Source of the DNA: a virus
IMG/VR virus record: IMGVR_UViG_3300046692_000130
Span: 30,595-94,594 of that record
Length of the DNA stretch: 64,000 nucleotides
Reading direction: 5' to 3' (one strand)
The position numbers and the translations under genes are program-made. Below the pieces are notes generated by a model, which saw only the letters and a program-made list of their open reading frames with translations, did not search any database and was not told the origin of the DNA. Below, piece by piece: positions 1-64,000 of the stretch (position 1 is its first letter; the number at the start of each line of letters is the position of its first letter).

Positions 1-2
1 GC

Positions 3-239
3 GAGATGGGACGTGAACGATTCGTTCCAACACAGAACGGAAGGATAGTCCCGAACAACAAGCTCGGCGGCGACTCGCACACGTACCACATCGACGCATC
101 TGGTAGCAGCAACCCTGCAGCCACAGAGGCGGCGGTTCATCGCGCTATGCAGAAGGCTTTGCCACACTCAGTCGCTGCAAGTGTGCAGACACAACATCAA
201 CAGAAACTCAGATCACCTGCAGGAGCACGGAGAGGCTAA
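3..239 (+). CDS. Tail tape measure protein, C-terminal fragment (truncated by window start)
   Basis: EMGRERFVP resembles the GExGPELFVP motif of lambdoid tape measure C-termini; lies directly before tail-tip genes. Confidence 0.7.
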   Translation, partial: EMGRERFVPTQNGRIVPNNKLGGDSHTYHIDASGSSNPAATEAAVHRAMQKALPHSVAASVQTQHQQKLRSPAGARRG

Positions 240-865
240 TGGCAATAGTTGGACAGTTCAACGGCAACAAGATCATCTCCGTGCCGTCCTCGCCGGGATT
301 CAGAAGCATAGATTGGAACGCCACCGACATCGTCGGCGTAGGCACCAATACCTTCACCGGGCAACAGCAGGTTCAGTCGTGGCAGTCTGGCTTTCTTTCA
401 GGGACTGTCACGCTACCTGCTATGACACGGCAACAGGCGCGCACTTGGATCAGCTTCTTGCTGCAAGCCCAAGGCTCGTACAACGTCTTCCAGATCGGCG
501 ACAAGTTCTGCGTCAACCCTCTGGGCAGCGCGCTAGGCAGTCCCGTCACACTCGGCTTCGGCCAGTCTGGCTACACGCTGAACACGAACGGCTGGGATGC
601 ATCGGCACAGGGTGTGTTGCTGGCTGGCGACTACGTCCAGTTGGGCTACCGGCTGTACCGCTGTCTCGACGACGTCAATGCAGACGGCACCGGCAACGCA
701 AGCTTCTCGATCTGGCCACAGATAAGAGAGACGGTACCAAGTGGTACTCCTCTGATCACCACAAACACAAAAGGACTCTTCCGGTTGGCGTCGAACCAGC
801 GCTCGTGGAATGAGTCGTACATCCGCACCGTTGGACTCAGCTTCCACATCATTGAGGCGCTATAG
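239..865 (+). CDS. Distal tail (Dit-like) minor tail protein
   Basis: Follows tape measure; NTFTGQQQVQ and C-terminal GLSFHIIEAL pattern typical of siphovirus distal tail proteins. Confidence 0.65.
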   Translation: MAIVGQFNGNKIISVPSSPGFRSIDWNATDIVGVGTNTFTGQQQVQSWQSGFLSGTVTLPAMTRQQARTWISFLLQAQGSYNVFQIGDKFCVNPLGSALGSPVTLGFGQSGYTLNTNGWDASAQGVLLAGDYVQLGYRLYRCLDDVNADGTGNASFSIWPQIRETVPSGTPLITTNTKGLFRLASNQRSWNESYIRTVGLSFHIIEAL

Positions 866-1450
866 ATGCCACGTAAAGCAAGTGACGCATATGTAGCAGC
901 CCTCGCTGCACCTACGATGCTTCCGGTTCTATTCGTGGAATGCAACTTCGTCTCTGGCCCAGTGAACATCTGGACGGGCTTAGGGCAGACCACATGGAAT
1001 GGCAAGACGTGGATCGGCATGGGTTCGCTGCTCTCGATCTCAACTATTGAAGAGGGCGCTGACGTACAGGCGCGAGGAATTTCCCTCACGCTCTCGGGTA
1101 TTGACCTTGAACTACTTCAAGACACTTTGAACGAGTTTCAGGTTGGCTTGCCGGTAACGATCTGGCTGGGCCTGAGAGATCCTCAAACGAACAACCTCAT
1201 CCCTGACCCAGTGGTCAGCTTCTTGGGGCGCACCGACGAACCAACTATAGACATCGACGGGAAGAAAGCATCGATCACAGTCGCATGCGAGTCCCGGCTG
1301 ATGGATATGAACACCCCAGTTCCCTATCGCTACACGCAGGTGGATCAGCAATTGTTCTACCCCGGCGATCAAGGTTTCATGTGGGTCAACAGCATCCAGA
1401 GCATCCCCATCTACTGGGGGCAGACGAACACTACAGACGGTAACCCGTAA
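866..1450 (+). CDS. Minor tail protein (gpL/hub-like)
   Basis: WNGKTWIGMG and YTQVDQQLFYPGDQGF motifs; synteny. Confidence 0.65.
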   Translation: MPRKASDAYVAALAAPTMLPVLFVECNFVSGPVNIWTGLGQTTWNGKTWIGMGSLLSISTIEEGADVQARGISLTLSGIDLELLQDTLNEFQVGLPVTIWLGLRDPQTNNLIPDPVVSFLGRTDEPTIDIDGKKASITVACESRLMDMNTPVPYRYTQVDQQLFYPGDQGFMWVNSIQSIPIYWGQTNTTDGNP

Positions 1451-1968
1451 TGAGACATTCCGACTGGGTTTCTGCGCTGGACGCTTACTTCACAACCCAC
1501 AAGGATGCACCTTTCAGCTACGACCAGTCGAAGGGTCTCGATTGTTGCACATTCGCATTTGGCGCAATCGAGGCCCAGACCGGTATCGACATCGGGAAGG
1601 CATTCAGGGGCAACTACAACACTCGCAAAGAATCACTCAGAGTCATACACGCTTACAGCGGCAAAGCATCGCTGGAGAGTGGGGTGGAAGCGCTCATGAA
1701 CGAGCATCGCTTCCCTGAGATCCCACTACTAAGAGCACAGCGCGGCGATGCCGTGCTTATTCGCAAAGGGCAAAGATATTCGTCTCTCGGGATCGTCGCA
1801 TTGAACGGACGAGAGATTCTCACTATTTCAAACAAAGGAATTTGGCGACTTCCGCTCACTAGCGGATTTCGTGCGTGGAGTCTATGTCAAAAACAGCAGC
1901 AGAGATCGGAATCGGCGCAGCCATGGTTGGCGCTGCCTTCTTCACAGGTGGTCTCTCACTCTCCCTGA
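1450..1968 (+). CDS. NlpC/P60-like tail assembly protein (DUF6950-like)
   Basis: PFSY..DCCTF, AQRGD and RAW motifs; the last ~27 codons overlap the next gene. Confidence 0.65.
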   Translation: MRHSDWVSALDAYFTTHKDAPFSYDQSKGLDCCTFAFGAIEAQTGIDIGKAFRGNYNTRKESLRVIHAYSGKASLESGVEALMNEHRFPEIPLLRAQRGDAVLIRKGQRYSSLGIVALNGREILTISNKGIWRLPLTSGFRAWSLCQKQQQRSESAQPWLALPSSQVVSHSP

Positions 1969-4900
1969 CGGCCTTCGGTTCAGCATTCTCGCTGTCCGGT
2001 ACTGCCATCACATCATTCCTCGCTACAACCGGCGCTGGCTTCGTTATGTCAGGCGTTGGAACTCTTCTCGGTCAACGAGCGACTGGTGTACAGACGACGT
2101 CGCGCAACCCTCTCCATCCGTGGCAGGTAATTTACGGACGGACTAAGGTCGGCGGCAACATTGTCTATCTGGAGGAAGTAGGTTCGAACAACCGCATTCT
2201 CCTTCTCGTCATCGCGTTGGCATGTCATCCCTGTCAGGAAATCGAGCAGGTTTGGCTCAACAACAAAAAGCTCCAGATGCGGCTCAATACGAGCTTCAAC
2301 GATTCATCCAATCCCAACGGGTTCATGAATAGCTTCAACCCGCCTCAAGGTATCTGGAACATACAGACCATCAGCCGAGTCAACGACGTCGTTACAGTGA
2401 CGTTCGCGCAGAATCCGAACTCACTCTATACCGGCTTCAACGGCGAGACGCTATGGATTCGCAACACAATCGACAACGTCGGTGGCAACTCCTTCAACGG
2501 CTACTGGCCCGTGCAACAGACCGGCCCGAACTCTTTCACATTCACAGCAGGTGGCCCTCAAGGCGCTGGCCGTTCCTTCACAGGGACAATCAAGAGCACA
2601 TGGCCTGTCTATAACAACAACGTCACCACTGGCTTCTACCTCGGCAATCAGACACAAGCGTCTGGCATCGTTCTCGGCAACACCGCTGGGTACTGGACGA
2701 ATGATTGTCTGCTCAGTGGCAGAACGTACGTGACGATGAAGCTAGAGTATGACTCGTCACTCTTCAACGGCATGCCTGAGATCAGCTTCGTGGTCAAGGG
2801 TAAGAACGACATCTACGATCCACGCACCGGCACGACGGGCTATTCGAACAACCCAGCGCTTTGCATTGCTGACTACCTAGCGCATCCAGTGTTTGGCTTC
2901 GGCGCGCACTACGGTGCCGAGATCCCGATTGACGAACTCATCGCTGCAGCTAACGTCTGCGACGAACAGGTTCCGCTGGCTCTGGGAGGCACTGAGAACC
3001 GCTACTCCTGCGATGGGTACTTCGATGTGAGCGTACCGCGTGGAGACGTCCTGCAGAACCTCCTGACGTCGTGTGGTGGTCGCCTGACATACAACGGTGG
3101 TCAGTTCGTCATTCAACCTGCTGGCTGGTATCCCCCGGCCAACCTGATTGACATAGCTGACGGCGACTCTGGGCAGAAGATGCTTGTCTCTGATCAAGGC
3201 TTGGTCGTTCACCCATTCAACAATCCCCCGGCTCCGCAGTTCGTTCCTGACAGTAGCGGAACGGTCAAGGATCAGATGACGTTCATCATCGGCATGCTCA
3301 ATGCCTATGTAGCGACACAGAGCACCGTGGCGCTGTCCATGGCAAAGCTCTGCCTCGACGCCATCTTCCATACGATCTACCGCGACATGGTTCTGCCAGA
3401 CATCGTCGACGACACGCACATCTGGCCACCCCACTGGCTCTACAACGTCAAGCAGCCCATGCTGGACGCGAATGGCGACATCCTCCAAGTTGGGCAGAAC
3501 ATGGACAACGTCCCTGCGTTGCGCGGCCTGTCTCCTTCAAGTGGCGAGATCGACGCGACCGGCGACTCCTTCAACTGGTGCATGAGAGCCTACCTTCTGG
3601 CGGCTCAGGTACTGGACGGAGTATCACCTGTCTCTGATATCCATCACGGATACGGCGACGACTACGGCTTCGACTACGGCAACCCGGTACGGTTCGACCA
3701 GACAACACTCAGCTTCTGGCAGCACATGGCTCTTGCAACTATGCAGGAAGCTCGGTATGCCTACAACATCAGCAACCAACGTCAGTGGATCCGTCGATCG
3801 ATCAACAAAAATCCTTTCGCAATCACTGGCTCCTCTGCAACGTCAAACCTTGCTGTCGCTCCTGCAGTATCGTGCGATAGCTCGGGCAACATCGTGATCA
3901 CGTTCGTCAATCAGGTGATTACCAATGCGAATACTCGCTACAGTGTCACCGGCATCAACGACGCGTTCAACACTGGCGACTACACCATCTTCTCCTTCAT
4001 AGGCAACACGAAGGGCGACTCGTTCCAGATCCAATTGATCCTGAACGACGGCAGCACGGACTGGGTATTCACCACGACGGCACAGAGCGACAACGACTAC
4101 AACCTGCGCTTGAACAACACGGACTTCCTGAACGGTTCAGGGGAGCAGATGCCGTATGGCACACCTGTACACACTGCTACCGTGAATATCCCTGAGTCTC
4201 TTGGTGGTAACGAGAGCATCGTAATCAAGGGCGTTCGCCAGTATCCGAACAAGTCTGTACCTTATGGCAACGGTGGGGCAATCCCCTACACGGCGACATA
4301 CCAAGGCCCACTCCGCGAAGGTTCACGCCTCGGATGGGAAGGGCCAGTCTACATCGGCTACCAGAGTCCATGGGCAATCAAGCAGCTTGGCGACGAGAAC
4401 AACGTAGCAACGAACGTCCAGCTTCTGTATGACGCCCAGATGGCATGGGGCAGTACAACCCTCGCCATTCTCCAGCCAGATGTCATTCGCTTCGTGATCT
4501 CTGGAGCAAACCCCCAGACGATCAACGCACCCATCACCATTGATCGCAGTGGTAATGGTTCAGCGCAGATCACCCTCGACGGTCTCAACGAAGGTACTGA
4601 TTCGATCCAAGCGTTTCTGGATTCGAAGAGCCTGAGTTCGAACATCGCAAGGTATGCGTGGAATCCATTGTCTGGAGGCATCGGCCTCACGACCGTGAAC
4701 TCAACCACCATGGTTGCAGACGGATCAAGCTTCTTCCACGGACTGAGCGCAGTGATTGGGCAGCAGACCTTCAACAGTCTGATGTTCAACTCACACGAGC
4801 TTCCATTCGACTGGGGAGATCCACATGAGTCCCAGAACGTCGCTGACCCGATTCAGAACAATCCTCAGACTCCTGATGGTCTTTACGCTGGGGATATCCC

Positions 4901-6671
4901 GGTGCAAGGCTCGGGCGGTAGTCGCTCCATCAACATGGTCTTTACTGGTCAGTTCGTTGTCACGAGCGCTGGCCCAGTCAACTTCCAAGCCATTCTGAAC
5001 GCATCGTTTGTCATCGGTGTTCGTGGTGCTTCATACGTGAGCGGCCCTCAGCACTTTGGCCCAATCACAACCACGCCAATGACTGGCATCCAGAGCTTGG
5101 CTGGCTTCAACGAACCGGGCTACTGGCCGGGTGGTAATCAGGCGCACGAGTTCTTCACCCTGAACTTCCCTGCGCCGGGAGTCTACGACTACGAGATCTG
5201 CTTCACGGCTGGCAACTTCCACGAGAAGATGTTCTGCCTCATTGCAAATAACGCGATGATCAAGCAGGTACAGGCTCCTACAACAGCTACCGGTGACAAT
5301 CCAACTGGGCAGCTTGCTCTCGCACCTGTGAGCGGCGGCGGCTTTGTTGGTGGATCTCAGGACTACACGCTGACGGTTACTGGTGTCTCGGTACCGCCCG
5401 ACTCCGATACACACGGCACAGGGCCACTCGCTCCGGTCTTCTACTTCGACCAGCAAGACGTATCGCAGTTCGGCACAGTCAACACCTTCGGCTTCATTGG
5501 GGTGGACGACGCGTCGTGGGTCGGATACCAGTTGCGACCTCTCGTCGAGTTGACGTCACTGATGCGCGCATGCACCGGCTCAGAGAGCTACTACACACAG
5601 GCGTCAACCGTCGTGAATAAGTTGCTGTCTTGGTTCGATACGAACTGGACTGACACATACGGTGGGCCTCCGACACGCTTCACACAGACCGGCGCATCGA
5701 GGGACTACACCGATCCTCACGCTGTCGGATTACTGATGAGGGCAGTGCTCGACATGGACATGCTTCATCGTCCTAGCGGCAACGCCAGTGGCACCATGGA
5801 CGCAACTCTGCAGTCACTCTTCAACAAGTCAATGCTGTTCTTCAATCACTGGTTCCTTCAAGACGGGCCAATGAAGGGAACATTCTGCACGAACCCGACC
5901 GGCGCACAAGACTGGTTTGGCTTCTGGCATGGTGAACTGCTAACGACTTGCTCTCAGTTGTACAAGTGGGCGATCAACGCCAACATCAATGACCTCACGA
6001 CTGCATCCGAGGCATTGGCGTTCGTTTATGGATTGATCGACTTCGCAGTGGGCAACACGGCACACGTCGACCCAGATCTTGGCTACACAGTCACCGATCT
6101 GCGCGGCGGTATCAAGTGGAAGCCGAAGCTGCCGAAGCACAATCTGTACAACGGCGTGAAAGGCACATACGTCAGTGAAGCGAATCAGTGGCAGCAAAGT
6201 GACTTCCCGACGTACTGTCAGGACGCGCTACACGGCTACAGCAATGGCTCACCGGCTTATGACTATGACGCCAACTGGGAAGCAGACAAGCAGCGCTTGT
6301 TCAAGGATGTCCAGTTACCATTCACGACCTCTGTGAGCACGGCACAGCGCCTCGCGAAGATCGAACTCCTGCGAGTACGACAGCAGGGACGCGGTGTTCT
6401 GCAGGGCATGATGTCGATGTACAAGTCGACGCCTCTGGACGTGGTCATGGTCTCGTTCGCGCCATTCAATTGGCAGAACAAGATCGTTGAGATCGCGAAC
6501 ACGCGCTTGGTGCAGGAACGGTCAGACGATGGTGACGCAGTCTTTCTCGGAACAGAAGTAGATATCGCGGAGACATCCAAGAAGGTCTACGACTGGGACA
6601 CGAAGGAAGAGCTTTCAAGCCAAGGCTACTCATACCTCCCGAATCAACTCAACACATCACCCGATGCATAA
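1884..6671 (+). CDS. Tail tip / host-specificity protein (gpJ-like) with large internal insertion
   Basis: VIYGRTKVGG, VKGKNDIYDPRTG...NNPALCIADYL and LPFTTS..AQRLAKI motifs; ~970 extra aa between the conserved blocks. Confidence 0.85.
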   Translation: MSKTAAEIGIGAAMVGAAFFTGGLSLSLTAFGSAFSLSGTAITSFLATTGAGFVMSGVGTLLGQRATGVQTTSRNPLHPWQVIYGRTKVGGNIVYLEEVGSNNRILLLVIALACHPCQEIEQVWLNNKKLQMRLNTSFNDSSNPNGFMNSFNPPQGIWNIQTISRVNDVVTVTFAQNPNSLYTGFNGETLWIRNTIDNVGGNSFNGYWPVQQTGPNSFTFTAGGPQGAGRSFTGTIKSTWPVYNNNVTTGFYLGNQTQASGIVLGNTAGYWTNDCLLSGRTYVTMKLEYDSSLFNGMPEISFVVKGKNDIYDPRTGTTGYSNNPALCIADYLAHPVFGFGAHYGAEIPIDELIAAANVCDEQVPLALGGTENRYSCDGYFDVSVPRGDVLQNLLTSCGGRLTYNGGQFVIQPAGWYPPANLIDIADGDSGQKMLVSDQGLVVHPFNNPPAPQFVPDSSGTVKDQMTFIIGMLNAYVATQSTVALSMAKLCLDAIFHTIYRDMVLPDIVDDTHIWPPHWLYNVKQPMLDANGDILQVGQNMDNVPALRGLSPSSGEIDATGDSFNWCMRAYLLAAQVLDGVSPVSDIHHGYGDDYGFDYGNPVRFDQTTLSFWQHMALATMQEARYAYNISNQRQWIRRSINKNPFAITGSSATSNLAVAPAVSCDSSGNIVITFVNQVITNANTRYSVTGINDAFNTGDYTIFSFIGNTKGDSFQIQLILNDGSTDWVFTTTAQSDNDYNLRLNNTDFLNGSGEQMPYGTPVHTATVNIPESLGGNESIVIKGVRQYPNKSVPYGNGGAIPYTATYQGPLREGSRLGWEGPVYIGYQSPWAIKQLGDENNVATNVQLLYDAQMAWGSTTLAILQPDVIRFVISGANPQTINAPITIDRSGNGSAQITLDGLNEGTDSIQAFLDSKSLSSNIARYAWNPLSGGIGLTTVNSTTMVADGSSFFHGLSAVIGQQTFNSLMFNSHELPFDWGDPHESQNVADPIQNNPQTPDGLYAGDIPVQGSGGSRSINMVFTGQFVVTSAGPVNFQAILNASFVIGVRGASYVSGPQHFGPITTTPMTGIQSLAGFNEPGYWPGGNQAHEFFTLNFPAPGVYDYEICFTAGNFHEKMFCLIANNAMIKQVQAPTTATGDNPTGQLALAPVSGGGFVGGSQDYTLTVTGVSVPPDSDTHGTGPLAPVFYFDQQDVSQFGTVNTFGFIGVDDASWVGYQLRPLVELTSLMRACTGSESYYTQASTVVNKLLSWFDTNWTDTYGGPPTRFTQTGASRDYTDPHAVGLLMRAVLDMDMLHRPSGNASGTMDATLQSLFNKSMLFFNHWFLQDGPMKGTFCTNPTGAQDWFGFWHGELLTTCSQLYKWAINANINDLTTASEALAFVYGLIDFAVGNTAHVDPDLGYTVTDLRGGIKWKPKLPKHNLYNGVKGTYVSEANQWQQSDFPTYCQDALHGYSNGSPAYDYDANWEADKQRLFKDVQLPFTTSVSTAQRLAKIELLRVRQQGRGVLQGMMSMYKSTPLDVVMVSFAPFNWQNKIVEIANTRLVQERSDDGDAVFLGTEVDIAETSKKVYDWDTKEELSSQGYSYLPNQLNTSPDA

Positions 6672-6676
6672 CTTGG

Positions 6677-6706
6677 AGGGGCGCAGCGATGCGCTCCTCG
6701 CCTTTT
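6677..6706 (+). terminator. Probable intrinsic terminator
   Basis: GAGGGGCGCA-GCGA-TGCGCTCCTC followed by GCCTTTT. Confidence 0.5.
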
Positions 6707-6714
6707 GAGGATTC

Positions 6715-7383
6715 ATGGCAACTTCAACTCCAAATCTTAGTCTCGTGCAACCTCCTGCGGGTACGGATGGTTGGGCTGGCTCGATGAACGATAACCTCGA
6801 CAAGCTCGATCAGGCTATCCAAGCCCTGCGCGCACAAGTCGCAACCACTGTACAAGGCCCACCGGGCGCAACGGGTGCTACTGGCCCGACCGGCCTCGTT
6901 TGGATGGGGCCATGGTCATCTGTGATCTCTTACCCCAAGAACGCAGGTGTGAGCTACAACGGTGCTTCCTACATCGCGCTCGGCCCCAACAGCGCAGTAC
7001 AACCAGACATCAACCCAAACACATGGGGAGTGCTAGCAGTTGGTGGTGTAGGTGGTGGCGACACGGTCGTCCCTCCGTCCCTCAACAACTTGCCCTTTAC
7101 TAGCAGCTTGACAGTGGACTTCTCTACCTTGAACGCCACGCAACGCGTCGTCGTTACAACTGACGTGAGCATCACCTTGACCGGCGCTGTAGCTGGGCAG
7201 GACTGCAAGCTCATCGTCGTCCAAGACAGCGTAGGTGGTCACCAGATCTCGGGCTGGGCATCGAACGTGCTCGGCGGTGCGCTGCTCCCATCTGGAGCCA
7301 CACCCAACACATCTGCGCTCTTCGTCTTCCACTACGACGGCACGAACTATCTCCTGTCGAACATCCCAATCGCTAATCAGTAA
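6715..7383 (+). CDS. Tail fibre/adaptor protein with short collagen-like segment
   Basis: N-terminal TPNLSL fibre-type start, GPPGATGATGPTG repeat, W..Y..VSYNGASY module, VVQDSVGG C-terminal domain. Confidence 0.6.
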   Translation: MATSTPNLSLVQPPAGTDGWAGSMNDNLDKLDQAIQALRAQVATTVQGPPGATGATGPTGLVWMGPWSSVISYPKNAGVSYNGASYIALGPNSAVQPDINPNTWGVLAVGGVGGGDTVVPPSLNNLPFTSSLTVDFSTLNATQRVVVTTDVSITLTGAVAGQDCKLIVVQDSVGGHQISGWASNVLGGALLPSGATPNTSALFVFHYDGTNYLLSNIPIANQ

Positions 7384-7393
7384 AAGGATCACA

Positions 7394-10300
7394 ATGAAAC
7401 TTATGAAATACATTGCCAGCTTTTTGCTGGTGATGTTCGCACTCCTGCCTATGTCATTTGGACAGGCGAAACAGGTGGCCCCTGCTGGCGGTATCGATAC
7501 ACCGCAGATCAATCATCTGGTCATTTGTGATAACCATTACGCAAGTCTGCAGCAGTGCGTGAACGTCGCTGGCACGACGAGTAGTGTGTTGGTTCCCTAC
7601 GCCCAGCATCCGGGTGAAACCTATTCGAACCCTCACTCAGTTACCGTGCTCGACATTCGCCAGACACTGCCGTCCGGTGCGAATCCTGCCGGTACAATCT
7701 TTCAGGATCAACTCAACAATGGTAGCGGTGGTTTAGCGGCTGGAATCACGCACGGTGGCCCTAACAACCTCGACCTTCTGAACCCCGGTGCTATACAGGC
7801 GTTCCGTCTCAACTACGTCACACCGGGAACAGATACTCAAACGTATCCGCATCAGCACACGAACATCTACAACTCGTCGTCCTCGAAGCGGTACATGAGC
7901 AACGACGATATCACCCACACGATGCTGAACCTCTACATCCCAAGCGGTGGCAAGAACTACAGCAATCAGTATTCAGGTGGAGAATCGACAGCCTTTGAGA
8001 AGCCAAACCACGCCATCCTAACGCTGAACTCTCTCAAGCAAACCGAGGGACAGGGTGGTGGATACTTCGCTTCTCTTGTGAAGAATCTCGGCGTCGGCGA
8101 CACGATGATGAACACGCAGCAAGGTGTAGCGACAGGTGTGAGCGATGGTGACGACGAAGGTTTGAAGTTCTTTCGCGCCAACCTAATTCACAATCCTAGC
8201 CGCTTCGGAATGTCCATCACTTCGATTGCATCCGACTCCTATGGTAACTACGTGTTTCGTGGAACAAACACAGGCTCTTACAATGGTCTACCTTCTGAGG
8301 GACTGCCTGTCATCAATCTGTCGAAAGACTTAAATCCTTCGCAGACTGGAAACATTACTGACATTCGTGCGTATGCAGCCGACAATCGCTTTGCACAGGT
8401 GACGCCAGACACTGGCATCAACATCGCTACCCTCCTGGGTAATTCGACAGTAAGCTATACCACTTCTTCGATTGTGCCTAGCAATCTAAGTGCTGGTATC
8501 CTCACTGCCAAGAATGGTTCAGGTGGTTTGTCGAGCGCCACTGTGACAGTTACAAACGCAACCGGCTTCACTGCAAGTAGCACGATTCCGGTTTGTATTG
8601 GATCTGTGGCAGCAAACTACGAACAGACCTATATCTCAGCAGTCAATACCTCCACTAACACGCTGACCCTACAGTACGCTCGATATCAGCATGGCACGAA
8701 CGATATGGTGTCTCAGGGTGGAGCTTGTGGTTACGCTATCGCGATGAGCGCCGACGAGAAGGCTCCCGGCACTGTACCGGCCAACGATCTTGCAAGTCAG
8801 ACCACGACACTCCATAACGCTTACTACGTGATGGGTACGATCAGCGGAAACTTCATCGTCTACACGAACATGCATGCAAGTGCCGATGCCGTCCTTCATA
8901 CAGCGGCTTACACCAACACCACCCCGTTAGTGGCAGGGACGCTTACACCCTCAGTGGGTGGAGGGCAGCTTAATGGATTAGCGATCAATGGTGATGCCAA
9001 CTACTCCAACTACAGAGGAAATTTCGTAGGACAGACGACGCTTGCCTATCCTACGATCACCTTCAGTGGCGGGGGCTGCACAACTCAGCCGGTAGCAAGC
9101 GTGACGAGCTATGCCCGTCCAAGTGCTTCTCAGATCCTTCCCGTCATCACCATAACCAATCCCGGCGCAGGATGCAGTGGTTCACTCACTGCAACAATGC
9201 AAAGCAGCTACGCCAACCCGTATCACCTTTATCCTGCTACGGTCAGCTTCAAAGTAATTGACCCAAGCGCAGCCATCGATCCGAATACTGGTGAGCCTTC
9301 AGCCAGCGGCAACTACGTAATGACTGAGGCCGTCAATCCAGCGAACTGGGCGAACGGCGACACGCTCGAAATCAGTGGCTGGTGGAATCAGTACGCAGGG
9401 TCAAATGTGACGCTCGGTACTATCTACGGTGGGCAGAGCAACAACTTCAGTCTCAGACATGCTTTGCTCTTTGCTGGAGACTGGGCGGGTTCTGAACCTG
9501 TGGGCAATACCCTTAGCGGTATCGTCAACAGAACACCTTCCTCGCACTACTACAGCCCCAATGGCCCATCTCCCGGCGTTGCCTACGAACTGCCTCCAGA
9601 TGGTTTCGAGTTGGGCGGCATGATGAAGAATTCCATCTGGACATCAGATGCTCCAACTGATTCCGTGATGGCCGTAAGGTGCGTCAGTGGTGGATCCTTC
9701 TATGTGGATGCTCTTTCCCCCTGCAACTTTGGAGTGGCGCAGAGCTATCACATCTGGAAAGGCTTCACGGCTTCCAACATCGCGGCCTACGACAGCATCG
9801 ACTACAACAACGGCACGAGAACCATCACCTACAATGTGCCTAACTTTGTGTTCCAGAACGGCAACATCAGCTTTGGTTCAACGTCAGGATTTGGAACGAC
9901 ACCTAGTTTCCATACTGGCCTACAGATCAAGCATGACAACGGTGTGACCTTTGTGAATGACAACGGGCCAACGCAGATTATTCATATTTGCAATCCGTTG
10001 TTCTCTGCTTCGAATGTGCTTGGCGTAGGTGCTTGCCATCCGAGAGCGGGAGACACTGCCGACTACAACTTCGATGGTCGTTGGGATGCAGGTTATCTCA
10101 ATGCCAACGTAGCCTCTCGTACTCCTGCTTTGAGCGTGAGTCTTGCGCCTCCGGTGTTTTTGGGGTCAGCTACATGGAGTGGTACAGGCAGCGGCCATAA
10201 CTATCAGTTTGTCTTTGCTGCTATTAGCCCTCTTGGAATCATGGGGCCAATATCAGCGGATACTTTGGGCGTCTTCAATCAGGGCACTCTCGGCGGCGGC

Positions 10301-10984
10301 AACTCGATCACAATAAGCTGCAGCACGACGGCGGCACAAATCGGATACCCTTCAGGGACTACGATTGCTGCTTTGCTCCCTGACGGAGCAGGAAACTACA
10401 TCAACGAAGGCACCTGCGGTTCAGGTGGCACGATTACTGTAGACGGATCTCACACCACCAATGTTGTGCTTCCGACCCACGCCTACAACAGCTTCATCGG
10501 TGCGGGACAGTACAGGGTCGAGGCAAGTGGCGATATCTCGTTCCTACCATCGCAAACCACAGAGACAGGTGATACACACATAGCGAGAACAGGCGCGAAT
10601 GATGTATCAATCGGCTCAACCAAGGGCGCATCTGATGGCGCACTGCACGTCGGATCTCTGACCATCGGTGGCAACGCTGTATGTCAGTCAACCGGAACCA
10701 ATTGCCCATCGAGCGGTGGCGGTACCCCACTTGGCGGTACGGTGACTCTCACTTCCCCATCATCGGGAATCGAGGGAGGCATTTGTTGGAGCAACACTGT
10801 GACGGTAACCGGCGCAACAGTAGGACACGCTGTGGCTGTATCCACTGCTGACGGTAGCGACGGCAATGCATTCAGCATCGTGAAAGCGACCGTATCAGCG
10901 GCCAACACGATCAAGGTGCAGGAATGCGCGTATGCTACGGCACCGTTCGATCCGACTACAACCTACGCAGTGTCGACCTACTAA
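7394..10984 (+). CDS. Large beta-rich fibre/adhesin-like protein with Sec signal peptide (1196 aa)
   Basis: AAGGA RBS before ATG 7394; MKLMKYIASFLLVMFALLPMSFG-Q signal peptide; G/S/T/N-rich; 16 Cys in 8 consecutive pairs. Confidence 0.7.
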   Translation: MKLMKYIASFLLVMFALLPMSFGQAKQVAPAGGIDTPQINHLVICDNHYASLQQCVNVAGTTSSVLVPYAQHPGETYSNPHSVTVLDIRQTLPSGANPAGTIFQDQLNNGSGGLAAGITHGGPNNLDLLNPGAIQAFRLNYVTPGTDTQTYPHQHTNIYNSSSSKRYMSNDDITHTMLNLYIPSGGKNYSNQYSGGESTAFEKPNHAILTLNSLKQTEGQGGGYFASLVKNLGVGDTMMNTQQGVATGVSDGDDEGLKFFRANLIHNPSRFGMSITSIASDSYGNYVFRGTNTGSYNGLPSEGLPVINLSKDLNPSQTGNITDIRAYAADNRFAQVTPDTGINIATLLGNSTVSYTTSSIVPSNLSAGILTAKNGSGGLSSATVTVTNATGFTASSTIPVCIGSVAANYEQTYISAVNTSTNTLTLQYARYQHGTNDMVSQGGACGYAIAMSADEKAPGTVPANDLASQTTTLHNAYYVMGTISGNFIVYTNMHASADAVLHTAAYTNTTPLVAGTLTPSVGGGQLNGLAINGDANYSNYRGNFVGQTTLAYPTITFSGGGCTTQPVASVTSYARPSASQILPVITITNPGAGCSGSLTATMQSSYANPYHLYPATVSFKVIDPSAAIDPNTGEPSASGNYVMTEAVNPANWANGDTLEISGWWNQYAGSNVTLGTIYGGQSNNFSLRHALLFAGDWAGSEPVGNTLSGIVNRTPSSHYYSPNGPSPGVAYELPPDGFELGGMMKNSIWTSDAPTDSVMAVRCVSGGSFYVDALSPCNFGVAQSYHIWKGFTASNIAAYDSIDYNNGTRTITYNVPNFVFQNGNISFGSTSGFGTTPSFHTGLQIKHDNGVTFVNDNGPTQIIHICNPLFSASNVLGVGACHPRAGDTADYNFDGRWDAGYLNANVASRTPALSVSLAPPVFLGSATWSGTGSGHNYQFVFAAISPLGIMGPISADTLGVFNQGTLGGGNSITISCSTTAAQIGYPSGTTIAALLPDGAGNYINEGTCGSGGTITVDGSHTTNVVLPTHAYNSFIGAGQYRVEASGDISFLPSQTTETGDTHIARTGANDVSIGSTKGASDGALHVGSLTIGGNAVCQSTGTNCPSSGGGTPLGGTVTLTSPSSGIEGGICWSNTVTVTGATVGHAVAVSTADGSDGNAFSIVKATVSAANTIKVQECAYATAPFDPTTTYAVSTY

Positions 10985-11006
10985 ACGACAACGAAACACG
11001 AGCACT

Positions 11007-11045
11007 GGGCGATCTTCACCAAAACAGCGGTGGGTCGCCCTTTGT
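11007..11045 (+). terminator. Probable intrinsic terminator
   Basis: GGGCGATC..CACC/GGTG.GGTCGCCC stem followed by TTTGT. Confidence 0.5.
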
Positions 11046-11091
11046 GCTTCACAACACTACACGGGACTCCGTGACTCTGAGGTATTTTCTA

Positions 11092-11457
11092 ATGGCCATC
11101 CCAGCGCTTCAAATCACTGCAATCGCAGTGTCTGTCCTTGGCTTCTTGTTCGGCGGTGGGCTGCTCAAGTATTTGTCCAACCGTATTGAGGAGAAAGCGA
11201 TCATCAAGACGAAAGTCCTTGATCTTGAGAAGAGGGCAGACAAGCTCTCTGCGAAGATTCAGGCTCACGATACGACGATTGCTTTGCAGGGACAGAGTAT
11301 TGCTTCGCTCAGTGAGGCAATGAAGAAGCTCGACGATCTGCCCAAGATCCTTACTGCCTTGGGTGTGCTGGGCGAAAAGATCGCCTCAATCGAACGACAG
11401 TTGAATCGATTGGATGGGGTCAAGGGCGAACCAGACGACCCGTTTTGCCAGCGCTAA
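11092..11457 (+). CDS. Membrane-anchored coiled-coil protein (holin/lysis accessory-like)
   Basis: GAGGT RBS; N-terminal TM helix followed by heptad repeats. Confidence 0.5.
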   Translation: MAIPALQITAIAVSVLGFLFGGGLLKYLSNRIEEKAIIKTKVLDLEKRADKLSAKIQAHDTTIALQGQSIASLSEAMKKLDDLPKILTALGVLGEKIASIERQLNRLDGVKGEPDDPFCQR

Positions 11458-11460
11458 AAA

Positions 11461-11505
11461 CCAGCATAAAAACTATTGACTTCAGCGCGGACTGTGTTGT
11501 ACATT
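11461..11505 (+). promoter_or_regulatory. Sigma70-like promoter with CCAGCATAAAAACTA upstream element
   Basis: TTGACT-18-TACATT; same upstream sequence as three minus-strand promoters. Confidence 0.6.
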
Positions 11506-11548
11506 ACACATAGTCCTCGTTGCCTACCGGAAACGTGGAGATTGCATT

Positions 11549-12493
11549 TTGAAAACAGTGCGACCTCGGCTTACAGACGAACAGAAGTCTGTGATCCTTG
11601 CAAGCTTGCGTTATGGCGCTTCAAACCGTGCCATTGCGCGTGATCTAGCTGTCGATGAGAAGACTATTCGCCGCTTCAGGGCGTCTCTCGACGTAACAGA
11701 AAAACATGGACGGGAGGAGACCCTTGGGCAGTCGCATCTAAGCAACAACGCTGTAAAGCGCTTCATTGCAGTATCTGACATCCACTGGCCTTACGTCCAT
11801 AAACCCACCATCAAGCTCATCCTGAGTCTCCTTGGAGACATTCAGTTCGACGGGTTCGTCTTCCTCGGCGATCAGTTCGACAACTCCGTCATCAGCCACC
11901 ACAACAAGGGTAAGAACCTTCTCAAGCCGCGTGGTTCCTACTACGCAGAAGAGACGTCGTTCGACAAGGAATTCCTGCGCCCAGTTGAGCAGTTGATTGG
12001 CGACGGTAAGAAGATCTGGATCAAGGGAAACCACGATCACTGGGAGACCCAGTACGTCGAAGAGTTCCCTGAACTCGAAGGCAAGATCGAGCGCGACATC
12101 AGCCTCAAGCTGGAGGAGCGTGGTTGGGAAGTTGTTGAGTGTGGCAAGTCCTACACGTACGGCAAGCTTACCTATCTCCATGGTGAGACGCTGACCGGCG
12201 CACAACACGCTAAGAAGGCGCTGGAAGTCTTCTGCACCAACGTCCTGTACGGACACTTCCACAGCCCTCAGAGCGCGACCAAGGTGCTCCCACATAACCA
12301 GACACAGAAGTGGAGTGCATGGTGCAGCCCCATTGCTGGGGATTGCAACCCGTACTACATGCGTAACAAGCCGTCTGGCTGGGTGAATGGCTTCACGCTC
12401 ATCGAGTACACACGCAACGGAAACTTCAATCTCTACCCAATCATCACGAGCGGGAACGAGATCGCCTATGGAGGCAAGATCTACAAGGCATGA
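11549..12493 (+). CDS. Calcineurin-like metallophosphoesterase with N-terminal HTH
   Basis: SDIH, LGD, GNHD, HG and GHFH motifs; SNRAIARDLAVDEKTIRR HTH. Confidence 0.85.
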   Translation: MKTVRPRLTDEQKSVILASLRYGASNRAIARDLAVDEKTIRRFRASLDVTEKHGREETLGQSHLSNNAVKRFIAVSDIHWPYVHKPTIKLILSLLGDIQFDGFVFLGDQFDNSVISHHNKGKNLLKPRGSYYAEETSFDKEFLRPVEQLIGDGKKIWIKGNHDHWETQYVEEFPELEGKIERDISLKLEERGWEVVECGKSYTYGKLTYLHGETLTGAQHAKKALEVFCTNVLYGHFHSPQSATKVLPHNQTQKWSAWCSPIAGDCNPYYMRNKPSGWVNGFTLIEYTRNGNFNLYPIITSGNEIAYGGKIYKA

Positions 12494-12536
12494 CAAGCTA
12501 TACAGCCAGCAACATACTGGAGCGGATTCGCAAATA

Positions 12537-13187
12537 ATGCAACCCAGCCCCAAGACACCACTCATCATTGCATTCGGTTACAAGGCACAGTCGGGCAAGG
12601 GGGAAAGCGCTGAGACCATTCGGCGCTCCCGCTCGACCTTCAGTGGCCACATCGGTATCTTCAGCTTCGCTACGGCGCTCCGCGACGAGATCCATGGCGC
12701 TGTGCTCGATCTGATCGAGAAGACAGGTGTGACGCCACAGTTGGCCTTGCAGGAGCTTTGCTCCAAGTTTGGGGTCACCTACGACGAGAACGCCAAGGTC
12801 GACAAGCTCAACCCATGGGGCAAGCAACGCGCCCTCCAGCAGTACTGGGGAACTGAGTATCGGCGCGCACAAGATCCACAGTATTGGGTCAAGAAGCTGC
12901 ACACGTCCATCGCCGACAGTTGCGTTGATATCGCGCTGATCGACGACATGCGATTCCCTAACGAGTACGCATGGGCAGATACCAATGGCTACACCGTGAA
13001 GGTTGAACGTCGTGACTTCGCCGGTCTTGAAGGTGATGCAGCAATGCACTCATCGGAGACCAGCTTGGACGGCTATGACTTCGACTACTACATCTCTGCA
13101 GGTGCTGATGGCCTTGCAGAGTTGCGCGCACAGGCTCTGCATGTGTTCGACACCGTCCTTGAACTTTTCCAAACGAAAGAGAAGTAA
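12537..13187 (+). CDS. Deoxynucleoside monophosphate kinase
   Basis: GYKAQSGK, SFA.LR, LQQYWGTE, DDMRFPNE and HSSET motifs. Confidence 0.85.
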   Translation: MQPSPKTPLIIAFGYKAQSGKGESAETIRRSRSTFSGHIGIFSFATALRDEIHGAVLDLIEKTGVTPQLALQELCSKFGVTYDENAKVDKLNPWGKQRALQQYWGTEYRRAQDPQYWVKKLHTSIADSCVDIALIDDMRFPNEYAWADTNGYTVKVERRDFAGLEGDAAMHSSETSLDGYDFDYYISAGADGLAELRAQALHVFDTVLELFQTKEK

Positions 13188-13193
13188 CCAGCA

Positions 13194-13328
13194 ATGACTC
13201 AGACAGACCGGACGTACCGAGGAGGCACGTTCGCCGAACTCATCAAGCAGTATCACCACGACCGCATCACCACCGATCCACAGTACAAGGCTGCGGTTGA
13301 AGCTGCCAAAGGAAGTAATCGCAAGTGA
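13194..13328 (+). CDS. Small hypothetical protein (44 aa)
   Basis: ATG-TGA ORF fills the gap and overlaps the next start (GTGA). Confidence 0.45.
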   Translation: MTQTDRTYRGGTFAELIKQYHHDRITTDPQYKAAVEAAKGSNRK

Positions 13329-13579
13329 TTCTCAACCCAATGGACGCGGTGCTCGTAGCCTACATCGCCCTTCTGAACGTCAACGCCCTCGTCATCTCTA
13401 TGAATCCACCCAAGAGTGAAGACGGCGTGTACGCGTTCTTTTACCGGTACACGAGGCAGATCACCAACACCGTCGACACGATCTTTGAACGTCGATACAA
13501 CCTCACCGTTCCCCACGCTGCCCTGCTCGATCCGAAGCCAGAACAGGTGGAAACCGAAAACCCTACTCAGGAGAAATAA
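13325..13579 (+). CDS. Small membrane protein (possible lysis accessory)
   Basis: N-terminal hydrophobic helix; operon context. Confidence 0.5.
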   Translation: MILNPMDAVLVAYIALLNVNALVISMNPPKSEDGVYAFFYRYTRQITNTVDTIFERRYNLTVPHAALLDPKPEQVETENPTQEK

Positions 13580-13581
13580 TC

Positions 13582-13992
13582 TTGGCAAACAAGTTCGAAT
13601 CATTTTTGAAGAAGGTCGGCACTGTAACTGAGCATGGTCTGGAGAAGATCCTGCCCATCGCAATTCGTGCTGCGACCGTCGCTGTGCCTGTACTGGCAGT
13701 GTCTGGCAATGCACCGGCTGCAGCAGTCATTCAGACCATCATCGGCATCGTCGTTCAGACAGAGCAGAAGTATGCAGCCACTCCCGGCACCGGCCAGCAG
13801 AAGTTCGCTGAAGCTGTCGCTGTCGCCTCCCCGGCTGTCACCGCGCTGCTGTCCAACGCTGGCGTCACTGTCAACGCTACGACCGTCAACGCGTGGGTTC
13901 AGGTCGTTGTCGATGCCCTCAACATGGTACCGGCTGCTGAACTCGATGCTGCAATCGTCGCCGCTGGCGTCCAGACTGTGAAGGCTGCTTAG
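13582..13992 (+). CDS. Holin-like hydrophobic protein (LL-H holin-like)
   Basis: GGAG RBS; hydrophobic helices; VQTEQKY..GTGQQKF resembles the EQ...G.EK motif. Confidence 0.45.
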   Translation: MANKFESFLKKVGTVTEHGLEKILPIAIRAATVAVPVLAVSGNAPAAAVIQTIIGIVVQTEQKYAATPGTGQQKFAEAVAVASPAVTALLSNAGVTVNATTVNAWVQVVVDALNMVPAAELDAAIVAAGVQTVKAA

Positions 13993-13995
13993 TCC

Positions 13996-14571
13996 ATGGC
14001 AACTCACATCGCAGACGTCGTGAGTAGTGGGTTGCCGTTGCTCACCAAGGAAGAGTTTGTTGCCCAGATCAAGGACGGTGACATGCTCTTCCTCGGTGGC
14101 GACTACCTGATCTCGCACCTGATTGAGAAGCGCACAGGATCGCCATGGAGCCACGTAGGCATGCTCTTCACTGAGCAGAACACCAAGGCTGTACTTTGCC
14201 TCGAAGCAGTGCATGAGGCTGGCATTCGCATAGGTAGCCTCGATCATTACATGAACCACTACAAGGGTACGGCCATCCTTGCGCGCATCCCCACGGCCAG
14301 CTATGAGCAGTTCAAGAAGGCACTCAACGTCGGCATCTTGAAGCTCGATGGCGGCTACGACACCAACCAGTTGCTCCAGATCGGCGCACAGGCCGTGCTG
14401 CCCTTTGTGAAGCCTACGTCAAGCGACGACTCTGCATTCTGCTCTGGCTTGATGGAGATAGTCTGGACGGCTGCAGGTGTGCAATTGAATCACAACGCCC
14501 ACGGCAACCTCTCCCCTGAAGAACTTTGGAACCAGCCCCTCGTCGTAGGGATCTGCGGTACCCAACTCTAA
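13996..14571 (+). CDS. Permuted papain-like NlpC/P60 protein (YiiX/YebB family)
   Basis: GD, SPWSHVG, YD and FCSGL motifs. Confidence 0.8.
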   Translation: MATHIADVVSSGLPLLTKEEFVAQIKDGDMLFLGGDYLISHLIEKRTGSPWSHVGMLFTEQNTKAVLCLEAVHEAGIRIGSLDHYMNHYKGTAILARIPTASYEQFKKALNVGILKLDGGYDTNQLLQIGAQAVLPFVKPTSSDDSAFCSGLMEIVWTAAGVQLNHNAHGNLSPEELWNQPLVVGICGTQL

Positions 14572-14582
14572 TTTCATATCTC

Positions 14583-14618
14583 GCCCATCGTCCCTCACAC
14601 GGATGGTGGGCTTCTTTT
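14583..14618 (+). terminator. Intrinsic terminator
   Basis: GCCCATCGTCC..GGATGGTGGGC followed by TTCTTTT. Confidence 0.65.
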
Positions 14619-14635
14619 CCCGTTTAGGAGCCATT

Positions 14636-14893
14636 TTGTCAAAGCTTGAACTCGTCCAACCCACAACCCCAACCCCCAAACCAGACGACCATCTACTGAC
14701 CATGGATGAAGTCGCTACCATGCTAGGCGTCAGCATCAGCTTCGTGAAGAATCACTCGACACGCGTCAAGCCATTCATCCCTTCAGTGAAGTGGGGTGAC
14801 GAAGGAACACGGTCGACGCGCCGGTACCGCAAAGCCGACATCATGAAGTTCATCGAAGACCACTTGGAGAACCGGCCTCGCAAGACGGCATAG
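14636..14893 (+). CDS. xis: Excisionase / HTH_17 recombination directionality factor
   Basis: LLTMDEVATMLGVS...RYRKADI; directly upstream of integrase; TTG after AGGAG. Confidence 0.75.
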   Translation: MSKLELVQPTTPTPKPDDHLLTMDEVATMLGVSISFVKNHSTRVKPFIPSVKWGDEGTRSTRRYRKADIMKFIEDHLENRPRKTA

Positions 14894-14946
14894 GCAGCAT
14901 TTTGCTTGTTGCATTCATCATTGTTTGAGCGGTATAGTGAAACATT

Positions 14947-16158
14947 ATGACCAGAGCACGATTCCAAGAAGGATCGCTCCAGATCAAGGGCAAGGGCGCG
15001 AAGGCTGAGTACTTCACGCGGATCCGTGTCTATGACGACATAACTGGGAAGTCCACCCAGCCACGCATCTCGCTCGGCCTCGTCTCCAAGATGAGCAAGC
15101 GCGAAGCCCTGAAGAAGAGGGCAGAGATCATCGGAGAACGTCTTCACCAGTTGCCGAAGTCTGCGCCGACTGCCTCCATGCGTGGATCCACCACACTTGA
15201 GAACTTCTACCGTGAGCGCTTCCTGATCATGAAGTCTCATTGGAGCCAAGCCCAGCGCGACAGCTTCGCATACATCATGGACAGCTTCGTCCTGCCCCGG
15301 TTCGGCAAGTATGCCATCAGCGACATCGACAAGGTTCTGGTGCAGAGTCTTCTCAACTCTCTTGAGGAAAAGTACAGCAAGAGCACACTGACCCACGTAC
15401 GCACCAAGATGGTCGAAGTCTTCGAAGAGGCTGTCGAGCAGGACTACGCAGTAAAGAACCCCGCCGCGAAGACCAAGATCCCGGCTGGAGCGCGCCTACC
15501 AGAGCGGCCCGTCCTGACGTCTGAATGGCTCATGCAGATCATCGCCAAGGTCACCGACGCCCGGGACAAGGCAGTGTTCATGGTGGCCACCTTCTGCGCC
15601 CTACGTACCAGTGAGGCGTTCGGTCTTCCATGGGGCAACTTCCACCACGATGAAGCGACCGGCACCGGCTGGTTCCTGATCGACCAGATCGCGTACCGAG
15701 GCAAGCGCTACAAGCGCACCAAGAACGACGCCAGCAAGGCCCGGGTGCATATCAGCAAGAAGACGCTGGCGGCAATCCTCCAGTGGCAGAAGGAGTGCAA
15801 AGACACGAGTCCTGACGCTCTGATGTTCCCCAGCACGAACAAGAATGGCCGGTCGAAGAAAGGCGCGCCTATGTACCCACCTACGTGGCTCCAGAAGCGC
15901 CTACAACCGATTGCTGACTCTCTGGGTATCCCATTCAAGGTCAACTTCAGGGCGACCCGTAGGACGGCCATTACGCTGGTACAGGAGCAAGGATCCTCAC
16001 TGGCTTCGGCTCAGGGTATGGCTCGGCATGCATCGCCCAAGTCGACGTCCGAGATCTACACACAGATCGTGCCAGAGAACGTGAAGAAGGCAGTCAACGA
16101 CTATGAAGAGATGGTGTTTGCTGCGAAGCCTAAAGCCAAACTCACCCGAGTGAAATAG
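14947..16158 (+). CDS. int: Tyrosine integrase
   Basis: N-terminal RFQEGSL arm domain; LRTSE, TKN, RATRR, ARH and IYT catalytic motifs. Confidence 0.93.
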   Translation: MTRARFQEGSLQIKGKGAKAEYFTRIRVYDDITGKSTQPRISLGLVSKMSKREALKKRAEIIGERLHQLPKSAPTASMRGSTTLENFYRERFLIMKSHWSQAQRDSFAYIMDSFVLPRFGKYAISDIDKVLVQSLLNSLEEKYSKSTLTHVRTKMVEVFEEAVEQDYAVKNPAAKTKIPAGARLPERPVLTSEWLMQIIAKVTDARDKAVFMVATFCALRTSEAFGLPWGNFHHDEATGTGWFLIDQIAYRGKRYKRTKNDASKARVHISKKTLAAILQWQKECKDTSPDALMFPSTNKNGRSKKGAPMYPPTWLQKRLQPIADSLGIPFKVNFRATRRTAITLVQEQGSSLASAQGMARHASPKSTSEIYTQIVPENVKKAVNDYEEMVFAAKPKAKLTRVK

Positions 16159-16178
16159 AGCAACCAGATCTGTAGCAG

Positions 16179-16203
16179 AGGGTCACCTTCGGGTGGCCTT
16201 TTC
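16179..16203 (+). terminator. Intrinsic terminator after int
   Basis: AGGGTCACC-TTCG-GGTGGCCTT followed by a T-run. Confidence 0.75.
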
Positions 16204-16216
16204 TGTTGCCTAAATC

Positions 16217-16404
16217 GTGGCACAACAGTGGCACAATAAGGAGCACAATGGGGTACTTAGAGCACTTATAGCACTCAAAAACCCCAGTAAATACGCTATG
16301 CACCACGAATCGAACTGCCTTACAAGCAGAATTTCTGTGGCTGGAACCGCCTTAATTTGCAGTAAGATACAAAAATTGTGTGGCACAAAACGGCACAATA
16401 AGGA
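16217..16404. other. Putative attP: GGCACAA arm-type repeats flanking core CTGCCTTACAAGCAG (16315-16329)
   Basis: GTGGCACAA at 16217, 16228, 16380 and CGGCACAA at 16391; central 13 bp identical to the tRNA-Val anticodon arm. Confidence 0.7.
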
Positions 16405-16411
16405 AGTAAAC

Positions 16412-16488
16412 GGGCGGTTAGCTCAGTTGGTTAGAGCGGGTGCCTTACAAGCACTAGGTCGGGGGTTCGAATCCCTCACTGCCCACCA
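16412..16488 (+). tRNA. tRNA-Val(TAC)
   Basis: Full cloverleaf: GGGCGGT/ACTGCCC acceptor, CTTACAA anticodon loop, TTCGAAT T-loop, encoded CCA. Confidence 0.96.
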
Positions 16489-16768
16489 CAAACACCCCCG
16501 CCCCGCCCCCATGGCGACACACTGGGATCTCCTGAAAATAAAGTTCTCTGAGAGTGAAGGCTTGGGAACTGCTACGCCCGAGTGAAATAGGCGTGTCCGG
16601 TGTGATTTCTGTATCTTACTGATTTTAATTAACTTATGGGACACAAGTAGTATTCGCATGTCATTGCAAAAGAATGCACTTGTAGGAATCAAGAACGGTA
16701 TGGGATACTCGCTGCCATCTCACGGGCCGCGCTTCTAAATTGAGCTTTACAGAAGGGCACCAACTCTC

Positions 16769-17617
16769 ATGAATCGTAGATCGTTCCTTACATCGGCAGG
16801 TGCTACTGCAGCCTGTCTTGCGACTGCTGGCGGGTCTACCTCCCGCAAGCTATTTGCCCAAGATGTTGACCCCGGCCTCCTCAATGCTTGTGTCGATAAC
16901 AACGCAATTGCTGCGGCCAACATGTACTACAACTCTGCAGGGGCCGGTGACTTCTACGGACTCGCATGGGCGAACTCAACCCTCGCACAGCATTGCAGGG
17001 ATACCGGAGTTGATGCCGCCTTCAACCAAACAGCCTTATGGCTCTCACCGGGTCAACTCAACCCAAGCCAAGTCGATGTAGCAGGGGTCACGGCCAACAT
17101 ACAACGGTTCTGCCCTGATCTTCAGGTGTCAGATATGCAGGACATCTTCAATCGGCTCCCGACTGATCCCGACTCGATTGCTTCAGGTCTTGCAACCGTG
17201 CAACAGTATGGCCTTTCCTCGATGCTAGATTCCTCCGCTGCTGGTTATTATGCGAAGGCAGGCTACCTCTCAGGTAACGGCGAACCCACTCCTATTGCAT
17301 ACAAGGGAACTCGCACTCCCTCATATCCCCGCGTCATCAACAAGGTTCATCGTCCGCAGATGAAGCCACATCTCCAGAAAGCGATGTACGCCTTTCGTCC
17401 TTTCATGACGATTACTCCAGAAGGTGGCGCACCACCTCACAAGCCGTATACCTGTGAGAGCGATAACAGGATGCAAGCGGCGTTCGGTACGTTCACATTC
17501 ATGGTCACCATAGTCTGTATGGCTGGTTGGGTTACAGGGCTGGTATGTGGCCCGGTCTTCGGTATAATCTCAGGCGTCTGGCTGATCGGTCATATCGCAG
17601 TTTGTGGCGGCGTATAA
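16769..17617 (+). CDS. Tat-exported protein with hydrophobic Cys-containing C-terminal hairpin (bacteriocin precursor-like moron)
   Basis: MNRRSFL twin-arginine signal; C-terminal ~55 aa hydrophobic with 4 Cys. Confidence 0.65.
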   Translation: MNRRSFLTSAGATAACLATAGGSTSRKLFAQDVDPGLLNACVDNNAIAAANMYYNSAGAGDFYGLAWANSTLAQHCRDTGVDAAFNQTALWLSPGQLNPSQVDVAGVTANIQRFCPDLQVSDMQDIFNRLPTDPDSIASGLATVQQYGLSSMLDSSAAGYYAKAGYLSGNGEPTPIAYKGTRTPSYPRVINKVHRPQMKPHLQKAMYAFRPFMTITPEGGAPPHKPYTCESDNRMQAAFGTFTFMVTIVCMAGWVTGLVCGPVFGIISGVWLIGHIAVCGGV

Positions 17618-17626
17618 GGAGAGTCT

Positions 17627-17845
17627 ATGGTCACTTTAGCGAACTTCGTAGCGCATCACGCTTTCTGGGTCAATGTGTGCATGGTCACGTTGATCATTGC
17701 CAATACCATCGGGATAACTCTGTACAAGAAGAGGCACTCCAACCAACTGCCACAGGGGAAGACAAAGGCCATCCTCATCATTGGATATGGCCTCGCTGCC
17801 GTCTTCGGTTGCTTTGTTGTAGGTGTCCTGTCGGCGCGCGGCTGA
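17627..17845 (+). CDS. Small two-TM membrane protein (possible immunity protein)
   Basis: AAGGAG RBS; two TM helices separated by a basic loop. Confidence 0.6.
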   Translation: MVTLANFVAHHAFWVNVCMVTLIIANTIGITLYKKRHSNQLPQGKTKAILIIGYGLAAVFGCFVVGVLSARG

Positions 17846-17854
17846 TTTCAGGCA

Positions 17855-17894
17855 AGAAAATGCCCCTTAGGATTGATCTCCTAAGGGGCTAATT
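17855..17894. terminator. Terminator between convergent arms
   Basis: GCCCCTTAGGA-loop-TCCTAAGGGGC with A/T runs on both sides. Confidence 0.75.
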
Positions 17895-17917
17895 TGCGGT
17901 TATGTTTTGTGTGGAAT

Positions 17918-18127
17918 CTAGCCGACTTCTTCTCCCTCGTAAGCTCCCGGCAATACGGTGAACAAGTTCAGTCCCTTTTCTTTACGTTCAGCGTTAGCCT
18001 TAGTGACGCACGGCTCACAAACAGGTTGTCTCGTGCCGTCGATGCGAAGAGAAGGTACCAGATCAGGGTTGTAGTTGAAGACCTTACCACAGAGGACGCA
18101 GGGCGACATACAAGTCATGTACCCCAT
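17918..18127 (-). CDS. Small Zn-finger hypothetical protein
   Basis: CVLC...CEPC. Confidence 0.55.
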   Translation of the reverse strand: MGYMTCMSPCVLCGKVFNYNPDLVPSLRIDGTRQPVCEPCVTKANAERKEKGLNLFTVLPGAYEGEEVG

Positions 18128-18129
18128 GG

Positions 18130-18384
18130 CTACGCCGCTACCTTCATCTGCTTTGAGATCCTGATGTGATCGCTGCCTCGTAACCAGTTCTCGCGAACGT
18201 CGCCGTTGGTGACCGTCTTGCCGTCTACCACGAGGTAGGTATCTCCGTCTGGGCCAAGAGAGTTGAGCCAGTCGGCGGTCGTCACGCCACTGCAGAAGCC
18301 CTTGTTCGCCCAGCGCGTTTGGCAACCGCCGCTACCGTTGACACCCTGCCCATCGTGTACAGCTTCGACCATGGTTGTCTTCAT
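18130..18384 (-). CDS. Hypothetical protein
   Basis: ATGA-coupled to hicB. Confidence 0.55.
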   Translation of the reverse strand: MKTTMVEAVHDGQGVNGSGGCQTRWANKGFCSGVTTADWLNSLGPDGDTYLVVDGKTVTNGDVRENWLRGSDHIRISKQMKVAA

Positions 18385-18599
18385 GCCGCCACCTCGATCA
18401 CTGATGCTTGAGACTTAGCTGCTGGGATCGGCTCACCGCTCCGCTTGGCTTCCTCGATCCAGATCTCGATTCCCTCACGCATGTTCTGCTGGGCCTCTTC
18501 CAGAGTCTCACCGCTGGCCACGACCACCGGAAGGTCTGGAACGTACCCGCCCCAACTTCCATCCGCAGCTTGCTCGAATACTGCCGTGTAGTTCGCCAT
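18381..18599 (-). CDS. hicB: HicB family antitoxin (short, no DNA-binding domain)
   Basis: GGYVPDLP..ASGETLEEA...GEPIP. Confidence 0.9.
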   Translation of the reverse strand: MANYTAVFEQAADGSWGGYVPDLPVVVASGETLEEAQQNMREGIEIWIEEAKRSGEPIPAAKSQASVIEVAA

Positions 18600-18787
18600 T
18601 ACCGTAACCCCGCTTGCTTCATGATACTGTTTGCCGTCCCGGGTGGCACGTCCGAACTTAGCTTGTGCGCGGCCACTACGACGATGCCCGACTTGGTCAC
18701 ATGCTTGTAGACCCGATGACTTCCCTTCGTGCGTTCTAACTGCCATCCATCCTCCTCCAAGAGCTTGATGATGTCACGGTATTTCAC
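18599..18787 (-). CDS. hicA: HicA family mRNA interferase toxin
   Basis: GWQLERTKGSHRVYKH...PGTANSIMKQAG. Confidence 0.92.
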   Translation of the reverse strand: MKYRDIIKLLEEDGWQLERTKGSHRVYKHVTKSGIVVVAAHKLSSDVPPGTANSIMKQAGLR

Positions 18788-18816
18788 TTGGTGTCCCTCA
18801 CTGGCTTACATCCATT

Positions 18817-18845
18817 ACTCTACGGAACCATGTGGCAGAAGTCAA
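18817..18845 (-). promoter_or_regulatory. Sigma70-like promoter
   Basis: TTGACT-17-TAGAGT, then N5-ATGTAAG. Confidence 0.65.
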
Positions 18846-18951
18846 CAATTATTTTGCTTGTTACGCTAATTTTCTTTCTTGTCTGCATGTCTGCACAAAC
18901 ACAAACGCCCCGGTCAAAGCCGAGGCGAATGCGAGAGGGACTGACGAAGGT

Positions 18952-19659
18952 TTACGCTACATTCTTCCAACGTGGGCTGTAGCGACCGTAGAGCTTCTTG
19001 CGACCGGCTGGGCCAAGCTTACGCAGGGCGACGATGTTCTTCACGATCTCGGCCCGTTCGAATGAATCCTTACGACCGCCGTCCAAGTAACGAGCGATCT
19101 GGTCGTCGAGGATCCCGGCGAACTCCGTAGGACGAACATAGTGAACAGCATCGAGCAACCAGCCATGGCGGCGATTGACTTCGGCCTTGACAACCTTGTT
19201 CCGCGCCACAGAGCAGCTAGGGCAGAAGAGGCGTTCAGCTTTGTAGGCTGTGATAGCGGTGCCACACTCAGGGTTTGAGCAGACGGCAAGGTTGACGCCA
19301 AGCTGGCGAAGGATATCCAGATCGATCTTCCATGCTGAGTCGCCCATAGCTACCGACTTGAAGACGTTGTAGCAGCGGTTCTGCAGAGAGTGGGTAGCAG
19401 CCTTACCGGCGTTCTGCTTGGTGTCGTACTTGCTGATGGGCATACCGCCCCAGAGAGCGATGAAGTTATCCTCGACCACAACCCCGGGCAGAGAGACGGA
19501 GAACCATTCAGGGTGCTTGTCGCTGAAGGACACATACACCGGGTACTCACCGGCCTCGACCTCGACGTCCTGCCACCATGCAGCGCACTCGTAGCTGGCG
19601 TTGCGGAAGATTGCCTTCTCAGAAACCTTGAATGTGCCGACCTGAATGCTCTGGTTCAT
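18952..19659 (-). CDS. Hypothetical protein with Zn finger
   Basis: CSNPEC...CPSC; RBS present. Confidence 0.65.
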   Translation of the reverse strand: MNQSIQVGTFKVSEKAIFRNASYECAAWWQDVEVEAGEYPVYVSFSDKHPEWFSVSLPGVVVEDNFIALWGGMPISKYDTKQNAGKAATHSLQNRCYNVFKSVAMGDSAWKIDLDILRQLGVNLAVCSNPECGTAITAYKAERLFCPSCSVARNKVVKAEVNRRHGWLLDAVHYVRPTEFAGILDDQIARYLDGGRKDSFERAEIVKNIVALRKLGPAGRKKLYGRYSPRWKNVA

Positions 19660-19698
19660 TGCCTTATCCCCTTAGAAATAGTGTACTCAATCCTGCGT

Positions 19699-19953
19699 TT
19701 ACTTGATCAACGCCTCGACTGCCTCAACATCGACGGCCCAAGTTGTCTGCGTCCAAGTTCCTGAATCTGTGGTTACGTCGCCATGGACTATGACGATGCC
19801 CTTCTGTGCGAGTGACGACATCACACCTGCTAGTTGTCTCGGGTGTTCGACCGCCCCACGGCACTCCTGCACCAAGCCGAAGTCGTGGCCGTTGCCCTTG
19901 CTGCTCTTGAACAGCGCTACCAGAACCTTCTTCTCCATCGGTGTGATCGTCAT
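19699..19953 (-). CDS. Small winged-helix-like protein
   Basis: QLAGVMSSLAQKGIV pattern. Confidence 0.55.
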   Translation of the reverse strand: MTITPMEKKVLVALFKSSKGNGHDFGLVQECRGAVEHPRQLAGVMSSLAQKGIVIVHGDVTTDSGTWTQTTWAVDVEAVEALIK

Positions 19954-19977
19954 CTCGTAATCTCCTTTACATTTTCT

Positions 19978-20020
19978 AAGTTACAGAGGGATTCGGATCG
20001 TGTCAATAGTTTTTATGCTT
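19978..20020 (-). promoter_or_regulatory. Sigma70-like promoter
   Basis: AGCATAAAAACTA-TTGACA-17-TAACTT, then N5-ATGTAA. Confidence 0.7.
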
Positions 20021-20089
20021 GTTTCTATAATTTTCTTTCTGACGCACAAAAGCCCCAGCCGAAGCCGGGGCAAATGTTGGGAGATGGGT

Positions 20090-20995
20090 TTAGCGCTGGG
20101 GATCCCCACCAGACTCGTGCCTGAAGTACTTGCGATACTGCTTCCAGCCACGGAAGTTCCCGATGTAGTCGGAGTCGACCATGGCCTCGGCCTGATGCTC
20201 AAACGGCGAAGCATGGATCGGCGCGGACTGAGACAGGCGCTGGCACAGGGCGAAGTCATCCTCGTACTTGGACAGCTTGTCAGATCCCACCAGTGTGTAC
20301 GAGGTACGGGCGCAACGTGCCGCCGAGACCGACCGTGCCTGATGCAGTGACAGCTTATCGACTTCATCGCTGGTCAGGAAGGGCAGATGCCACTCTCCCG
20401 GCTTCAGGATCTGATACTTCCACTTGCCGCCGTAGCCGAGACGGGCATGCATATCGAAGCCGTCCATGGTGGCCAGCGTCCCTTTTGCAATGCGGATCTC
20501 ACGCTCCATCTGCTTTGCCAGTTCACGGAAGTGAGGCTCGGCGTCAGAGTGATTCCTGAGGAGCAGAAGGTTCTCGACTTCAGTCACGCTGAAGACCTGA
20601 CGCACCCACGAGTACGGCTCCAGATAACGCCCAGCAATGCCCTTGTGGACGCCCAGCTTGGTCAAGAGGTAGGCAAGGGCCACCGGCGCGTAACGGAAGC
20701 CCCTAATGAGCGCTAATGCAGTCTTACGACGCCATCCGTCAAGCTCTGCCCCCGGGTTCATACCCTTCTGATTCTGGCCGATGAAGATCGGAATGTATGG
20801 ATCCTCGATCACGGCCTTGATCATCTTGGACGTCGGTATGGCCCGAGTGCTAGACGTGTTGCGCGAGGCAACCCGGTGCGTAAGAACCTCACCCAGCAGC
20901 GGTCGGGGATATGTCAGGACGAAGGTGTAGATCATGTCGCCGGTCGCACTGTTGCGCGAGGCGAGGTTGAGTTCTGCTTTGATTTGTGTGGTCAC
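20090..20995 (-). CDS. thyX: FAD-dependent thymidylate synthase (phage type)
   Basis: EVLTHRVASRNTSSTRAIP, LLRNH, ARCARTSY and HASPFEHQA motifs. Confidence 0.9.
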   Translation of the reverse strand: MTTQIKAELNLASRNSATGDMIYTFVLTYPRPLLGEVLTHRVASRNTSSTRAIPTSKMIKAVIEDPYIPIFIGQNQKGMNPGAELDGWRRKTALALIRGFRYAPVALAYLLTKLGVHKGIAGRYLEPYSWVRQVFSVTEVENLLLLRNHSDAEPHFRELAKQMEREIRIAKGTLATMDGFDMHARLGYGGKWKYQILKPGEWHLPFLTSDEVDKLSLHQARSVSAARCARTSYTLVGSDKLSKYEDDFALCQRLSQSAPIHASPFEHQAEAMVDSDYIGNFRGWKQYRKYFRHESGGDPQR

Positions 20996-21008
20996 TGAAT
21001 GCTTTCTG

Positions 21009-21197
21009 TTAGAGGTATGTGAGATCGAGCGGGTGGCAAGGGACGGAGTGCTTGGTGCCATCGAACTTCACGTAGACGTAGTGGTCGTAACTTCGTCGAC
21101 GGGCGATGATGCCAGACATCTTTCCATTGGGGCCGATGACACGCTGTCCCGGGACTGGGTTGACGCCGTAGTGTTGCTTCACGTACTCGTATGCCAT
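21009..21197 (-). CDS. Small SH3-like hypothetical protein
   Basis: YEYV..YGV..GQRV...HP.DL.Y pattern seen in small phage proteins. Confidence 0.55.
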   Translation of the reverse strand: MAYEYVKQHYGVNPVPGQRVIGPNGKMSGIIARRRSYDHYVYVKFDGTKHSVPCHPLDLTYL

Positions 21198-21200
21198 CGT

Positions 21201-21776
21201 CTATTGCCCATAGGCTGGCGCACAGGCGCTGGCAGCTTCGTAAGGATCGATCTCAGGCTTGTAGTGGTGAAGGATGTCACCAAGGTCGCAGTCGCTAATT
21301 GCCCAGCCTCTTGACGTGAACTTCAGCGCACGGCGCAAAGGACACAAGGTGCCACGATCCTTCTCGGCCTTCCTGAAGGTGAGCGTCTTGGTCGCGCAGT
21401 CGGTGTAGAAGCCTTCGAGGCAAAGACCGACGAAGCTCTCAGTCGCCTTGTCCCAGTGGATCTCCGCGCAACTCATGAGGTAGTCGAAAGACTTGATCAG
21501 ATCGAGACCGTCGATGAATGGCTTGTAGTAGACGTACTGGACGATGAGTCCGTTGAGATTGATTGTGAAGGAGAGGAAAGTCTTCTTGATCAGACTCCCA
21601 TGACTGGCATCTAGGGCAAGTCGCGCAGCTTGCTCCTCAGAGTGGCAGAAGATATCGATGTCTCGAATCTGCTCACCAGTGACTATGCTTCGTATCGCGC
21701 CACCGGCCAGTACGACGTCATCTTCTTTCATCTGTTGTAGAACGATCTCAGGTAGCGACCCAAGAACGATCTTCAT
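21201..21776 (-). CDS. Nucleotidyltransferase (poly(A) polymerase/CCA head-like)
   Basis: AGGAIRS...RDIDIF...FD...RRALKF. Confidence 0.7.
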   Translation of the reverse strand: MKIVLGSLPEIVLQQMKEDDVVLAGGAIRSIVTGEQIRDIDIFCHSEEQAARLALDASHGSLIKKTFLSFTINLNGLIVQYVYYKPFIDGLDLIKSFDYLMSCAEIHWDKATESFVGLCLEGFYTDCATKTLTFRKAEKDRGTLCPLRRALKFTSRGWAISDCDLGDILHHYKPEIDPYEAASACAPAYGQ

Positions 21777-21783
21777 TGTGGTT

Positions 21784-22119
21784 TCAGTTAGCTGTGGAAC
21801 GGCAGTAATCCTTTCTGGTTGGTTGATAGCTCACGACGCCAAGACCATGGATGCCGAGATCCCGGGCGACCGCAGGAGTCATGTCGAGCACACGCCCATG
21901 GATGAACGGGCCTCGATCAGTGATCACTGCATACGTGCGCTGATGATTGATGGTGTTGTCGATCTGGATGCAAGTGCCAAGCGCATAACGCCGACTCGCT
22001 ACGCTATGGGCAGATGGGTTGTAACGATTCCCATTCGCCATGCGATGACCTACAAAGTGTGTGCTGTAGATTGACGCGATCCCTAACACAGCAACTGCTA
22101 CGGCTCTGTGCCTAAGCAA
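21784..22119 (-). CDS. RlpA-like lytic transglycosylase (DPBB domain)
   Basis: ASIY..MANG.RY...ITDRGPFIHGRVLDMT. Confidence 0.85.
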   Translation of the reverse strand: MLRHRAVAVAVLGIASIYSTHFVGHRMANGNRYNPSAHSVASRRYALGTCIQIDNTINHQRTYAVITDRGPFIHGRVLDMTPAVARDLGIHGLGVVSYQPTRKDYCRSTAN

Positions 22120-22435
22120 ATGCCAGCGTTCCTTCTAGGAAGGTTGAGCGTGTATCGCGCTTGAGCGGTGCGTCATACCGGTGAACAAAGATCTTGGCTG
22201 CATGTTGCGCTTCTTCAACGATCTCTTCATCAGTGAACTTGATTCCAAGACTACGCTCGACGTACATCAACTCTTCAGTTGAGTGGAGCACTTCACCGTT
22301 CTGCCATAGAGCTACACGTAGCGAACCATGAGGGCTACGCAGGGACTCCATCGCAGCACGAAGAGCGTCGACGTAATTTTCATCGAATGACTGAGAGCAA
22401 CCAGTCTCATCAACAAGAACGATATCTTCAAGCAT
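22112..22435 (-). CDS. Hypothetical protein
   Basis: Tiles with neighbouring genes; AAGG RBS. Confidence 0.5.
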   Translation of the reverse strand: MLEDIVLVDETGCSQSFDENYVDALRAAMESLRSPHGSLRVALWQNGEVLHSTEELMYVERSLGIKFTDEEIVEEAQHAAKIFVHRYDAPLKRDTRSTFLEGTLAFA

Positions 22436-22661
22436 GTTCCTTCTCTTTCTTGGTTTCGGATTTTTCTTCGTAGAGTAGTGCTGGCTTGTCGTCGAAGTAC
22501 CACCAGACCATGAATGCTGCAGCATATTGCAAGTAGACCCTCGGGCAGATCTCAGCCTTAGCTGCCTTCTCTAGTGCTGATGTAACGCGGTAACGCCAAT
22601 AGTCTTCGTGATTTCTACTAACCTGCTCGGGGATGAGTCGGGGTAAGGGCGAATCAATCAT
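22428..22661 (-). CDS. Hypothetical protein
   Basis: Tiles with neighbouring genes. Confidence 0.45.
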   Translation of the reverse strand: MIDSPLPRLIPEQVSRNHEDYWRYRVTSALEKAAKAEICPRVYLQYAAAFMVWWYFDDKPALLYEEKSETKKEKEHA

Positions 22662-22672
22662 TAGCGGTTCAC

Positions 22673-22807
22673 TTACTCCTCGATCAGTTCAGCGGCTTCG
22701 TTGCACTCGGGGTGACTACATAGCACGATGTCTTCAGGATCAACATCGGGCCTATTGATCACCCGTTCGGTCTCGTGGCCCTCAGGACACTCATAAATTG
22801 CCAGCAC
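22673..22807 (-). CDS. Small Zn-ribbon protein (FmdB-like, 44 aa; not in ORF track)
   Basis: GAGGA RBS, GTG start, YECPEGHETE...CSHPEC. Confidence 0.55.
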   Translation of the reverse strand: MLAIYECPEGHETERVINRPDVDPEDIVLCSHPECNEAAELIEE

Positions 22808-23084
22808 GGTTCCTCACCTTCTTGACACGTTGCAATGCTGATTCACGCTGCTCCAGACGACGTTGTAGCTGGTTATTCCTATCAGCCATACGTTGTAGCG
22901 CACAGGTCTTGCACTCGTTGTAGTATCCGAAGTCCATTTGCAGGAGGTGGATTGTGCAGTACCCGTTGCGTCGAAGCACCTTGAGATCGGCGCGCTGCTG
23001 TAGCCGTCTCTCGATGCGTTCAATCAAGCGGTTGGACAATACCAGCCCGACAATGGCAGAGATGATAAGAAGGCAACCAGTCAC
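22791..23084 (-). CDS. Membrane-anchored hypothetical protein
   Basis: N-terminal TM, CxxH..CxxC, coiled coil; coupled to the lysozyme gene. Confidence 0.5.
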   Translation of the reverse strand: MTGCLLIISAIVGLVLSNRLIERIERRLQQRADLKVLRRNGYCTIHLLQMDFGYYNECKTCALQRMADRNNQLQRRLEQRESALQRVKKVRNRAGNL

Positions 23085-23611
23085 AGTAGATCCTGAGTCC
23101 TTTCTGGGTAGTCGCGCTGCACACTTGCGCCTTCCTTGATCAAGCGGACAACGTCAAAGGCACGAGTCTTGACCTCACGGAACCATGCACTGTTGGTGAA
23201 CTGGGCAGCGGCCACGTTGTAGTTCTCTGCTTGGAGGGCAGCAATCGCCTTGTAGAAACCAGCGAACTTGGTAGCACCCATGTTGAAGACCATGTCGATC
23301 ACGGCAGCGCGCACAGGATCTGGGAGATGGTCAAAGTTCGAAACAGCGCCACGAGCACCTTTGATTGCGTCGGCCAGACTGGCTTGGAACAACGTGTCGA
23401 TTTGTGCGTCGTTGAGTGGAAGGTGACCACTGAGTACCCACTTGTATGTAAGGCCCAGTGCTTCGATCTTCTGCTGCGCGCCATCAGCCTTGAGATTGAA
23501 GCCGATGCCGATAGTGGGAATGCCCTTGGAGTCGAGATACATTGAAGACCGTCTGCCCTCGTGCTTTGCAATAAGGTCTTCTACAAACTTGGCGAATTCT
23601 GCAGGGTTCAA
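23081..23611 (-). CDS. Phage lysozyme (GH24)
   Basis: HEG...YLDSKGIPTIGIGFNL, DMVFNMG and SAWFREV..RA motifs. Confidence 0.9.
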   Translation of the reverse strand: MNPAEFAKFVEDLIAKHEGRRSSMYLDSKGIPTIGIGFNLKADGAQQKIEALGLTYKWVLSGHLPLNDAQIDTLFQASLADAIKGARGAVSNFDHLPDPVRAAVIDMVFNMGATKFAGFYKAIAALQAENYNVAAAQFTNSAWFREVKTRAFDVVRLIKEGASVQRDYPERTQDLL

Positions 23612-23620
23612 CTTTGTCCT

Positions 23621-23833
23621 TTACGTAGTTAGTCGGAACAGGTTTTCGAGTTCCATGATTTGCATGTCGGCAGACATCTTGAGCGCCGGTTCGCGCCGTT
23701 CGATATTGACCTCTTCGTCAGCAATGAATGCGTTCGTAAGTCGGCAATGGTGGCAGAGCACACCGTCTGCCTCGGTCTCGATCAGGTCGTTAGCATCACC
23801 GCATGAGCGGCACCTGTATTCGGGCCAGAGCAC
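23621..23833 (-). CDS. Small Zn-finger hypothetical protein
   Basis: CRSC...CHHC. Confidence 0.5.
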   Translation of the reverse strand: MLWPEYRCRSCGDANDLIETEADGVLCHHCRLTNAFIADEEVNIERREPALKMSADMQIMELENLFRLTT

Positions 23834-24396
23834 TACTCACCCTTGGCGACGAAGTGTTCGAAGCGCTCGATTGCAATGAGTCCCATGGCCCTGCGCTTGT
23901 GGTTGATACTGCGAGTAGACTTGGCACGGTCGCTTGGCCTCGCGAAGTCAGTGATAAGGTGGATCCGCTCCTCGTTGTTCACCTGCGTCTCAAGCTGCTC
24001 GTACGCGAACCGGAACCTCTGTGGCCAGTTATGTACGAAGAACAGGTTGCGAGTCACTTCCCACTTCAGTCCAAGCAGCGCCGATGCGAGATCCCCGGGA
24101 TCAGTGATCTTCTTCATGACACGCTTTGGAATACGCTGTGTCGACTCTGGCCACTTGGGCGCATCTTCCGTCTTCAGGAAGTCGTCCAACGACCCGCGCA
24201 TATAGGTCATCTTTGTCTGGAAGTCGACCGGGAACCCACATTCGACGTTGATGTTCCCAGCAATGCATGCTGTAGTGCCACACGAGTTGCCTTCGCGAAC
24301 CCAGCTATCCATGTCGATCAGTTGCGGAGCGGACTTCATGCGTTCCAGTACGCGCTTCAGAATGCTCTTTGCTTCCTTCTTCAATCTCACTGCCAT
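23833..24396 (-). CDS. Phage hypothetical protein (CGTTACIAG family)
   Basis: DMDSW...CGTTACIAG...LLGL...LF. Confidence 0.65.
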   Translation of the reverse strand: MAVRLKKEAKSILKRVLERMKSAPQLIDMDSWVREGNSCGTTACIAGNINVECGFPVDFQTKMTYMRGSLDDFLKTEDAPKWPESTQRIPKRVMKKITDPGDLASALLGLKWEVTRNLFFVHNWPQRFRFAYEQLETQVNNEERIHLITDFARPSDRAKSTRSINHKRRAMGLIAIERFEHFVAKGE

Positions 24397-24442
24397 GTAA
24401 GTCTCCCCTCGGTCGTCGACCGGTTATTTGCTGTCTGTATCG

Positions 24443-24859
24443 TTAGAAGTCGCCGGTGTTGCTTCCGTCGTAACCTTCGTCCTCGCTGCCAAAGTCATCA
24501 GACTCGTCATCATCGAAGAATTGGTCGTACTCAGACTTGTAGTCCTCGTCGTCGTTGCCTTCGTCTTCGCCTGAAAGAACGTGTTCAGGTGCGTCGTCGT
24601 AGTCGTCCAGACTGGGCAGAGGCTTGCGGTGTGCAACGTCTGAGACGATTCCGAATCCGAACTTGCCTTCGTCCTGATAGACAGCTTCAATGTCGCTGTT
24701 TGCGCGCTTTACGAGACCGACTGACGCGTCATGGTGATTGTTGAGGATGAGCGCGACGTCGATGCCGGTTAGCTCAGAATCTTCGAAGAGTTGGTCGTGA
24801 TGTTGGCGGCAGAGTTGGTGCATTGCTATGCAGTCACTCCTACGCGTGAAATCATCCAA
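24443..24859 (-). CDS. Hypothetical protein with very acidic C-terminus
   Basis: D/E-rich tail. Confidence 0.55.
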   Translation of the reverse strand: MDDFTRRSDCIAMHQLCRQHHDQLFEDSELTGIDVALILNNHHDASVGLVKRANSDIEAVYQDEGKFGFGIVSDVAHRKPLPSLDDYDDAPEHVLSGEDEGNDDEDYKSEYDQFFDDDESDDFGSEDEGYDGSNTGDF

Positions 24860-25278
24860 CGTGCAGCCGGGGATCCCGAGTACACTGTGCTTCCAGTTCC
24901 TACACGCTCGATCTCACCAGCGTCGGCCATCTCAGAGATGCGCGCCGTAACGGTTGAGTAGCGCCATGCCGGGAATGCTGCCAGTACGTCTTCTGCCATG
25001 CAGCCGGGGTGGCTTGCGATGTAGTCCAGAATCTGCTGGCGCTTGCTGACCTTGGTCTTGTTGGCGATCTCATTCGCTGCGGTCGAGTTGGGCGTCGTGC
25101 TTACTGAGTCAACGACAAAGATGTGGGTAGGGGTCGTGCCGGTGAGAGGCTGATCGGCTTTGCTCTTGAAATTGTCGTACTGGGCCTGTTCGGACGGGGT
25201 AAGCTTGACTCCCAAGAAAACCTTCGTGCGAAGGATGGTTCCTAGTTCCTGCTGTGACGCGATTGCTGCTGGCGACAT
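24826..25278 (-). CDS. Winged-helix DNA-binding protein
   Basis: ILDYIASHPG..AEDV...STVTARISEM..G.IER. Confidence 0.7.
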   Translation of the reverse strand: MSPAAIASQQELGTILRTKVFLGVKLTPSEQAQYDNFKSKADQPLTGTTPTHIFVVDSVSTTPNSTAANEIANKTKVSKRQQILDYIASHPGCMAEDVLAAFPAWRYSTVTARISEMADAGEIERVGTGSTVYSGSPAARWMISRVGVTA

Positions 25279-25328
25279 TCTGTGGGTGTTCCTCCATGAG
25301 TTGGTCAGCACTGCTCTGACCTGAAGTA

Positions 25329-25372
25329 ACTATAGCAAATTGTTTGACTGAATGCAATAGTTTTTATGCTGG
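25329..25372 (-). promoter_or_regulatory. Sigma70-like promoter
   Basis: CCAGCATAAAAACTA-TTGCAT-17-TATAGT. Confidence 0.7.
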
Positions 25373-25387
25373 TTTTTCATGCAAAGT

Positions 25388-25427
25388 AAAAGCGGTGTCT
25401 ACAAGGTTTTGGCCCTGTAAACACCGC
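25388..25427 (-). terminator. Terminator after nrdA
   Basis: GCGGTGT.TACA.GG..CC.TGTA.ACACCGC followed by a T-run on the minus strand. Confidence 0.6.
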
Positions 25428-25434
25428 GTGTGAT

Positions 25435-27087
25435 TTATGCACTACAGGACGCGCAGTCAAGAAGTGAACGGCTCAACTCTTGCGCTGCATTGACACTGTA
25501 CTGGTAATAGAGACTCTTGACGCCAAGCTCGTGCGCCAGAAGGAACAGAGCATTGACATCCTTGATCGGATCCTTCGGCGAGATCATCAGATTCAGAGAC
25601 ACGCCCTGATCGATGAAGCGCTGGCGCGCACCGGCCTGAATGATCACTTCCTTAGGCGAGATCTCGGCAAACGTCTTGAAGACAGCCTTCTCATGATCAC
25701 TGAGGAAGTCCAGATGCTGAACGCTTCCCTTCTTGGACAGAATGCTATCCCAGACCTCAGGTGTGTTCCTGCCCATGGACTCAAGCAGCGCCTCCAAGTG
25801 GACGTTCTTGATCGTGAACTTACCCTTGGCGAGATCCTTGATGTAGTAGTTCGCCTTGTGTGGCTCGATACCCTCAGAGACCTGACCGAGAATGAACGCA
25901 GACGACTTGGTCGGCGCAATGGCCAATAGCGTCGTGTTACGGCGTCCGTAGCCCTTCAGATAGTAAGGCTCCCCAAAGATCTGTGCGAGGTCAGTAGAGG
26001 CAGCGTATGCCTGTTCCTTGATGGTCTTAGCGATCTCCACGTTGAGGAACTTAGCCTCCATGGATTCGAACGGAATCATCTTGCTCTGCAGGTAGCTGTG
26101 CCAGCCAAGCTGACCGATACCGAGAGCACGGTGACGCTTTGCGAACAGCACTGCGCGCTCAAGGAACCTGATGCCAGCCGCCTTCTCGATGAACTCCGAC
26201 ATGACTGCGTCGAGAAAGAAGGTCAGAAGCTCTACAGCGTCCGTATTCTTCCACGCGTCATAATGCAAAAGGTTCATGCTCGACAGGTCACAGACGAACG
26301 ACTCGGTCTCAGAGTCTGGCAGCATAATCTCGCTGCACAGATTCGAGTGAGTGATCTTCATGCCCTTGTCGCGATAGACATCAGGCGCGCCGTTGTTGGC
26401 GTTGTCGATGAAGAGGATGTATGGGTAGCCGACGTTGGCCCGTACCTCAAGCACCTTGGCCCAGATCTTGCGCTTCTCAGCATCACCGGCCTTCATCTCT
26501 GCCAGCCAGTAGTCTGGTACTGAGACGCCAAACGAGAGATCCTGTACCGGGCTTCCCTCGCTCCTGATTGTCAGGAACTCCATGATGTCGCCGTGATCGA
26601 TCGGCAAGTACGCGGCGAAGTTTCCACGGCGTGTGCGACCTTGTGAGACCACGTTGATCAGGTTGTCGAACAGGCGCATGAAGTGGACTGCACCTGAACT
26701 CTCACCGTTGTCAGTGATCGGTGCGCCACGCTTACGAAGCTCACCAAAATAGGCCGACGTACCGCCACCATACTTGGTCATGGCTCCGACTTCAGAGACT
26801 GTGTGAAGGATTGATTCAATCGTGTCGCCCATGTACGAGCCAAAGCACGATATGGGCAGACCACGGTTAGTGCCGAAGTTAGCCCAGATGGGTGTAGAGA
26901 GGGACACCCAGCCCTTCTGAATGATTGCCTTGAAGCGCGCTGCGAAGCCGGAGATCCCCAGCCTACGCTCTGCCTCTGAGCAGATGATGTCTACGCGCTC
27001 GTCAAGCGTCTGGCCGGGTAAAAGGTAGTCCCGGTCTAGGAATTGCTGGCTCATTTCTGTAAGCCAGACGTAATCTGTGTTGCTCAA
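25435..27087 (-). CDS. nrdA: Class I ribonucleotide reductase alpha subunit (short, no ATP cone)
   Basis: PISCF, GGG, SNLCSEI, AIAPT, KSLYY and C-terminal CASC motifs. Confidence 0.95.
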   Translation of the reverse strand: MSNTDYVWLTEMSQQFLDRDYLLPGQTLDERVDIICSEAERRLGISGFAARFKAIIQKGWVSLSTPIWANFGTNRGLPISCFGSYMGDTIESILHTVSEVGAMTKYGGGTSAYFGELRKRGAPITDNGESSGAVHFMRLFDNLINVVSQGRTRRGNFAAYLPIDHGDIMEFLTIRSEGSPVQDLSFGVSVPDYWLAEMKAGDAEKRKIWAKVLEVRANVGYPYILFIDNANNGAPDVYRDKGMKITHSNLCSEIMLPDSETESFVCDLSSMNLLHYDAWKNTDAVELLTFFLDAVMSEFIEKAAGIRFLERAVLFAKRHRALGIGQLGWHSYLQSKMIPFESMEAKFLNVEIAKTIKEQAYAASTDLAQIFGEPYYLKGYGRRNTTLLAIAPTKSSAFILGQVSEGIEPHKANYYIKDLAKGKFTIKNVHLEALLESMGRNTPEVWDSILSKKGSVQHLDFLSDHEKAVFKTFAEISPKEVIIQAGARQRFIDQGVSLNLMISPKDPIKDVNALFLLAHELGVKSLYYQYSVNAAQELSRSLLDCASCSA

Positions 27088-27095
27088 AAACTCTC

Positions 27096-27308
27096 CTATC
27101 CTTTGTTGCTGTAGATAACCTTGCCGTCGACTCGCGCTTCTTCCATATCCTCAGGGGCATACTGTGCAGCGAGGAACGCAGTTGCGTCATGGATGAGGCT
27201 CTGGACTTCTGTTAGTGGCTGGCCAGCTTTGATCGGTGGATCGTACTCGGCCTTCAGGGACAAGGTGCCATCTGGGTTCTCGGTGACTGTCAGTGTTGCT
27301 TTGCTCAA
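27096..27308 (-). CDS. Hypothetical protein between nrdB and nrdA
   Basis: AAGGAG RBS and TTG start. Confidence 0.5.
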   Translation of the reverse strand: MSKATLTVTENPDGTLSLKAEYDPPIKAGQPLTEVQSLIHDATAFLAAQYAPEDMEEARVDGKVIYSNKG

Positions 27309-27318
27309 TACGTTCTCC

Positions 27319-28293
27319 TTAGAACAAATCGTCTGCAGTGAAGCTCTGCATCTTCTTGCTGTAGGCGACACTCTTCTTGTTGAAGAAGTCGTTGTTGACT
27401 TCGGTCTGAAGCTCTTCATCGAACCAGCGCAGAGTCTCCAGCTTGTCCTTGTCGACCTCGAATACCAACGGCGCGTCGATCAGCACCATGGACTCATTGA
27501 AGCGCTGCTTGATGAATTCCTTGACAGTTTCTTTGGGCAGGAACGGAAGCTCACCGGCCTCGAAGATCCAGTCGATGATCTGGCACTCAGCCTCGAATGC
27601 CTTCTTGGCGGCGCGGTGGATCGTCTTGTAGAAGTCCTCGTTGAACCACTCAGGGTTCTCGGTCTTGATGTACTTGACGATGGTCGCGCCGAGGAGAGCA
27701 TGAATTGTCTCTTCCTTCTGCGTGGCCTGTACGACGTTGTCAATGTCCTTCAGCAGATTGCGATGCTTGTTGAATGACTTGATGATTGCGAACTGGCTGA
27801 ACAGCGACACGTTCTCAATGAACATAGAGAAGAGCGTCAGCGTGAGTGCGTAGTTCTGGTTGCTGCTGTCGGCTGCACCTTTGAGGTACTTGGTCAGGTA
27901 ATCGACCCGGCCCTGAATGACAGGATTCTGGAGCAGCATGGTGAAGTCGTCGTTCAGGCCAAGCACCTGTAGGAGATGAGAGTAGGCGTCAGCGTGGCGT
28001 ACTTCGCTCTCGCCGAACGTCACACCCACCTGCTCAAACTCAGCCTTGGGGAACCTGTCGCCCAGCTTCGTCCAGAATCGCTTCACTGAGATCTCGATCT
28101 GTGAGATGGCCAGCAGAGTGTTCTTGATGGCATTGCGCTCGACCGCGTCCAGCTTGACATTGAAGTCCTGCAAGTCTGCAGTGAAGTTCCACTCCGAGAC
28201 CAGCCAGAAGCTGTGGTTGATTGCGTCTTTGAATGCGACTACATCTGGATATTCGAATGGCTTGAACGCCACTCGTTTGGTAAAGATACTCAA
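27319..28293 (-). CDS. nrdB: Class I ribonucleotide reductase beta subunit
   Basis: ESEVRHADAY, EETIH and DFF..KSVAY motifs. Confidence 0.95.
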   Translation of the reverse strand: MSIFTKRVAFKPFEYPDVVAFKDAINHSFWLVSEWNFTADLQDFNVKLDAVERNAIKNTLLAISQIEISVKRFWTKLGDRFPKAEFEQVGVTFGESEVRHADAYSHLLQVLGLNDDFTMLLQNPVIQGRVDYLTKYLKGAADSSNQNYALTLTLFSMFIENVSLFSQFAIIKSFNKHRNLLKDIDNVVQATQKEETIHALLGATIVKYIKTENPEWFNEDFYKTIHRAAKKAFEAECQIIDWIFEAGELPFLPKETVKEFIKQRFNESMVLIDAPLVFEVDKDKLETLRWFDEELQTEVNNDFFNKKSVAYSKKMQSFTADDLF

Positions 28294-28814
28294 GACTTCC
28301 CTTTCACGTAGTGGTTGTAGATGTACTCTGCCGCTTCTTCAGTGGGCAGCAAATGACTATGAGGCAGAAGCTTCCACCCGATGAGTAGAGAGAGAAGATC
28401 CGTGTCGATCCGTTTGGCTTCCTCTTTTGTCTGGCCACGTCCGACTGTCATGTAGGGACGGTCGCCACGTTTGAGGTAAAACAGAAGGTTGTCGTAGCTT
28501 TCCCAAACCTGCTTTACAAGTGGGAAGAAAGCGCGGTGGTAGTCGGATGACGCGTAGTTAGCACACAGCAAAAGTGGACTGTCACATATAGCCCAGTCCA
28601 CCTTGCCTTGAAGTCTTTGCAACCTTCGATTCTGTTTGGCGAGTACGTATAGTTGGTCGGACAGCACATTGCTGCGCTCTTCCCAGACCATGTCCTTCGC
28701 ATACTCGTTCACCAGTTCGACGTTGTATCCTGCCTTCTTCATCAGGACAAACAACTCAGCCGCTGTTGTGCTCTTACCTGCGCCCGGGCCAGCAATCAGG
28801 TTGATAACTTTCAT
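28290..28814 (-). CDS. AAA_28 / NadR-like P-loop kinase
   Basis: GPGAGKST, EYAKD and DSPLL motifs. Confidence 0.75.
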   Translation of the reverse strand: MKVINLIAGPGAGKSTTAAELFVLMKKAGYNVELVNEYAKDMVWEERSNVLSDQLYVLAKQNRRLQRLQGKVDWAICDSPLLLCANYASSDYHRAFFPLVKQVWESYDNLLFYLKRGDRPYMTVGRGQTKEEAKRIDTDLLSLLIGWKLLPHSHLLPTEEAAEYIYNHYVKGKS

Positions 28815-29830
28815 GCCGCCATCGCCGCCTTGATGTAGTCCTCAGACTTGCCCATCACCTTGAGCGTGGCAATCTTGGTCGCCCTGTAAGCTTCTACATC
28901 ATCGGTCAGCAACTGACGTACGCCAGCCTTGCCCATAATCGTGGTGCCGTCGAAGGTATAGTTCTTGCTGCTCTGCTTCCAGACGTTGCTCTTGATCGCG
29001 TACTGGGCGAGACTTGCGAAGTCGTCCAGACCATGGCCGAACATGAGATCTTCTTCGACCTCGCGGAACGGACTGGCAACCTTGTTCTTGATCGCCTTGA
29101 TCTTCGTCCTGTTGCCAGCGTTGACGTCGCCTTCCTTCACCTGTGCCAGACGACGAACGTCCAAGCGAACGGATGCGAAGAATGGAAGCGCACGGCCACC
29201 CGGCGTCGTCTCATTGGATCCGAACGTCACACCGATCTTCTCGCGAATCTGGTTGATGAAGCAGACGATGGTGCCGGTCTGGTTTGCAGCCGCTGTGATC
29301 TTACGCAGCGCCTTTGCCATCATGCGCGCCTGAAGTCCAACGTGAGCATCTTCCATCTCGCCATCGAGTTCTGCCTTCGGTGTAAGGGCAGCGACTGAGT
29401 CGACCACACAGATCCCAACACCACGACTGTGGATAAGATCGATAGTGGCCTGTAGTGCTTGCTCACCGTAGTCAGGCTGGCCGACGAGGAGGTTGTCGAC
29501 GTCTACACCCAGCGCATTGGCATAGGTGACGTCCAGTGCATGCTCTGCGTCGACGAAGGCTGCATTCTTGCCAAGCTTCTGGGCGCTGGCGATCAGGTGC
29601 AGGTTAGTGGTTGTCTTGCCCGATGAGGCTGGGCCAATCATCTCGACGACGCGCCCGTCTGGGACGCCTCCAATGCCGAGTACATGATGATCGATACCGA
29701 AGACACCGATTGGAATGTTGGGTAGGATCCGGTCGACCTTGTCGCCGAGGCGTTGGAAGTTCAGCCCCAGATCCTTCTTGATTTTCTTGACTGCTGCCTC
29801 TAGGGCTTCATTCTGTTCTTTCGTACTCAG
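28811..29830 (-). CDS. recA: RecA recombinase
   Basis: GPASSGKTT, DAEHALD, DSVAAL, FINQIREKIG and TTPGGRAL motifs; probable CTG start. Confidence 0.95.
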   Translation of the reverse strand: MSTKEQNEALEAAVKKIKKDLGLNFQRLGDKVDRILPNIPIGVFGIDHHVLGIGGVPDGRVVEMIGPASSGKTTTNLHLIASAQKLGKNAAFVDAEHALDVTYANALGVDVDNLLVGQPDYGEQALQATIDLIHSRGVGICVVDSVAALTPKAELDGEMEDAHVGLQARMMAKALRKITAAANQTGTIVCFINQIREKIGVTFGSNETTPGGRALPFFASVRLDVRRLAQVKEGDVNAGNRTKIKAIKNKVASPFREVEEDLMFGHGLDDFASLAQYAIKSNVWKQSSKNYTFDGTTIMGKAGVRQLLTDDVEAYRATKIATLKVMGKSEDYIKAAMAA

Positions 29831-30294
29831 ATGAACTCCTTCGGTTCTTTTGGGCCAATCTCCACGACCACGCACTCGGACTGCTTACCCTGCATTGCGA
29901 GATGCGCCATCGGCAAAAGCCACTGGAGATTAGGGACGTGATTGAGGAGCGAGACTTCGCGCCAGTTGTGAATGCGAATTGGTTCGTCAGTCGGCGACTG
30001 CAACTGCTTCAACGGGCCTGTAGCGACAAAGAAGTAGACGCAGAAACCATCACCAACCAAGGTGCAGAACGGCTTCCAGTCACTTGTCTTCGTCTCGTAC
30101 CCAGTCTCCTCACGGAACTCGCGCACCATAGCGTCGACTGTTATCTCACCCGCTTCGACGTGACCGCCGACAGCGTTGAGCTTCCTCGCTTGCCACTCTG
30201 GGCGCTTCTTCCTGATGAGTGCAACACGGTTGCTCACTCCAGCTTCGAGTACATCGAACATGAACCCTGCAACGTATCTAATCGACGTCGCCAT
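29827..30294 (-). CDS. NUDIX hydrolase
   Basis: GGHVEAGE....AMVREFREETG Nudix box. Confidence 0.9.
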   Translation of the reverse strand: MATSIRYVAGFMFDVLEAGVSNRVALIRKKRPEWQARKLNAVGGHVEAGEITVDAMVREFREETGYETKTSDWKPFCTLVGDGFCVYFFVATGPLKQLQSPTDEPIRIHNWREVSLLNHVPNLQWLLPMAHLAMQGKQSECVVVEIGPKEPKEFI

Positions 30295-30676
30295 TGACTA
30301 CCTCTCTTCCATGCGTAAGGGTGATTGTCTTGTCCTGCTCTGGCAGGTACTCTTTCCACGTCTTCGACCACGGGCCTCGTACCGAGAACACCCACGTCGT
30401 TCCCACACTCTTTACCTTGTGGAACATGTCTCGTGGCGTCTTGATCCATGCCAGAGAAGGCATGTACACATTTACGTACTGGCCTCGTGGGTACTCAATC
30501 AAACAACCTTTGAGCACCCATGACCGGGCGTTGAATGCGTGACTGTGGTATGCCTCGCGTGATCCATCAGCAAAGCGTAGAAACACGATGCTGAAGAGGC
30601 TCTTTGCTTCGATGAGGAAGTAGCCATGTACACGCGACTCTGGCCCACCGTCCTTCATACGTTTGAAGAGCTTCAA
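30278..30676 (-). CDS. Cupin-like phage protein
   Basis: HSHAF...GCLIE...FHKV...TW..GPW. Confidence 0.6.
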   Translation of the reverse strand: MKLFKRMKDGGPESRVHGYFLIEAKSLFSIVFLRFADGSREAYHSHAFNARSWVLKGCLIEYPRGQYVNVYMPSLAWIKTPRDMFHKVKSVGTTWVFSVRGPWSKTWKEYLPEQDKTITLTHGREVVNGDVD

Positions 30677-31074
30677 GCGGCAGACTCCTCAGAAATGATT
30701 GCGTCGGCGTCTGTAACGTCTGCGAGGGTTTCCTTCTGCTCGATCAGAAACTCGCGGAGATGCTTCAGATGCTTGGCATACTTGACGCCCGTCTTCTGAC
30801 GAAGAAGGATCTCGCCGCCGTCAGTCTGCAGCACGAGCAGGTTCTGCTTAGTTGAGTCTGGGTTGGCCGTGAAGAATGTCAGCCAGCAGCCGGGACAGTT
30901 TGTGTTGGGAACAGTGATCGGGCTGATGCGGTGACCGCAGTTCAGTCCGTCGATGTTGTTACTGTTCGGGTAGATTCGGCACATCAGTTTTTCAGGCTTT
31001 GGGTTGTCTGGTGACATTTCGTCGTACGTCCTTTGTGCAGACATAAGCTGCATATGGTGAGAGTTCAACATCAA
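30673..31074 (-). CDS. Hypothetical protein
   Basis: CGH...CPGCW; tiles with neighbours. Confidence 0.5.
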   Translation of the reverse strand: MMLNSHHMQLMSAQRTYDEMSPDNPKPEKLMCRIYPNSNNIDGLNCGHRISPITVPNTNCPGCWLTFFTANPDSTKQNLLVLQTDGGEILLRQKTGVKYAKHLKHLREFLIEQKETLADVTDADAIISEESAA

Positions 31075-31420
31075 TGAAGCGCTGGCCCACGAGATCGCGA
31101 ACCTGTACGTCGTAGTCGGCGAACTCTGGCGGTACTGCGTCTAACTGACCGTAGTTGTGGTAGAACTCCACGAAGTAGCGCAGAAGATGAGGATGGCCTT
31201 GCAGTGCGCGACGTGCGTTCGTCTCTGTGTCGCAGACAAAGTCTGACTGTGATGGCCTGATCTTCGCCGTGCTACGCGTGTACGTGGCTTTACCGGCCTC
31301 GTTACCACGGTCGTACGCTATTGCTTGGATCCCGCCGCCAGCAGCTTTCATCTCCTGCCAGAGTGGAATGTTCTGTCTGAATGCTTTGTGTGCCTCTCGG
31401 CGCTCTGCCCTAGTTGGCAT
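30992..31420 (-). CDS. Hypothetical protein
   Basis: GGAG RBS before MPTRAERR. Confidence 0.55.
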   Translation of the reverse strand: MPTRAERREAHKAFRQNIPLWQEMKAAGGGIQAIAYDRGNEAGKATYTRSTAKIRPSQSDFVCDTETNARRALQGHPHLLRYFVEFYHNYGQLDAVPPEFADYDVQVRDLVGQRFIDVELSPYAAYVCTKDVRRNVTRQPKA

Positions 31421-31799
31421 TGGTGACGCTCCCGTTCTTGCGAAGCGCAACCAACTCTGTGACAAGGCCCATAAACTGTTCGAACTCCATCGTTACCTGA
31501 GTCATCTCTTTGTTCTTTCCATGGAAGAGAAGCTTGATGGTCGGTCGACTGACGTATTTGAGGAAGTGCTTCTTGAATGTGGTGAAGACGTTGAGTGCTT
31601 CTACTTGCTTGCACTCGATGTCGAAGTTGAAGATCTTACGGGCAGCGGGTGTCAGTATCACGTCCACGCCGGTCACGCCCATCGATGTTGATTTGATATC
31701 GTCCGGTTCAAGTTCGTAGAGCGCGCCGATCTCTCGCAGAGCATCGCGCACTTTGTCTTGGCACCGGCGACCTTTCGCCTTGGCGCTGCTGGTTCTGAT
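31410..31799 (-). CDS. Holliday junction resolvase (PD-(D/E)XK)
   Basis: RTSSAKAKGR...MGVTGVD...IECK; the conserved N-terminus requires a non-canonical (ATC) start. Confidence 0.75.
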   Translation of the reverse strand: MRTSSAKAKGRRCQDKVRDALREIGALYELEPDDIKSTSMGVTGVDVILTPAARKIFNFDIECKQVEALNVFTTFKKHFLKYVSRPTIKLLFHGKNKEMTQVTMEFEQFMGLVTELVALRKNGSVTNAN

Positions 31800-31880
31800 A
31801 AGTCTTTTCCTATTTGGGGATTTGTCGCGCTGGGGGAAATGCTCACCCCAGCTAACGACGATGTGTTGCGAACTTCTGGG

Positions 31881-32120
31881 TTACGACCGAACGACTACTG
31901 GGTACCCGCGCCCAACCGTCTGGAATCCAAGTTCATGGTTCTCGTCGGTATGGGGCATGAGATGAAGTGTCCCATCGGTCTTGATGAGGAGAATGTCGCC
32001 GAATGGCTTGCGACTGCCGTTATCGTCTGCTGCGTAAAGCATGACCCCTTCATGCGTATTGCGAAGTGCGTAGTCGGTTACCTTGTTGCGCCTGAAACGC
32101 TTGAGAAGCTTCTTGAGCAT
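31881..32120 (-). CDS. Hypothetical protein
   Basis: AAGGA RBS; directly after a promoter. Confidence 0.55.
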   Translation of the reverse strand: MLKKLLKRFRRNKVTDYALRNTHEGVMLYAADDNGSRKPFGDILLIKTDGTLHLMPHTDENHELGFQTVGRGYPVVVRS

Positions 32121-32147
32121 TAGTTCCTTTCTGTTTGGGATGTCCTA

Positions 32148-32191
32148 ATAGTACGACAACTCTTTACCGAATGCAATAGTTTTTATGCTGG
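32148..32191 (-). promoter_or_regulatory. Sigma70-like promoter
   Basis: CCAGCATAAAAACTA-TTGCAT-17-TACTAT. Confidence 0.7.
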
Positions 32192-32440
32192 TTCTGGAAC
32201 GATTTGTTCAAGCACTGGAAGTGGAGGCTTGCCTGTCGCTTCACGGTAGACATTGACGACCTTGTAGAGCCACTGGTTGTAGGCTTCGACAAACTTCAGT
32301 TCAGCGAACTCGGGCGTCTTATCCTTGACGCTAACCTCGCCGTCCTTGGAGCGAATGACGAACTCGCCATCCTCTTCCCACGACATGACAGCGATGGCCA
32401 TGGTCGCGCCGGTAACAAATTCTTTTACATTGGTGATCAA
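32183..32440 (-). CDS. Hypothetical protein (weak HicB-like fold)
   Basis: WEEDGEFV...KTPEFAE pattern; coupled to the ligase gene. Confidence 0.45.
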   Translation of the reverse strand: MITNVKEFVTGATMAIAVMSWEEDGEFVIRSKDGEVSVKDKTPEFAELKFVEAYNQWLYKVVNVYREATGKPPLPVLEQIVPEPA

Positions 32441-33579
32441 CTCATGTCCTCTTCTAACCGGATAGCATGTCCGATTGGTAAATTGGGCAGACCGTCTACG
32501 GTGCGACCGAAGAAGCGAACCGTCAGCTTCTGCCCCTTGTACTTGTTTGAGATCTTGAGAAGTTCGCGCCGGTCGTTGTGCGTACCACGGGGCCGAGTCT
32601 CAAACTCCAGATTGTTGGTATCGTTCCTGCACTTCCAGATGACGAGATCGGCTTCGACAGACCCGGGTTCACCACCACGAGAACCGATTATCTCGAATTC
32701 AGCGTCCTCGAATTCTTTGAGCTTCAGCAGATTGCGTGACCGTGCGCCCCACTCATACACACCGTTGTAGTCGCGCACGATGAGACCTTCATAGCCTTGT
32801 AGGACAAGTGTGTCGTGTTGCTTCTTGACCTCAATGGCGTTCAGAGCGATATCAGTCTCAACCATGAACACAATGCTCTGTGGAGACTCGGTCGACATGT
32901 ATGCGTCTTCCAGTTCGGCCTCGTCGAGTTCGCGCATACGCCTATACCACGCGTGGTCGTCTTCACCCTTGATCACTGGCATGTCGTAGACGTGGTACTG
33001 AAGCTTGTCAGTCTCGCCCGGGTAGAACTTCTTCGTGCGTGAGTTGATCCACTGCAGCGTCTTACCGTGCAGATAGATCTCACCATCGAACACACAGTTC
33101 TTGGGCAACTCCCTTTCAAGCTTCTTGTTGATGTGCTTGACCTCAGTCCATTCCTTACCACCACGCGAGATCAGGACTACGCGATCACCGTCCCACTTCG
33201 CCAACGCTCGAACACCGTCGAGCTTGTGCTGCGTATAGACCGGGTAGATGACCTTCTTCTCATTCTTGCTGAACTCATGCGCCAGCATAGGCAAGAACGG
33301 CTTCTCGACAGCGTCGTCAACCGTCAGCCGATACTTGCGCTCCAGCTTGTGCTTGTGCATCGCCTCTGCCTCGACCATGGCCTGTTCCTCAGGCGTCGTA
33401 GCATTAGCCTTGCCGACGTTCTTAGGCGTAGCGATCAGTCGCGCAACCTGCATCTTGCCGCCCTGCTTGCCATGGGTGGAGACGATAGTGTCGCCCTCGA
33501 CGTGAACCTGCCACTCCTGAATAGCGCCGGTCTTCGTCTTGTGATACAGCTTCGGCCATTTCTTGGTGACCTTACTCAT
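32437..33579 (-). CDS. ATP-dependent DNA ligase
   Basis: PMLA, KLDGVR, FDGEIY, YEG and LLKLK motifs. Confidence 0.93.
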   Translation of the reverse strand: MSKVTKKWPKLYHKTKTGAIQEWQVHVEGDTIVSTHGKQGGKMQVARLIATPKNVGKANATTPEEQAMVEAEAMHKHKLERKYRLTVDDAVEKPFLPMLAHEFSKNEKKVIYPVYTQHKLDGVRALAKWDGDRVVLISRGGKEWTEVKHINKKLERELPKNCVFDGEIYLHGKTLQWINSRTKKFYPGETDKLQYHVYDMPVIKGEDDHAWYRRMRELDEAELEDAYMSTESPQSIVFMVETDIALNAIEVKKQHDTLVLQGYEGLIVRDYNGVYEWGARSRNLLKLKEFEDAEFEIIGSRGGEPGSVEADLVIWKCRNDTNNLEFETRPRGTHNDRRELLKISNKYKGQKLTVRFFGRTVDGLPNLPIGHAIRLEEDMS

Positions 33580-33715
33580 TTCGATGTGTGCTTCTTTCTA
33601 ACCACGAATGGTTGTCTGTGGGCAGATGAGTGATAGCCATGCAGATCCCTGCGAATCTGAGGCGTGTGATCGTGTCCCGGGCTGACGACTAGCATCAGAG
33701 CCAGTAGCGAATGAA

Positions 33716-33934
33716 TCATGCTTTCTTCGTCCTTAGCTTCTGGAATTTTTCGATTGCTCCGAGATCGAGCATGCTGCCGGGGTGAACTATGTCCCATGTG
33801 CGCTTGCCGGTCGGATCCACGTCTGTATAGGTGATGTAGGGGCTACCGTTGACCACGAGCATGCATAGCCCAGTGAAGTTGGGGAGTGGAGTGGCCGACT
33901 CCCACTCCTTGATCTCCCCGTTCTCTACGTACAC
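33716..33934 (-). CDS. Hypothetical protein
   Basis: Fills the gap between primase-helicase and ligase. Confidence 0.4.
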   Translation of the reverse strand: MYVENGEIKEWESATPLPNFTGLCMLVVNGSPYITYTDVDPTGKRTWDIVHPGSMLDLGAIEKFQKLRTKKA

Positions 33935-33945
33935 GTCTGGGCGAG

Positions 33946-35967
33946 TTAGAGATCTACTGATACTTCTTCCTCTACCGTCAGATCGTGTTCAGCGTCAGTC
34001 GGTGATGCCGTCTGCTGGCCCTCTGCTGCCTCAGGCTTCGTCGGTTGCGCCTCGGGTGATGTGTGGAACTTGATTCCATCCACCATGAGCACTGTGGGCG
34101 TCTTAGCCTTCTTTTCGTCGTCGGCCAGTTCACGGATCCACGACATGCTGCCTTCCATGTGCAACGTACACATACCACCCGGCGCGAAGCGACTGAGATC
34201 TACCCTGACAAACAACTTGGGCAGAAAGTTTTCGTTCGTGTCGAGATCGTCGACGTTCTCCAGATCCTTCTTGTTGAAGGTTGCTTCACGGATGCGATTG
34301 AGAACCAAGCACGAGTCGCAATCGTTGGCCGGTGCGCTGGATCCTTCCATGGCATTGGCAGTCGCCATCGCATTGTCGTCGAGACGCTTGGTCTGGCTGA
34401 TCAAGATGATGAGGATGTTCAGTTCCTTCGCCAGCACCTTCAGCTTCTTCGTCATGCGCGAGATGAATGTGTTGCGAGTCCCGGCCTCACGTCCCGGCAT
34501 AACCGAGTCGACCAGAAGCTGGAGGTTGTCGATGATGACTACCTTTGCTGCATACCTGCGAACCACTGCACGGATGCGGTCGAACGCATGGTTCTCGTCC
34601 TTGAGTGTGGCGTAGCCGAAGAGAAGATCTGCCGAACGCGATGAGTTGATCTCACGCGCCCTACGGTAGGTCTCCTGATTCATCAGGCTCTTGCCCGGGG
34701 TGTCGTCGGTCTTAGTGACGAACGATGCCCACTTGCGCGCCAGATCCTTTGGAGTCATCTCATAGCACTCGAAGAAGGTCGTCTTGTTCTTGACCTCGAC
34801 AAGATGATCTGCCCAGTTCAGAGCGAACGACGTCTTGCCGGTCTTCTGTGGGGCAGCAATGATGACGAGATGACCATCCTTAGCTGCGCCGAACTTAGCG
34901 TTGAGGCTTGGCCATGGAGTGTCGTACTCCCCGATGTTCGTGATGCCGTGCTCGGCTTCATACTCCAGTTCACCAAGCGCGTCATCCAGTCCAGTGACGT
35001 CTTCGACGTCGAATGGCCGGGAACATTTCAGCAGGATCTCCAAGTCATTGAGGCTGTTGCCAGCCATCAACCACTCATTGATGTCATTGCCCTTGGTGCG
35101 CTCCCCTTCCTTCTCCAACACCGGCGCGTTCAGATCGAACTCAGGAAGCAGGACGTTGTTGTACTTCTCGATGCCGAACCGACTAGCGAATTCCTTCGCG
35201 CCGTCCTGCCCAGCCTTGTCATTGTCGAACAGGATGTACTTGGTCTTGATGCCTTCGAGCTTCTTATCCCAAGTGACCTTCTTGCCCTCGCACCCGGGAA
35301 CGCCGACCACGTTTGTGACGCCAGCATTCAGCAGCGCGATACAGTCAGACTCACCCTCGACAAGAATCAGGTACTCCATGTCCTTGTGAATGCAGTTGAC
35401 GTTGTACAGAGGATTCTCGCGCCCGTTCGTCCCACGGAAGTCCTTCTTGAGTGGAGCTTCAGGATCGATGCTCTGAGGCAGCGTCCGGTACTTGACGAAG
35501 ATGCAATGCTCACCAACGAAGTATGGGAACATCAGCGCCGGTCGTCGACCGTAGTCACCGAAGCCACGCTCACCGAGACCCAGCTTCAGCTTCTTCACGA
35601 TCTCCAGTGAGAAGCCGCGTTCGTCATTCAGCCATTCCAGTACGTCATCCCGGCCCAGCAGCGCCTGATGTGCTGCCTCAATGTCTGGGATAGGCTCAGG
35701 TGCTTCCTTGGCCCTTACAGCGTCCTGACTCGAAGCCACGCCCGGGAGAGAGTCGCCCAGATGATTCTTCAGTGAGCGTTCATTGCCAGACTGCGCGCAT
35801 GAACCGCGCTTGCACTCATAGAGGTAGGAGTTGGCGTTGATGAAAAACTTCCAGCCATCGGAGAGGCAGAACGGGCAAGTCTCAAGGTTGCATTCGTCGC
35901 CGTTGTTCTTGTAGTTGAACCCTTTTGAGTCAAGGTACAGTTCAACTTTCGTTTTCTGCTCTGAAAT
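33946..35967 (-). CDS. Primase-helicase (T7 gp4/Twinkle-like: Zn finger, TOPRIM, DnaB)
   Basis: In-frame CPFC..CKRGSC Zn finger upstream of the track start; EGESD, DND.AG, KTGKT, IDNLQ and ISQ motifs; ATT start after AAGGGGG. Confidence 0.9.
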   Translation of the reverse strand: MSEQKTKVELYLDSKGFNYKNNGDECNLETCPFCLSDGWKFFINANSYLYECKRGSCAQSGNERSLKNHLGDSLPGVASSQDAVRAKEAPEPIPDIEAAHQALLGRDDVLEWLNDERGFSLEIVKKLKLGLGERGFGDYGRRPALMFPYFVGEHCIFVKYRTLPQSIDPEAPLKKDFRGTNGRENPLYNVNCIHKDMEYLILVEGESDCIALLNAGVTNVVGVPGCEGKKVTWDKKLEGIKTKYILFDNDKAGQDGAKEFASRFGIEKYNNVLLPEFDLNAPVLEKEGERTKGNDINEWLMAGNSLNDLEILLKCSRPFDVEDVTGLDDALGELEYEAEHGITNIGEYDTPWPSLNAKFGAAKDGHLVIIAAPQKTGKTSFALNWADHLVEVKNKTTFFECYEMTPKDLARKWASFVTKTDDTPGKSLMNQETYRRAREINSSRSADLLFGYATLKDENHAFDRIRAVVRRYAAKVVIIDNLQLLVDSVMPGREAGTRNTFISRMTKKLKVLAKELNILIILISQTKRLDDNAMATANAMEGSSAPANDCDSCLVLNRIREATFNKKDLENVDDLDTNENFLPKLFVRVDLSRFAPGGMCTLHMEGSMSWIRELADDEKKAKTPTVLMVDGIKFHTSPEAQPTKPEAAEGQQTASPTDAEHDLTVEEEVSVDL

Positions 35968-36020
35968 ACTGCGACCCCCTTTTATGTGATTGTGTTGTGT
36001 GTTGCTGCAGGAGAAGGTGA

Positions 36021-36302
36021 CTAGCGCTGGCGCTCTTTGATGAACGGCAACAGATGCTCGGTCAGGTAGTCGATGTGATGTTGCATCAGACCGCGCTCAC
36101 CACGACCAATGCTGCTCTCGTAAGTGAAGTTGGCCAGATGCTCACGAAGATCCTGCTCCAATGTTGTTGGCGCGTCCTTATGGCGCTTGAAGAACTTCGT
36201 AGTGGCCACTGCCAAGAGAATGGCGATGATACCGATGGCAAACACGGCAACCACAGCCAGCGCGGTGATGCCCTGAATGAATAGATAGAGTACGTAAAAC
36301 AT
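36021..36302 (-). CDS. Membrane protein
   Basis: Long N-terminal hydrophobic segment. Confidence 0.5.
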   Translation of the reverse strand: MFYVLYLFIQGITALAVVAVFAIGIIAILLAVATTKFFKRHKDAPTTLEQDLREHLANFTYESSIGRGERGLMQHHIDYLTEHLLPFIKERQR

Positions 36303-36304
36303 GT

Positions 36305-37996
36305 CTAGCGTCTTCCTCCGAATTTCTCTGCAAGGAACTTGTGGGCATCGCCCTTCGTCATCTTGCTGATTACGTCTTGTGGAACCTTGAACCGCTTGAG
36401 TTGTGCGATCTGCGCGAGTGATGGCTTGCCCTTGTGCCACTGGGCCTCACGTCGCAACAGCGTCATGAACTCTTTGCCGTTCGTGGTGATGTTCATTTCT
36501 GCGTAGTCCAGCGCCTCTGGGAGACTGTGGAATCCGTCGCGGAGATACTTGCGTTGCTTGATGGATCCGAAGACTGAGTACTTGCCCAGAAGATCCTCAG
36601 CGATGGTCATTGACTCATTGCCGGGGAGGTACAGGGTGTATGCGCCTTCGAGCGTCTTGTGCCACTGCAGCTTGCTGTTGGCCTTTATCTCTTCGCAGAA
36701 GGTGACCTTCCAGAGATTGGCTTCCTGCAGGTATGCACCGAGATCCCCGATGCTCTGCAACTGTGTCAGGTCGATGTTTGGATTCAGCGCCTGTGCTTCC
36801 TTGATCTCTGCAACGGCGTCAGTGATCGACTTGCCATTCAGATCCATCTCAGGAGGCAGACCGAACAAGCTGGCCAGCGTCACGAGTGACATGCGCTTTG
36901 TTACGTCGACGCAATCAAGGATGAGGCAGTCTCGTTTGTCACCCGGTTTCAGCGTCCCATTACGGATAGCTTCAACAAGGTTGTCGATTCCCTCACCTAA
37001 CCTCAGGCCACGCCCGATGGCTTGGACGAACAGTGTCTGACTCTTGGTCGGTCGCGCCATGATTATGCACGAGACCCCGGGGTCGTCGTAGCCTGTCACC
37101 AACAACATTGCGTTGACAAGCACCTGTATGTCGCCGCGCTTGTGTGCCTTCAGCTTGCGCTCACGCTCTGGATCGTCGCCCCAGACAGCCTCAGCCGGTA
37201 CGCCAGCCTTCTGGAATTCGTGAGCCAGATCCTTAGCGTGTTGAATGCCGGTGACGAAGGCTATAGTGCGCCTCGTACTTGCATTCTCGATCCACGCCTT
37301 CACAATCATCTGATTGCGCCATGGCGTGTTGACCAGCTTCTCCAACTCAGCTACTGAGAAGTCGTTGCCGCTGGTAGCGACCTTTGACAGATCGACCTTA
37401 GTACTGACCTTGAAGCCACGGGGTGGACTCAACCAACCATCAAAGATTGCTTGCTGCGTCGTGTAGTTGTAGACAATCTGGTCATAGACCTGCCCCAGAG
37501 CCTTACCATCGGCGCGATCACCTGTAGCTGTAAATCCTGTCAGCAACGGTGCGTTTTTACTTACGACACTGTCCATGAGTCCGAAGTGATCGAACGTACG
37601 TATGAACGTGTCGGTGATACTGAGATGAGCTTCGTCTGCTGTGATGAGTTCGAAGTCACTCGGTAGAAAGTTTTTGATGCGTGAGGAACCGGCCCTGCCG
37701 ATTGTCGGAACACTAGCCACGATGATTTCTTCCGTCGTGGCGTGATGCGAAGCCATCTCTATGCCTACCGTGCGATCTGGATGCCAAACTCGCATCTTGT
37801 CGACCGTCTGCGTGGCCAGTTCCTCACTGTTGACTAGAACCATCACCCGTCGCTGGATTTCAAGGTATGAGGGAAGGTTTACGAAGACGACCGTCTTACC
37901 TGTCCCTGTGGGACTGATGAGTAGTTGCCGCCTAACCCCCTCCCTCTTCTCTTTGATGATTCGAAGCATGTCTAACTGGTATGGTCGTAGCCTCAA
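36305..37996 (-). CDS. SF2 DEAH helicase (Irc3/ResIII-like)
   Basis: LRPYQ, PTGTGKT, DEAH, GFTAT and QAIGRGLR motifs. Confidence 0.92.
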   Translation of the reverse strand: MRLRPYQLDMLRIIKEKREGVRRQLLISPTGTGKTVVFVNLPSYLEIQRRVMVLVNSEELATQTVDKMRVWHPDRTVGIEMASHHATTEEIIVASVPTIGRAGSSRIKNFLPSDFELITADEAHLSITDTFIRTFDHFGLMDSVVSKNAPLLTGFTATGDRADGKALGQVYDQIVYNYTTQQAIFDGWLSPPRGFKVSTKVDLSKVATSGNDFSVAELEKLVNTPWRNQMIVKAWIENASTRRTIAFVTGIQHAKDLAHEFQKAGVPAEAVWGDDPERERKLKAHKRGDIQVLVNAMLLVTGYDDPGVSCIIMARPTKSQTLFVQAIGRGLRLGEGIDNLVEAIRNGTLKPGDKRDCLILDCVDVTKRMSLVTLASLFGLPPEMDLNGKSITDAVAEIKEAQALNPNIDLTQLQSIGDLGAYLQEANLWKVTFCEEIKANSKLQWHKTLEGAYTLYLPGNESMTIAEDLLGKYSVFGSIKQRKYLRDGFHSLPEALDYAEMNITTNGKEFMTLLRREAQWHKGKPSLAQIAQLKRFKVPQDVISKMTKGDAHKFLAEKFGGRR

Positions 37997-38230
37997 TTAG
38001 TCTTCGTCGTCCTCATCATCTCCAGCGACGACGTCCAAAGCCCACTCAAGCTTCTCCACGAGATCTTCGGCCTTATCTACAGAAAGCTTGATCAGCTTGC
38101 CTTCGATCTCGATAACAACCATCTCGTTGCTACCGGCATATACAGCCGTCTCAGTCTCTTCGTCGTGCATCAGTGCTGCATTGATGCGCGCCTCTGCTTC
38201 GCTTCCAGAAATTACTAGCTGCTTCGCCAT
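37997..38230 (-). CDS. Small acidic protein
   Basis: AAGGA RBS; D/E-rich. Confidence 0.55.
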   Translation of the reverse strand: MAKQLVISGSEAEARINAALMHDEETETAVYAGSNEMVVIEIEGKLIKLSVDKAEDLVEKLEWALDVVAGDDEDDED

Positions 38231-38562
38231 GTCCTTCTCCTCTGTATGTGTTTGGTCTTCTTGGTCGTGACGAACTTCAATCCGTCATCTGCGTTAGGGA
38301 ATCTGTTTGGATCACCACTTCGGTGCAGGATGATGAGAATCACTTTGGGGTGAACTCCATGAACCATGTCGTGGTGTTCTTGGCACAGACTCACAAGGTT
38401 GTGGCTGTAGTCGCCGCCGCCATTGCTACGGAACTGGATGTGGTGTGCCGATGTCGTTCTGCTCACGCATCCCGGCGCTCGGCATTTCCACTTATCTCGT
38501 TGTGCGACTCGCTTCGTCAGTGCTTTGTATTCGTCGTACGGAAGCTCGAATCGCGAAGCCAC
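38215..38562 (-). CDS. HNH endonuclease
   Basis: RDKWKC..C...HHI..RS.GG...NLVSLC..HH..VH. Confidence 0.88.
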   Translation of the reverse strand: MASRFELPYDEYKALTKRVAQRDKWKCRAPGCVSRTTSAHHIQFRSNGGGDYSHNLVSLCQEHHDMVHGVHPKVILIILHRSGDPNRFPNADDGLKFVTTKKTKHIQRRRTWRSS

Positions 38563-39371
38563 TAGTCCTCTTCGTACTCGCGCTCATCGTCGTCGTCATC
38601 GTCGGACATCAGAGGAAAGCCACTGGCCGTCCTGCTGTCATCTTCAGAAGAGTCTTCGAAGCTCCCGGCCTCACCCATCTCATCAGCGACGTTGTTTGGA
38701 TCTGAGAGGAAGTCTCCACAGATGCGCTCCAGCGCCATGGCGTCAGAGATGTCCTTGACCTCTTCTGTGACAGCGTCAATCGTGTTGCCAGAGAGCAGCT
38801 TGGCCAGATCGATCGCTCGGGCCACAACGTCCTTCGCATCACGACGTATGGGGAGGTTCAGCCATGTGAGTTGGTCGTCAGGATCCTCAGACTCACCCTT
38901 CAAGCGCTTGACGATCTCTTTGATCTCAGTGTGCGTCTTGTTCGGTGCGTCCTTCACCAACTGGCGCATGATGTCTGCCATCGACTCTTCTTTACCAGTG
39001 GCAGAATCAGTGATGGTTAGTGTGGGATCCAGAGTGAAGATCTCTTTCAGCTTCGTGATCTTCGCCTTCAGCTTGGCCTGTGTATCGACGCCGAGATACG
39101 CAGCCATCTTGTCTACTGCAATGAGGTAGTGAACCTGACGCGGCGACATGTCGATGTTCAGAGTCTTCACCCAGTCATCGAACGAAAGCTGCCCCAGTTC
39201 CTTCCAGTAGTTGTTGGTCTTGCTCTCGTTCAACAACTCAGCAAGCTCGAATGTTTCCAGTGTGGCCGTGTTGCCGATCTGGGCGATACGAGCATTGACA
39301 TAAGCAGGACGAGACATGTCTTCCTGCACTAATGCAGGTGGGTTGAGAATTACGGTGTTGAGTTCTTTCAC
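38562..39371 (-). CDS. Hypothetical protein with acidic tail
   Basis: W..LG..SFDDW...ALERICGDFL. Confidence 0.65.
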   Translation of the reverse strand: MKELNTVILNPPALVQEDMSRPAYVNARIAQIGNTATLETFELAELLNESKTNNYWKELGQLSFDDWVKTLNIDMSPRQVHYLIAVDKMAAYLGVDTQAKLKAKITKLKEIFTLDPTLTITDSATGKEESMADIMRQLVKDAPNKTHTEIKEIVKRLKGESEDPDDQLTWLNLPIRRDAKDVVARAIDLAKLLSGNTIDAVTEEVKDISDAMALERICGDFLSDPNNVADEMGEAGSFEDSSEDDSRTASGFPLMSDDDDDDEREYEED

Positions 39372-39372
39372 C

Positions 39373-39561
39373 CTACTTCGACCTCTTGGTCTGCTCGGCT
39401 TCCAATACCTCGACCACGATTGTGAGCAAGCCACCGATGACCGAGAGGATGAAGAAGATCACTGCAGGTGCAGCTACGAGCCACCATGAGATCGCTACAA
39501 TGCCGATTGCCTTCAGTACGAAGAGCACCAGTGATGTGACAACCCAAAGATTGATTTGCAT
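39373..39561 (-). CDS. Small membrane protein
   Basis: LKAIG...SWWLV..P motif. Confidence 0.65.
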   Translation of the reverse strand: MQINLWVVTSLVLFVLKAIGIVAISWWLVAAPAVIFFILSVIGGLLTIVVEVLEAEQTKRSK

Positions 39562-39590
39562 GTGTACCTTTCTGTTGTTGGTAAGGGATC

Positions 39591-39686
39591 TGAACGGGGA
39601 GCTACCCACACGCGTGTCTCTGGGACAGTGGCGACCGGCTTCTTGCGTGGGTCATTTTGTATTTCGAAAGCGGACTCCCCCGCTCA
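39591..39686 (-). ncRNA. Candidate structured RNA
   Basis: TGAGCGGGGGAG/CTCCCCGTTCA closing helix and ACCCACGC/GTGTGGGT inner helix. Confidence 0.35.
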
Positions 39687-39717
39687 CACGACTACAGGCT
39701 ATTTACTTCCTGTATCG

Positions 39718-40491
39718 TTAGATCTCGCTGGCGACGTCACCGGACTCGTCAAAGCCCGAATCGATCTCCTGCTCAATCTGATCCTTACGACGCACCAACT
39801 CCAGATACATCGGCCCAAACGCCTGTGCCTTCTCAGGAGTCATGGGAGCGACCTCAGGGAATTCGATGTTGTAGAACGCACCGTCTGACGACTTCACCGA
39901 CTTCATCGTTACGACGTAGTCGAAGATGTTCGGCATCTTGCCAGAGCGCGCCTGAACGATCTTGGCGTTGCGCGTGATCGCTTCCTTCAACCGCTTCGCT
40001 GCCCTCACACTCAGACCAGAGATCTTGATGTAGAAAGGCAGAGCAAGCGTCTCTTCGATGAAGAGAATGGAGAACGACTCCTTGCAAGTCGGCTTCTTCC
40101 CGGTCTTCGTCTTGGCGTTGTAGTTGTCCCACGAGGAATGACGGCATCCCTTGCAGTTCGGAGCTTCAGGAACCAGATCGTCACGATTGGTGATCGGCTT
40201 GATTCCGTCGAAGCTGCGACATGTGGCGAATTCACCGGCGACGTACTTCTCGCTTGGGTACTTATCCCGAACAACAGTCATCTTGATCGGCACCATCTTG
40301 ACTTCCTTGAAAGTCACGCCAGACAGCTTGTCAACGAACAGGCCCGGGAGTACCGAGTCAAGTCCAGTTGTCGTGGGCTGCTTGAGCACCATGGGTGTAG
40401 GCCGAATTGCCGCTGAGTCGTCGAGACCGAGACCACCAGTGGCGATCAGATCGTTGTCGTTGTTGTTCAGTACTACGAGTTCATTTGACAC
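39718..40491 (-). CDS. Phage ssDNA-binding/annealing-type protein
   Basis: CRSFDG..P...CKGC...C, IKISGLS and acidic C-terminus; next to the exonuclease. Confidence 0.55.
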   Translation of the reverse strand: MSNELVVLNNNDNDLIATGGLGLDDSAAIRPTPMVLKQPTTTGLDSVLPGLFVDKLSGVTFKEVKMVPIKMTVVRDKYPSEKYVAGEFATCRSFDGIKPITNRDDLVPEAPNCKGCRHSSWDNYNAKTKTGKKPTCKESFSILFIEETLALPFYIKISGLSVRAAKRLKEAITRNAKIVQARSGKMPNIFDYVVTMKSVKSSDGAFYNIEFPEVAPMTPEKAQAFGPMYLELVRRKDQIEQEIDSGFDESGDVASEI

Positions 40492-40550
40492 TAAAAGTCC
40501 TTCTCTCTTCAGTTAGGTATTCTGTTTTGGTACATAGCGAGACGATGCTG

Positions 40551-40757
40551 CTATCCCGCTAATCTTGTTGTGAATTTGTCTTCGAACGTCGTCAGCGTGT
40601 TGTAGTGGCGACGAATGCGGTACGCTCGGCAAGGGCTGCCGTTGGGATGGTAGAGGTTGTTATCGTTTGGGAAGGATTCAACTCCCATGCCCCAGTTGCA
40701 GCAGATGCACTCAAGGCGAATACACTGCTCGATAACCTCATCGCAGTCAGCGGCCAT
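40551..40757 (-). CDS. Small Cys-rich hypothetical protein
   Basis: AAGGA RBS; several Cys/His residues. Confidence 0.4.
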   Translation of the reverse strand: MAADCDEVIEQCIRLECICCNWGMGVESFPNDNNLYHPNGSPCRAYRIRRHYNTLTTFEDKFTTRLAG

Positions 40758-40769
40758 TTAGTTGTTCCT

Positions 40770-42002
40770 TTAGGGTTTGAATGACTGCATCGCTGCCCAC
40801 ATGTCTTCGCGGGTCGCAGCCTTAGGTGTTGTTGGTTGAATTGGTTCGGAGGCAGGAGCAGGTAGCAGACCCTTGATGCGTGGCACCACGTTCGGATACG
40901 CCAGCAGCTTGGCTTCCTTCACCGGCATACCGCCAGCGCGAAGCTCTTTGTACTTCCTGTCTGCAGCTTCCTTGGCGAGACGCTTGTCTTCCTTCTTCTG
41001 CTTCGCTGCCAGCTTCTTCGCAGCTTTCTCTTCCTCAGCCTTGCGCTGCTTCTCAGCCTTCAGTGCAGCCCTGCGTTCGCGCTTGTCGGCACTACGACGC
41101 TCTTCAATCGACTTGAGACTGCGATACAGTTCCAGCGCAGCCACGAAGGCTCTTGTGTCGGCCTCTAACCACTCTGGCCCGAGGTACCATGGCTCGAAGT
41201 CACCATCCGTCTTACCGAGGCGCAGAATCCATCGATCTTGGATCTGCATGCCGGTCTCTTCGACCATGGCGAACAGATAGATCGCAGCCTGATAGGCGTA
41301 TGAGTCACTGAGATGGTTGCTCGATTTCCAGTCAGCGATAGACAGCCGATCCTTGAACGTCCTGCCCTGACAGCCTTTGCATTCAGGATCACCACACGAG
41401 TCAACGAGGCAGACACCATCAGTGGTGCCAGCTACATCGAACTTGCGTGAGTAGATCTTGCGCTCGGTGTAGATCCAGCGCACATTGTGCAGCTTCATCC
41501 ACTTCAAAGCGGCTTCGTAGCAGGACTGGGCCAGCAGGTTGTTGTATGGCCGGTAGTAGGTCGTGTTGACTACACCATGGTTGTGCTTGATGGCGTAGAT
41601 GATCTCGTCTTCGATGGCCTTGTGTGCGATGTGACCGATGTTGCCAGCCTCTTCCAATCGCTCACTGTGCTTGTTCTTGGCTTCATTCAGCCACATCTCA
41701 AACTGATCAGCAGTGAAGTGTCTGATCGTGCCATCGGGGTTGTAGATGTGGCCCCGAAGTGTCTCGACGCAGAGCTTGGTCGCCCAGCGCATCAGGACGT
41801 ACGACTTGTCGATTGCGGTGCCTAATACAGTCGTGACACCTGCAACGTCGACGCGCTCTCCTGCCTCATTGATGCGGAAATAAACGTGAGGGACGTCATC
41901 GTAAAATAGCTCGACTTGTCCGTTGTAAAGTTTGTAAGAGACGACCTCATTGGCCAGACTCTCAGTTGTCAGCGCTTGTGACATCCAGTCAGGCGCTTGC
42001 AA
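40770..42002 (-). CDS. PD-(D/E)XK exonuclease (Cas4/RecB-like)
   Basis: GVTTVL, G..AH, E, AGTTD, DWKSS and Q.AIY motifs. Confidence 0.85.
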   Translation of the reverse strand: MQAPDWMSQALTTESLANEVVSYKLYNGQVELFYDDVPHVYFRINEAGERVDVAGVTTVLGTAIDKSYVLMRWATKLCVETLRGHIYNPDGTIRHFTADQFEMWLNEAKNKHSERLEEAGNIGHIAHKAIEDEIIYAIKHNHGVVNTTYYRPYNNLLAQSCYEAALKWMKLHNVRWIYTERKIYSRKFDVAGTTDGVCLVDSCGDPECKGCQGRTFKDRLSIADWKSSNHLSDSYAYQAAIYLFAMVEETGMQIQDRWILRLGKTDGDFEPWYLGPEWLEADTRAFVAALELYRSLKSIEERRSADKRERRAALKAEKQRKAEEEKAAKKLAAKQKKEDKRLAKEAADRKYKELRAGGMPVKEAKLLAYPNVVPRIKGLLPAPASEPIQPTTPKAATREDMWAAMQSFKP

Positions 42003-42026
42003 TGCTGTGCTCAGATGACTCCTCTC

Positions 42027-42233
42027 TTACTGCTCGAAAACTCCGACGATTGTTGGGGTATCGCTATCGATGTGATTGTTGCCGTCGAAGCTGATGTAGT
42101 CGTTGACCTTCATCCTGCGTCCATAGTCCAAGGCGTCCTCAAGTGAATCAGCTTCCACGATGACGCCGACGACGAGCTTGACGTTCGCTTGGATCTCGAA
42201 ATTCTTCTTCGGTGGTGGTGTGTTCTTTGCCAA
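42027..42233 (-). CDS. Hypothetical protein
   Basis: VEADSLEDA motif. Confidence 0.55.
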   Translation of the reverse strand: MAKNTPPPKKNFEIQANVKLVVGVIVEADSLEDALDYGRRMKVNDYISFDGNNHIDSDTPTIVGVFEQ

Positions 42234-42237
42234 TGGT

Positions 42238-43230
42238 TTAGTTGGTCTCCAGATAGTCGTTGCTGACGATCTTCAGATGGACGCGACCGAGGCGCGGAAC
42301 GTAGCGCTCACGGACAGGCTTCACAACGATGCCCTCGCGTATTTGGTTGATGGGGTTGGCCCCGCCGACGAGTGTGTTGCCATCGGCCAGACTGATGAGA
42401 AGGTCGTAGTCGAACGCGCCCTCAAACACAATCGGAGGCAGAAGTCCGTAAGGCTCAAACATCCGACGCATTTCGTCGAAGTCAGTCCACTGCTGGCCGA
42501 TCATCAGATCGAATGCAACGAACTTGTATTCGCCGTTGACTGCGCCATATCGCAGCGTCTGCACATTACCAAACACTTCGCCGTATAGGACAGCGCCCGG
42601 GAACGCAATGCAGAAAGCTTCGATCTGGGGATTCTGGGCCAAAGCCTTCCACCACCAGTTGTCGCCCTGCTCGACCCATTGGTTCTTGGATCCGACGTAC
42701 ATCTTCTGCTCAATTGGGTGGTACACGTAGCGCGCATTCGTGCCATGGATCTTCTCAGTGGCTACTACGGTCTCGCCCGGGTTGAACATGCGACTGTAGC
42801 GCAGCATGTTGTCTACGTCATACTTTGGCGCGTAGATGTTGGGTGGAGGAATATCGTCACGTACGTGCTCATTAGAGCCGCCAGACGGCGCTGGTTCGTA
42901 GTGCGTGACCCCGAAGTACTCGGCAACGTCGTCGCCCTCTACAGCGCCCTCTGGTGCCTTCAGCAACAGGCCCATGGACACGACGCCGCGAAGCTTTTTG
43001 ACTCTGATACGTTTGTTGCCTTTGAGGAATTCGAACTCAGGCCGGGAGGTATCCACGATGGAGTCAGGCTGCACATATGCAGCAAGCTCATCGTTCTGGA
43101 ACTGGCCCTTCTGGACACAGCAGGTGAAGCCGAAGATGTTCGCTATTTCAAGCTTGTCGGCGTTGGGGTGGGGTTCGATTACGACACGAACTACTTCTAC
43201 TTTGTGGGAATTGGGTACAGCTTCGTTCAG
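42238..43230 (-). CDS. RNA ligase, DRB0094 family (N-terminal OB fold)
   Basis: HPNADKLE, KLRGVVSMG, TEKIHGTN, YGE, AFD, REGIV and KIVSNDYL motifs; probable CTG start. Confidence 0.88.
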   Translation of the reverse strand: MNEAVPNSHKVEVVRVVIEPHPNADKLEIANIFGFTCCVQKGQFQNDELAAYVQPDSIVDTSRPEFEFLKGNKRIRVKKLRGVVSMGLLLKAPEGAVEGDDVAEYFGVTHYEPAPSGGSNEHVRDDIPPPNIYAPKYDVDNMLRYSRMFNPGETVVATEKIHGTNARYVYHPIEQKMYVGSKNQWVEQGDNWWWKALAQNPQIEAFCIAFPGAVLYGEVFGNVQTLRYGAVNGEYKFVAFDLMIGQQWTDFDEMRRMFEPYGLLPPIVFEGAFDYDLLISLADGNTLVGGANPINQIREGIVVKPVRERYVPRLGRVHLKIVSNDYLETN

Positions 43231-43351
43231 GCAGGATCCTTTCGACAAGGCTCCGCGCAGCCTGAGAGACACGCGTCGAAACGCATGTGCAATGGCGCGC
43301 ACGGATGCACATTCATGGTTGGGGAATCAGTTGTAAGTGGGTATGAAATCT

Positions 43352-43380
43352 ATAGTACGACACTTTCGCGCCGTTTGCAA
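43352..43380 (-). promoter_or_regulatory. Sigma70-like promoter
   Basis: TTGCAA-17-TACTAT. Confidence 0.65.
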
Positions 43381-43430
43381 TAGATTATTTGCTGATTTCT
43401 GTGGAAAACTTTTGCCGGGGAGGGCTGGGT

Positions 43431-43862
43431 CTAACGGGGTGAGTTGAGGCGCGCCAGACCAGAGAGATCCACTGGGGGAGCGGACACGGCCTGACGGCAC
43501 CTACTGCCATGGACGGGGTGCTTGATGGTTTGTATCGTGCTGGGTCTGATTGGGAGCAGCGCTTCCCTCAGTGTCGGGATCTTGACATCCACAGACACCG
43601 AGGCAGAATAAGACGTCGTAGGCCGTGTCTGCGTTCTACGCTTCTCACGTCTCGCGCCTTCGGCCCCGCGCTCACCAAACAGGCCCAGCAAGCGTTGTAG
43701 GTTCATCAGGGCGTTCTTCCAGCCCCTGACGTCGCTTAGGGTACTTGGAACGACAAAGATCGCATTGTTCGGGAAACGCCAGACCTCATGCTTACGCTGC
43801 CGGTCGATCACAGCCTCATGCTGCTTCAGTATTTCCCGAACCTGCTTCTCATGCCTATCCAC
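43431..43862 (-). CDS. Orphan HicA-like protein
   Basis: RQRKHEVWR...VPSTLSDVRGWKN...LQR. Confidence 0.55.
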   Translation of the reverse strand: MDRHEKQVREILKQHEAVIDRQRKHEVWRFPNNAIFVVPSTLSDVRGWKNALMNLQRLLGLFGERGAEGARREKRRTQTRPTTSYSASVSVDVKIPTLREALLPIRPSTIQTIKHPVHGSRCRQAVSAPPVDLSGLARLNSPR

Positions 43863-44244
43863 GGTTCCCGACCTCCTCCAGCGATTTTTTGCCGTTGATC
43901 AAATCCAAGAACTTGTTGAGGTTTTGGGCGGCAACAGGATGCAACAGGCCCAAGACCTTCTCTGCCCTATCGTTCTTCAGATAGTAGTCAAATTCGCCGT
44001 TATGAATAGAGCAGCCGATGACTGCAAGGCGATTCTTGAACCAGTTCATCAGGTGCTCTTCCCGGGCCTGTACGCGCTCACGGATCAGCCGGTCGACTTC
44101 CTTCATGATCTCGCGGTTAGTCTCGATCTCATCGATCATTGCCTGTAGGCCGTTGCGGTCGACTGGGATCTCTGGGAACCGGTGCGACCTCATGATCGAC
44201 AGACGGTGTTTGCTCGTTGCTATTACTTCGTCCATTACTGGCAC
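43855..44244 (-). CDS. Hypothetical protein
   Basis: AAGGAG RBS; helical. Confidence 0.55.
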   Translation of the reverse strand: MPVMDEVIATSKHRLSIMRSHRFPEIPVDRNGLQAMIDEIETNREIMKEVDRLIRERVQAREEHLMNWFKNRLAVIGCSIHNGEFDYYLKNDRAEKVLGLLHPVAAQNLNKFLDLINGKKSLEEVGNRG

Positions 44245-44284
44245 GTCATCGCTCCTTCTTAGGTTGTGCTTCGACTTCAGTTCT

Positions 44285-45454
44285 TCAGGCAGCTATAGCA
44301 TTCTGCGTCTGACTGGCGAACTCTGGCTCTTCAGACGTGGGCCTGACCATCGACCAGAGTGCCTTTGTCGTGTTCTTGCCATCAAGGATCATGAAGAGCA
44401 GACCACGCGCTTCAGGGAACTGGTTGGCGAACTCAACGAACTTCCTGCGCTCGATGTTTGCCCTCTCTGTAAGCCCGGGGAATGCCTTGCGCTGCTCACG
44501 GTCGAGACCAGCGAGTGGCAAGTCTCCAGTGAAGCCACCGAAAATCTGAACAGCGCCGTCGTAGATCGCCCTGCGCCGGTTATCAAACTCGACCGCCGTG
44601 TCCAAAGCCCACTGCTGGAAGTCCTGAGGCAGACCGTCAAGCTTGTCGGCCAGCGTCCCACCTTCACTCAGCAACTGCCAGATCGAGAGCGGAGTCCACT
44701 CTGTCACGATGCGATGCATCTTGACGTATGTATTGAACTTGATCTTGACCTTGAGCGGTGACTGGCCCGGGCGAAGCCATGTGGCGATATAGCCCTCTGC
44801 GTTGTCGCTATCCTCTTGCGTAGCGTCATAGAGAGACTTGCTGTGCAGTGGCTTGGCGTACTGCAGGTTGTTCAGGCGCGCCAGCTTCTCCACACGCTCT
44901 GGATCCATCTCTTCACCCGTCTCAATGTTGACGAGAGTGAGCAGCACGAGACCTTCCCAGTCATAGCGGACGACGACACGGTTGTCGTTGTAGACGATCT
45001 CCACCATGGGCGTCCAGCCGGTCGGCCAGATCGTAGCGCCATGGCTCTGCAGATAGTCGGTAGCCCACTCTGCCTGTTCAGACTCGAAGGATCCACGCGT
45101 AGCTACTGCCATCTCGCCATCAGTGGCGCGGTAGACCACACCGAGTGAGCCATCGAACTTCGTAGACATGATCGGCTTCTCTGTGGGCAGATTCTCCAAC
45201 AGAGTCTCAGGGTGACGTTCGTCGTTGAAGTTCCAGAACTTTGCGAACGGGCGCGCAACGATCTCAAGGGTATCGAGGTTGTAGATCAGACCACGGCACT
45301 GATTGGTGCAGTCATCGAATGATTGGAGGATAGTAGCAAGCTTGGAGTAGTTCAGAATTCCAAGTGGCTCAGTTGGGTGATGACGAAGGTTGAGGGTTTT
45401 ACCGCGTAGGTGGCAGTGGAATAAATCATTGTCAATCAAGTCAAACAATTTCAT
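44285..45454 (-). CDS. RNA ligase, T4 Rnl1-like
   Basis: CRGLI...ARPFAKFWN, KFDGSLG, TRGSF, EGY and KIK motifs. Confidence 0.9.
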   Translation of the reverse strand: MKLFDLIDNDLFHCHLRGKTLNLRHHPTEPLGILNYSKLATILQSFDDCTNQCRGLIYNLDTLEIVARPFAKFWNFNDERHPETLLENLPTEKPIMSTKFDGSLGVVYRATDGEMAVATRGSFESEQAEWATDYLQSHGATIWPTGWTPMVEIVYNDNRVVVRYDWEGLVLLTLVNIETGEEMDPERVEKLARLNNLQYAKPLHSKSLYDATQEDSDNAEGYIATWLRPGQSPLKVKIKFNTYVKMHRIVTEWTPLSIWQLLSEGGTLADKLDGLPQDFQQWALDTAVEFDNRRRAIYDGAVQIFGGFTGDLPLAGLDREQRKAFPGLTERANIERRKFVEFANQFPEARGLLFMILDGKNTTKALWSMVRPTSEEPEFASQTQNAIAA

Positions 45455-45455
45455 T

Positions 45456-46385
45456 TTAGAACTCCTCTATCTGGCCCCGTACTGCTATGACACGTACTCC
45501 GTTTTGCTTCCACATCCTGACGACCGATGGCCGGTCATCGAGGACAATGTTGATCTGGTCTTTAGGCAGATCGTTCAAGATCTCTGCCTTCACTTCAACG
45601 TCGTTTCGCTTATCGCCTCCCCTTCGCATGAAGATGTAGTCGTATTCCAGTTGTGCGGTGTAACGTAACCAGTCCATCGTTTCGAACTGGTAGGTATCGG
45701 GTCTCGCGGATACCACGCAAATTGTGTGAGTCTTCGACAACTCACGAACCCAGCGGACAACGAAGTCCACGGGCTTATCTAGGTGCATCAGGGAAAAATA
45801 CAGATCCCAGTTCTTCTTGGCCGTGCCTGTGCCGCCACATGCATTACATTCGTCCTTGAACAGCGCGCCATGTGGCGAACACTGTACGCATTCACCATTG
45901 ACATGGTGTTCGCGATGAGAGCCATCAGCCAGTGTGCCGTCGATGTCGACCAGAGCGATAGGCTTCTCACCGAAGTCGATCATCCCGGCCCTTAGGGCCA
46001 TTCGATGAATGATCGCCTTGCCGACTGGCCTCTCGCGCTTACCGTCGCGGTCTATGCAAGTCTGCAGTGTCGAGCCAGTCCTGACCATTTCGAACGTGGC
46101 GTTGTGATCGGTTGCCTGATGACGCCACATGTCCTCATGCGACTTCAGCAGATTCGTGTCGTCGACGATCACGTTGTGCTGATGCTTGATCAACACACTC
46201 GCAATGGCTTTCTCTACATCGACGACAATCCTCTCGCGCTTGCCAGTCCACTTCCCACCGAACAGCATCGCTCGGAGATCATCGCGATTGACCCGGCCAG
46301 CATTGCCGTGCCTCTGTGCTATCTCTCGCGCCCGGGTCGACTTCCCTGCTCCCGGGAGATCTCGAAGCATAATCAGCTTGCTCAT
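45456..46385 (-). CDS. Polynucleotide 5'-kinase/3'-phosphatase (T4 PseT-like)
   Basis: LPGAGKST, NRDDLR, DDTNL, DIDGTLA and DDRPSV motifs. Confidence 0.92.
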   Translation of the reverse strand: MSKLIMLRDLPGAGKSTRAREIAQRHGNAGRVNRDDLRAMLFGGKWTGKRERIVVDVEKAIASVLIKHQHNVIVDDTNLLKSHEDMWRHQATDHNATFEMVRTGSTLQTCIDRDGKRERPVGKAIIHRMALRAGMIDFGEKPIALVDIDGTLADGSHREHHVNGECVQCSPHGALFKDECNACGGTGTAKKNWDLYFSLMHLDKPVDFVVRWVRELSKTHTICVVSARPDTYQFETMDWLRYTAQLEYDYIFMRRGGDKRNDVEVKAEILNDLPKDQINIVLDDRPSVVRMWKQNGVRVIAVRGQIEEF

Positions 46386-46672
46386 GCGTACTGGTGCTCC
46401 TTGATGACGCTGCCCAGACCGTAGGTGACGAGATTGTTGCGTCGGCGACGTCCTACAACCTGTTCGTCTGAGATCGCCCTGAAGCCGACCACAGCATGGT
46501 GACGGGGAGCATTACGGCGAGGAGCTTCAGTCGCCATGACGTCGTGCTGGTTCTGGCACTCTATGCAATGAATTGCGTTTGGCTTGGCTGTGAGGCGCTT
46601 TGCGCCAATCGGATTGCTGCAACTGACGCAATTCCGTTCCGTGGTGCTCTGTTGGATAGCTACGTTATTCAT
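46382..46672 (-). CDS. TraR/DksA C4 zinc-finger protein
   Basis: CVSCSNPI..KRL.A.P.A..CIECQ. Confidence 0.8.
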   Translation of the reverse strand: MNNVAIQQSTTERNCVSCSNPIGAKRLTAKPNAIHCIECQNQHDVMATEAPRRNAPRHHAVVGFRAISDEQVVGRRRRNNLVTYGLGSVIKEHQYA

Positions 46673-46721
46673 TGGCCCGTTTGATCCCTTTCGTCACTCT
46701 TTAGTACTTGTTACTGTCAGC

Positions 46722-46751
46722 ATAATAACTATTGTATCGTCTGAGAGTCAA
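46722..46751 (-). promoter_or_regulatory. Sigma70-like promoter with CGATACA motif in the spacer
   Basis: TTGACT-18-TATTAT. Confidence 0.55.
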
Positions 46752-46760
46752 GAAAAATGT

Positions 46761-46812
46761 TGCACTTATTTGCAGTCAGATAGCTGCATTTATTTGCAGT
46801 CAGATAGCTGCA
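46761..46812. repeat. 24-bp tandem duplication including the NAMPT stop codon
   Basis: TTATTTGCAGTCAGATAGCTGCA at 46766 and 46790. Confidence 0.85.
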
Positions 46813-48194
46813 AGTTCGCGTATCTCAGAGAGATACTGGAACCTAGTCAGATAACCATCGTTGAAAACAGTTTCAAGCTGGTCGCCCCACCTGTCTGCCC
46901 CCGGAACAGTCACATAACCAATACCGTTGACGTAAATCAGCGACTGCCGACCGCGCAATGAAGACTTGCCCGGGTCAGTGATCGGATCCTTGAAGACCTC
47001 GACCTCTTCGCCATTGATGACGGCTGCAGAGCACTTGATCGCAACCTTCTGAGTGTCGCGGTTAACCTTCTGGAGCAGACCGGCCCCCATGCCTACCACG
47101 ACGTTCTCTGTGCTCCATCCTGCAGCGGTGACGGCTTCCATCAGACTGCGAATGCTCTGGAGGTTCATGCCATCGCTCCAGATGATCCCTACGACCGGCG
47201 AGAGCACACGGTAGCCCTTGGAGTTCAGTCTGTAGCCAAAGCGGTGAGCAAGGGCCATCAGAAGCTCAGGAATGATCTTCACAAAGTCGCCAGAGTCTGG
47301 CCGAATTACAACCTTGCCCTTGCGCTTGAGGATCTGATCACGGAAGGTGCCGCCGATGATGTTGCTCGTGAAGTTGTAGACGTCGTAGCTGTCAGCAACC
47401 AGCGAGATGATCCCGGTTGGGAACTGCTTCAGGGCGTGACCCACCGCGTCTGCCTCATGGAACCTGCCCCAGCTTGTCGTTGTCGAATGCTCGGTCGCCG
47501 GTACGGAGTAACCAGAGATCTTCCCAGCGCCATAGAACTGGTTCAGCAATGCGTTCGCTGGCTTCGTATCCGTGCCAAGGAAGTTGATCAGATGAGCAGC
47601 ACCGCCGATGGCAGCTTGCTCGTCTGACGTCACGCCACGATAACCCATGTCGTGTAACTGGAACGGCAGAGCGTCCAGAGTGTCAGCGGTCTTCACAAGG
47701 TATTCCTTGAGCACCATCTTGACCTCACGCGAGAGCGTAGCGACGGCAGAGCCATACCACATGTGCTGCAGCTTGGTCTCGGCCCAGCCGGTCAGGAACG
47801 CGCACTCTGGATCCGTATTGCGAATCGTCATCATGACGTTTGAGACAGGCACGGGAATGCCTTCACGCACGGCCTTGATCTCAAGTGGCAGACGACCACC
47901 ATAGACGTTGACGATCCTCATCCACTTCTTTGTGGGATAGTTGAAGTTGCTGCCAGCGAAGTGTTCACGCGCTTCATCAGCGGCAGCGCTGACATCACCT
48001 GCAGTGACGACAGAGCCTTCAAAGTTTGCCTTCAGGGCGTACTGCAGACCGAACAGTGTGCTCGTGCTGAACTCGCCGCCCCGGGCAGAGTAATAGTCGT
48101 ATAGCTCGGTCGTCCCGGGCTTGTAGAAGTACGGATGTGAATCCTTGTAGCTATCCGTCTTTTGAAGTGTTGAGAGATGCAGTGGACGTGCCAT
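46800..48194 (-). CDS. nadV: Nicotinamide phosphoribosyltransferase
   Basis: TDSYK.SH, LHDMGYRG, SVPATEHS, DSYD and RPDSGD motifs. Confidence 0.92.
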   Translation of the reverse strand: MARPLHLSTLQKTDSYKDSHPYFYKPGTTELYDYYSARGGEFSTSTLFGLQYALKANFEGSVVTAGDVSAAADEAREHFAGSNFNYPTKKWMRIVNVYGGRLPLEIKAVREGIPVPVSNVMMTIRNTDPECAFLTGWAETKLQHMWYGSAVATLSREVKMVLKEYLVKTADTLDALPFQLHDMGYRGVTSDEQAAIGGAAHLINFLGTDTKPANALLNQFYGAGKISGYSVPATEHSTTTSWGRFHEADAVGHALKQFPTGIISLVADSYDVYNFTSNIIGGTFRDQILKRKGKVVIRPDSGDFVKIIPELLMALAHRFGYRLNSKGYRVLSPVVGIIWSDGMNLQSIRSLMEAVTAAGWSTENVVVGMGAGLLQKVNRDTQKVAIKCSAAVINGEEVEVFKDPITDPGKSSLRGRQSLIYVNGIGYVTVPGADRWGDQLETVFNDGYLTRFQYLSEIRELAAI

Positions 48195-49117
48195 TAGTTG
48201 GTGAGGATTCCCTTCGCGATGAGATGAAGCTTCAGCATGTCGAACAGGGGTTGGTGAGCAGGTTCGATGTTCTGGCGTGAGATTGCATCGACGTGGAACC
48301 ATCGCACTGCGCTCACGTCATCGTTTGCTTCGGCTGCGAGTGTTTCCTTTGCCCAACCGAGGAACATCACCGTCTTGATGACTTCAGGTGTGTTCTGGTA
48401 GCGCCAGTCCTTGATCAACGAGGATCCAACGTATTCGACACAGCGCAACTTGACGTTCGACTCTTCTTCAGCCTCGCGTATTGCATCAGTCTCGTAATCG
48501 AGGCTGGTACCTTCGGCGTGACCACCAACGAAGCGCCAGTTCTTCTCTCCCGGCTTCTGTGCCATCAGCAACGAGACGCCACGCTGACTACAGAATGCGA
48601 TTGCGACGTCGACTGTGGGGATGACACGAGAGAAGCTGTTGAGCATGCCATGGATCACGCCAGCGCGGAACGCTTCAGAGTTTGGCATCATGTTCATGAC
48701 CTTCTCGCGAAGCTTGGTCGCGGAGATGTCGGCGCTCACTTCGACCTGTATCTCTTCCGTCTTGTGTCTGCCCATGTAGTCAGCAATGAAGCTGTCGCGC
48801 CCACCGTAGAGCGTCACGGAGGCGAACTGGGCGATTTCATGAATCTTGTTGTCGAGATCCTTCGACCACTCCTCATTCGTCTTGCGATCAGTGATGGGTA
48901 GAAGAATGAACTCGGGGTATTGCTCCTGAATCATGCGACGACGCGCTTCGAAGGACAGCGGGTCATGCTTAGTTGGAGGAGTGGCTGGGCATCCGATGAA
49001 GACGATGACGCGATTGCCGTGGTTCTGCTTGACCGTCCTCAACAGTGCGATATGACCTTCAGTCAGAAAGTGTGTCTGGAAGCGTCCGACAACGACGCCA
49101 TAGCTTGGAGTGCTCAC
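48194..49117 (-). CDS. Bifunctional NMN adenylyltransferase / Nudix hydrolase (NadM-Nudix)
   Basis: GRFQ..LTEGH, PL.FE.R, ISATKLR and GG..E...AIREAEEES motifs. Confidence 0.9.
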   Translation of the reverse strand: MSTPSYGVVVGRFQTHFLTEGHIALLRTVKQNHGNRVIVFIGCPATPPTKHDPLSFEARRRMIQEQYPEFILLPITDRKTNEEWSKDLDNKIHEIAQFASVTLYGGRDSFIADYMGRHKTEEIQVEVSADISATKLREKVMNMMPNSEAFRAGVIHGMLNSFSRVIPTVDVAIAFCSQRGVSLLMAQKPGEKNWRFVGGHAEGTSLDYETDAIREAEEESNVKLRCVEYVGSSLIKDWRYQNTPEVIKTVMFLGWAKETLAAEANDDVSAVRWFHVDAISRQNIEPAHQPLFDMLKLHLIAKGILTN

Positions 49118-49164
49118 TTCGGATCCTTTGTGCTTGGGGTTTGGTGGTAGTAGGGGTTCGCAGT

Positions 49165-49275
49165 TTAGAGCAAGATGAAGATGAACGCGAGTAGCAGCCA
49201 GATGAACCAATGGTGCAGAATCAAAGCACCGAGGCCCAGTAGCCAGAGGATGATGAGGATCAATACGATCAGCAT
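49165..49275 (-). CDS. 36-aa hydrophobic membrane peptide (lmo0937-like; not in ORF track)
   Basis: MLIVLILIILWLLGLG... Confidence 0.5.
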   Translation of the reverse strand: MLIVLILIILWLLGLGALILHHWFIWLLLAFIFILL

Positions 49276-49472
49276 TACGTTTTCTCTTTTCGTTTAGGTT
49301 GTCTCGGGGGTTTCACCCAGAGCAGAGGCTTCTTGTGACCACACTTGCACCGGAACTTCGGGTCGTAGTAGAGCGTCACCCACTTAGGTTGGCTCGTTGC
49401 TATCGACCCGCAGCCCGGGCAAGTGATCTTTCGTTCTGTAAGGACAACGGTCAAGTGGTTCACTGAATGCAT
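49275..49472 (-). CDS. Small Zn-ribbon protein
   Basis: CPGC...CKC. Confidence 0.45.
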   Translation of the reverse strand: MHSVNHLTVVLTERKITCPGCGSIATSQPKWVTLYYDPKFRCKCGHKKPLLWVKPPRQPKRKEKT

Positions 49473-49510
49473 GAAATTTCATGCTGGTTAGTAGGCCAAA
49501 AAAAAAGGGA

Positions 49511-50476
49511 CTAGGCTGCTATTGTCCTCTCGATGCGCTTGATGCGCCCTTCAGATACCGCGCTAAGAAACTTGGCAACGTACGCTGGGTTGTACATAGC
49601 CATCACCGCAGGATAGCTCTCGACAGCGAACTCTCTGAACCATCCAGAGCACAACGTCGTGCCGATCCTCATCACTGCCCATTCGAATGCATCACGCGAT
49701 AACACTGGCCGTCCCATGTCGTACATCATCGGGACAATGCCACGCTCCAGTGCGATCACATACGCCTCTTCAAGCACAGCCTGTACACGCTCCTTCAACG
49801 TCAACTGGAAGAACATTGCCTTGGAGCATTTGACAGTGTTTCCCGGTTCCTTGAAGTACTCAAACATGGGCCTCTCGCGATGCGCCATGATCTCGTGCAT
49901 CTCGTCATGGATGAAGATCTTGTTCGACACGTTGTCGTTGAAGAACTCCGTCGACGACTTCATCAAGCTGGGCGTCTTCAGCTTGCCCAGACGCTTCTCC
50001 GTCTCTTGCTCACGCTGCTTGGTGATCTCGGCCAGTGCATCAGCGTCTCCCACCATGGTCTTGAGCAAGTGGTAGTCTTCCATGTGCTTCTTCCAATTGC
50101 GTGGATAGTAGCGGTGTGAGCGCTTCATTGAATACAGCATGTCTGGCGTTGCGTAGTGCGCCAACTGACTGTAGACGTGTCGCTCCCGGGGAAGCATTCG
50201 CTCTTTGGCCAACTGCATGTATGCAGCGTCCGAGGATCCCTTCTTGGCGACAGTGATCTCAAAGATCGACTTGTTCGCTTTGATGGTGTAGTGCGTGGGA
50301 CTCAGCATCTTGATTTCGTGATACTGGTCGTTAGCGGCTACATCCAAGAGAAGTGTCTGAAGCTCATCCTCATTGCAGAGGATGTCTGTGTCGACCGGCG
50401 AACGGAAGTCAGGAATGTTGCCGGTCGATCTGCTGAACAGTGAATATGCAAGGGCAGTAGAACCAATGATCAGCAA
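49511..50476 (-). CDS. Phage nucleotidyltransferase-fold protein
   Basis: IIGS.AL...DTD, MKRSH..WKKH..DY, HD.MH and EEAYVIALER motifs. Confidence 0.7.
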   Translation of the reverse strand: MLIIGSTALAYSLFSRSTGNIPDFRSPVDTDILCNEDELQTLLLDVAANDQYHEIKMLSPTHYTIKANKSIFEITVAKKGSSDAAYMQLAKERMLPRERHVYSQLAHYATPDMLYSMKRSHRYYPRNWKKHMEDYHLLKTMVGDADALAEITKQREQETEKRLGKLKTPSLMKSSTEFFNDNVSNKIFIHDEMHEIMAHRERPMFEYFKEPGNTVKCSKAMFFQLTLKERVQAVLEEAYVIALERGIVPMMYDMGRPVLSRDAFEWAVMRIGTTLCSGWFREFAVESYPAVMAMYNPAYVAKFLSAVSEGRIKRIERTIAA

Positions 50477-50488
50477 GCGGTCTGACTC

Positions 50489-50758
50489 CTATTCGTCGTC
50501 TTCGTCGTCTTCGTTGTCGTCCTCATCGTCGTCGCCGTACGATTCCTCGTAGGACTCCTCGTAGGACTCGTCGTAGTCAGCATTTTCCTGATCCTGCAAC
50601 TGCTCCAGCGTGACACCGACTTCAATGTCCAGCCCAGCAGCCTTGGCTTCAGCAACGATGGCGGTGATCTGTTCGTGTGCGGTCTCGGCGGTCGTGTCTC
50701 CGTTTCGTACTTCCGTAATCAACATTTCAATTTTGCTCTGTGTGTCGGCGAGGTTCAA
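50489..50758 (-). CDS. Very acidic small protein with YEES repeats
   Basis: YDESYEESYEESYGDDDEDDNEDDEDDE C-terminus. Confidence 0.65.
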   Translation of the reverse strand: MNLADTQSKIEMLITEVRNGDTTAETAHEQITAIVAEAKAAGLDIEVGVTLEQLQDQENADYDESYEESYEESYGDDDEDDNEDDEDDE

Positions 50759-50811
50759 AGTTGCGTGTTCCCTTTCGTGGTTTGTGTTTGTGGTTGTGTT
50801 GCTAATCGCGT

Positions 50812-51242
50812 CTGGAAGGCTGGCCCTGCGCCAACTACTCCGCGTTCGGCTGCACCCTTTCGGCCCTATGCAGCTTCCAGTAAATGTTTATCTGTATCGT
50901 CTGTGTTTCAAATCTTGATGGCGTTCACTAGCAGAAGGAGCACTCTCAATGACTCCTGTGTGGGCATACTCACAGTACAAACGTCTCCAGCCGCCCTCTC
51001 CCTCTGTTCTCCAGTGGCCTTGTTGGCTGGGAACCACCCCAGCTTCTCTTCGAGCGGGTTGGCCCCCGCACCTAGCCGATGGTTTATGTCGGCTCGTCTC
51101 GTAGTGGTAAGTAGTAGTAGAACCACGCCAGTGCTCTGCAATCACTTTGCTGCGCCGTTCCCGCAAGGGCGAACCTTGTCGTACGGGTAACTTCGTATTG
51201 GCCATACATGCGTCGAGCCAATAGACTATAAAGCGCTGGCGT
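50812..51242 (-). ncRNA. Candidate structured RNA region (about 430 nt)
   Basis: Two multi-branch folds plus several hairpins in a long gap without a convincing ORF. Confidence 0.4.
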
Positions 51243-51252
51243 CATTCGACTA

Positions 51253-51522
51253 CTACTTCACTATCCTGTCTGCCACGTACTTCTTGTTCTCGCTGATGAC
51301 GTGGTCGATGTAGTAGCCGACCGCCATGTCGCTGGGATCCCAGAAGGGCAGCGAAGAGGAGTACCACCCGAACGCATTACCTTCTGTGAAGTACAGGTAG
51401 CCATTGCCACGAACCAAGCGCTCGTCAAGACCAGCCCTACGGAGATACTTGTTGATCGTCGCGCAGTTGTTCGTGTGGATCCCGCGTTCTTCCTCAGTCA
51501 CTGTGATTATCTGCTTAGGCAT
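51253..51522 (-). CDS. Hypothetical protein
   Basis: GGAG RBS; LVRGNGYLYF. Confidence 0.55.
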   Translation of the reverse strand: MPKQIITVTEEERGIHTNNCATINKYLRRAGLDERLVRGNGYLYFTEGNAFGWYSSSLPFWDPSDMAVGYYIDHVISENKKYVADRIVK

Positions 51523-51736
51523 TGACGGTCTCCGTGATCTTGACGAACTCAGCAATGTAGATAACGCCTTCGAGCTTGGTCATCTTACGCGGTGACAGTT
51601 TGATCTGCCAACGGGTACCGCACTTGTTGCGCTTGCATTTGCGTGTGACGATCTGGATAGCCTCGACCATTGCGTCGATGGGAGCCAGCTTGCATTCACA
51701 TACTGGGCAAACGAACTTGAGTGGTTGTCCAAGCAT
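51515..51736 (-). CDS. Com-like Zn-finger protein
   Basis: CPVC.CKL...KC...CGT. Confidence 0.55.
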   Translation of the reverse strand: MLGQPLKFVCPVCECKLAPIDAMVEAIQIVTRKCKRNKCGTRWQIKLSPRKMTKLEGVIYIAEFVKITETVNA

Positions 51737-51757
51737 CCTTCGGGCCTCACTGTCATA

Positions 51758-51786
51758 ACAATACGGAAGTTTTGCCGAACCGTCAA
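51758..51786 (-). promoter_or_regulatory. Sigma70-like promoter
   Basis: TTGACG-17-TATTGT. Confidence 0.65.
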
Positions 51787-51992
51787 GCTTTTTATTGCAT
51801 TACTACAGTTTTATTTTTGGTCGGAGTCTCGGGGTGCAACTTGCCTATTCCAGTGAAGCTGCTCCCTGAAGCAGTTGTTGGAGCAGACGCCCTGACCGAC
51901 TGCGTACTGGCGATAGCACCATGTGCATAGCCGCCGTCGCTGCTTTGGCCGTGCTCTGAATGCGTTCCTGATGCGATGTAGTAGGTTCATGG

Positions 51993-52565
51993 CTACGCCT
52001 CCTTGCGCTGCCTTTCTTCTGGGAAATAGGTCTGGTCGATCTCGCGGTCGATCAACGTCTGGAGATCGTCGCCGACCTTGTTCTTGTCGTAGTAGTACTC
52101 ATGCAAGGACGACCATGAGTGGACGCCCGTCTTGCGCTCACCGACGCGCAGGAAGGTCTTGATACCCAGACCGAGGCAGAGCAAGGTAACGAATTGGCCG
52201 AAGGTCTCAGGTCTTACCGGGAACCCCTCGCGCACCTTCTCGATCTTCCGCATGATGTACAGGTGAGCTTCTGCGGTTCTGGAATTGTTGACGTCTGCGT
52301 TGTCGATGTGTAGCTGCCACCCGTACACGCCACGGTCTTTGCGGTCGCGATTCCACTGGGCACGGAACCGTAGATTGTTGAACATCAGCCCAGTCGACGT
52401 ATAGTCGCTTATCCACTGGAGCTTATCGAGACCATCGGTGGTGTCGACGAAACGTAGGTTTATGACTCCGAAGTGATCCCCGCTGGTGCTGGTCAGGTCG
52501 AGCATGCTCTTGGGGTTTATGAGGAGTGCGATGTTCTTTACGTCGTACTTCTTAGGCTGTGCCAT
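51993..52565 (-). CDS. Hypothetical early protein
   Basis: GGAG RBS; directly after a promoter. Confidence 0.7.
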   Translation of the reverse strand: MAQPKKYDVKNIALLINPKSMLDLTSTSGDHFGVINLRFVDTTDGLDKLQWISDYTSTGLMFNNLRFRAQWNRDRKDRGVYGWQLHIDNADVNNSRTAEAHLYIMRKIEKVREGFPVRPETFGQFVTLLCLGLGIKTFLRVGERKTGVHSWSSLHEYYYDKNKVGDDLQTLIDREIDQTYFPEERQRKEA

Positions 52566-52608
52566 GGTGGTTTATCTCCGGTGCAGTATTGTTCTGCTTA
52601 CAAGAAAA

Positions 52609-52665
52609 ACAATACTGATTCCCGGGCGTGGCGTCAACAAAATTCTTACAGTATCGCTAAAGATT
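52609..52665 (-). promoter_or_regulatory. Early promoter with upstream AATCTTTAGCGATAC element
   Basis: TTGACG-17-TATTGT, then N5-TTGTAAG. Confidence 0.75.
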
Positions 52666-52668
52666 TTT

Positions 52669-52869
52669 TTAGGCTGCGAGAGCGAAGACGAATTGCTGCT
52701 CGGGTTGCGACACATTCCACTGATTGATCAGTTGGTACGCCTCAAGCTGGGGCATACCGGCCAGCGTCGACGGTGGTAAGCCGACTGCTTTGAAGTGCGC
52801 TTCGTTGAAGGGGATCTCTGCGATCTCTCCGGTTGATATGGCGCGTCGTAGAAAATGCTTAGGTCTCAC
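52669..52869 (-). CDS. Hypothetical protein
   Basis: GTGA-coupled chain. Confidence 0.5.
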   Translation of the reverse strand: MRPKHFLRRAISTGEIAEIPFNEAHFKAVGLPPSTLAGMPQLEAYQLINQWNVSQPEQQFVFALAA

Positions 52870-53279
52870 TGCTCTGCTCCTATGCTAAGTTTTGCGTTGC
52901 TCTTACGTTTGGACTCGCGGAACTTCACACATCCACAATTCTCTCTATCCTCTCCCGGCTGTCCTGTCTTTTCCGGTTTAGCCAGTGAGTAAAAGATGCA
53001 ATCTTTCTGACTTCCTGCTGAGTGGTGGCCGAGAGTATGACCGCACACGCAGATACGATCCAAGCGTCCGTCAAAAGCGTATTGTCCGTTGCTCTCGCGC
53101 TTGCGTGTTCTCTCAATCATCTGCTGCAGGTATGCAAGCTGCTCCCTGCGTGTATTGCCGCCGCCCTTGGGGAATACGTGAACTCCATTGGGCAGGACTG
53201 CGAACTTCAGGACGCCGGTATAGGTAATGCCCAGCGCGCTGACTGCTTCGTCGAACTCGTCTCTGGTCAGATCCTTCAT
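52866..53279 (-). CDS. Hypothetical protein with Cys/His Zn domain
   Basis: CVCGH...HH...C...CGC. Confidence 0.6.
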   Translation of the reverse strand: MKDLTRDEFDEAVSALGITYTGVLKFAVLPNGVHVFPKGGGNTRREQLAYLQQMIERTRKRESNGQYAFDGRLDRICVCGHTLGHHSAGSQKDCIFYSLAKPEKTGQPGEDRENCGCVKFRESKRKSNAKLSIGAEQ

Positions 53280-53806
53280 GGCCTTACCTCGCTGTCTTCA
53301 GGGTCAACGACGTAGTACGTTGGATTGCTTCGTGAGTGGTCGGGCGATACAAGCAGCTTGCCCGGGTTGGTCAGCGCGCACTCAAGCTCTATTGAGTTGC
53401 CAGTCTCGCACATGTTCCAGAGGAGGCTGACGCCGACATAGCGCTTGACCGCTGCCATGGAGGGCGCTGCCATAACGAATCGTGCTTGCCAAGTAGGTGA
53501 GTAGTTACGCGGATTGCGCCATTCGCCACCCCAGCCATAGACCTTCAGGTTCTTCTTCTCGACCAATGTGAGATCCGCGACGGTCGGCGCGAAGGAGTTG
53601 ACACCCGGGTAGCACCAACGGTCAGGTAGCGTCTCTGGGGTCATGCGAACCTGCCACTCACTCTCAGGTGTTGGCTTATTGGTAGGTTTGTCGTTGGCGT
53701 CTAACTCGTAGTTGATGTAGATCCGAGTGACGATACCCACGCATGGCCCCACATGACTTGCGCCGGGGTATGACACACGATCTCCGAGTTTGGGTGCTTT
53801 GTTCAC
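53276..53806 (-). CDS. Hypothetical protein
   Basis: Translationally coupled chain. Confidence 0.6.
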   Translation of the reverse strand: MNKAPKLGDRVSYPGASHVGPCVGIVTRIYINYELDANDKPTNKPTPESEWQVRMTPETLPDRWCYPGVNSFAPTVADLTLVEKKNLKVYGWGGEWRNPRNYSPTWQARFVMAAPSMAAVKRYVGVSLLWNMCETGNSIELECALTNPGKLLVSPDHSRSNPTYYVVDPEDSEVRP

Positions 53807-54201
53807 TTCCCTGCTCCTTGACGCTGGATATAGTCTGTACTCGCGTATATGCGCTCTTTGATTCGGTCGGCGACCATCTCAGCGCTTCTCGCCTTCGCCT
53901 TGTTCTTGCGGTAGTCTGGCTCACCTTGTGTGCTCTCGGCCATGTCTGGCAGCATCTCACCTAAGCGCTCGGCCATGTCTTCGTAGAGGTACAACTTCAA
54001 CGTCGTACCCGTCTCGCGCATCTCATCCTGCGCGTCCTTCGTCTCTGCTAGATCGAGCGTCGGCCAGTAGGCCCACTCAAACGCGTCACGCTCCGTGGGA
54101 GTGAAAGCTACGAGAGGCTCCAGATCTTTCAGGATGGCCTCTGCCACTGTATCGGTAGGTACTTTCTTCGGAATCACTTGCCGATCACGAGTCTTAGCCA
54201 T
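53803..54201 (-). CDS. Hypothetical protein
   Basis: GGAG RBS. Confidence 0.6.
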   Translation of the reverse strand: MAKTRDRQVIPKKVPTDTVAEAILKDLEPLVAFTPTERDAFEWAYWPTLDLAETKDAQDEMRETGTTLKLYLYEDMAERLGEMLPDMAESTQGEPDYRKNKAKARSAEMVADRIKERIYASTDYIQRQGAGK

Positions 54202-54400
54202 GGTGCGCTCCGTTCCTATATCAACCAAAGAGTTATTGCTACGAGAACCACAAAGATTGCAAGGGTAATTGCAAATCCTTTCAGCAATTTCTTGGTTGGA
54301 ATTTCCTTCGATTCATTATTCATTTTAGCTGCTCTCCGTTTCGCAAAAAGAACCATGGCAATTCAGTAACTACATGTGAATCATTGGGAATCAGTGTTGC

Positions 54401-54724
54401 TTAGAAGTTGAGGTACAGGCCGGTCGCCACGGTGAAGGTGCGACGTAGATCTCCGACATAGACGCCCTCAGAGCGGCTGACGACGGTGTACTTGAGTCCG
54501 AGAACACATCCGAACTCGATGTCGTAGGTGTCCATGGCGTTGAGCACGATCTTGACGTAGTTGATTCTGTTCTTCGCGAAGTTCGAAGGCAGACGGAACA
54601 TCAGGAAGTCGCTGCCGCCTACGAAGTTCTTCGCGCCGGTCATAACGATGAGACGGCGACCGCCAAGCTGCTGGCGAATGGTCTCGGCTACGGTCAGGTC
54701 GGTCGTCATGCAATCTGCGCTCAT
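54401..54724 (-). CDS. Conserved phage hypothetical protein
   Basis: A.TI..QLGG....MTGAK...DTYD.EF...TGL pattern. Confidence 0.7.
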   Translation of the reverse strand: MSADCMTTDLTVAETIRQQLGGRRLIVMTGAKNFVGGSDFLMFRLPSNFAKNRINYVKIVLNAMDTYDIEFGCVLGLKYTVVSRSEGVYVGDLRRTFTVATGLYLNF

Positions 54725-54757
54725 CTGTTCACTCCCTCGAAATAACTTACATTTGCG

Positions 54758-54813
54758 ACTGTAGTTTACTGACTGCTTCATGTCAACATTTTTCTTACTG
54801 TATCGCTAAAGAT
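54758..54813 (-). promoter_or_regulatory. Early promoter with upstream AATCTTTAGCGATACAG element
   Basis: TTGACA-17-TACAGT, then N5-ATGTAAG. Confidence 0.8.
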
Positions 54814-54823
54814 TTTGCACGGA

Positions 54824-55057
54824 TTACTTCGACGCCAACTCGCCACACTCACGACATCTGGCACGTTGTGCTCCTGCGCTCCGCTGCCCCTTGTGGCCAC
54901 ACGAGAGCAGGACGGTATCGGTGTCAAACATCCCCTCGGCGAAGCGTAGGACGTCAACCACGTCGCGCAGTGGGCCTTTGTGTGTCTTGCCCTTCATTGG
55001 CGATGGTCGACCGCGCCTACGCTGGCCAAAGGTCTTAGTCATTCCGTAACCGTCCAT
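54824..55057 (-). CDS. Small Zn-finger protein
   Basis: LSCGH...CREC. Confidence 0.55.
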   Translation of the reverse strand: MDGYGMTKTFGQRRRGRPSPMKGKTHKGPLRDVVDVLRFAEGMFDTDTVLLSCGHKGQRSAGAQRARCRECGELASK

Positions 55058-55281
55058 ACTGACTTGCCAGTGAGTTCGAAGTAGATCCCCCGGGTCAGCA
55101 TGTTGATCCTGTCGAGATCTCTAGCCACGGGTTGTGTCCTCGTCATGCTAGGGTCGATCTCCTCAGCCCAGCCATTGGTCAGCTTGTAGGTCATAACTGC
55201 CCAGTGTGCGATCTCTTTCTTCTTGGCCTCACTGATACCGCCCTGAGGCTTGGCGGCAAGCGCTACGCGTGTCTTAGCCAT
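55039..55281 (-). CDS. Hypothetical protein
   Basis: GAGG RBS before MAKTRV. Confidence 0.5.
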   Translation of the reverse strand: MAKTRVALAAKPQGGISEAKKKEIAHWAVMTYKLTNGWAEEIDPSMTRTQPVARDLDRINMLTRGIYFELTGKSVWTVTE

Positions 55282-55690
55282 AGACGACCTCACCGAACAG
55301 GGCAAGCTGCAGCATGACGTCGCCGGTAATCGCGTCAGCGTTCTCGTCGACAACATCCTTGAAGTGGTCGGGATACTTCTCAGCCATAAGCTGGAGACCA
55401 CGGTGGAGTGCAGCGAGATCGAGCTTGACCGGTTCGCGCTCTTCGTCTTCCTTGTCGCCGATCATGAGGTAGCCGCCCTCGTTCATCGGGTAGTCAAGGT
55501 GACGGAAGATCTCCGTCTCGTCAGAGCGATAGACCAGCGCAGGTGGCTCGTGGAACTCGGTGATGGTGTACCAGTAGTTGCTGCCGCCCTCTAAAGCGGT
55601 GCAAAGCAAGCTCTCGATGTCCTCGTTCTTGACGAGAACCTTAGTGGTGATCTCAACGCCCTGCTCTTTGATTGACTTGGTCTCTGCCAT
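55274..55690 (-). CDS. Conserved phage hypothetical protein
   Basis: ALEGGSNYW...DA.TGD..LQ.ALFGEVVYG. Confidence 0.7.
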   Translation of the reverse strand: MAETKSIKEQGVEITTKVLVKNEDIESLLCTALEGGSNYWYTITEFHEPPALVYRSDETEIFRHLDYPMNEGGYLMIGDKEDEEREPVKLDLAALHRGLQLMAEKYPDHFKDVVDENADAITGDVMLQLALFGEVVYG

Positions 55691-55693
55691 GGT

Positions 55694-56119
55694 TTATCTC
55701 CGTTCCTGCTGTGCTGCGATGTACTGGCCGACCGTAAGTCTGCCGGTGGATATGGGTTTGGAAACTTCGGCATCCATCAATGCCAGAACCCGCTCTGGTG
55801 TGTAAGTGTTGCGCTCTGCATTATTCATGAGGCGCAGGATAGCGTCAGCGTCCGTGTTGATTTTGGAGATCGCTGCGTCCCATTCAGGTGTCGACATCAT
55901 GACCGACCAGCCGTTGCCGGTGATCGATACCATAGCGGATCCGTGACGCACGATACCTACACGCTGTGACATCGAACCGTAGTGGTTCCCGCCGCGCTCG
56001 ACCATGAAGGTGAACCAGAAGGCGACCAACTGGTCAGGAGCCAGCGACCAGTCGCACGTTGGTAGATCCGTCTGCGCGTACTTGCTTGACCCGTAATAGA
56101 TTGCTGCTTCAACCTTCAT
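55694..56119 (-). CDS. Hypothetical protein
   Basis: GGGGA RBS after a promoter. Confidence 0.6.
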   Translation of the reverse strand: MKVEAAIYYGSSKYAQTDLPTCDWSLAPDQLVAFWFTFMVERGGNHYGSMSQRVGIVRHGSAMVSITGNGWSVMMSTPEWDAAISKINTDADAILRLMNNAERNTYTPERVLALMDAEVSKPISTGRLTVGQYIAAQQERR

Positions 56120-56158
56120 CGTGCGATCCCCGTGAACCAGAATTATCTTACATTCACG

Positions 56159-56187
56159 ACTGTACCGACCTTGTTGATGCGTGTCAA
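56159..56187 (-). promoter_or_regulatory. Early promoter
   Basis: TTGACA-17-TACAGT, then N5-ATGTAAG. Confidence 0.75.
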
Positions 56188-56236
56188 CTAAATTTCTCAT
56201 GCTTTGCAATTATTTTTGTGCCGTCTCCCGAACGAT

Positions 56237-56270
56237 AAAAAGGCAGAGCGGCAACCAGCACCGTTCTGCC
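56237..56270 (-). terminator. Intrinsic terminator directly preceded by the CGATACAG motif
   Basis: GGCAGAACGG..CCGCTCTGCC followed by TTTTT. Confidence 0.75.
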
Positions 56271-56286
56271 TGTATCGTTTGAGATT

Positions 56287-57147
56287 TTACGCGACAGCGG
56301 GAGTCGGGGTGTAGCCAGTCTTGATCTGTTCCATCTTCTCGGCCACGCGCCAGAGGATCTGGTTCAGCTTGACGTCCTGATCGATGCCCTTGACGGCGCG
56401 AGTGGTGACACGGCGCATGCGACGAGTGCGGTCGTTGTACTGGTCACCGGTGAGACCGCCACGGATGACATTTTCCTGAACGCGGTTGAGAGTCGTGTAG
56501 AGATCCATGTGCCGGTCGGCGCTACGGTTCATCTCAAGAAGTTGGATTGGACGGATGGGTGTGTTGATCTTGCCGTCTGCATCGGCGAACCGGGCAGTGT
56601 GTGCCTCTTCGGCCAGCACCATTGCCTCGGGGTGAGACAACTGGATCTGAGACCAGCGCTCAATCGCGCCCAGAGCCTTCTGGGACTCTTTGGCGATGCG
56701 AAGTGACCCTTCGATCACCTGATCGATCACGTTGCCCTTGTGAGGGACGTGTACGCTGCCCTGAAGGGACTCAGCGATCATTAGTCCGTTACCGCAGATC
56801 AGACGGAAGATCCCGGCCAGCAGACGGTAGGCACTGGTGCCATCGTGCGCGTTGATCATGACTACCTCGGGGAAGTTCTCGCCAGCTTTGGTCGGTACGA
56901 CCGTGTCGACGTGACGGAAGCGAATCATGTGCTTGGTATGGCCGATGCGCGACTTATCCCGGGTGCCTGATTGCTTGGCACTGTAGGGCAGGAAGCCAGC
57001 CTCTTCCATGGCGTTGATGAGATCGCCGGTAGATATGTGGGCGTAGAGATGTGACCGGCTGTCGTGTGGCGCAATGGCGAGGGCAGAGGGGGCTACTTGA
57101 CGGATCTGGTCGAGGGTCAGGGGCTGATTGCGATTGGCGAACAACAT
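56287..57147 (-). CDS. DUF932/DUF945 family protein
   Basis: HTKHMIRFR, NAHDG.SAY..AGIFR.IC.NG and NRVQEN.IRGG motifs. Confidence 0.88.
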   Translation of the reverse strand: MLFANRNQPLTLDQIRQVAPSALAIAPHDSRSHLYAHISTGDLINAMEEAGFLPYSAKQSGTRDKSRIGHTKHMIRFRHVDTVVPTKAGENFPEVVMINAHDGTSAYRLLAGIFRLICGNGLMIAESLQGSVHVPHKGNVIDQVIEGSLRIAKESQKALGAIERWSQIQLSHPEAMVLAEEAHTARFADADGKINTPIRPIQLLEMNRSADRHMDLYTTLNRVQENVIRGGLTGDQYNDRTRRMRRVTTRAVKGIDQDVKLNQILWRVAEKMEQIKTGYTPTPAVA

Positions 57148-57198
57148 GGTCGTTATCTCCTTGGGCTTGGTGTCAGTGGTTGTAGTCGGTGGGGTTGC

Positions 57199-57333
57199 TT
57201 AGTCTTTACGGCGAAAGAACGAACGGTACTCGCCGGGGTTTGCTTCACGCGCTTCCTTGAGCGTTTTGTAATCGGTGTCGCGCCACGTCGGTGCAGCCGT
57301 TGCAGTGTCAGATACAAGTCTCTGGATCTTCAT
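57199..57333 (-). CDS. Small hypothetical protein (44 aa; not in ORF track)
   Basis: AAGGGAG RBS; MKIQRLVSD...RRKD. Confidence 0.5.
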   Translation of the reverse strand: MKIQRLVSDTATAAPTWRDTDYKTLKEAREANPGEYRSFFRRKD

Positions 57334-57358
57334 GTCGTTCTCTCCCTTAGGTGATCTG

Positions 57359-57461
57359 TGTAGGGTGGGTGGGGATATCTTCCCTAGTTACCTCCATTCA
57401 AGGAGGGGGTTTTCGGCCCGTTCCTCTGGGGTTCGCACCCAGCACCCTTCATCGCCCTACA
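57359..57461 (-). ncRNA. Candidate multi-branch leader RNA starting at the promoter +1
   Basis: TGTAGGG/CCCTACA and GGGTG/CACCC helices enclosing up to four short hairpins. Confidence 0.45.
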
Positions 57462-57467
57462 TTCAAA

Positions 57468-57524
57468 ACAATACCGAACATTGCCGACTACGTCAAGCAT
57501 TTTTCTTGCTGTATCGCTAAAGAT
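57468..57524 (-). promoter_or_regulatory. Early promoter with upstream AATCTTTAGCGATACAG element
   Basis: TTGACG-17-TATTGT, then N5-ATGTAGG. Confidence 0.8.
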
Positions 57525-57715
57525 TACTGCAGGGTCAAATCTAAGCCATATAGCTCGATCAGGCGCTTGGCCTCTTTGAGCGCTTCAGTGCGAGTTGTGC
57601 CGGGATACTGGTGCTGGAGATCGTTGGCCAGCCTCGCCTCATCGTTGATGATGTCGCAAAACTTGCCAAGGAACATCGGCTTATTGGGTAGCAGTACAAG
57701 CGTCAGGTTGGTCAT
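57524..57715 (-). CDS. Hypothetical protein
   Basis: Tiles with neighbouring genes. Confidence 0.5.
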   Translation of the reverse strand: MTNLTLVLLPNKPMFLGKFCDIINDEARLANDLQHQYPGTTRTEALKEAKRLIELYGLDLTLQ

Positions 57716-57907
57716 CTAAGCCCTCGGTGTCTTTGATTTGGCCCCGCAGTCGGGACAGGTGAGTGTTGCGCCCGGGTGAACTTCGTTGACGTCCCACGCG
57801 TGTGGCCCTCCCGGTGATGGGATGATCGCGCTGCATGCTGGGCAGTAGATCTCAATGGCGATGACCTTCTTGATCGCCGTCTTCAATCGCTCACCTTCTC
57901 CATGCAC
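57716..57907 (-). CDS. Small Zn-ribbon protein (start uncertain)
   Basis: CPAC...CPDC. Confidence 0.5.
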   Translation of the reverse strand: MHGEGERLKTAIKKVIAIEIYCPACSAIIPSPGGPHAWDVNEVHPGATLTCPDCGAKSKTPRA

Positions 57908-58197
57908 TCACCACAAAACTGCCCCTCGGATTCAACAGGCAAATCACAGTCAGGGCATAAGTGAGTCTTGCAGTCCTTGCAGTTGCAGGGTACGGCGTTC
58001 CTGACGTGGTAGACGGCGTCTGTGACGTTCTCGACCGCATCGGCATGTAAGAGTCCGACTGGATCCGTGAACGACTTCCAGCCCTTGACGTAGCCGATGA
58101 AGATGGGGTTGTCCGACGACCGCTCATCGTTGTAGTCGGCGATGCGGCTGGCGTAGGGCTGCAGAGACTTCGGTAGTGTGCTGTGGAACTGTGCCAT
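57883..58197 (-). CDS. Hypothetical protein with Cys clusters
   Basis: CNCKDC, CPDC..CGEC. Confidence 0.6.
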   Translation of the reverse strand: MAQFHSTLPKSLQPYASRIADYNDERSSDNPIFIGYVKGWKSFTDPVGLLHADAVENVTDAVYHVRNAVPCNCKDCKTHLCPDCDLPVESEGQFCGECMEKVSD

Positions 58198-58199
58198 GG

Positions 58200-58493
58200 T
58201 TAGTCATCATCCTCGTCTTCTTCGACTTCGTACTCCTCGGTGATCGGCTCGATGAAGCAGGTGTAGCCGCGTAGGCTGGCTGTACGCTTCTTGCGTAGTT
58301 CCTTCTCAAACGCATCCAGTTCAAGGTCAGGGATTGGCTCCGCTGTATCGCGAAACCTTCGATTGATATTTGACGCTGCATAATCCACGCATGCGCCCAC
58401 TGGGCTGACACACCACACAATCTTCTTGTCTGGGTTGTCTGGGTAGGTTGCCTTGAGTTCAAACGTCTTGACGATCTTGGTCTTCGTTGCCAT
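58200..58493 (-). CDS. Hypothetical protein with acidic tail
   Basis: GGAG RBS. Confidence 0.55.
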   Translation of the reverse strand: MATKTKIVKTFELKATYPDNPDKKIVWCVSPVGACVDYAASNINRRFRDTAEPIPDLELDAFEKELRKKRTASLRGYTCFIEPITEEYEVEEDEDDD

Positions 58494-58495
58494 GG

Positions 58496-58681
58496 CTACT
58501 TGGCTCCCTCTTCAATCTTGTGAGTGCCTAGCTTGTCGAACCGGAATGGATTCGAGCAGGAGAGACAGAGTCGGGTTTTGATGTCGGTCGCAATCTGCTC
58601 CGTGTGTGCATCACAATAGGGGCAGAGCTTGGAGTTCTTTCCTCGGAGCGGCAAGCTTCCAATTGGTTTCTTAGGTGCCAT
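58496..58681 (-). CDS. Small Zn-ribbon protein
   Basis: CPYC...CLSC. Confidence 0.55.
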   Translation of the reverse strand: MAPKKPIGSLPLRGKNSKLCPYCDAHTEQIATDIKTRLCLSCSNPFRFDKLGTHKIEEGAK

Positions 58682-58691
58682 GGTCTGCCCC

Positions 58692-59069
58692 TTACTTTGA
58701 GAGTAGGTTGTTGGCCTTCAGGATCTCGAAGACGCTGTTGATGACGGAGTCCGGTACGCGCTTCCACTCTGTAAGGTCAACCTGACGGCGACGAACGGCG
58801 GTCTCTTTCTCTTGTGGAGTCTCTAGCCCACAAAACTTGCGCGCCTGTTCTTCTCCCTGATTGACTTCAGCCGTGACTGCTTTGCCATTCACGCGCTCTT
58901 TGAGCGTCCATACTTCGACGATGTCAAAGCGATGGTTGGGCAGCGACCGCTTACGGTTGGCACTGATAGCCCAGCGTAGTCCGTCAGCCGATACGAGTCG
59001 CCTCTTGGCTCCGTCTTGAGTGACTGAGGATGGGCCTCGCAAGCTTGATGTTTTGTACGCTACAGCCAT
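58692..59069 (-). CDS. Hypothetical protein
   Basis: GGAG RBS before MAVAYK. Confidence 0.55.
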   Translation of the reverse strand: MAVAYKTSSLRGPSSVTQDGAKRRLVSADGLRWAISANRKRSLPNHRFDIVEVWTLKERVNGKAVTAEVNQGEEQARKFCGLETPQEKETAVRRRQVDLTEWKRVPDSVINSVFEILKANNLLSK

Positions 59070-59101
59070 GTCGTTAGCTCCGTCGTGCAGGTGTGCAGTT
59101 C

Positions 59102-59278
59102 TTAGGTCAGGTCTGAAAGCCAGATGATTACATGCCCGGGATGCTGCGCCTTGATCATCGTGCGCCCTTCGTCGTCGGTCATGGTGGCAGGGATGGTGAA
59201 CGTCTTCCAGAACGTCTCGCGGGTCGCCAAGTTTTCTAGTTCTACGTTCCACGTCTGCTGTTGCTGCTCGGCTATCAT
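59102..59278 (-). CDS. Small hypothetical protein (58 aa; not in ORF track)
   Basis: GGAG RBS; MIAEQQQQTW... Confidence 0.5.
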   Translation of the reverse strand: MIAEQQQQTWNVELENLATRETFWKTFTIPATMTDDEGRTMIKAQHPGHVIIWLSDLT

Positions 59279-59307
59279 GTCGCTATCTCCGGTGGTGCAG
59301 GTATGGG

Positions 59308-59526
59308 TTATACGAGGTTCCGCATCGCGTAGTCGAGCACTGTTGAGTAGTCGCCCTCGACAACCTTCAGACCGCGCTTGGTCATCTTGGTGACGTAGTA
59401 GATGGTCTTGCCTTCACGGCAGAGTTCACCGACCAGAGCATGAGCCTTGTCCAGCTTGTCAGAGTAGCGGTCGTTTGCACGTTCGCGGCGTCCTTCGTTG
59501 ATCTCTAGCTGGCGGTCGATGTTCAT
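59308..59526 (-). CDS. Hypothetical protein
   Basis: GGAG RBS after a promoter. Confidence 0.6.
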   Translation of the reverse strand: MNIDRQLEINEGRRERANDRYSDKLDKAHALVGELCREGKTIYYVTKMTKRGLKVVEGDYSTVLDYAMRNLV

Positions 59527-59561
59527 GTCGTTGGCTCCGTGTGAACTTGCTTACATTCACA

Positions 59562-59590
59562 ACAGTATAGAAACCGTCTCGACGTGTCAA
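59562..59590 (-). promoter_or_regulatory. Early promoter
   Basis: TTGACA-17-TACTGT, then N5-ATGTAAG. Confidence 0.75.
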
Positions 59591-59745
59591 CAAAAACTTT
59601 GCTGATTCAGTAATTATTTTTGCTTGTCGTGGATAGGATGACTCTGGGTCTTATTGCATGCTATGCAAGTAGGTGCAGACAATCTTGAAGTCCACATTAG
59701 AGGGGGTTTGAACGCATGTGGCTTTGTCTTCCAATAGCCCATGGT

Positions 59746-59940
59746 TCATTCCTCGCCCAGATACTTCAGGTCAAACGATTCAACCTGATCCTCGGTGAGT
59801 CGTTCAGGGTAAGCGATGGATCCGAAGTCGTAACGGCTCCAGTTCTCTTTATGGATGCCCTTGGCGCTCTCGGGGATGAATCCCTTTGGCACGGTGGCAA
59901 AGCCGAACGGGCGTAGCGTCAGTTGGTACCGGTGCGCCAT
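59746..59940 (-). CDS. DarA C-terminal-like domain protein
   Basis: Y.L.LRP.G..TVPKG...G.I.Y...LT..Q...FDL. Confidence 0.6.
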   Translation of the reverse strand: MAHRYQLTLRPFGFATVPKGFIPESAKGIHKENWSRYDFGSIAYPERLTEDQVESFDLKYLGEE

Positions 59941-60155
59941 TACAGCGTCACCTGCACGGGTGTGCTATGGCCGTCGCGCCCGGTGTACCATGCTGCTTTG
60001 ATCTCGTTCTTGTGGTCGGCGCTAAGGCAGTGGCGTAGATGATCGAAGCAGAGCGCTTTAGTCTCCGCTGCCCCATGGATGATCTTGCCGTCCTTCATGT
60101 AGATCTCAAACCGAATCCTGTCCTTCTTAGCCTCTACCATGGTCATCGCCATCAC
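59940..60155 (-). CDS. Hypothetical protein
   Basis: Coupled chain. Confidence 0.5.
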   Translation of the reverse strand: MMAMTMVEAKKDRIRFEIYMKDGKIIHGAAETKALCFDHLRHCLSADHKNEIKAAWYTGRDGHSTPVQVTL

Positions 60156-60412
60156 TTTGTCTCCTGTGCAGAGATCCTAATATGCTCGTCTCCGCGTAGC
60201 CAAGTTACTTCACAATCCCGGGCGTACAAGACACCGGTAGTAGTTGCGGTTGGGTCGTCCATGAAGATTGTGTAGATGAAGTCGTCGCGGTCGTCACGGC
60301 GCACCCGGCGAACTGTGCCAAGTCCGAACTGTGTCGAAACACGCGCACCGGTTCTCGGGTGGTCTGGTACAGGGATAGGATCGGTGCTGGGTGTATTTAT
60401 TGGCATGTTCAT
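60152..60412 (-). CDS. Hypothetical SH3-like protein
   Basis: GARVSTQFGLGTV. Confidence 0.5.
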   Translation of the reverse strand: MNMPINTPSTDPIPVPDHPRTGARVSTQFGLGTVRRVRRDDRDDFIYTIFMDDPTATTTGVLYARDCEVTWLRGDEHIRISAQETK

Positions 60413-60436
60413 TCTCCAAATTCAGGGTTTTGGTGA

Positions 60437-60688
60437 CTACTCACCGTGTGCTGGTACGCCACCGAACGACTCAATCACTACGTCGAGCAGCAACAGGATC
60501 GCGATCATGACAGCGTCCGGTAGGAACTTGAACCACGATGTGAGGATCTTCAGGATCCCTACTCGGTGGCTGGCCATGTGGATGCCGTGCTCTGCAGCCT
60601 TGTGGAAGAAGTGGTGAAAGGCGGGACGAGCGAAGACCACGCCATAGCGGAGAGCGAATACGCCGATTACTTCGATGTAGTGATGCAT
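60437..60688 (-). CDS. His-rich membrane protein
   Basis: GAGGT RBS; hydrophobic segments. Confidence 0.45.
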   Translation of the reverse strand: MHHYIEVIGVFALRYGVVFARPAFHHFFHKAAEHGIHMASHRVGILKILTSWFKFLPDAVMIAILLLLDVVIESFGGVPAHGE

Positions 60689-60774
60689 GTCATTGACCTC
60701 GTGCCAGTATGGTTTTATCTGTATCGTTTGAGATCGACTGCGCCTCTAAGCTCGATCTCCCTGCTACATTCACT

Positions 60775-60831
60775 ACGCTATAGATCGATTGCGATACTGT
60801 CAACTATTTTCTTACTGTATCGCTGAAGATT
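60775..60831 (-). promoter_or_regulatory. Early promoter with two opposed GCGATAC elements straddling the -35
   Basis: TTGACA-17-TAGCGT, then N5-ATGTAG; motif at 60815 and inverted copy at 60791. Confidence 0.7.
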
Positions 60832-60832
60832 C

Positions 60833-61084
60833 TTAGTGTGTCATTCGACGACGCAACTCACCGCGTAACTGTTGCACGAGTCTCGCTGCCTCACGCACGT
60901 CGTGGATAGCGGCTTTGCGATCCTCAGGTGACGCTGCAGCAATCTGCTCGACTAGCGGCACGAACGAGTTCAGGTCACGCTCTACAGTGTCGGCCAATAC
61001 TACGATGGATCGGTTGTCCAGAGTCTCAAGTGGGTACTTCTCAATCCACTCACGCGTTGTGATTACCGTTGGTATAAACGACAT
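60833..61084 (-). CDS. Hypothetical protein
   Basis: GGAGG RBS. Confidence 0.6.
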   Translation of the reverse strand: MSFIPTVITTREWIEKYPLETLDNRSIVVLADTVERDLNSFVPLVEQIAAASPEDRKAAIHDVREAARLVQQLRGELRRRMTH

Positions 61085-61121
61085 GTTGCCTCCGAAAATG
61101 ATTGTGTTGAATCGTTAGCGC

Positions 61122-62036
61122 CTAAGCGGCGATGAAGTATGGTCGGGATGCGAAGCCGAACTTGGGATCCTCATCGGACGGCCTCACGGTCGCCTTGAAC
61201 GTGATTGTTGTACCGCGCTCACTCGGAGCACCAGAGGGCAGCGTCGACCACACCATGAAGCCTTCAGTGGCCTTGACGAGCATCTTGGTGACCATGCCGA
61301 ATGCAGTCTCACGCGTATCCACCTTGACGATGGTGCCGGTGACGGTGATACGACCTGAGGGGCAGGGGGCAGCAGCTTCACGCTCTGCTTCGCGCTGGGC
61401 CTTGATCTCAGGCATGCGCTTGACCTTCTCTACGAGAGATCCGAGGTAGCTCTGGGCGCGCTCACTGATGCTGCCGAACTTGACCAGCTTCAGGACGATG
61501 TCGTTGACGATGCGCGCTGGCTCCTGATCGCGATACTGCTGGCGCATGATGCGAAGCTCTTCCTCGGTGGGGTTCTCTCTGCCCACGAAGAGCGCTGGCG
61601 CGTTCTGGTAGTCCTGAGAGATCTGCCATGCATCGGCCAGACCAATCTCCGCGAGTAGCGCCTGTGCCTTGGCCTTACCAGCCTTGGCTTCGAGTGCCTT
61701 GCTCACTTCCTTACGGAACGTGTTGATGTCGGCGTGGGCCATGTCCATCTTCTCGGCGCAGTCCTCACCCGTACGGATGTAGGTGTTGCTGGGCGCATGG
61801 TGGAAGAGGATCGTGTACATGGCGTTCGCGTTCCCGCAGACGTGGCAGTTGCCGCCATGGGAGTGTGTGGAGTACGCGCCACCTGTCTGGTACATGTGGT
61901 CTTGGATCCGCTTGCGCTGTGCAGCGATGAACATTGAAGCTCCGAGATCTCCGTCCAGCTTGACGTGCTCGTAGGCAACGAACTGGTAGTCCTGAGGGTT
62001 GATCGCTGATGGCCGGTGAATGTCGGTGCGCTTCAT
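61122..62036 (-). CDS. Early protein with Zn finger and C-terminal OB-like domain
   Basis: CHVCG...G.DC; GRITVTGTI...FG...ITFKATV...SRP. Confidence 0.7.
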   Translation of the reverse strand: MKRTDIHRPSAINPQDYQFVAYEHVKLDGDLGASMFIAAQRKRIQDHMYQTGGAYSTHSHGGNCHVCGNANAMYTILFHHAPSNTYIRTGEDCAEKMDMAHADINTFRKEVSKALEAKAGKAKAQALLAEIGLADAWQISQDYQNAPALFVGRENPTEEELRIMRQQYRDQEPARIVNDIVLKLVKFGSISERAQSYLGSLVEKVKRMPEIKAQREAEREAAAPCPSGRITVTGTIVKVDTRETAFGMVTKMLVKATEGFMVWSTLPSGAPSERGTTITFKATVRPSDEDPKFGFASRPYFIAA

Positions 62037-62062
62037 GTCTGATCTCCTTGCTTACATTCCCA

Positions 62063-62091
62063 ACGGTATAGAAGTTGTCCGTCCGCGTCAA
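62063..62091 (-). promoter_or_regulatory. First early promoter of the leftward arm
   Basis: TTGACG-17-TACCGT, then N5-ATGTAAG. Confidence 0.7.
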
Positions 62092-62152
62092 CTATTTTCT
62101 TTATGCAATGCATGTTTTTTCTTGCTGGTCTAAATTTGCATCTAAACCTGTC

Positions 62153-62302
62153 ATGGAGATGGAAGAGACCGACATCGAGGTCATCACCGAGGATCTATGC
62201 GCGATGTATGGGTGTGAGCGTTGCCCGGGCCACGTCACGAGCGACGATGGTACGCCGGTGTTTTGTACGCATGAGTGCCACAGAGTGGACGCCGACGCCT
62301 AG
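62153..62302 (+). CDS. Small divergent Cys/His-rich protein (49 aa)
   Basis: C..CERC...CTHECH; followed by a hairpin. Confidence 0.4.
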   Translation: MEMEETDIEVITEDLCAMYGCERCPGHVTSDDGTPVFCTHECHRVDADA

Positions 62303-63213
62303 CAAAAGAAAACCCCCTCGGCACGTATGCACGAAGAGGTGTAACGAATGAACGTAAAGTTTGTAGTTCTCGGAGATAACTAACCATGGCTGGTTAGCAA
62401 TCGAATACAGATTAGCAAGCCGCGTACACGCAGTCAATAGAATTCGTCATGCATGCAATAGTTCTTTTGACGGGGTGGGGGTCGAAAAAATCGATCCTGA
62501 AAAATGCCCACCCTATTTTTTTCAGCCAGCGCCGGGGAAAGTTGTCAGGAACTTTGTTGGAAAGTTTGTCGAGATCTCTGGAGCAAATTGTCTGGCGTTG
62601 TCTGTCGAATTGCTGGCCAAGTTTGTTGGAAGTTGTCGCGCAGATCTGCAGCCAGTTGCGTCCGAACTTCTCTGGTAATTTCACCGAGAGTTCGTGTGCC
62701 ATCGTGACCGGCGCGCCTATCGATTGCTCGGGCCAGTTGCCGGGTGATGTTCAATTCACTTCCCTGTTCACGTTGCACGAACATGCTGACTGAATGAACA
62801 CGACGACCGGCTGCGCTTTGCTCTGCTCCATGTAACTCGGTCTGGTCGACAAGCTCGTGACGCTGGGCCATGACATTACTCTCGGCGCGGATCTCGATCT
62901 GGTTGTCGGTCGACGTCGCGATGCGTTGCGCGCCCAATCGCGTGACCGTTCCAAAGACTGTGAGGCAGAACATAGCGAAGCGTGTTGAGACCTATGCTGG
63001 CCAGTGCCATGGATCTTCGCCCGGGATCTCTACCGGCATTCGCCAGCGTTGCTAGTCTGTGGGTGATTCTGTGATCGACGATCCTTATACGCCAGCGCCG
63101 GGTAAAGCGGCACCGGCCCGAGGCTTATAGGGATCTCTCGGGAAAGCATGCTTATACACCGCTTATAAATGGGTGTTACAGACTCGTTACAGCCTCGTCC
63201 ACCCTTATTTCGC

Positions 63214-63374
63214 TAAGTTGTTGATATTCAATGGCTTACGACTATACCGGTACCGTGTCCGTTGCGTCTGGCCCGATTTTGGTAAGTCTTTGATAATCAT
63301 AGACTTAGGCGATATCGGCGTAAGTCTAGCGCTATCAATACTTTGCCTGTAAGTATCAGAAAACAAAAGCATTG
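63214..63374. promoter_or_regulatory. Cluster of four 25-bp IHF-like dyad sites
   Basis: TAAGT-N17-TT(A/G) at 63214, 63283, 63321 and 63350; three contain WATCAANNNNTTR matches. Confidence 0.55.
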
Positions 63375-63436
63375 CAAAATCTCCGAATTCACAAAAGCGC
63401 TAAATACCTGTAAAGCATTGAAACATCTAAACTTAG

Positions 63437-64000
63437 CTCTGGCCGTTGCTCTGGCCCGTCCGTGTAGCGCTTGGCGCGTCCGTCTGGCCCGTGTGGCCGT
63501 CTGGCGTCCGTTATGTCTGGCCGTCTGGCCCGTTGCTCTGGCCCGTCTGGCGTCGAATCTTGGCCCGTCTGGCCGTCCGTTTACGTCTGGCGCTGGCCCG
63601 TTGCTGGCCGTCTGGCGCTGCAGGTATGCGCGTCTACAGACGCCATGGTCTGGCGCGATCTCTGGCCCGTGTAGCGCTGCAGGTATGCGCGTCTGTACGC
63701 TGGCCCGTCTGGCGCGTATGCGTCGACGCTGGCGCGTATCTTGGCGCGATCTCTGGCCCGTCTATGTCTGGCCGTCCGTTATGTCTGGCGCGATCTCTGG
63801 CGCGTCTTTGTTTGCATCTATTGAAACGGTAAACGCATGCGAGACTTGCCCGTCAAGTAAAAACTTTGCTGGCGCTGGCGTATATGCGTCGACGCTGTCC
63901 CGTTGCTGGCCCGTGTGGCGTCCGTGTGGCGTCCGTTATGCTCTGGCCCGTCCGTCTACGCTGGCGCGTCTCTGGCCCGTTGTGGCGATCTCTGGCCCGT
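63437..64000 (+). repeat. Strand-biased degenerate short-repeat array (TCTGGCCCGT / CTGGCG)
   Basis: About 30 CTGGC cores by hand count, all on the + strand; runs off the window end. Confidence 0.9.

What the first reader, a model, noticed from the sequence alone, without database searches (positions are those of the whole stretch)
16217..16488. attP with an anticodon-arm core plus a complete replacement tRNA-Val: possible 'break and replace' integration
Seen: after int and its terminator, GGCACAA direct repeats (16217, 16228, 16380, 16391) bracket CTGCCTTACAAGCAG (16315-16329). Its central 13 bp, TGCCTTACAAGCA, equal the anticodon arm of the intact tRNA-Val(TAC) at 16412-16488. The core is not followed by a tRNA 3' half, and phage genes lie on both sides. 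Established: many tyrosine integrases cross over in tRNA anticodon loops and normally restore the gene by carrying its 3' half in attP. Inference: this phage breaks the host tRNA-Val gene and supplies a whole substitute ~80 bp downstream. I see no clear promoter for it, so it may be expressed from the host tRNA promoter only after integration. Its flanks differ from the core (GG/CT versus AC/GA), which could stop it acting as a second att site.
Basis: partly seen in the sequence, partly recalled or inferred. Interest (0 to 1): 0.82.

Follow-up and report, generated by a model that had tools for sequence, protein, structure and literature searches.

The report
Phage attP that breaks tRNA-Val
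This soil phage's integration site would cut the host's valine tRNA gene without repairing it, and the phage carries a complete spare copy right next to the site; this strategy was described in 2024 as tRNA-dependent lysogeny, so this is a well-supported new example, apparently in a phage of Acidobacteria, not a new mechanism.

Summary
Window 16217-16404 is a complete attP. Arm-type repeats lie on both sides of a 15-bp core (16315-16329). The core equals the anticodon stem-loop of Acidobacteriaceae tRNA-Val(UAC). No tRNA 3' half follows it. A complete tRNA-Val(UAC) gene (16412-16488) starts 8 nt after the second arm.

Relatives of the integrase (55-64% identical) sit at tRNA-Val(UAC). Most restore the gene: the 47-kb element in strain KBS 89 carries tRNA positions 27-77. 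One metagenomic relative, L036, is caught integrated in the break form. There the host tRNA-Val stops at the end of the same 15-bp core. It is followed by a 49-nt spacer, the arm repeats and a complete element-borne tRNA-Val. That is the window's layout.

Both spare tRNAs have altered anticodon stems.

The mechanism is already published as tRNA-dependent lysogeny (Guerrero-Bustamante and Hatfull 2024, PMC10865867). This scan has also noted the same kind in at least 129 other genomes.

Not shown: a lysogen of this phage, its host, or how the spare tRNA is expressed.

Verdict: a new member of a known kind, of moderate to low interest.

The parts
14603..14893 (+). Excisionase / recombination-directionality-factor-like helix-turn-helix gene (96 aa)
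   Evidence: PHROG 66 'excisionase and transcriptional regulator', E 2.5e-7. Pfam HTH_17 scores 25.5 bits, just under its cut-off of 27.
14947..16158 (+). Tyrosine integrase (403 aa)
   Evidence: PHROG 1 integrase, E 1.6e-48. Pfam Phage_integrase and Phage_int_M. R220, K259, R335, R338, H361 and Y371 are invariant in 27 homologues; I read these as the catalytic set.
16172..16209 (+). Terminator-like hairpin after int
   Evidence: -23.5 kcal/mol, z -4.5. A hairpin of the same kind follows int in all relatives read. The simple terminator scan did not call it.
16217..16249 (+). P-arm: two strong and one weaker arm-type repeat (GGCACAA units)
   Evidence: This is the same position and orientation relative to the core as the arm repeats of the KBS 89 element, about 73-75 nt from the core.
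16315..16329 (+). attP common core. It equals the inner 4 bp of the anticodon stem plus the 7-nt loop of host-type tRNA-Val(UAC). The crossover is presumed to fall in the loop.
   Evidence: It is identical to the anticodon arm of the host tRNAs. The L036 host/element junction falls at its last base.
16330..16379 (+). 50-nt spacer that stands where a tRNA 3' half would be in a gene-restoring attP
   Evidence: No tRNA is called here. A simulated attL gives no hybrid tRNA. There is only weak residual likeness to the tRNA 3' part: 74% over 31 nt including the 13 identical bases (D1).
16380..16404 (+). P'-arm: two arm-type repeats
   Evidence: L036 has the equivalent repeats 49 nt from its core.
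16412..16488 (+). Complete phage tRNA-Val(UAC), the presumed replacement for the broken host gene
   Evidence: ARAGORN and Rfam tRNA at 72.6 bits. It matches the host-type tRNA at 71 of 77 positions. Four of the six differences are the two outer base pairs of the anticodon stem, changed in a compensating way.

Best explanation
Window 16217-16404 is the attP of a temperate phage, probably of Acidobacteriaceae, whose genome is over 94 kb. The tyrosine integrase (14947-16158) binds the arm repeats on both sides and recombines the 15-bp core (16315-16329) with the anticodon stem-loop of the host tRNA-Val(UAC) gene. attP carries neither half of the tRNA beyond the core, so integration splits the host gene and neither junction is a tRNA. 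The complete phage tRNA-Val(UAC) gene starts 8 nt beyond the P' arm, on the same strand as the core. In the prophage it would begin about 125 nt after the start of the truncated host gene, behind the host tRNA promoter, and would take over GUA decoding. This is tRNA-dependent lysogeny. Shown here: the anatomy, the match to host tRNA genes, the family's use of tRNA-Val(UAC), and one integrated relative with the same break-and-replace junction. Inferred: that this phage integrates there, that the spare tRNA is needed for lysogen survival, that it is read from the host promoter, and that its altered anticodon stem keeps the integrase off it.
For: (1) The arm-core-arm anatomy is as described. It matches the attP rebuilt from the two ends of the 47-kb KBS 89 element. 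There, arm repeats with the same orientation relative to the tRNA lie about 71 and 75 nt from the anticodon arm. (2) Integrase relatives at 55-64% identity sit about 120 nt from tRNA-Val(UAC) in L002, L003, L026, L033/L034 and L035. KBS 89 has a 51-nt direct repeat equal to tRNA positions 27-77, so the family crosses over in or near the anticodon arm. (3) The 15-mer is present in those host tRNAs, once per genome, in 22 of 121 sampled Acidobacteriaceae genomes. (4) L036 is integrated in the break form. In order it has int, a hairpin, a complete tRNA-Val(UAC), arm repeats, 49 nt, and the core joined to host tRNA positions 1-42 with no 3' half. Beyond that lie a host promoter, tRNA-Cys, tRNA-Gly and a histidine kinase. 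(5) Simulated recombination with the KBS 89 attB leaves only the phage tRNA at attL and no tRNA at attR. (6) tRNA-Val(UAC) is single-copy in KBS 89; the next best match there is tRNA-Val(GAC). (7) The phage-type anticodon stem was not found in any of the 121 genomes searched, which argues against the whole tRNA being the site of homology. (8) The other two tRNAs of the contig (Asn, Trp) lie 31 kb away; only tRNA-Val abuts attP. (9) The mechanism has been shown experimentally in actinobacteriophages (PMC10865867).
Against: No lysogen of this phage, and no attL or attR carrying its own sequence, was found. The break-type attL pattern was absent from 401 Acidobacteriaceae genomes and from IMG/VR. 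The host is inferred only from tRNA and integrase relatives. The phage tRNA keeps 13 of the 15 core bases, including the whole loop, so it might still act as a weak secondary site. L036 is a 3-kb metagenomic contig with a partial int that is only 55% identical, and its int lies on the other side of attP. No promoter evidence exists either way beyond a consensus scan.
Confidence: 0.78

Rival explanations
1. The intact tRNA-Val gene itself is the attP. The phage would recombine with a host tRNA-Val of matching sequence and leave whole genes at both junctions. The 15-mer would be a relic of an older site.
For: Some phages carry whole tRNA genes within att homology (my own knowledge of HP1; not checked here). 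The tRNA shares 13 nt, including the whole loop, with the core, and the second arm lies only 8 nt upstream of it.
Against: There are no arm repeats downstream of the tRNA. In the family the arms lie 50-75 nt from the core on both sides, which fits 16315-16329 and not the tRNA. The phage-type anticodon stem was found in 0 of 121 sampled host genomes, against 22 with the host type. L036 shows the junction at the separate core, not in the element's tRNA.
Confidence: 0.07
2. The tRNA-Val has nothing to do with integration. It would be a codon-supply or anti-defence tRNA of a large phage that happens to lie next to attP, and the host would tolerate losing its tRNA-Val(UAC) or have another copy.
For: The contig carries two further tRNAs. 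GTA is used slightly more in the phage than in KBS 89 loci (12.6 versus 9.8 per 1000 codons in crude ORF sets). The replication module includes RNA-repair genes.
Against: The anticodon is the same as that of the gene to be broken. The gene abuts the P' arm on the same strand as the core. The same arm-to-tRNA adjacency recurs in L036 with a different int placement. tRNA-Val(UAC) is single-copy in KBS 89 and in the 22 matching genomes. The two roles do not exclude each other.
Confidence: 0.08
3. The attP is a decayed, non-functional remnant: a gene-restoring site that lost its tRNA 3' half, in a phage that no longer integrates.
For: 16330-16346 keeps a faint likeness to the tRNA 3' part (D1). 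No lysogen was found.
Against: The int ORF is intact, with residues I read as the catalytic set invariant in the family. The arm repeats on the two sides are still identical over 13 nt. The core is perfect. L036 shows that the short-core form does integrate.
Confidence: 0.05

Closest known systems
tRNA-dependent lysogeny of actinobacteriophages (Fionnbharth K4, Cluster L, Cain K6, Gaia X, Gordonia CQ2/DL; Guerrero-Bustamante and Hatfull 2024, PMC10865867)
   Same: A tyrosine integrase with arm-type sites flanking a short common core (8-17 bp there, 15 bp here) in a host tRNA gene. The tRNA is not rebuilt. The phage encodes a tRNA with the same anticodon. Close relatives of the same integrase family rebuild the gene instead. 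In Gaia the tRNA lies next to int and attP is inverted relative to a relative's, as here.
   Different: The host phylum differs (Acidobacteriota inferred, not Actinobacteria), the target is tRNA-Val(UAC), and the phage is much larger. No similarity of this integrase to theirs was tested. The Fionnbharth tRNA lies elsewhere in the genome and has its own demonstrated promoter. Here it abuts the P' arm, has no recognisable promoter, and would land behind the host promoter. Nothing here is experimental.
Gene-restoring relatives of the same integrase family, for example the 47-kb element at tRNA-Val(UAC) of Acidobacteriaceae bacterium KBS 89 (L002/L009)
   Same: The integrase is 61% identical. The target gene and crossover region are the same, as are the hairpin after int and the paired arm repeats in the same orientation relative to the tRNA on both sides of the core.
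   Different: Its attP carries tRNA positions 27-77 and rebuilds the gene, with no tRNA of its own nearby. Its int lies on the other side of attP. Its core-to-P'-arm distance is about 71 nt, against 50 nt in the window.
Bioinformatic reports outside Actinobacteria: Lj965 prophage of Lactobacillus johnsonii (cited in PMC10865867) and Lo5R7ANS-like prophages in tRNA-Leu(UAG) of Sinorhizobium meliloti (PMC11476347)
   Same: Prophage insertion in the central part of a tRNA gene that inactivates it, with a prophage-borne tRNA of the same kind.
   Different: The phyla, tRNAs and phage types differ. Those cases were seen as prophages, whereas here the free attP form is seen together with one integrated relative.

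Membership tests
tRNA-dependent lysogeny | Tyrosine integrase with an attP of arm-type sites flanking a core | tested here: met
   The integrase is called. The layout matches the KBS 89 attP. That the integrase binds the repeats is inferred.
tRNA-dependent lysogeny | attB overlaps a host tRNA gene | tested here: inconclusive
   The core is identical to the anticodon arm of tRNA-Val(UAC) in relatives' hosts and in 22 of 121 Acidobacteriaceae genomes. Integrase relatives are integrated in that gene. No junction of this phage itself was seen.
tRNA-dependent lysogeny | The common core is too short to rebuild the tRNA at attL or attR | tested here: met
   The core is 15 bp and no tRNA half lies beside it. 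A simulated attL and attR hold no hybrid tRNA. L036 shows such a broken junction in nature.
tRNA-dependent lysogeny | [quoted passage not shown] | tested here: met
   tRNA-Val(TAC) at 16412-16488, 72.6 bits, with an encoded CCA end.
tRNA-dependent lysogeny | The host tRNA is single-copy or essential | tested here: inconclusive
   It is single-copy in the stand-in host KBS 89, where the other Val tRNA found is GAC. The 22 matching genomes have one match each. The true host is unknown.
tRNA-dependent lysogeny | The phage tRNA is required for viable lysogens | not testable with these tools
   This needs a tRNA deletion, or int-attP plasmids with and without the tRNA, as in PMC10865867.
Gene-restoring tRNA attP (anticodon-loop class) | attP carries the tRNA from the crossover to the 3' end, so that attL is a whole gene | tested here: not met
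   16330-16379 is not a tRNA 3' half. The feature is met in the KBS 89 relative.

The most novel reading that the evidence does not exclude
The spare tRNA-Val may be promoterless and switched on mainly by integration. In that case it is placed so that the conserved host tRNA-Val promoter (TTGCAT, 17 nt, TACACT) reads through the truncated host stump into it. Its anticodon stem would have been recoded by compensating changes so that the phage's own integrase does not treat it as a second att site. That would couple expression of the tRNA to integration.
Probability: 0.3. Interest if true: 0.5.

Novelty: new member of a known kind. Interest (0 to 1): 0.33.

Why it matters
It extends tRNA-dependent lysogeny, shown experimentally only in actinobacteriophages, to a large soil phage that most likely infects Acidobacteriaceae, a phylum with very few characterised temperate phages. 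One integrase family here holds both gene-restoring and gene-breaking members at the same tRNA. That makes the family a clean comparison for asking how one form turns into the other. In practice, an int-attP-tRNA cassette of about 2 kb could serve as an integration vector for Acidobacteria, which lack genetic tools. It does not change what is known about the mechanism.

Tried and rejected
- A search of IMG/VR with the integrase alone found no relative. With a 27-sequence alignment it found only L006 (55% identical, no tRNA or arm repeats read downstream) and one distant hit.
- INPHARED phages matched the 2.4-kb region only at the level of the tRNA, at 77-84% identity.
- Patterns for 'core, then 45-75 nt, then the arm end' and for 'arm end, then the tRNA-Val 5' end' gave no hit in IMG/VR. 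The first pattern also gave none in 401 Acidobacteriaceae genomes. No second free-phage copy and no complete lysogen were therefore found.
The contigs of the closest integrases (80% and 67% identical, both short) could not be read.
Reads from the source sample could not be checked for attL or attR joints.
- The idea that the window is an integrated junction was rejected: phage replication genes lie to the right and tail genes to the left.
- The idea that int's orientation relative to the core is abnormal was rejected. L020-L022, L024, L025 and L032 have int on the same side and strand relative to a tRNA 3' part.
- Reading the core on the reverse strand as a tRNA-Tyr fragment was rejected, because no tRNA was called there.
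- I looked for a shared origin of the 50-nt spacer in the window and L036. The alignment shows no clear likeness.

Full report
**What is there**

The window is the last 64 kb of a 94.6-kb linear IMG/VR virus record, estimated 77% complete. Around the finding, on the + strand, lie these features:
- an excisionase-like helix-turn-helix gene (14603-14893);
- a 403-aa tyrosine integrase (14947-16158);
- a strong hairpin (16172-16209; -23.5 kcal/mol, z -4.5);
- two strong and one weaker copy of a GGCACAA-type repeat (16217-16249);
- 65 nt further on, the 15-mer CTGCCTTACAAGCAG (16315-16329);
- 50 nt further on, two more copies of the repeat (16380-16404);
- 7 nt further on, a complete tRNA-Val(TAC) gene (16412-16488).

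The central 13 nt of the 15-mer occur exactly twice in the window, the second time in the tRNA's anticodon arm. A 13-nt block of the repeat is identical at 16230 and 16392. Nothing tRNA-like is called at or after the 15-mer.

Tail-type genes lie to the left. A replication and nucleotide-metabolism module lies to the right: ThyA, RNR, a UvsX-like recombinase, ligase, primase-helicase and RNA ligases. This is therefore the unintegrated form of the phage, and the region is its attP.

**Relatives**

The integrase has 97 homologues; the full-length ones are 50-80% identical. Loci could be fetched for about 25 of them.

- **Gene-restoring group at tRNA-Val(UAC).** L002 (Acidobacteriaceae bacterium KBS 89), L003, L026, L033/L034 and L035 have int, the hairpin, two arm repeats, then about 35 nt and a complete tRNA-Val(UAC) pointing towards int.
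- **The KBS 89 element.** The whole tRNA is at contig 2, 659579-659655. A perfect copy of tRNA positions 27-77 lies 47 kb away. This element therefore carries the anticodon arm and the whole 3' part, and it rebuilds the gene.
- **Arm repeats on both sides.** Next to the displaced copy, inside the KBS 89 element, stands a second pair of the same arm repeats, 74 nt from the anticodon arm. The family's attP is thus arm, about 75 nt, anticodon arm, about 71 nt, arm, with all repeats in one orientation relative to the tRNA.
- **The window matches this layout.** It has the same arrangement and orientation around 16315-16329, with gaps of 73 and 50 nt.
- **The repeats track the integrase.** The repeat sequence differs from element to element but is the same on both sides within an element. 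This is what arm-type sites matched to each integrase would look like.
- **Other targets.** Other branches of the family use tRNA-Arg genes (L018, L019, L027, L029, L031).
- **Position of int.** Several loci (L020-L022, L024, L025, L032) have int on the same side and strand relative to the tRNA part as the window does. The window's int placement is a normal variant.

**The target**

Written in the sense of the tRNA, every host tRNA-Val(UAC) in these loci contains the window's 15-mer as the inner four pairs of the anticodon stem plus the loop. A degenerate 31-nt pattern that accepts either the host-type or the phage-type stem matched 22 of 121 sampled Acidobacteriaceae genomes. Each had one match, and all were host-type.

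**The integrated break form**

L036 is a 3-kb metagenomic contig whose partial int is 55% identical. It reads as follows:
- the end of int and the hairpin;
- a complete tRNA-Val(UAC) at 662-738;
- arm repeats at 753-776, then 49 nt;
- at 826-868, the 15-mer joined to host-type tRNA-Val positions 1-42, with no 3' half.

Beyond it lie a promoter-like TTGCAT, 17 nt, TACACT that is conserved upstream of all five host tRNA-Val genes. After that come tRNA-Cys, tRNA-Gly and a histidine kinase.

Aligned in the tRNA sense, L036 and the window share the order core, about 50 nt, arm repeats, 7-12 nt, complete tRNA. In L036 int lies beyond the tRNA. In the window it lies on the other side of the core, so the break form occurs with both int placements.

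**Consequences of integration**

I simulated recombination of the window's attP with the KBS 89 attB. The result is an attL in which only the phage tRNA is called, starting 125 nt after the start of the host stump, and an attR with no tRNA.

In KBS 89, tRNA-Val(UAC) is single-copy and the next best match is tRNA-Val(GAC). GTA makes up about 1% of codons in crude ORF sets of both phage and stand-in host. Losing the gene should therefore be costly, and the spare copy should compensate.

**The spare tRNA**

It matches the commonest host-type sequence at 71 of 77 positions. Four of the six differences are compensating changes in the two outer pairs of the anticodon stem. The L036 spare tRNA has 12 differences, six of them inside the anticodon stem-loop, including two loop positions.

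This is compatible with selection against recognition by the element's own integrase. Anticodon stems vary readily, however, so the support is weak.

Neither spare tRNA is preceded by the host promoter motif; arm repeats stand there instead. No sigma-70-like site was found. Reading from the host promoter after integration is therefore plausible but untested.

**Comparison with what is known**

Guerrero-Bustamante and Hatfull (2024, PMC10865867) described exactly this behaviour as tRNA-dependent lysogeny:
- a short core of 8-17 bp in a tRNA gene;
- no reconstruction of the gene;
- a phage tRNA of the same anticodon that is required for viable lysogens;
- sister phages that rebuild the gene;
- repeated independent origins.

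In Gaia the tRNA lies next to int and attP is inverted. The authors expected the behaviour outside Actinobacteria and cited Lj965. Lo5R7ANS-like prophages of S. meliloti were later reported. This scan has itself noted the same kind in at least 129 other genomes, though not in Acidobacteria.

The finding is therefore a new member of a known kind. It is notable mainly for the phylum, for the tRNA abutting the P' arm, and for restoring and breaking forms lying side by side in one integrase family.

**Limits**

- No lysogen of this phage was found, and its host is unknown.
- Two tools that could have shown junction reads or the closest relatives' contigs were unavailable.
- Integrase binding to the repeats, the crossover position within the core, expression of the tRNA and its necessity are all inferred.

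Noticed in passing
window 16145-16158 and 16577-16590: The last 14 nt of int, including its stop codon, are repeated exactly 432 nt downstream, after the tRNA. The likeness does not extend upstream. The two copies bracket the hairpin, attP and tRNA as one block. This may be the scar of a cassette exchange between related phages.
   Followed up: partly
window 16360-16376 and 16605-16621: A 17-nt inverted repeat (16 of 17 complementary) brackets the P' arm, the tRNA and 116 nt beyond it (I4). It could be a long-range RNA stem for processing the tRNA out of a longer transcript, or the ends of a captured cassette. I saw no obvious counterpart when reading L036 by eye.
   Followed up: partly
G000 contig 15426-15639 (31 kb left of the window's tRNA, outside the window): The phage has two further tRNA genes, Asn(GTT) and Trp(CCA), side by side and far from attP.
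   Followed up: no
window 16315-16329 versus 16440-16454: The core and the tRNA's anticodon arm are direct repeats 125 bp apart. Recombination between them would delete the P' arm and the tRNA 5' half, leaving a core followed by a tRNA 3' half. The altered outer stem pairs may limit this.
   Followed up: no
window 16330-16379; L002 11301-11366; L036 777-825: The distance from the core to the P' arm is about 71 nt in the gene-restoring KBS 89 element but 50 and 49 nt in the two break forms. The difference of about 21 bp is two helical turns, so the phasing of arm and core would be kept.
   Followed up: partly
L024 4270-4500: The tRNA-Arg 3' part after this int is followed, 36 nt on, by arm repeats of a different sequence type. 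This suggests two different elements stacked in tandem at one tRNA-Arg gene.
   Followed up: no
L002, L003, L026, L033, L036, upstream of the host tRNA-Val: A promoter-like TTGCAT (TTGCGT in L036), 17 nt, TACACT is conserved about 25-30 nt before the host tRNA-Val(UAC) start in all five host loci.
   Followed up: partly
window 16769-17892: Just beyond attP lies a 282-aa ORF with a Tat signal (Pfam TAT_signal, 20 bits, below its cut-off) and a small ORF after it. Neither has a PHROG match. It looks like an att-adjacent accessory gene, which another note of this scan also flagged.
   Followed up: no
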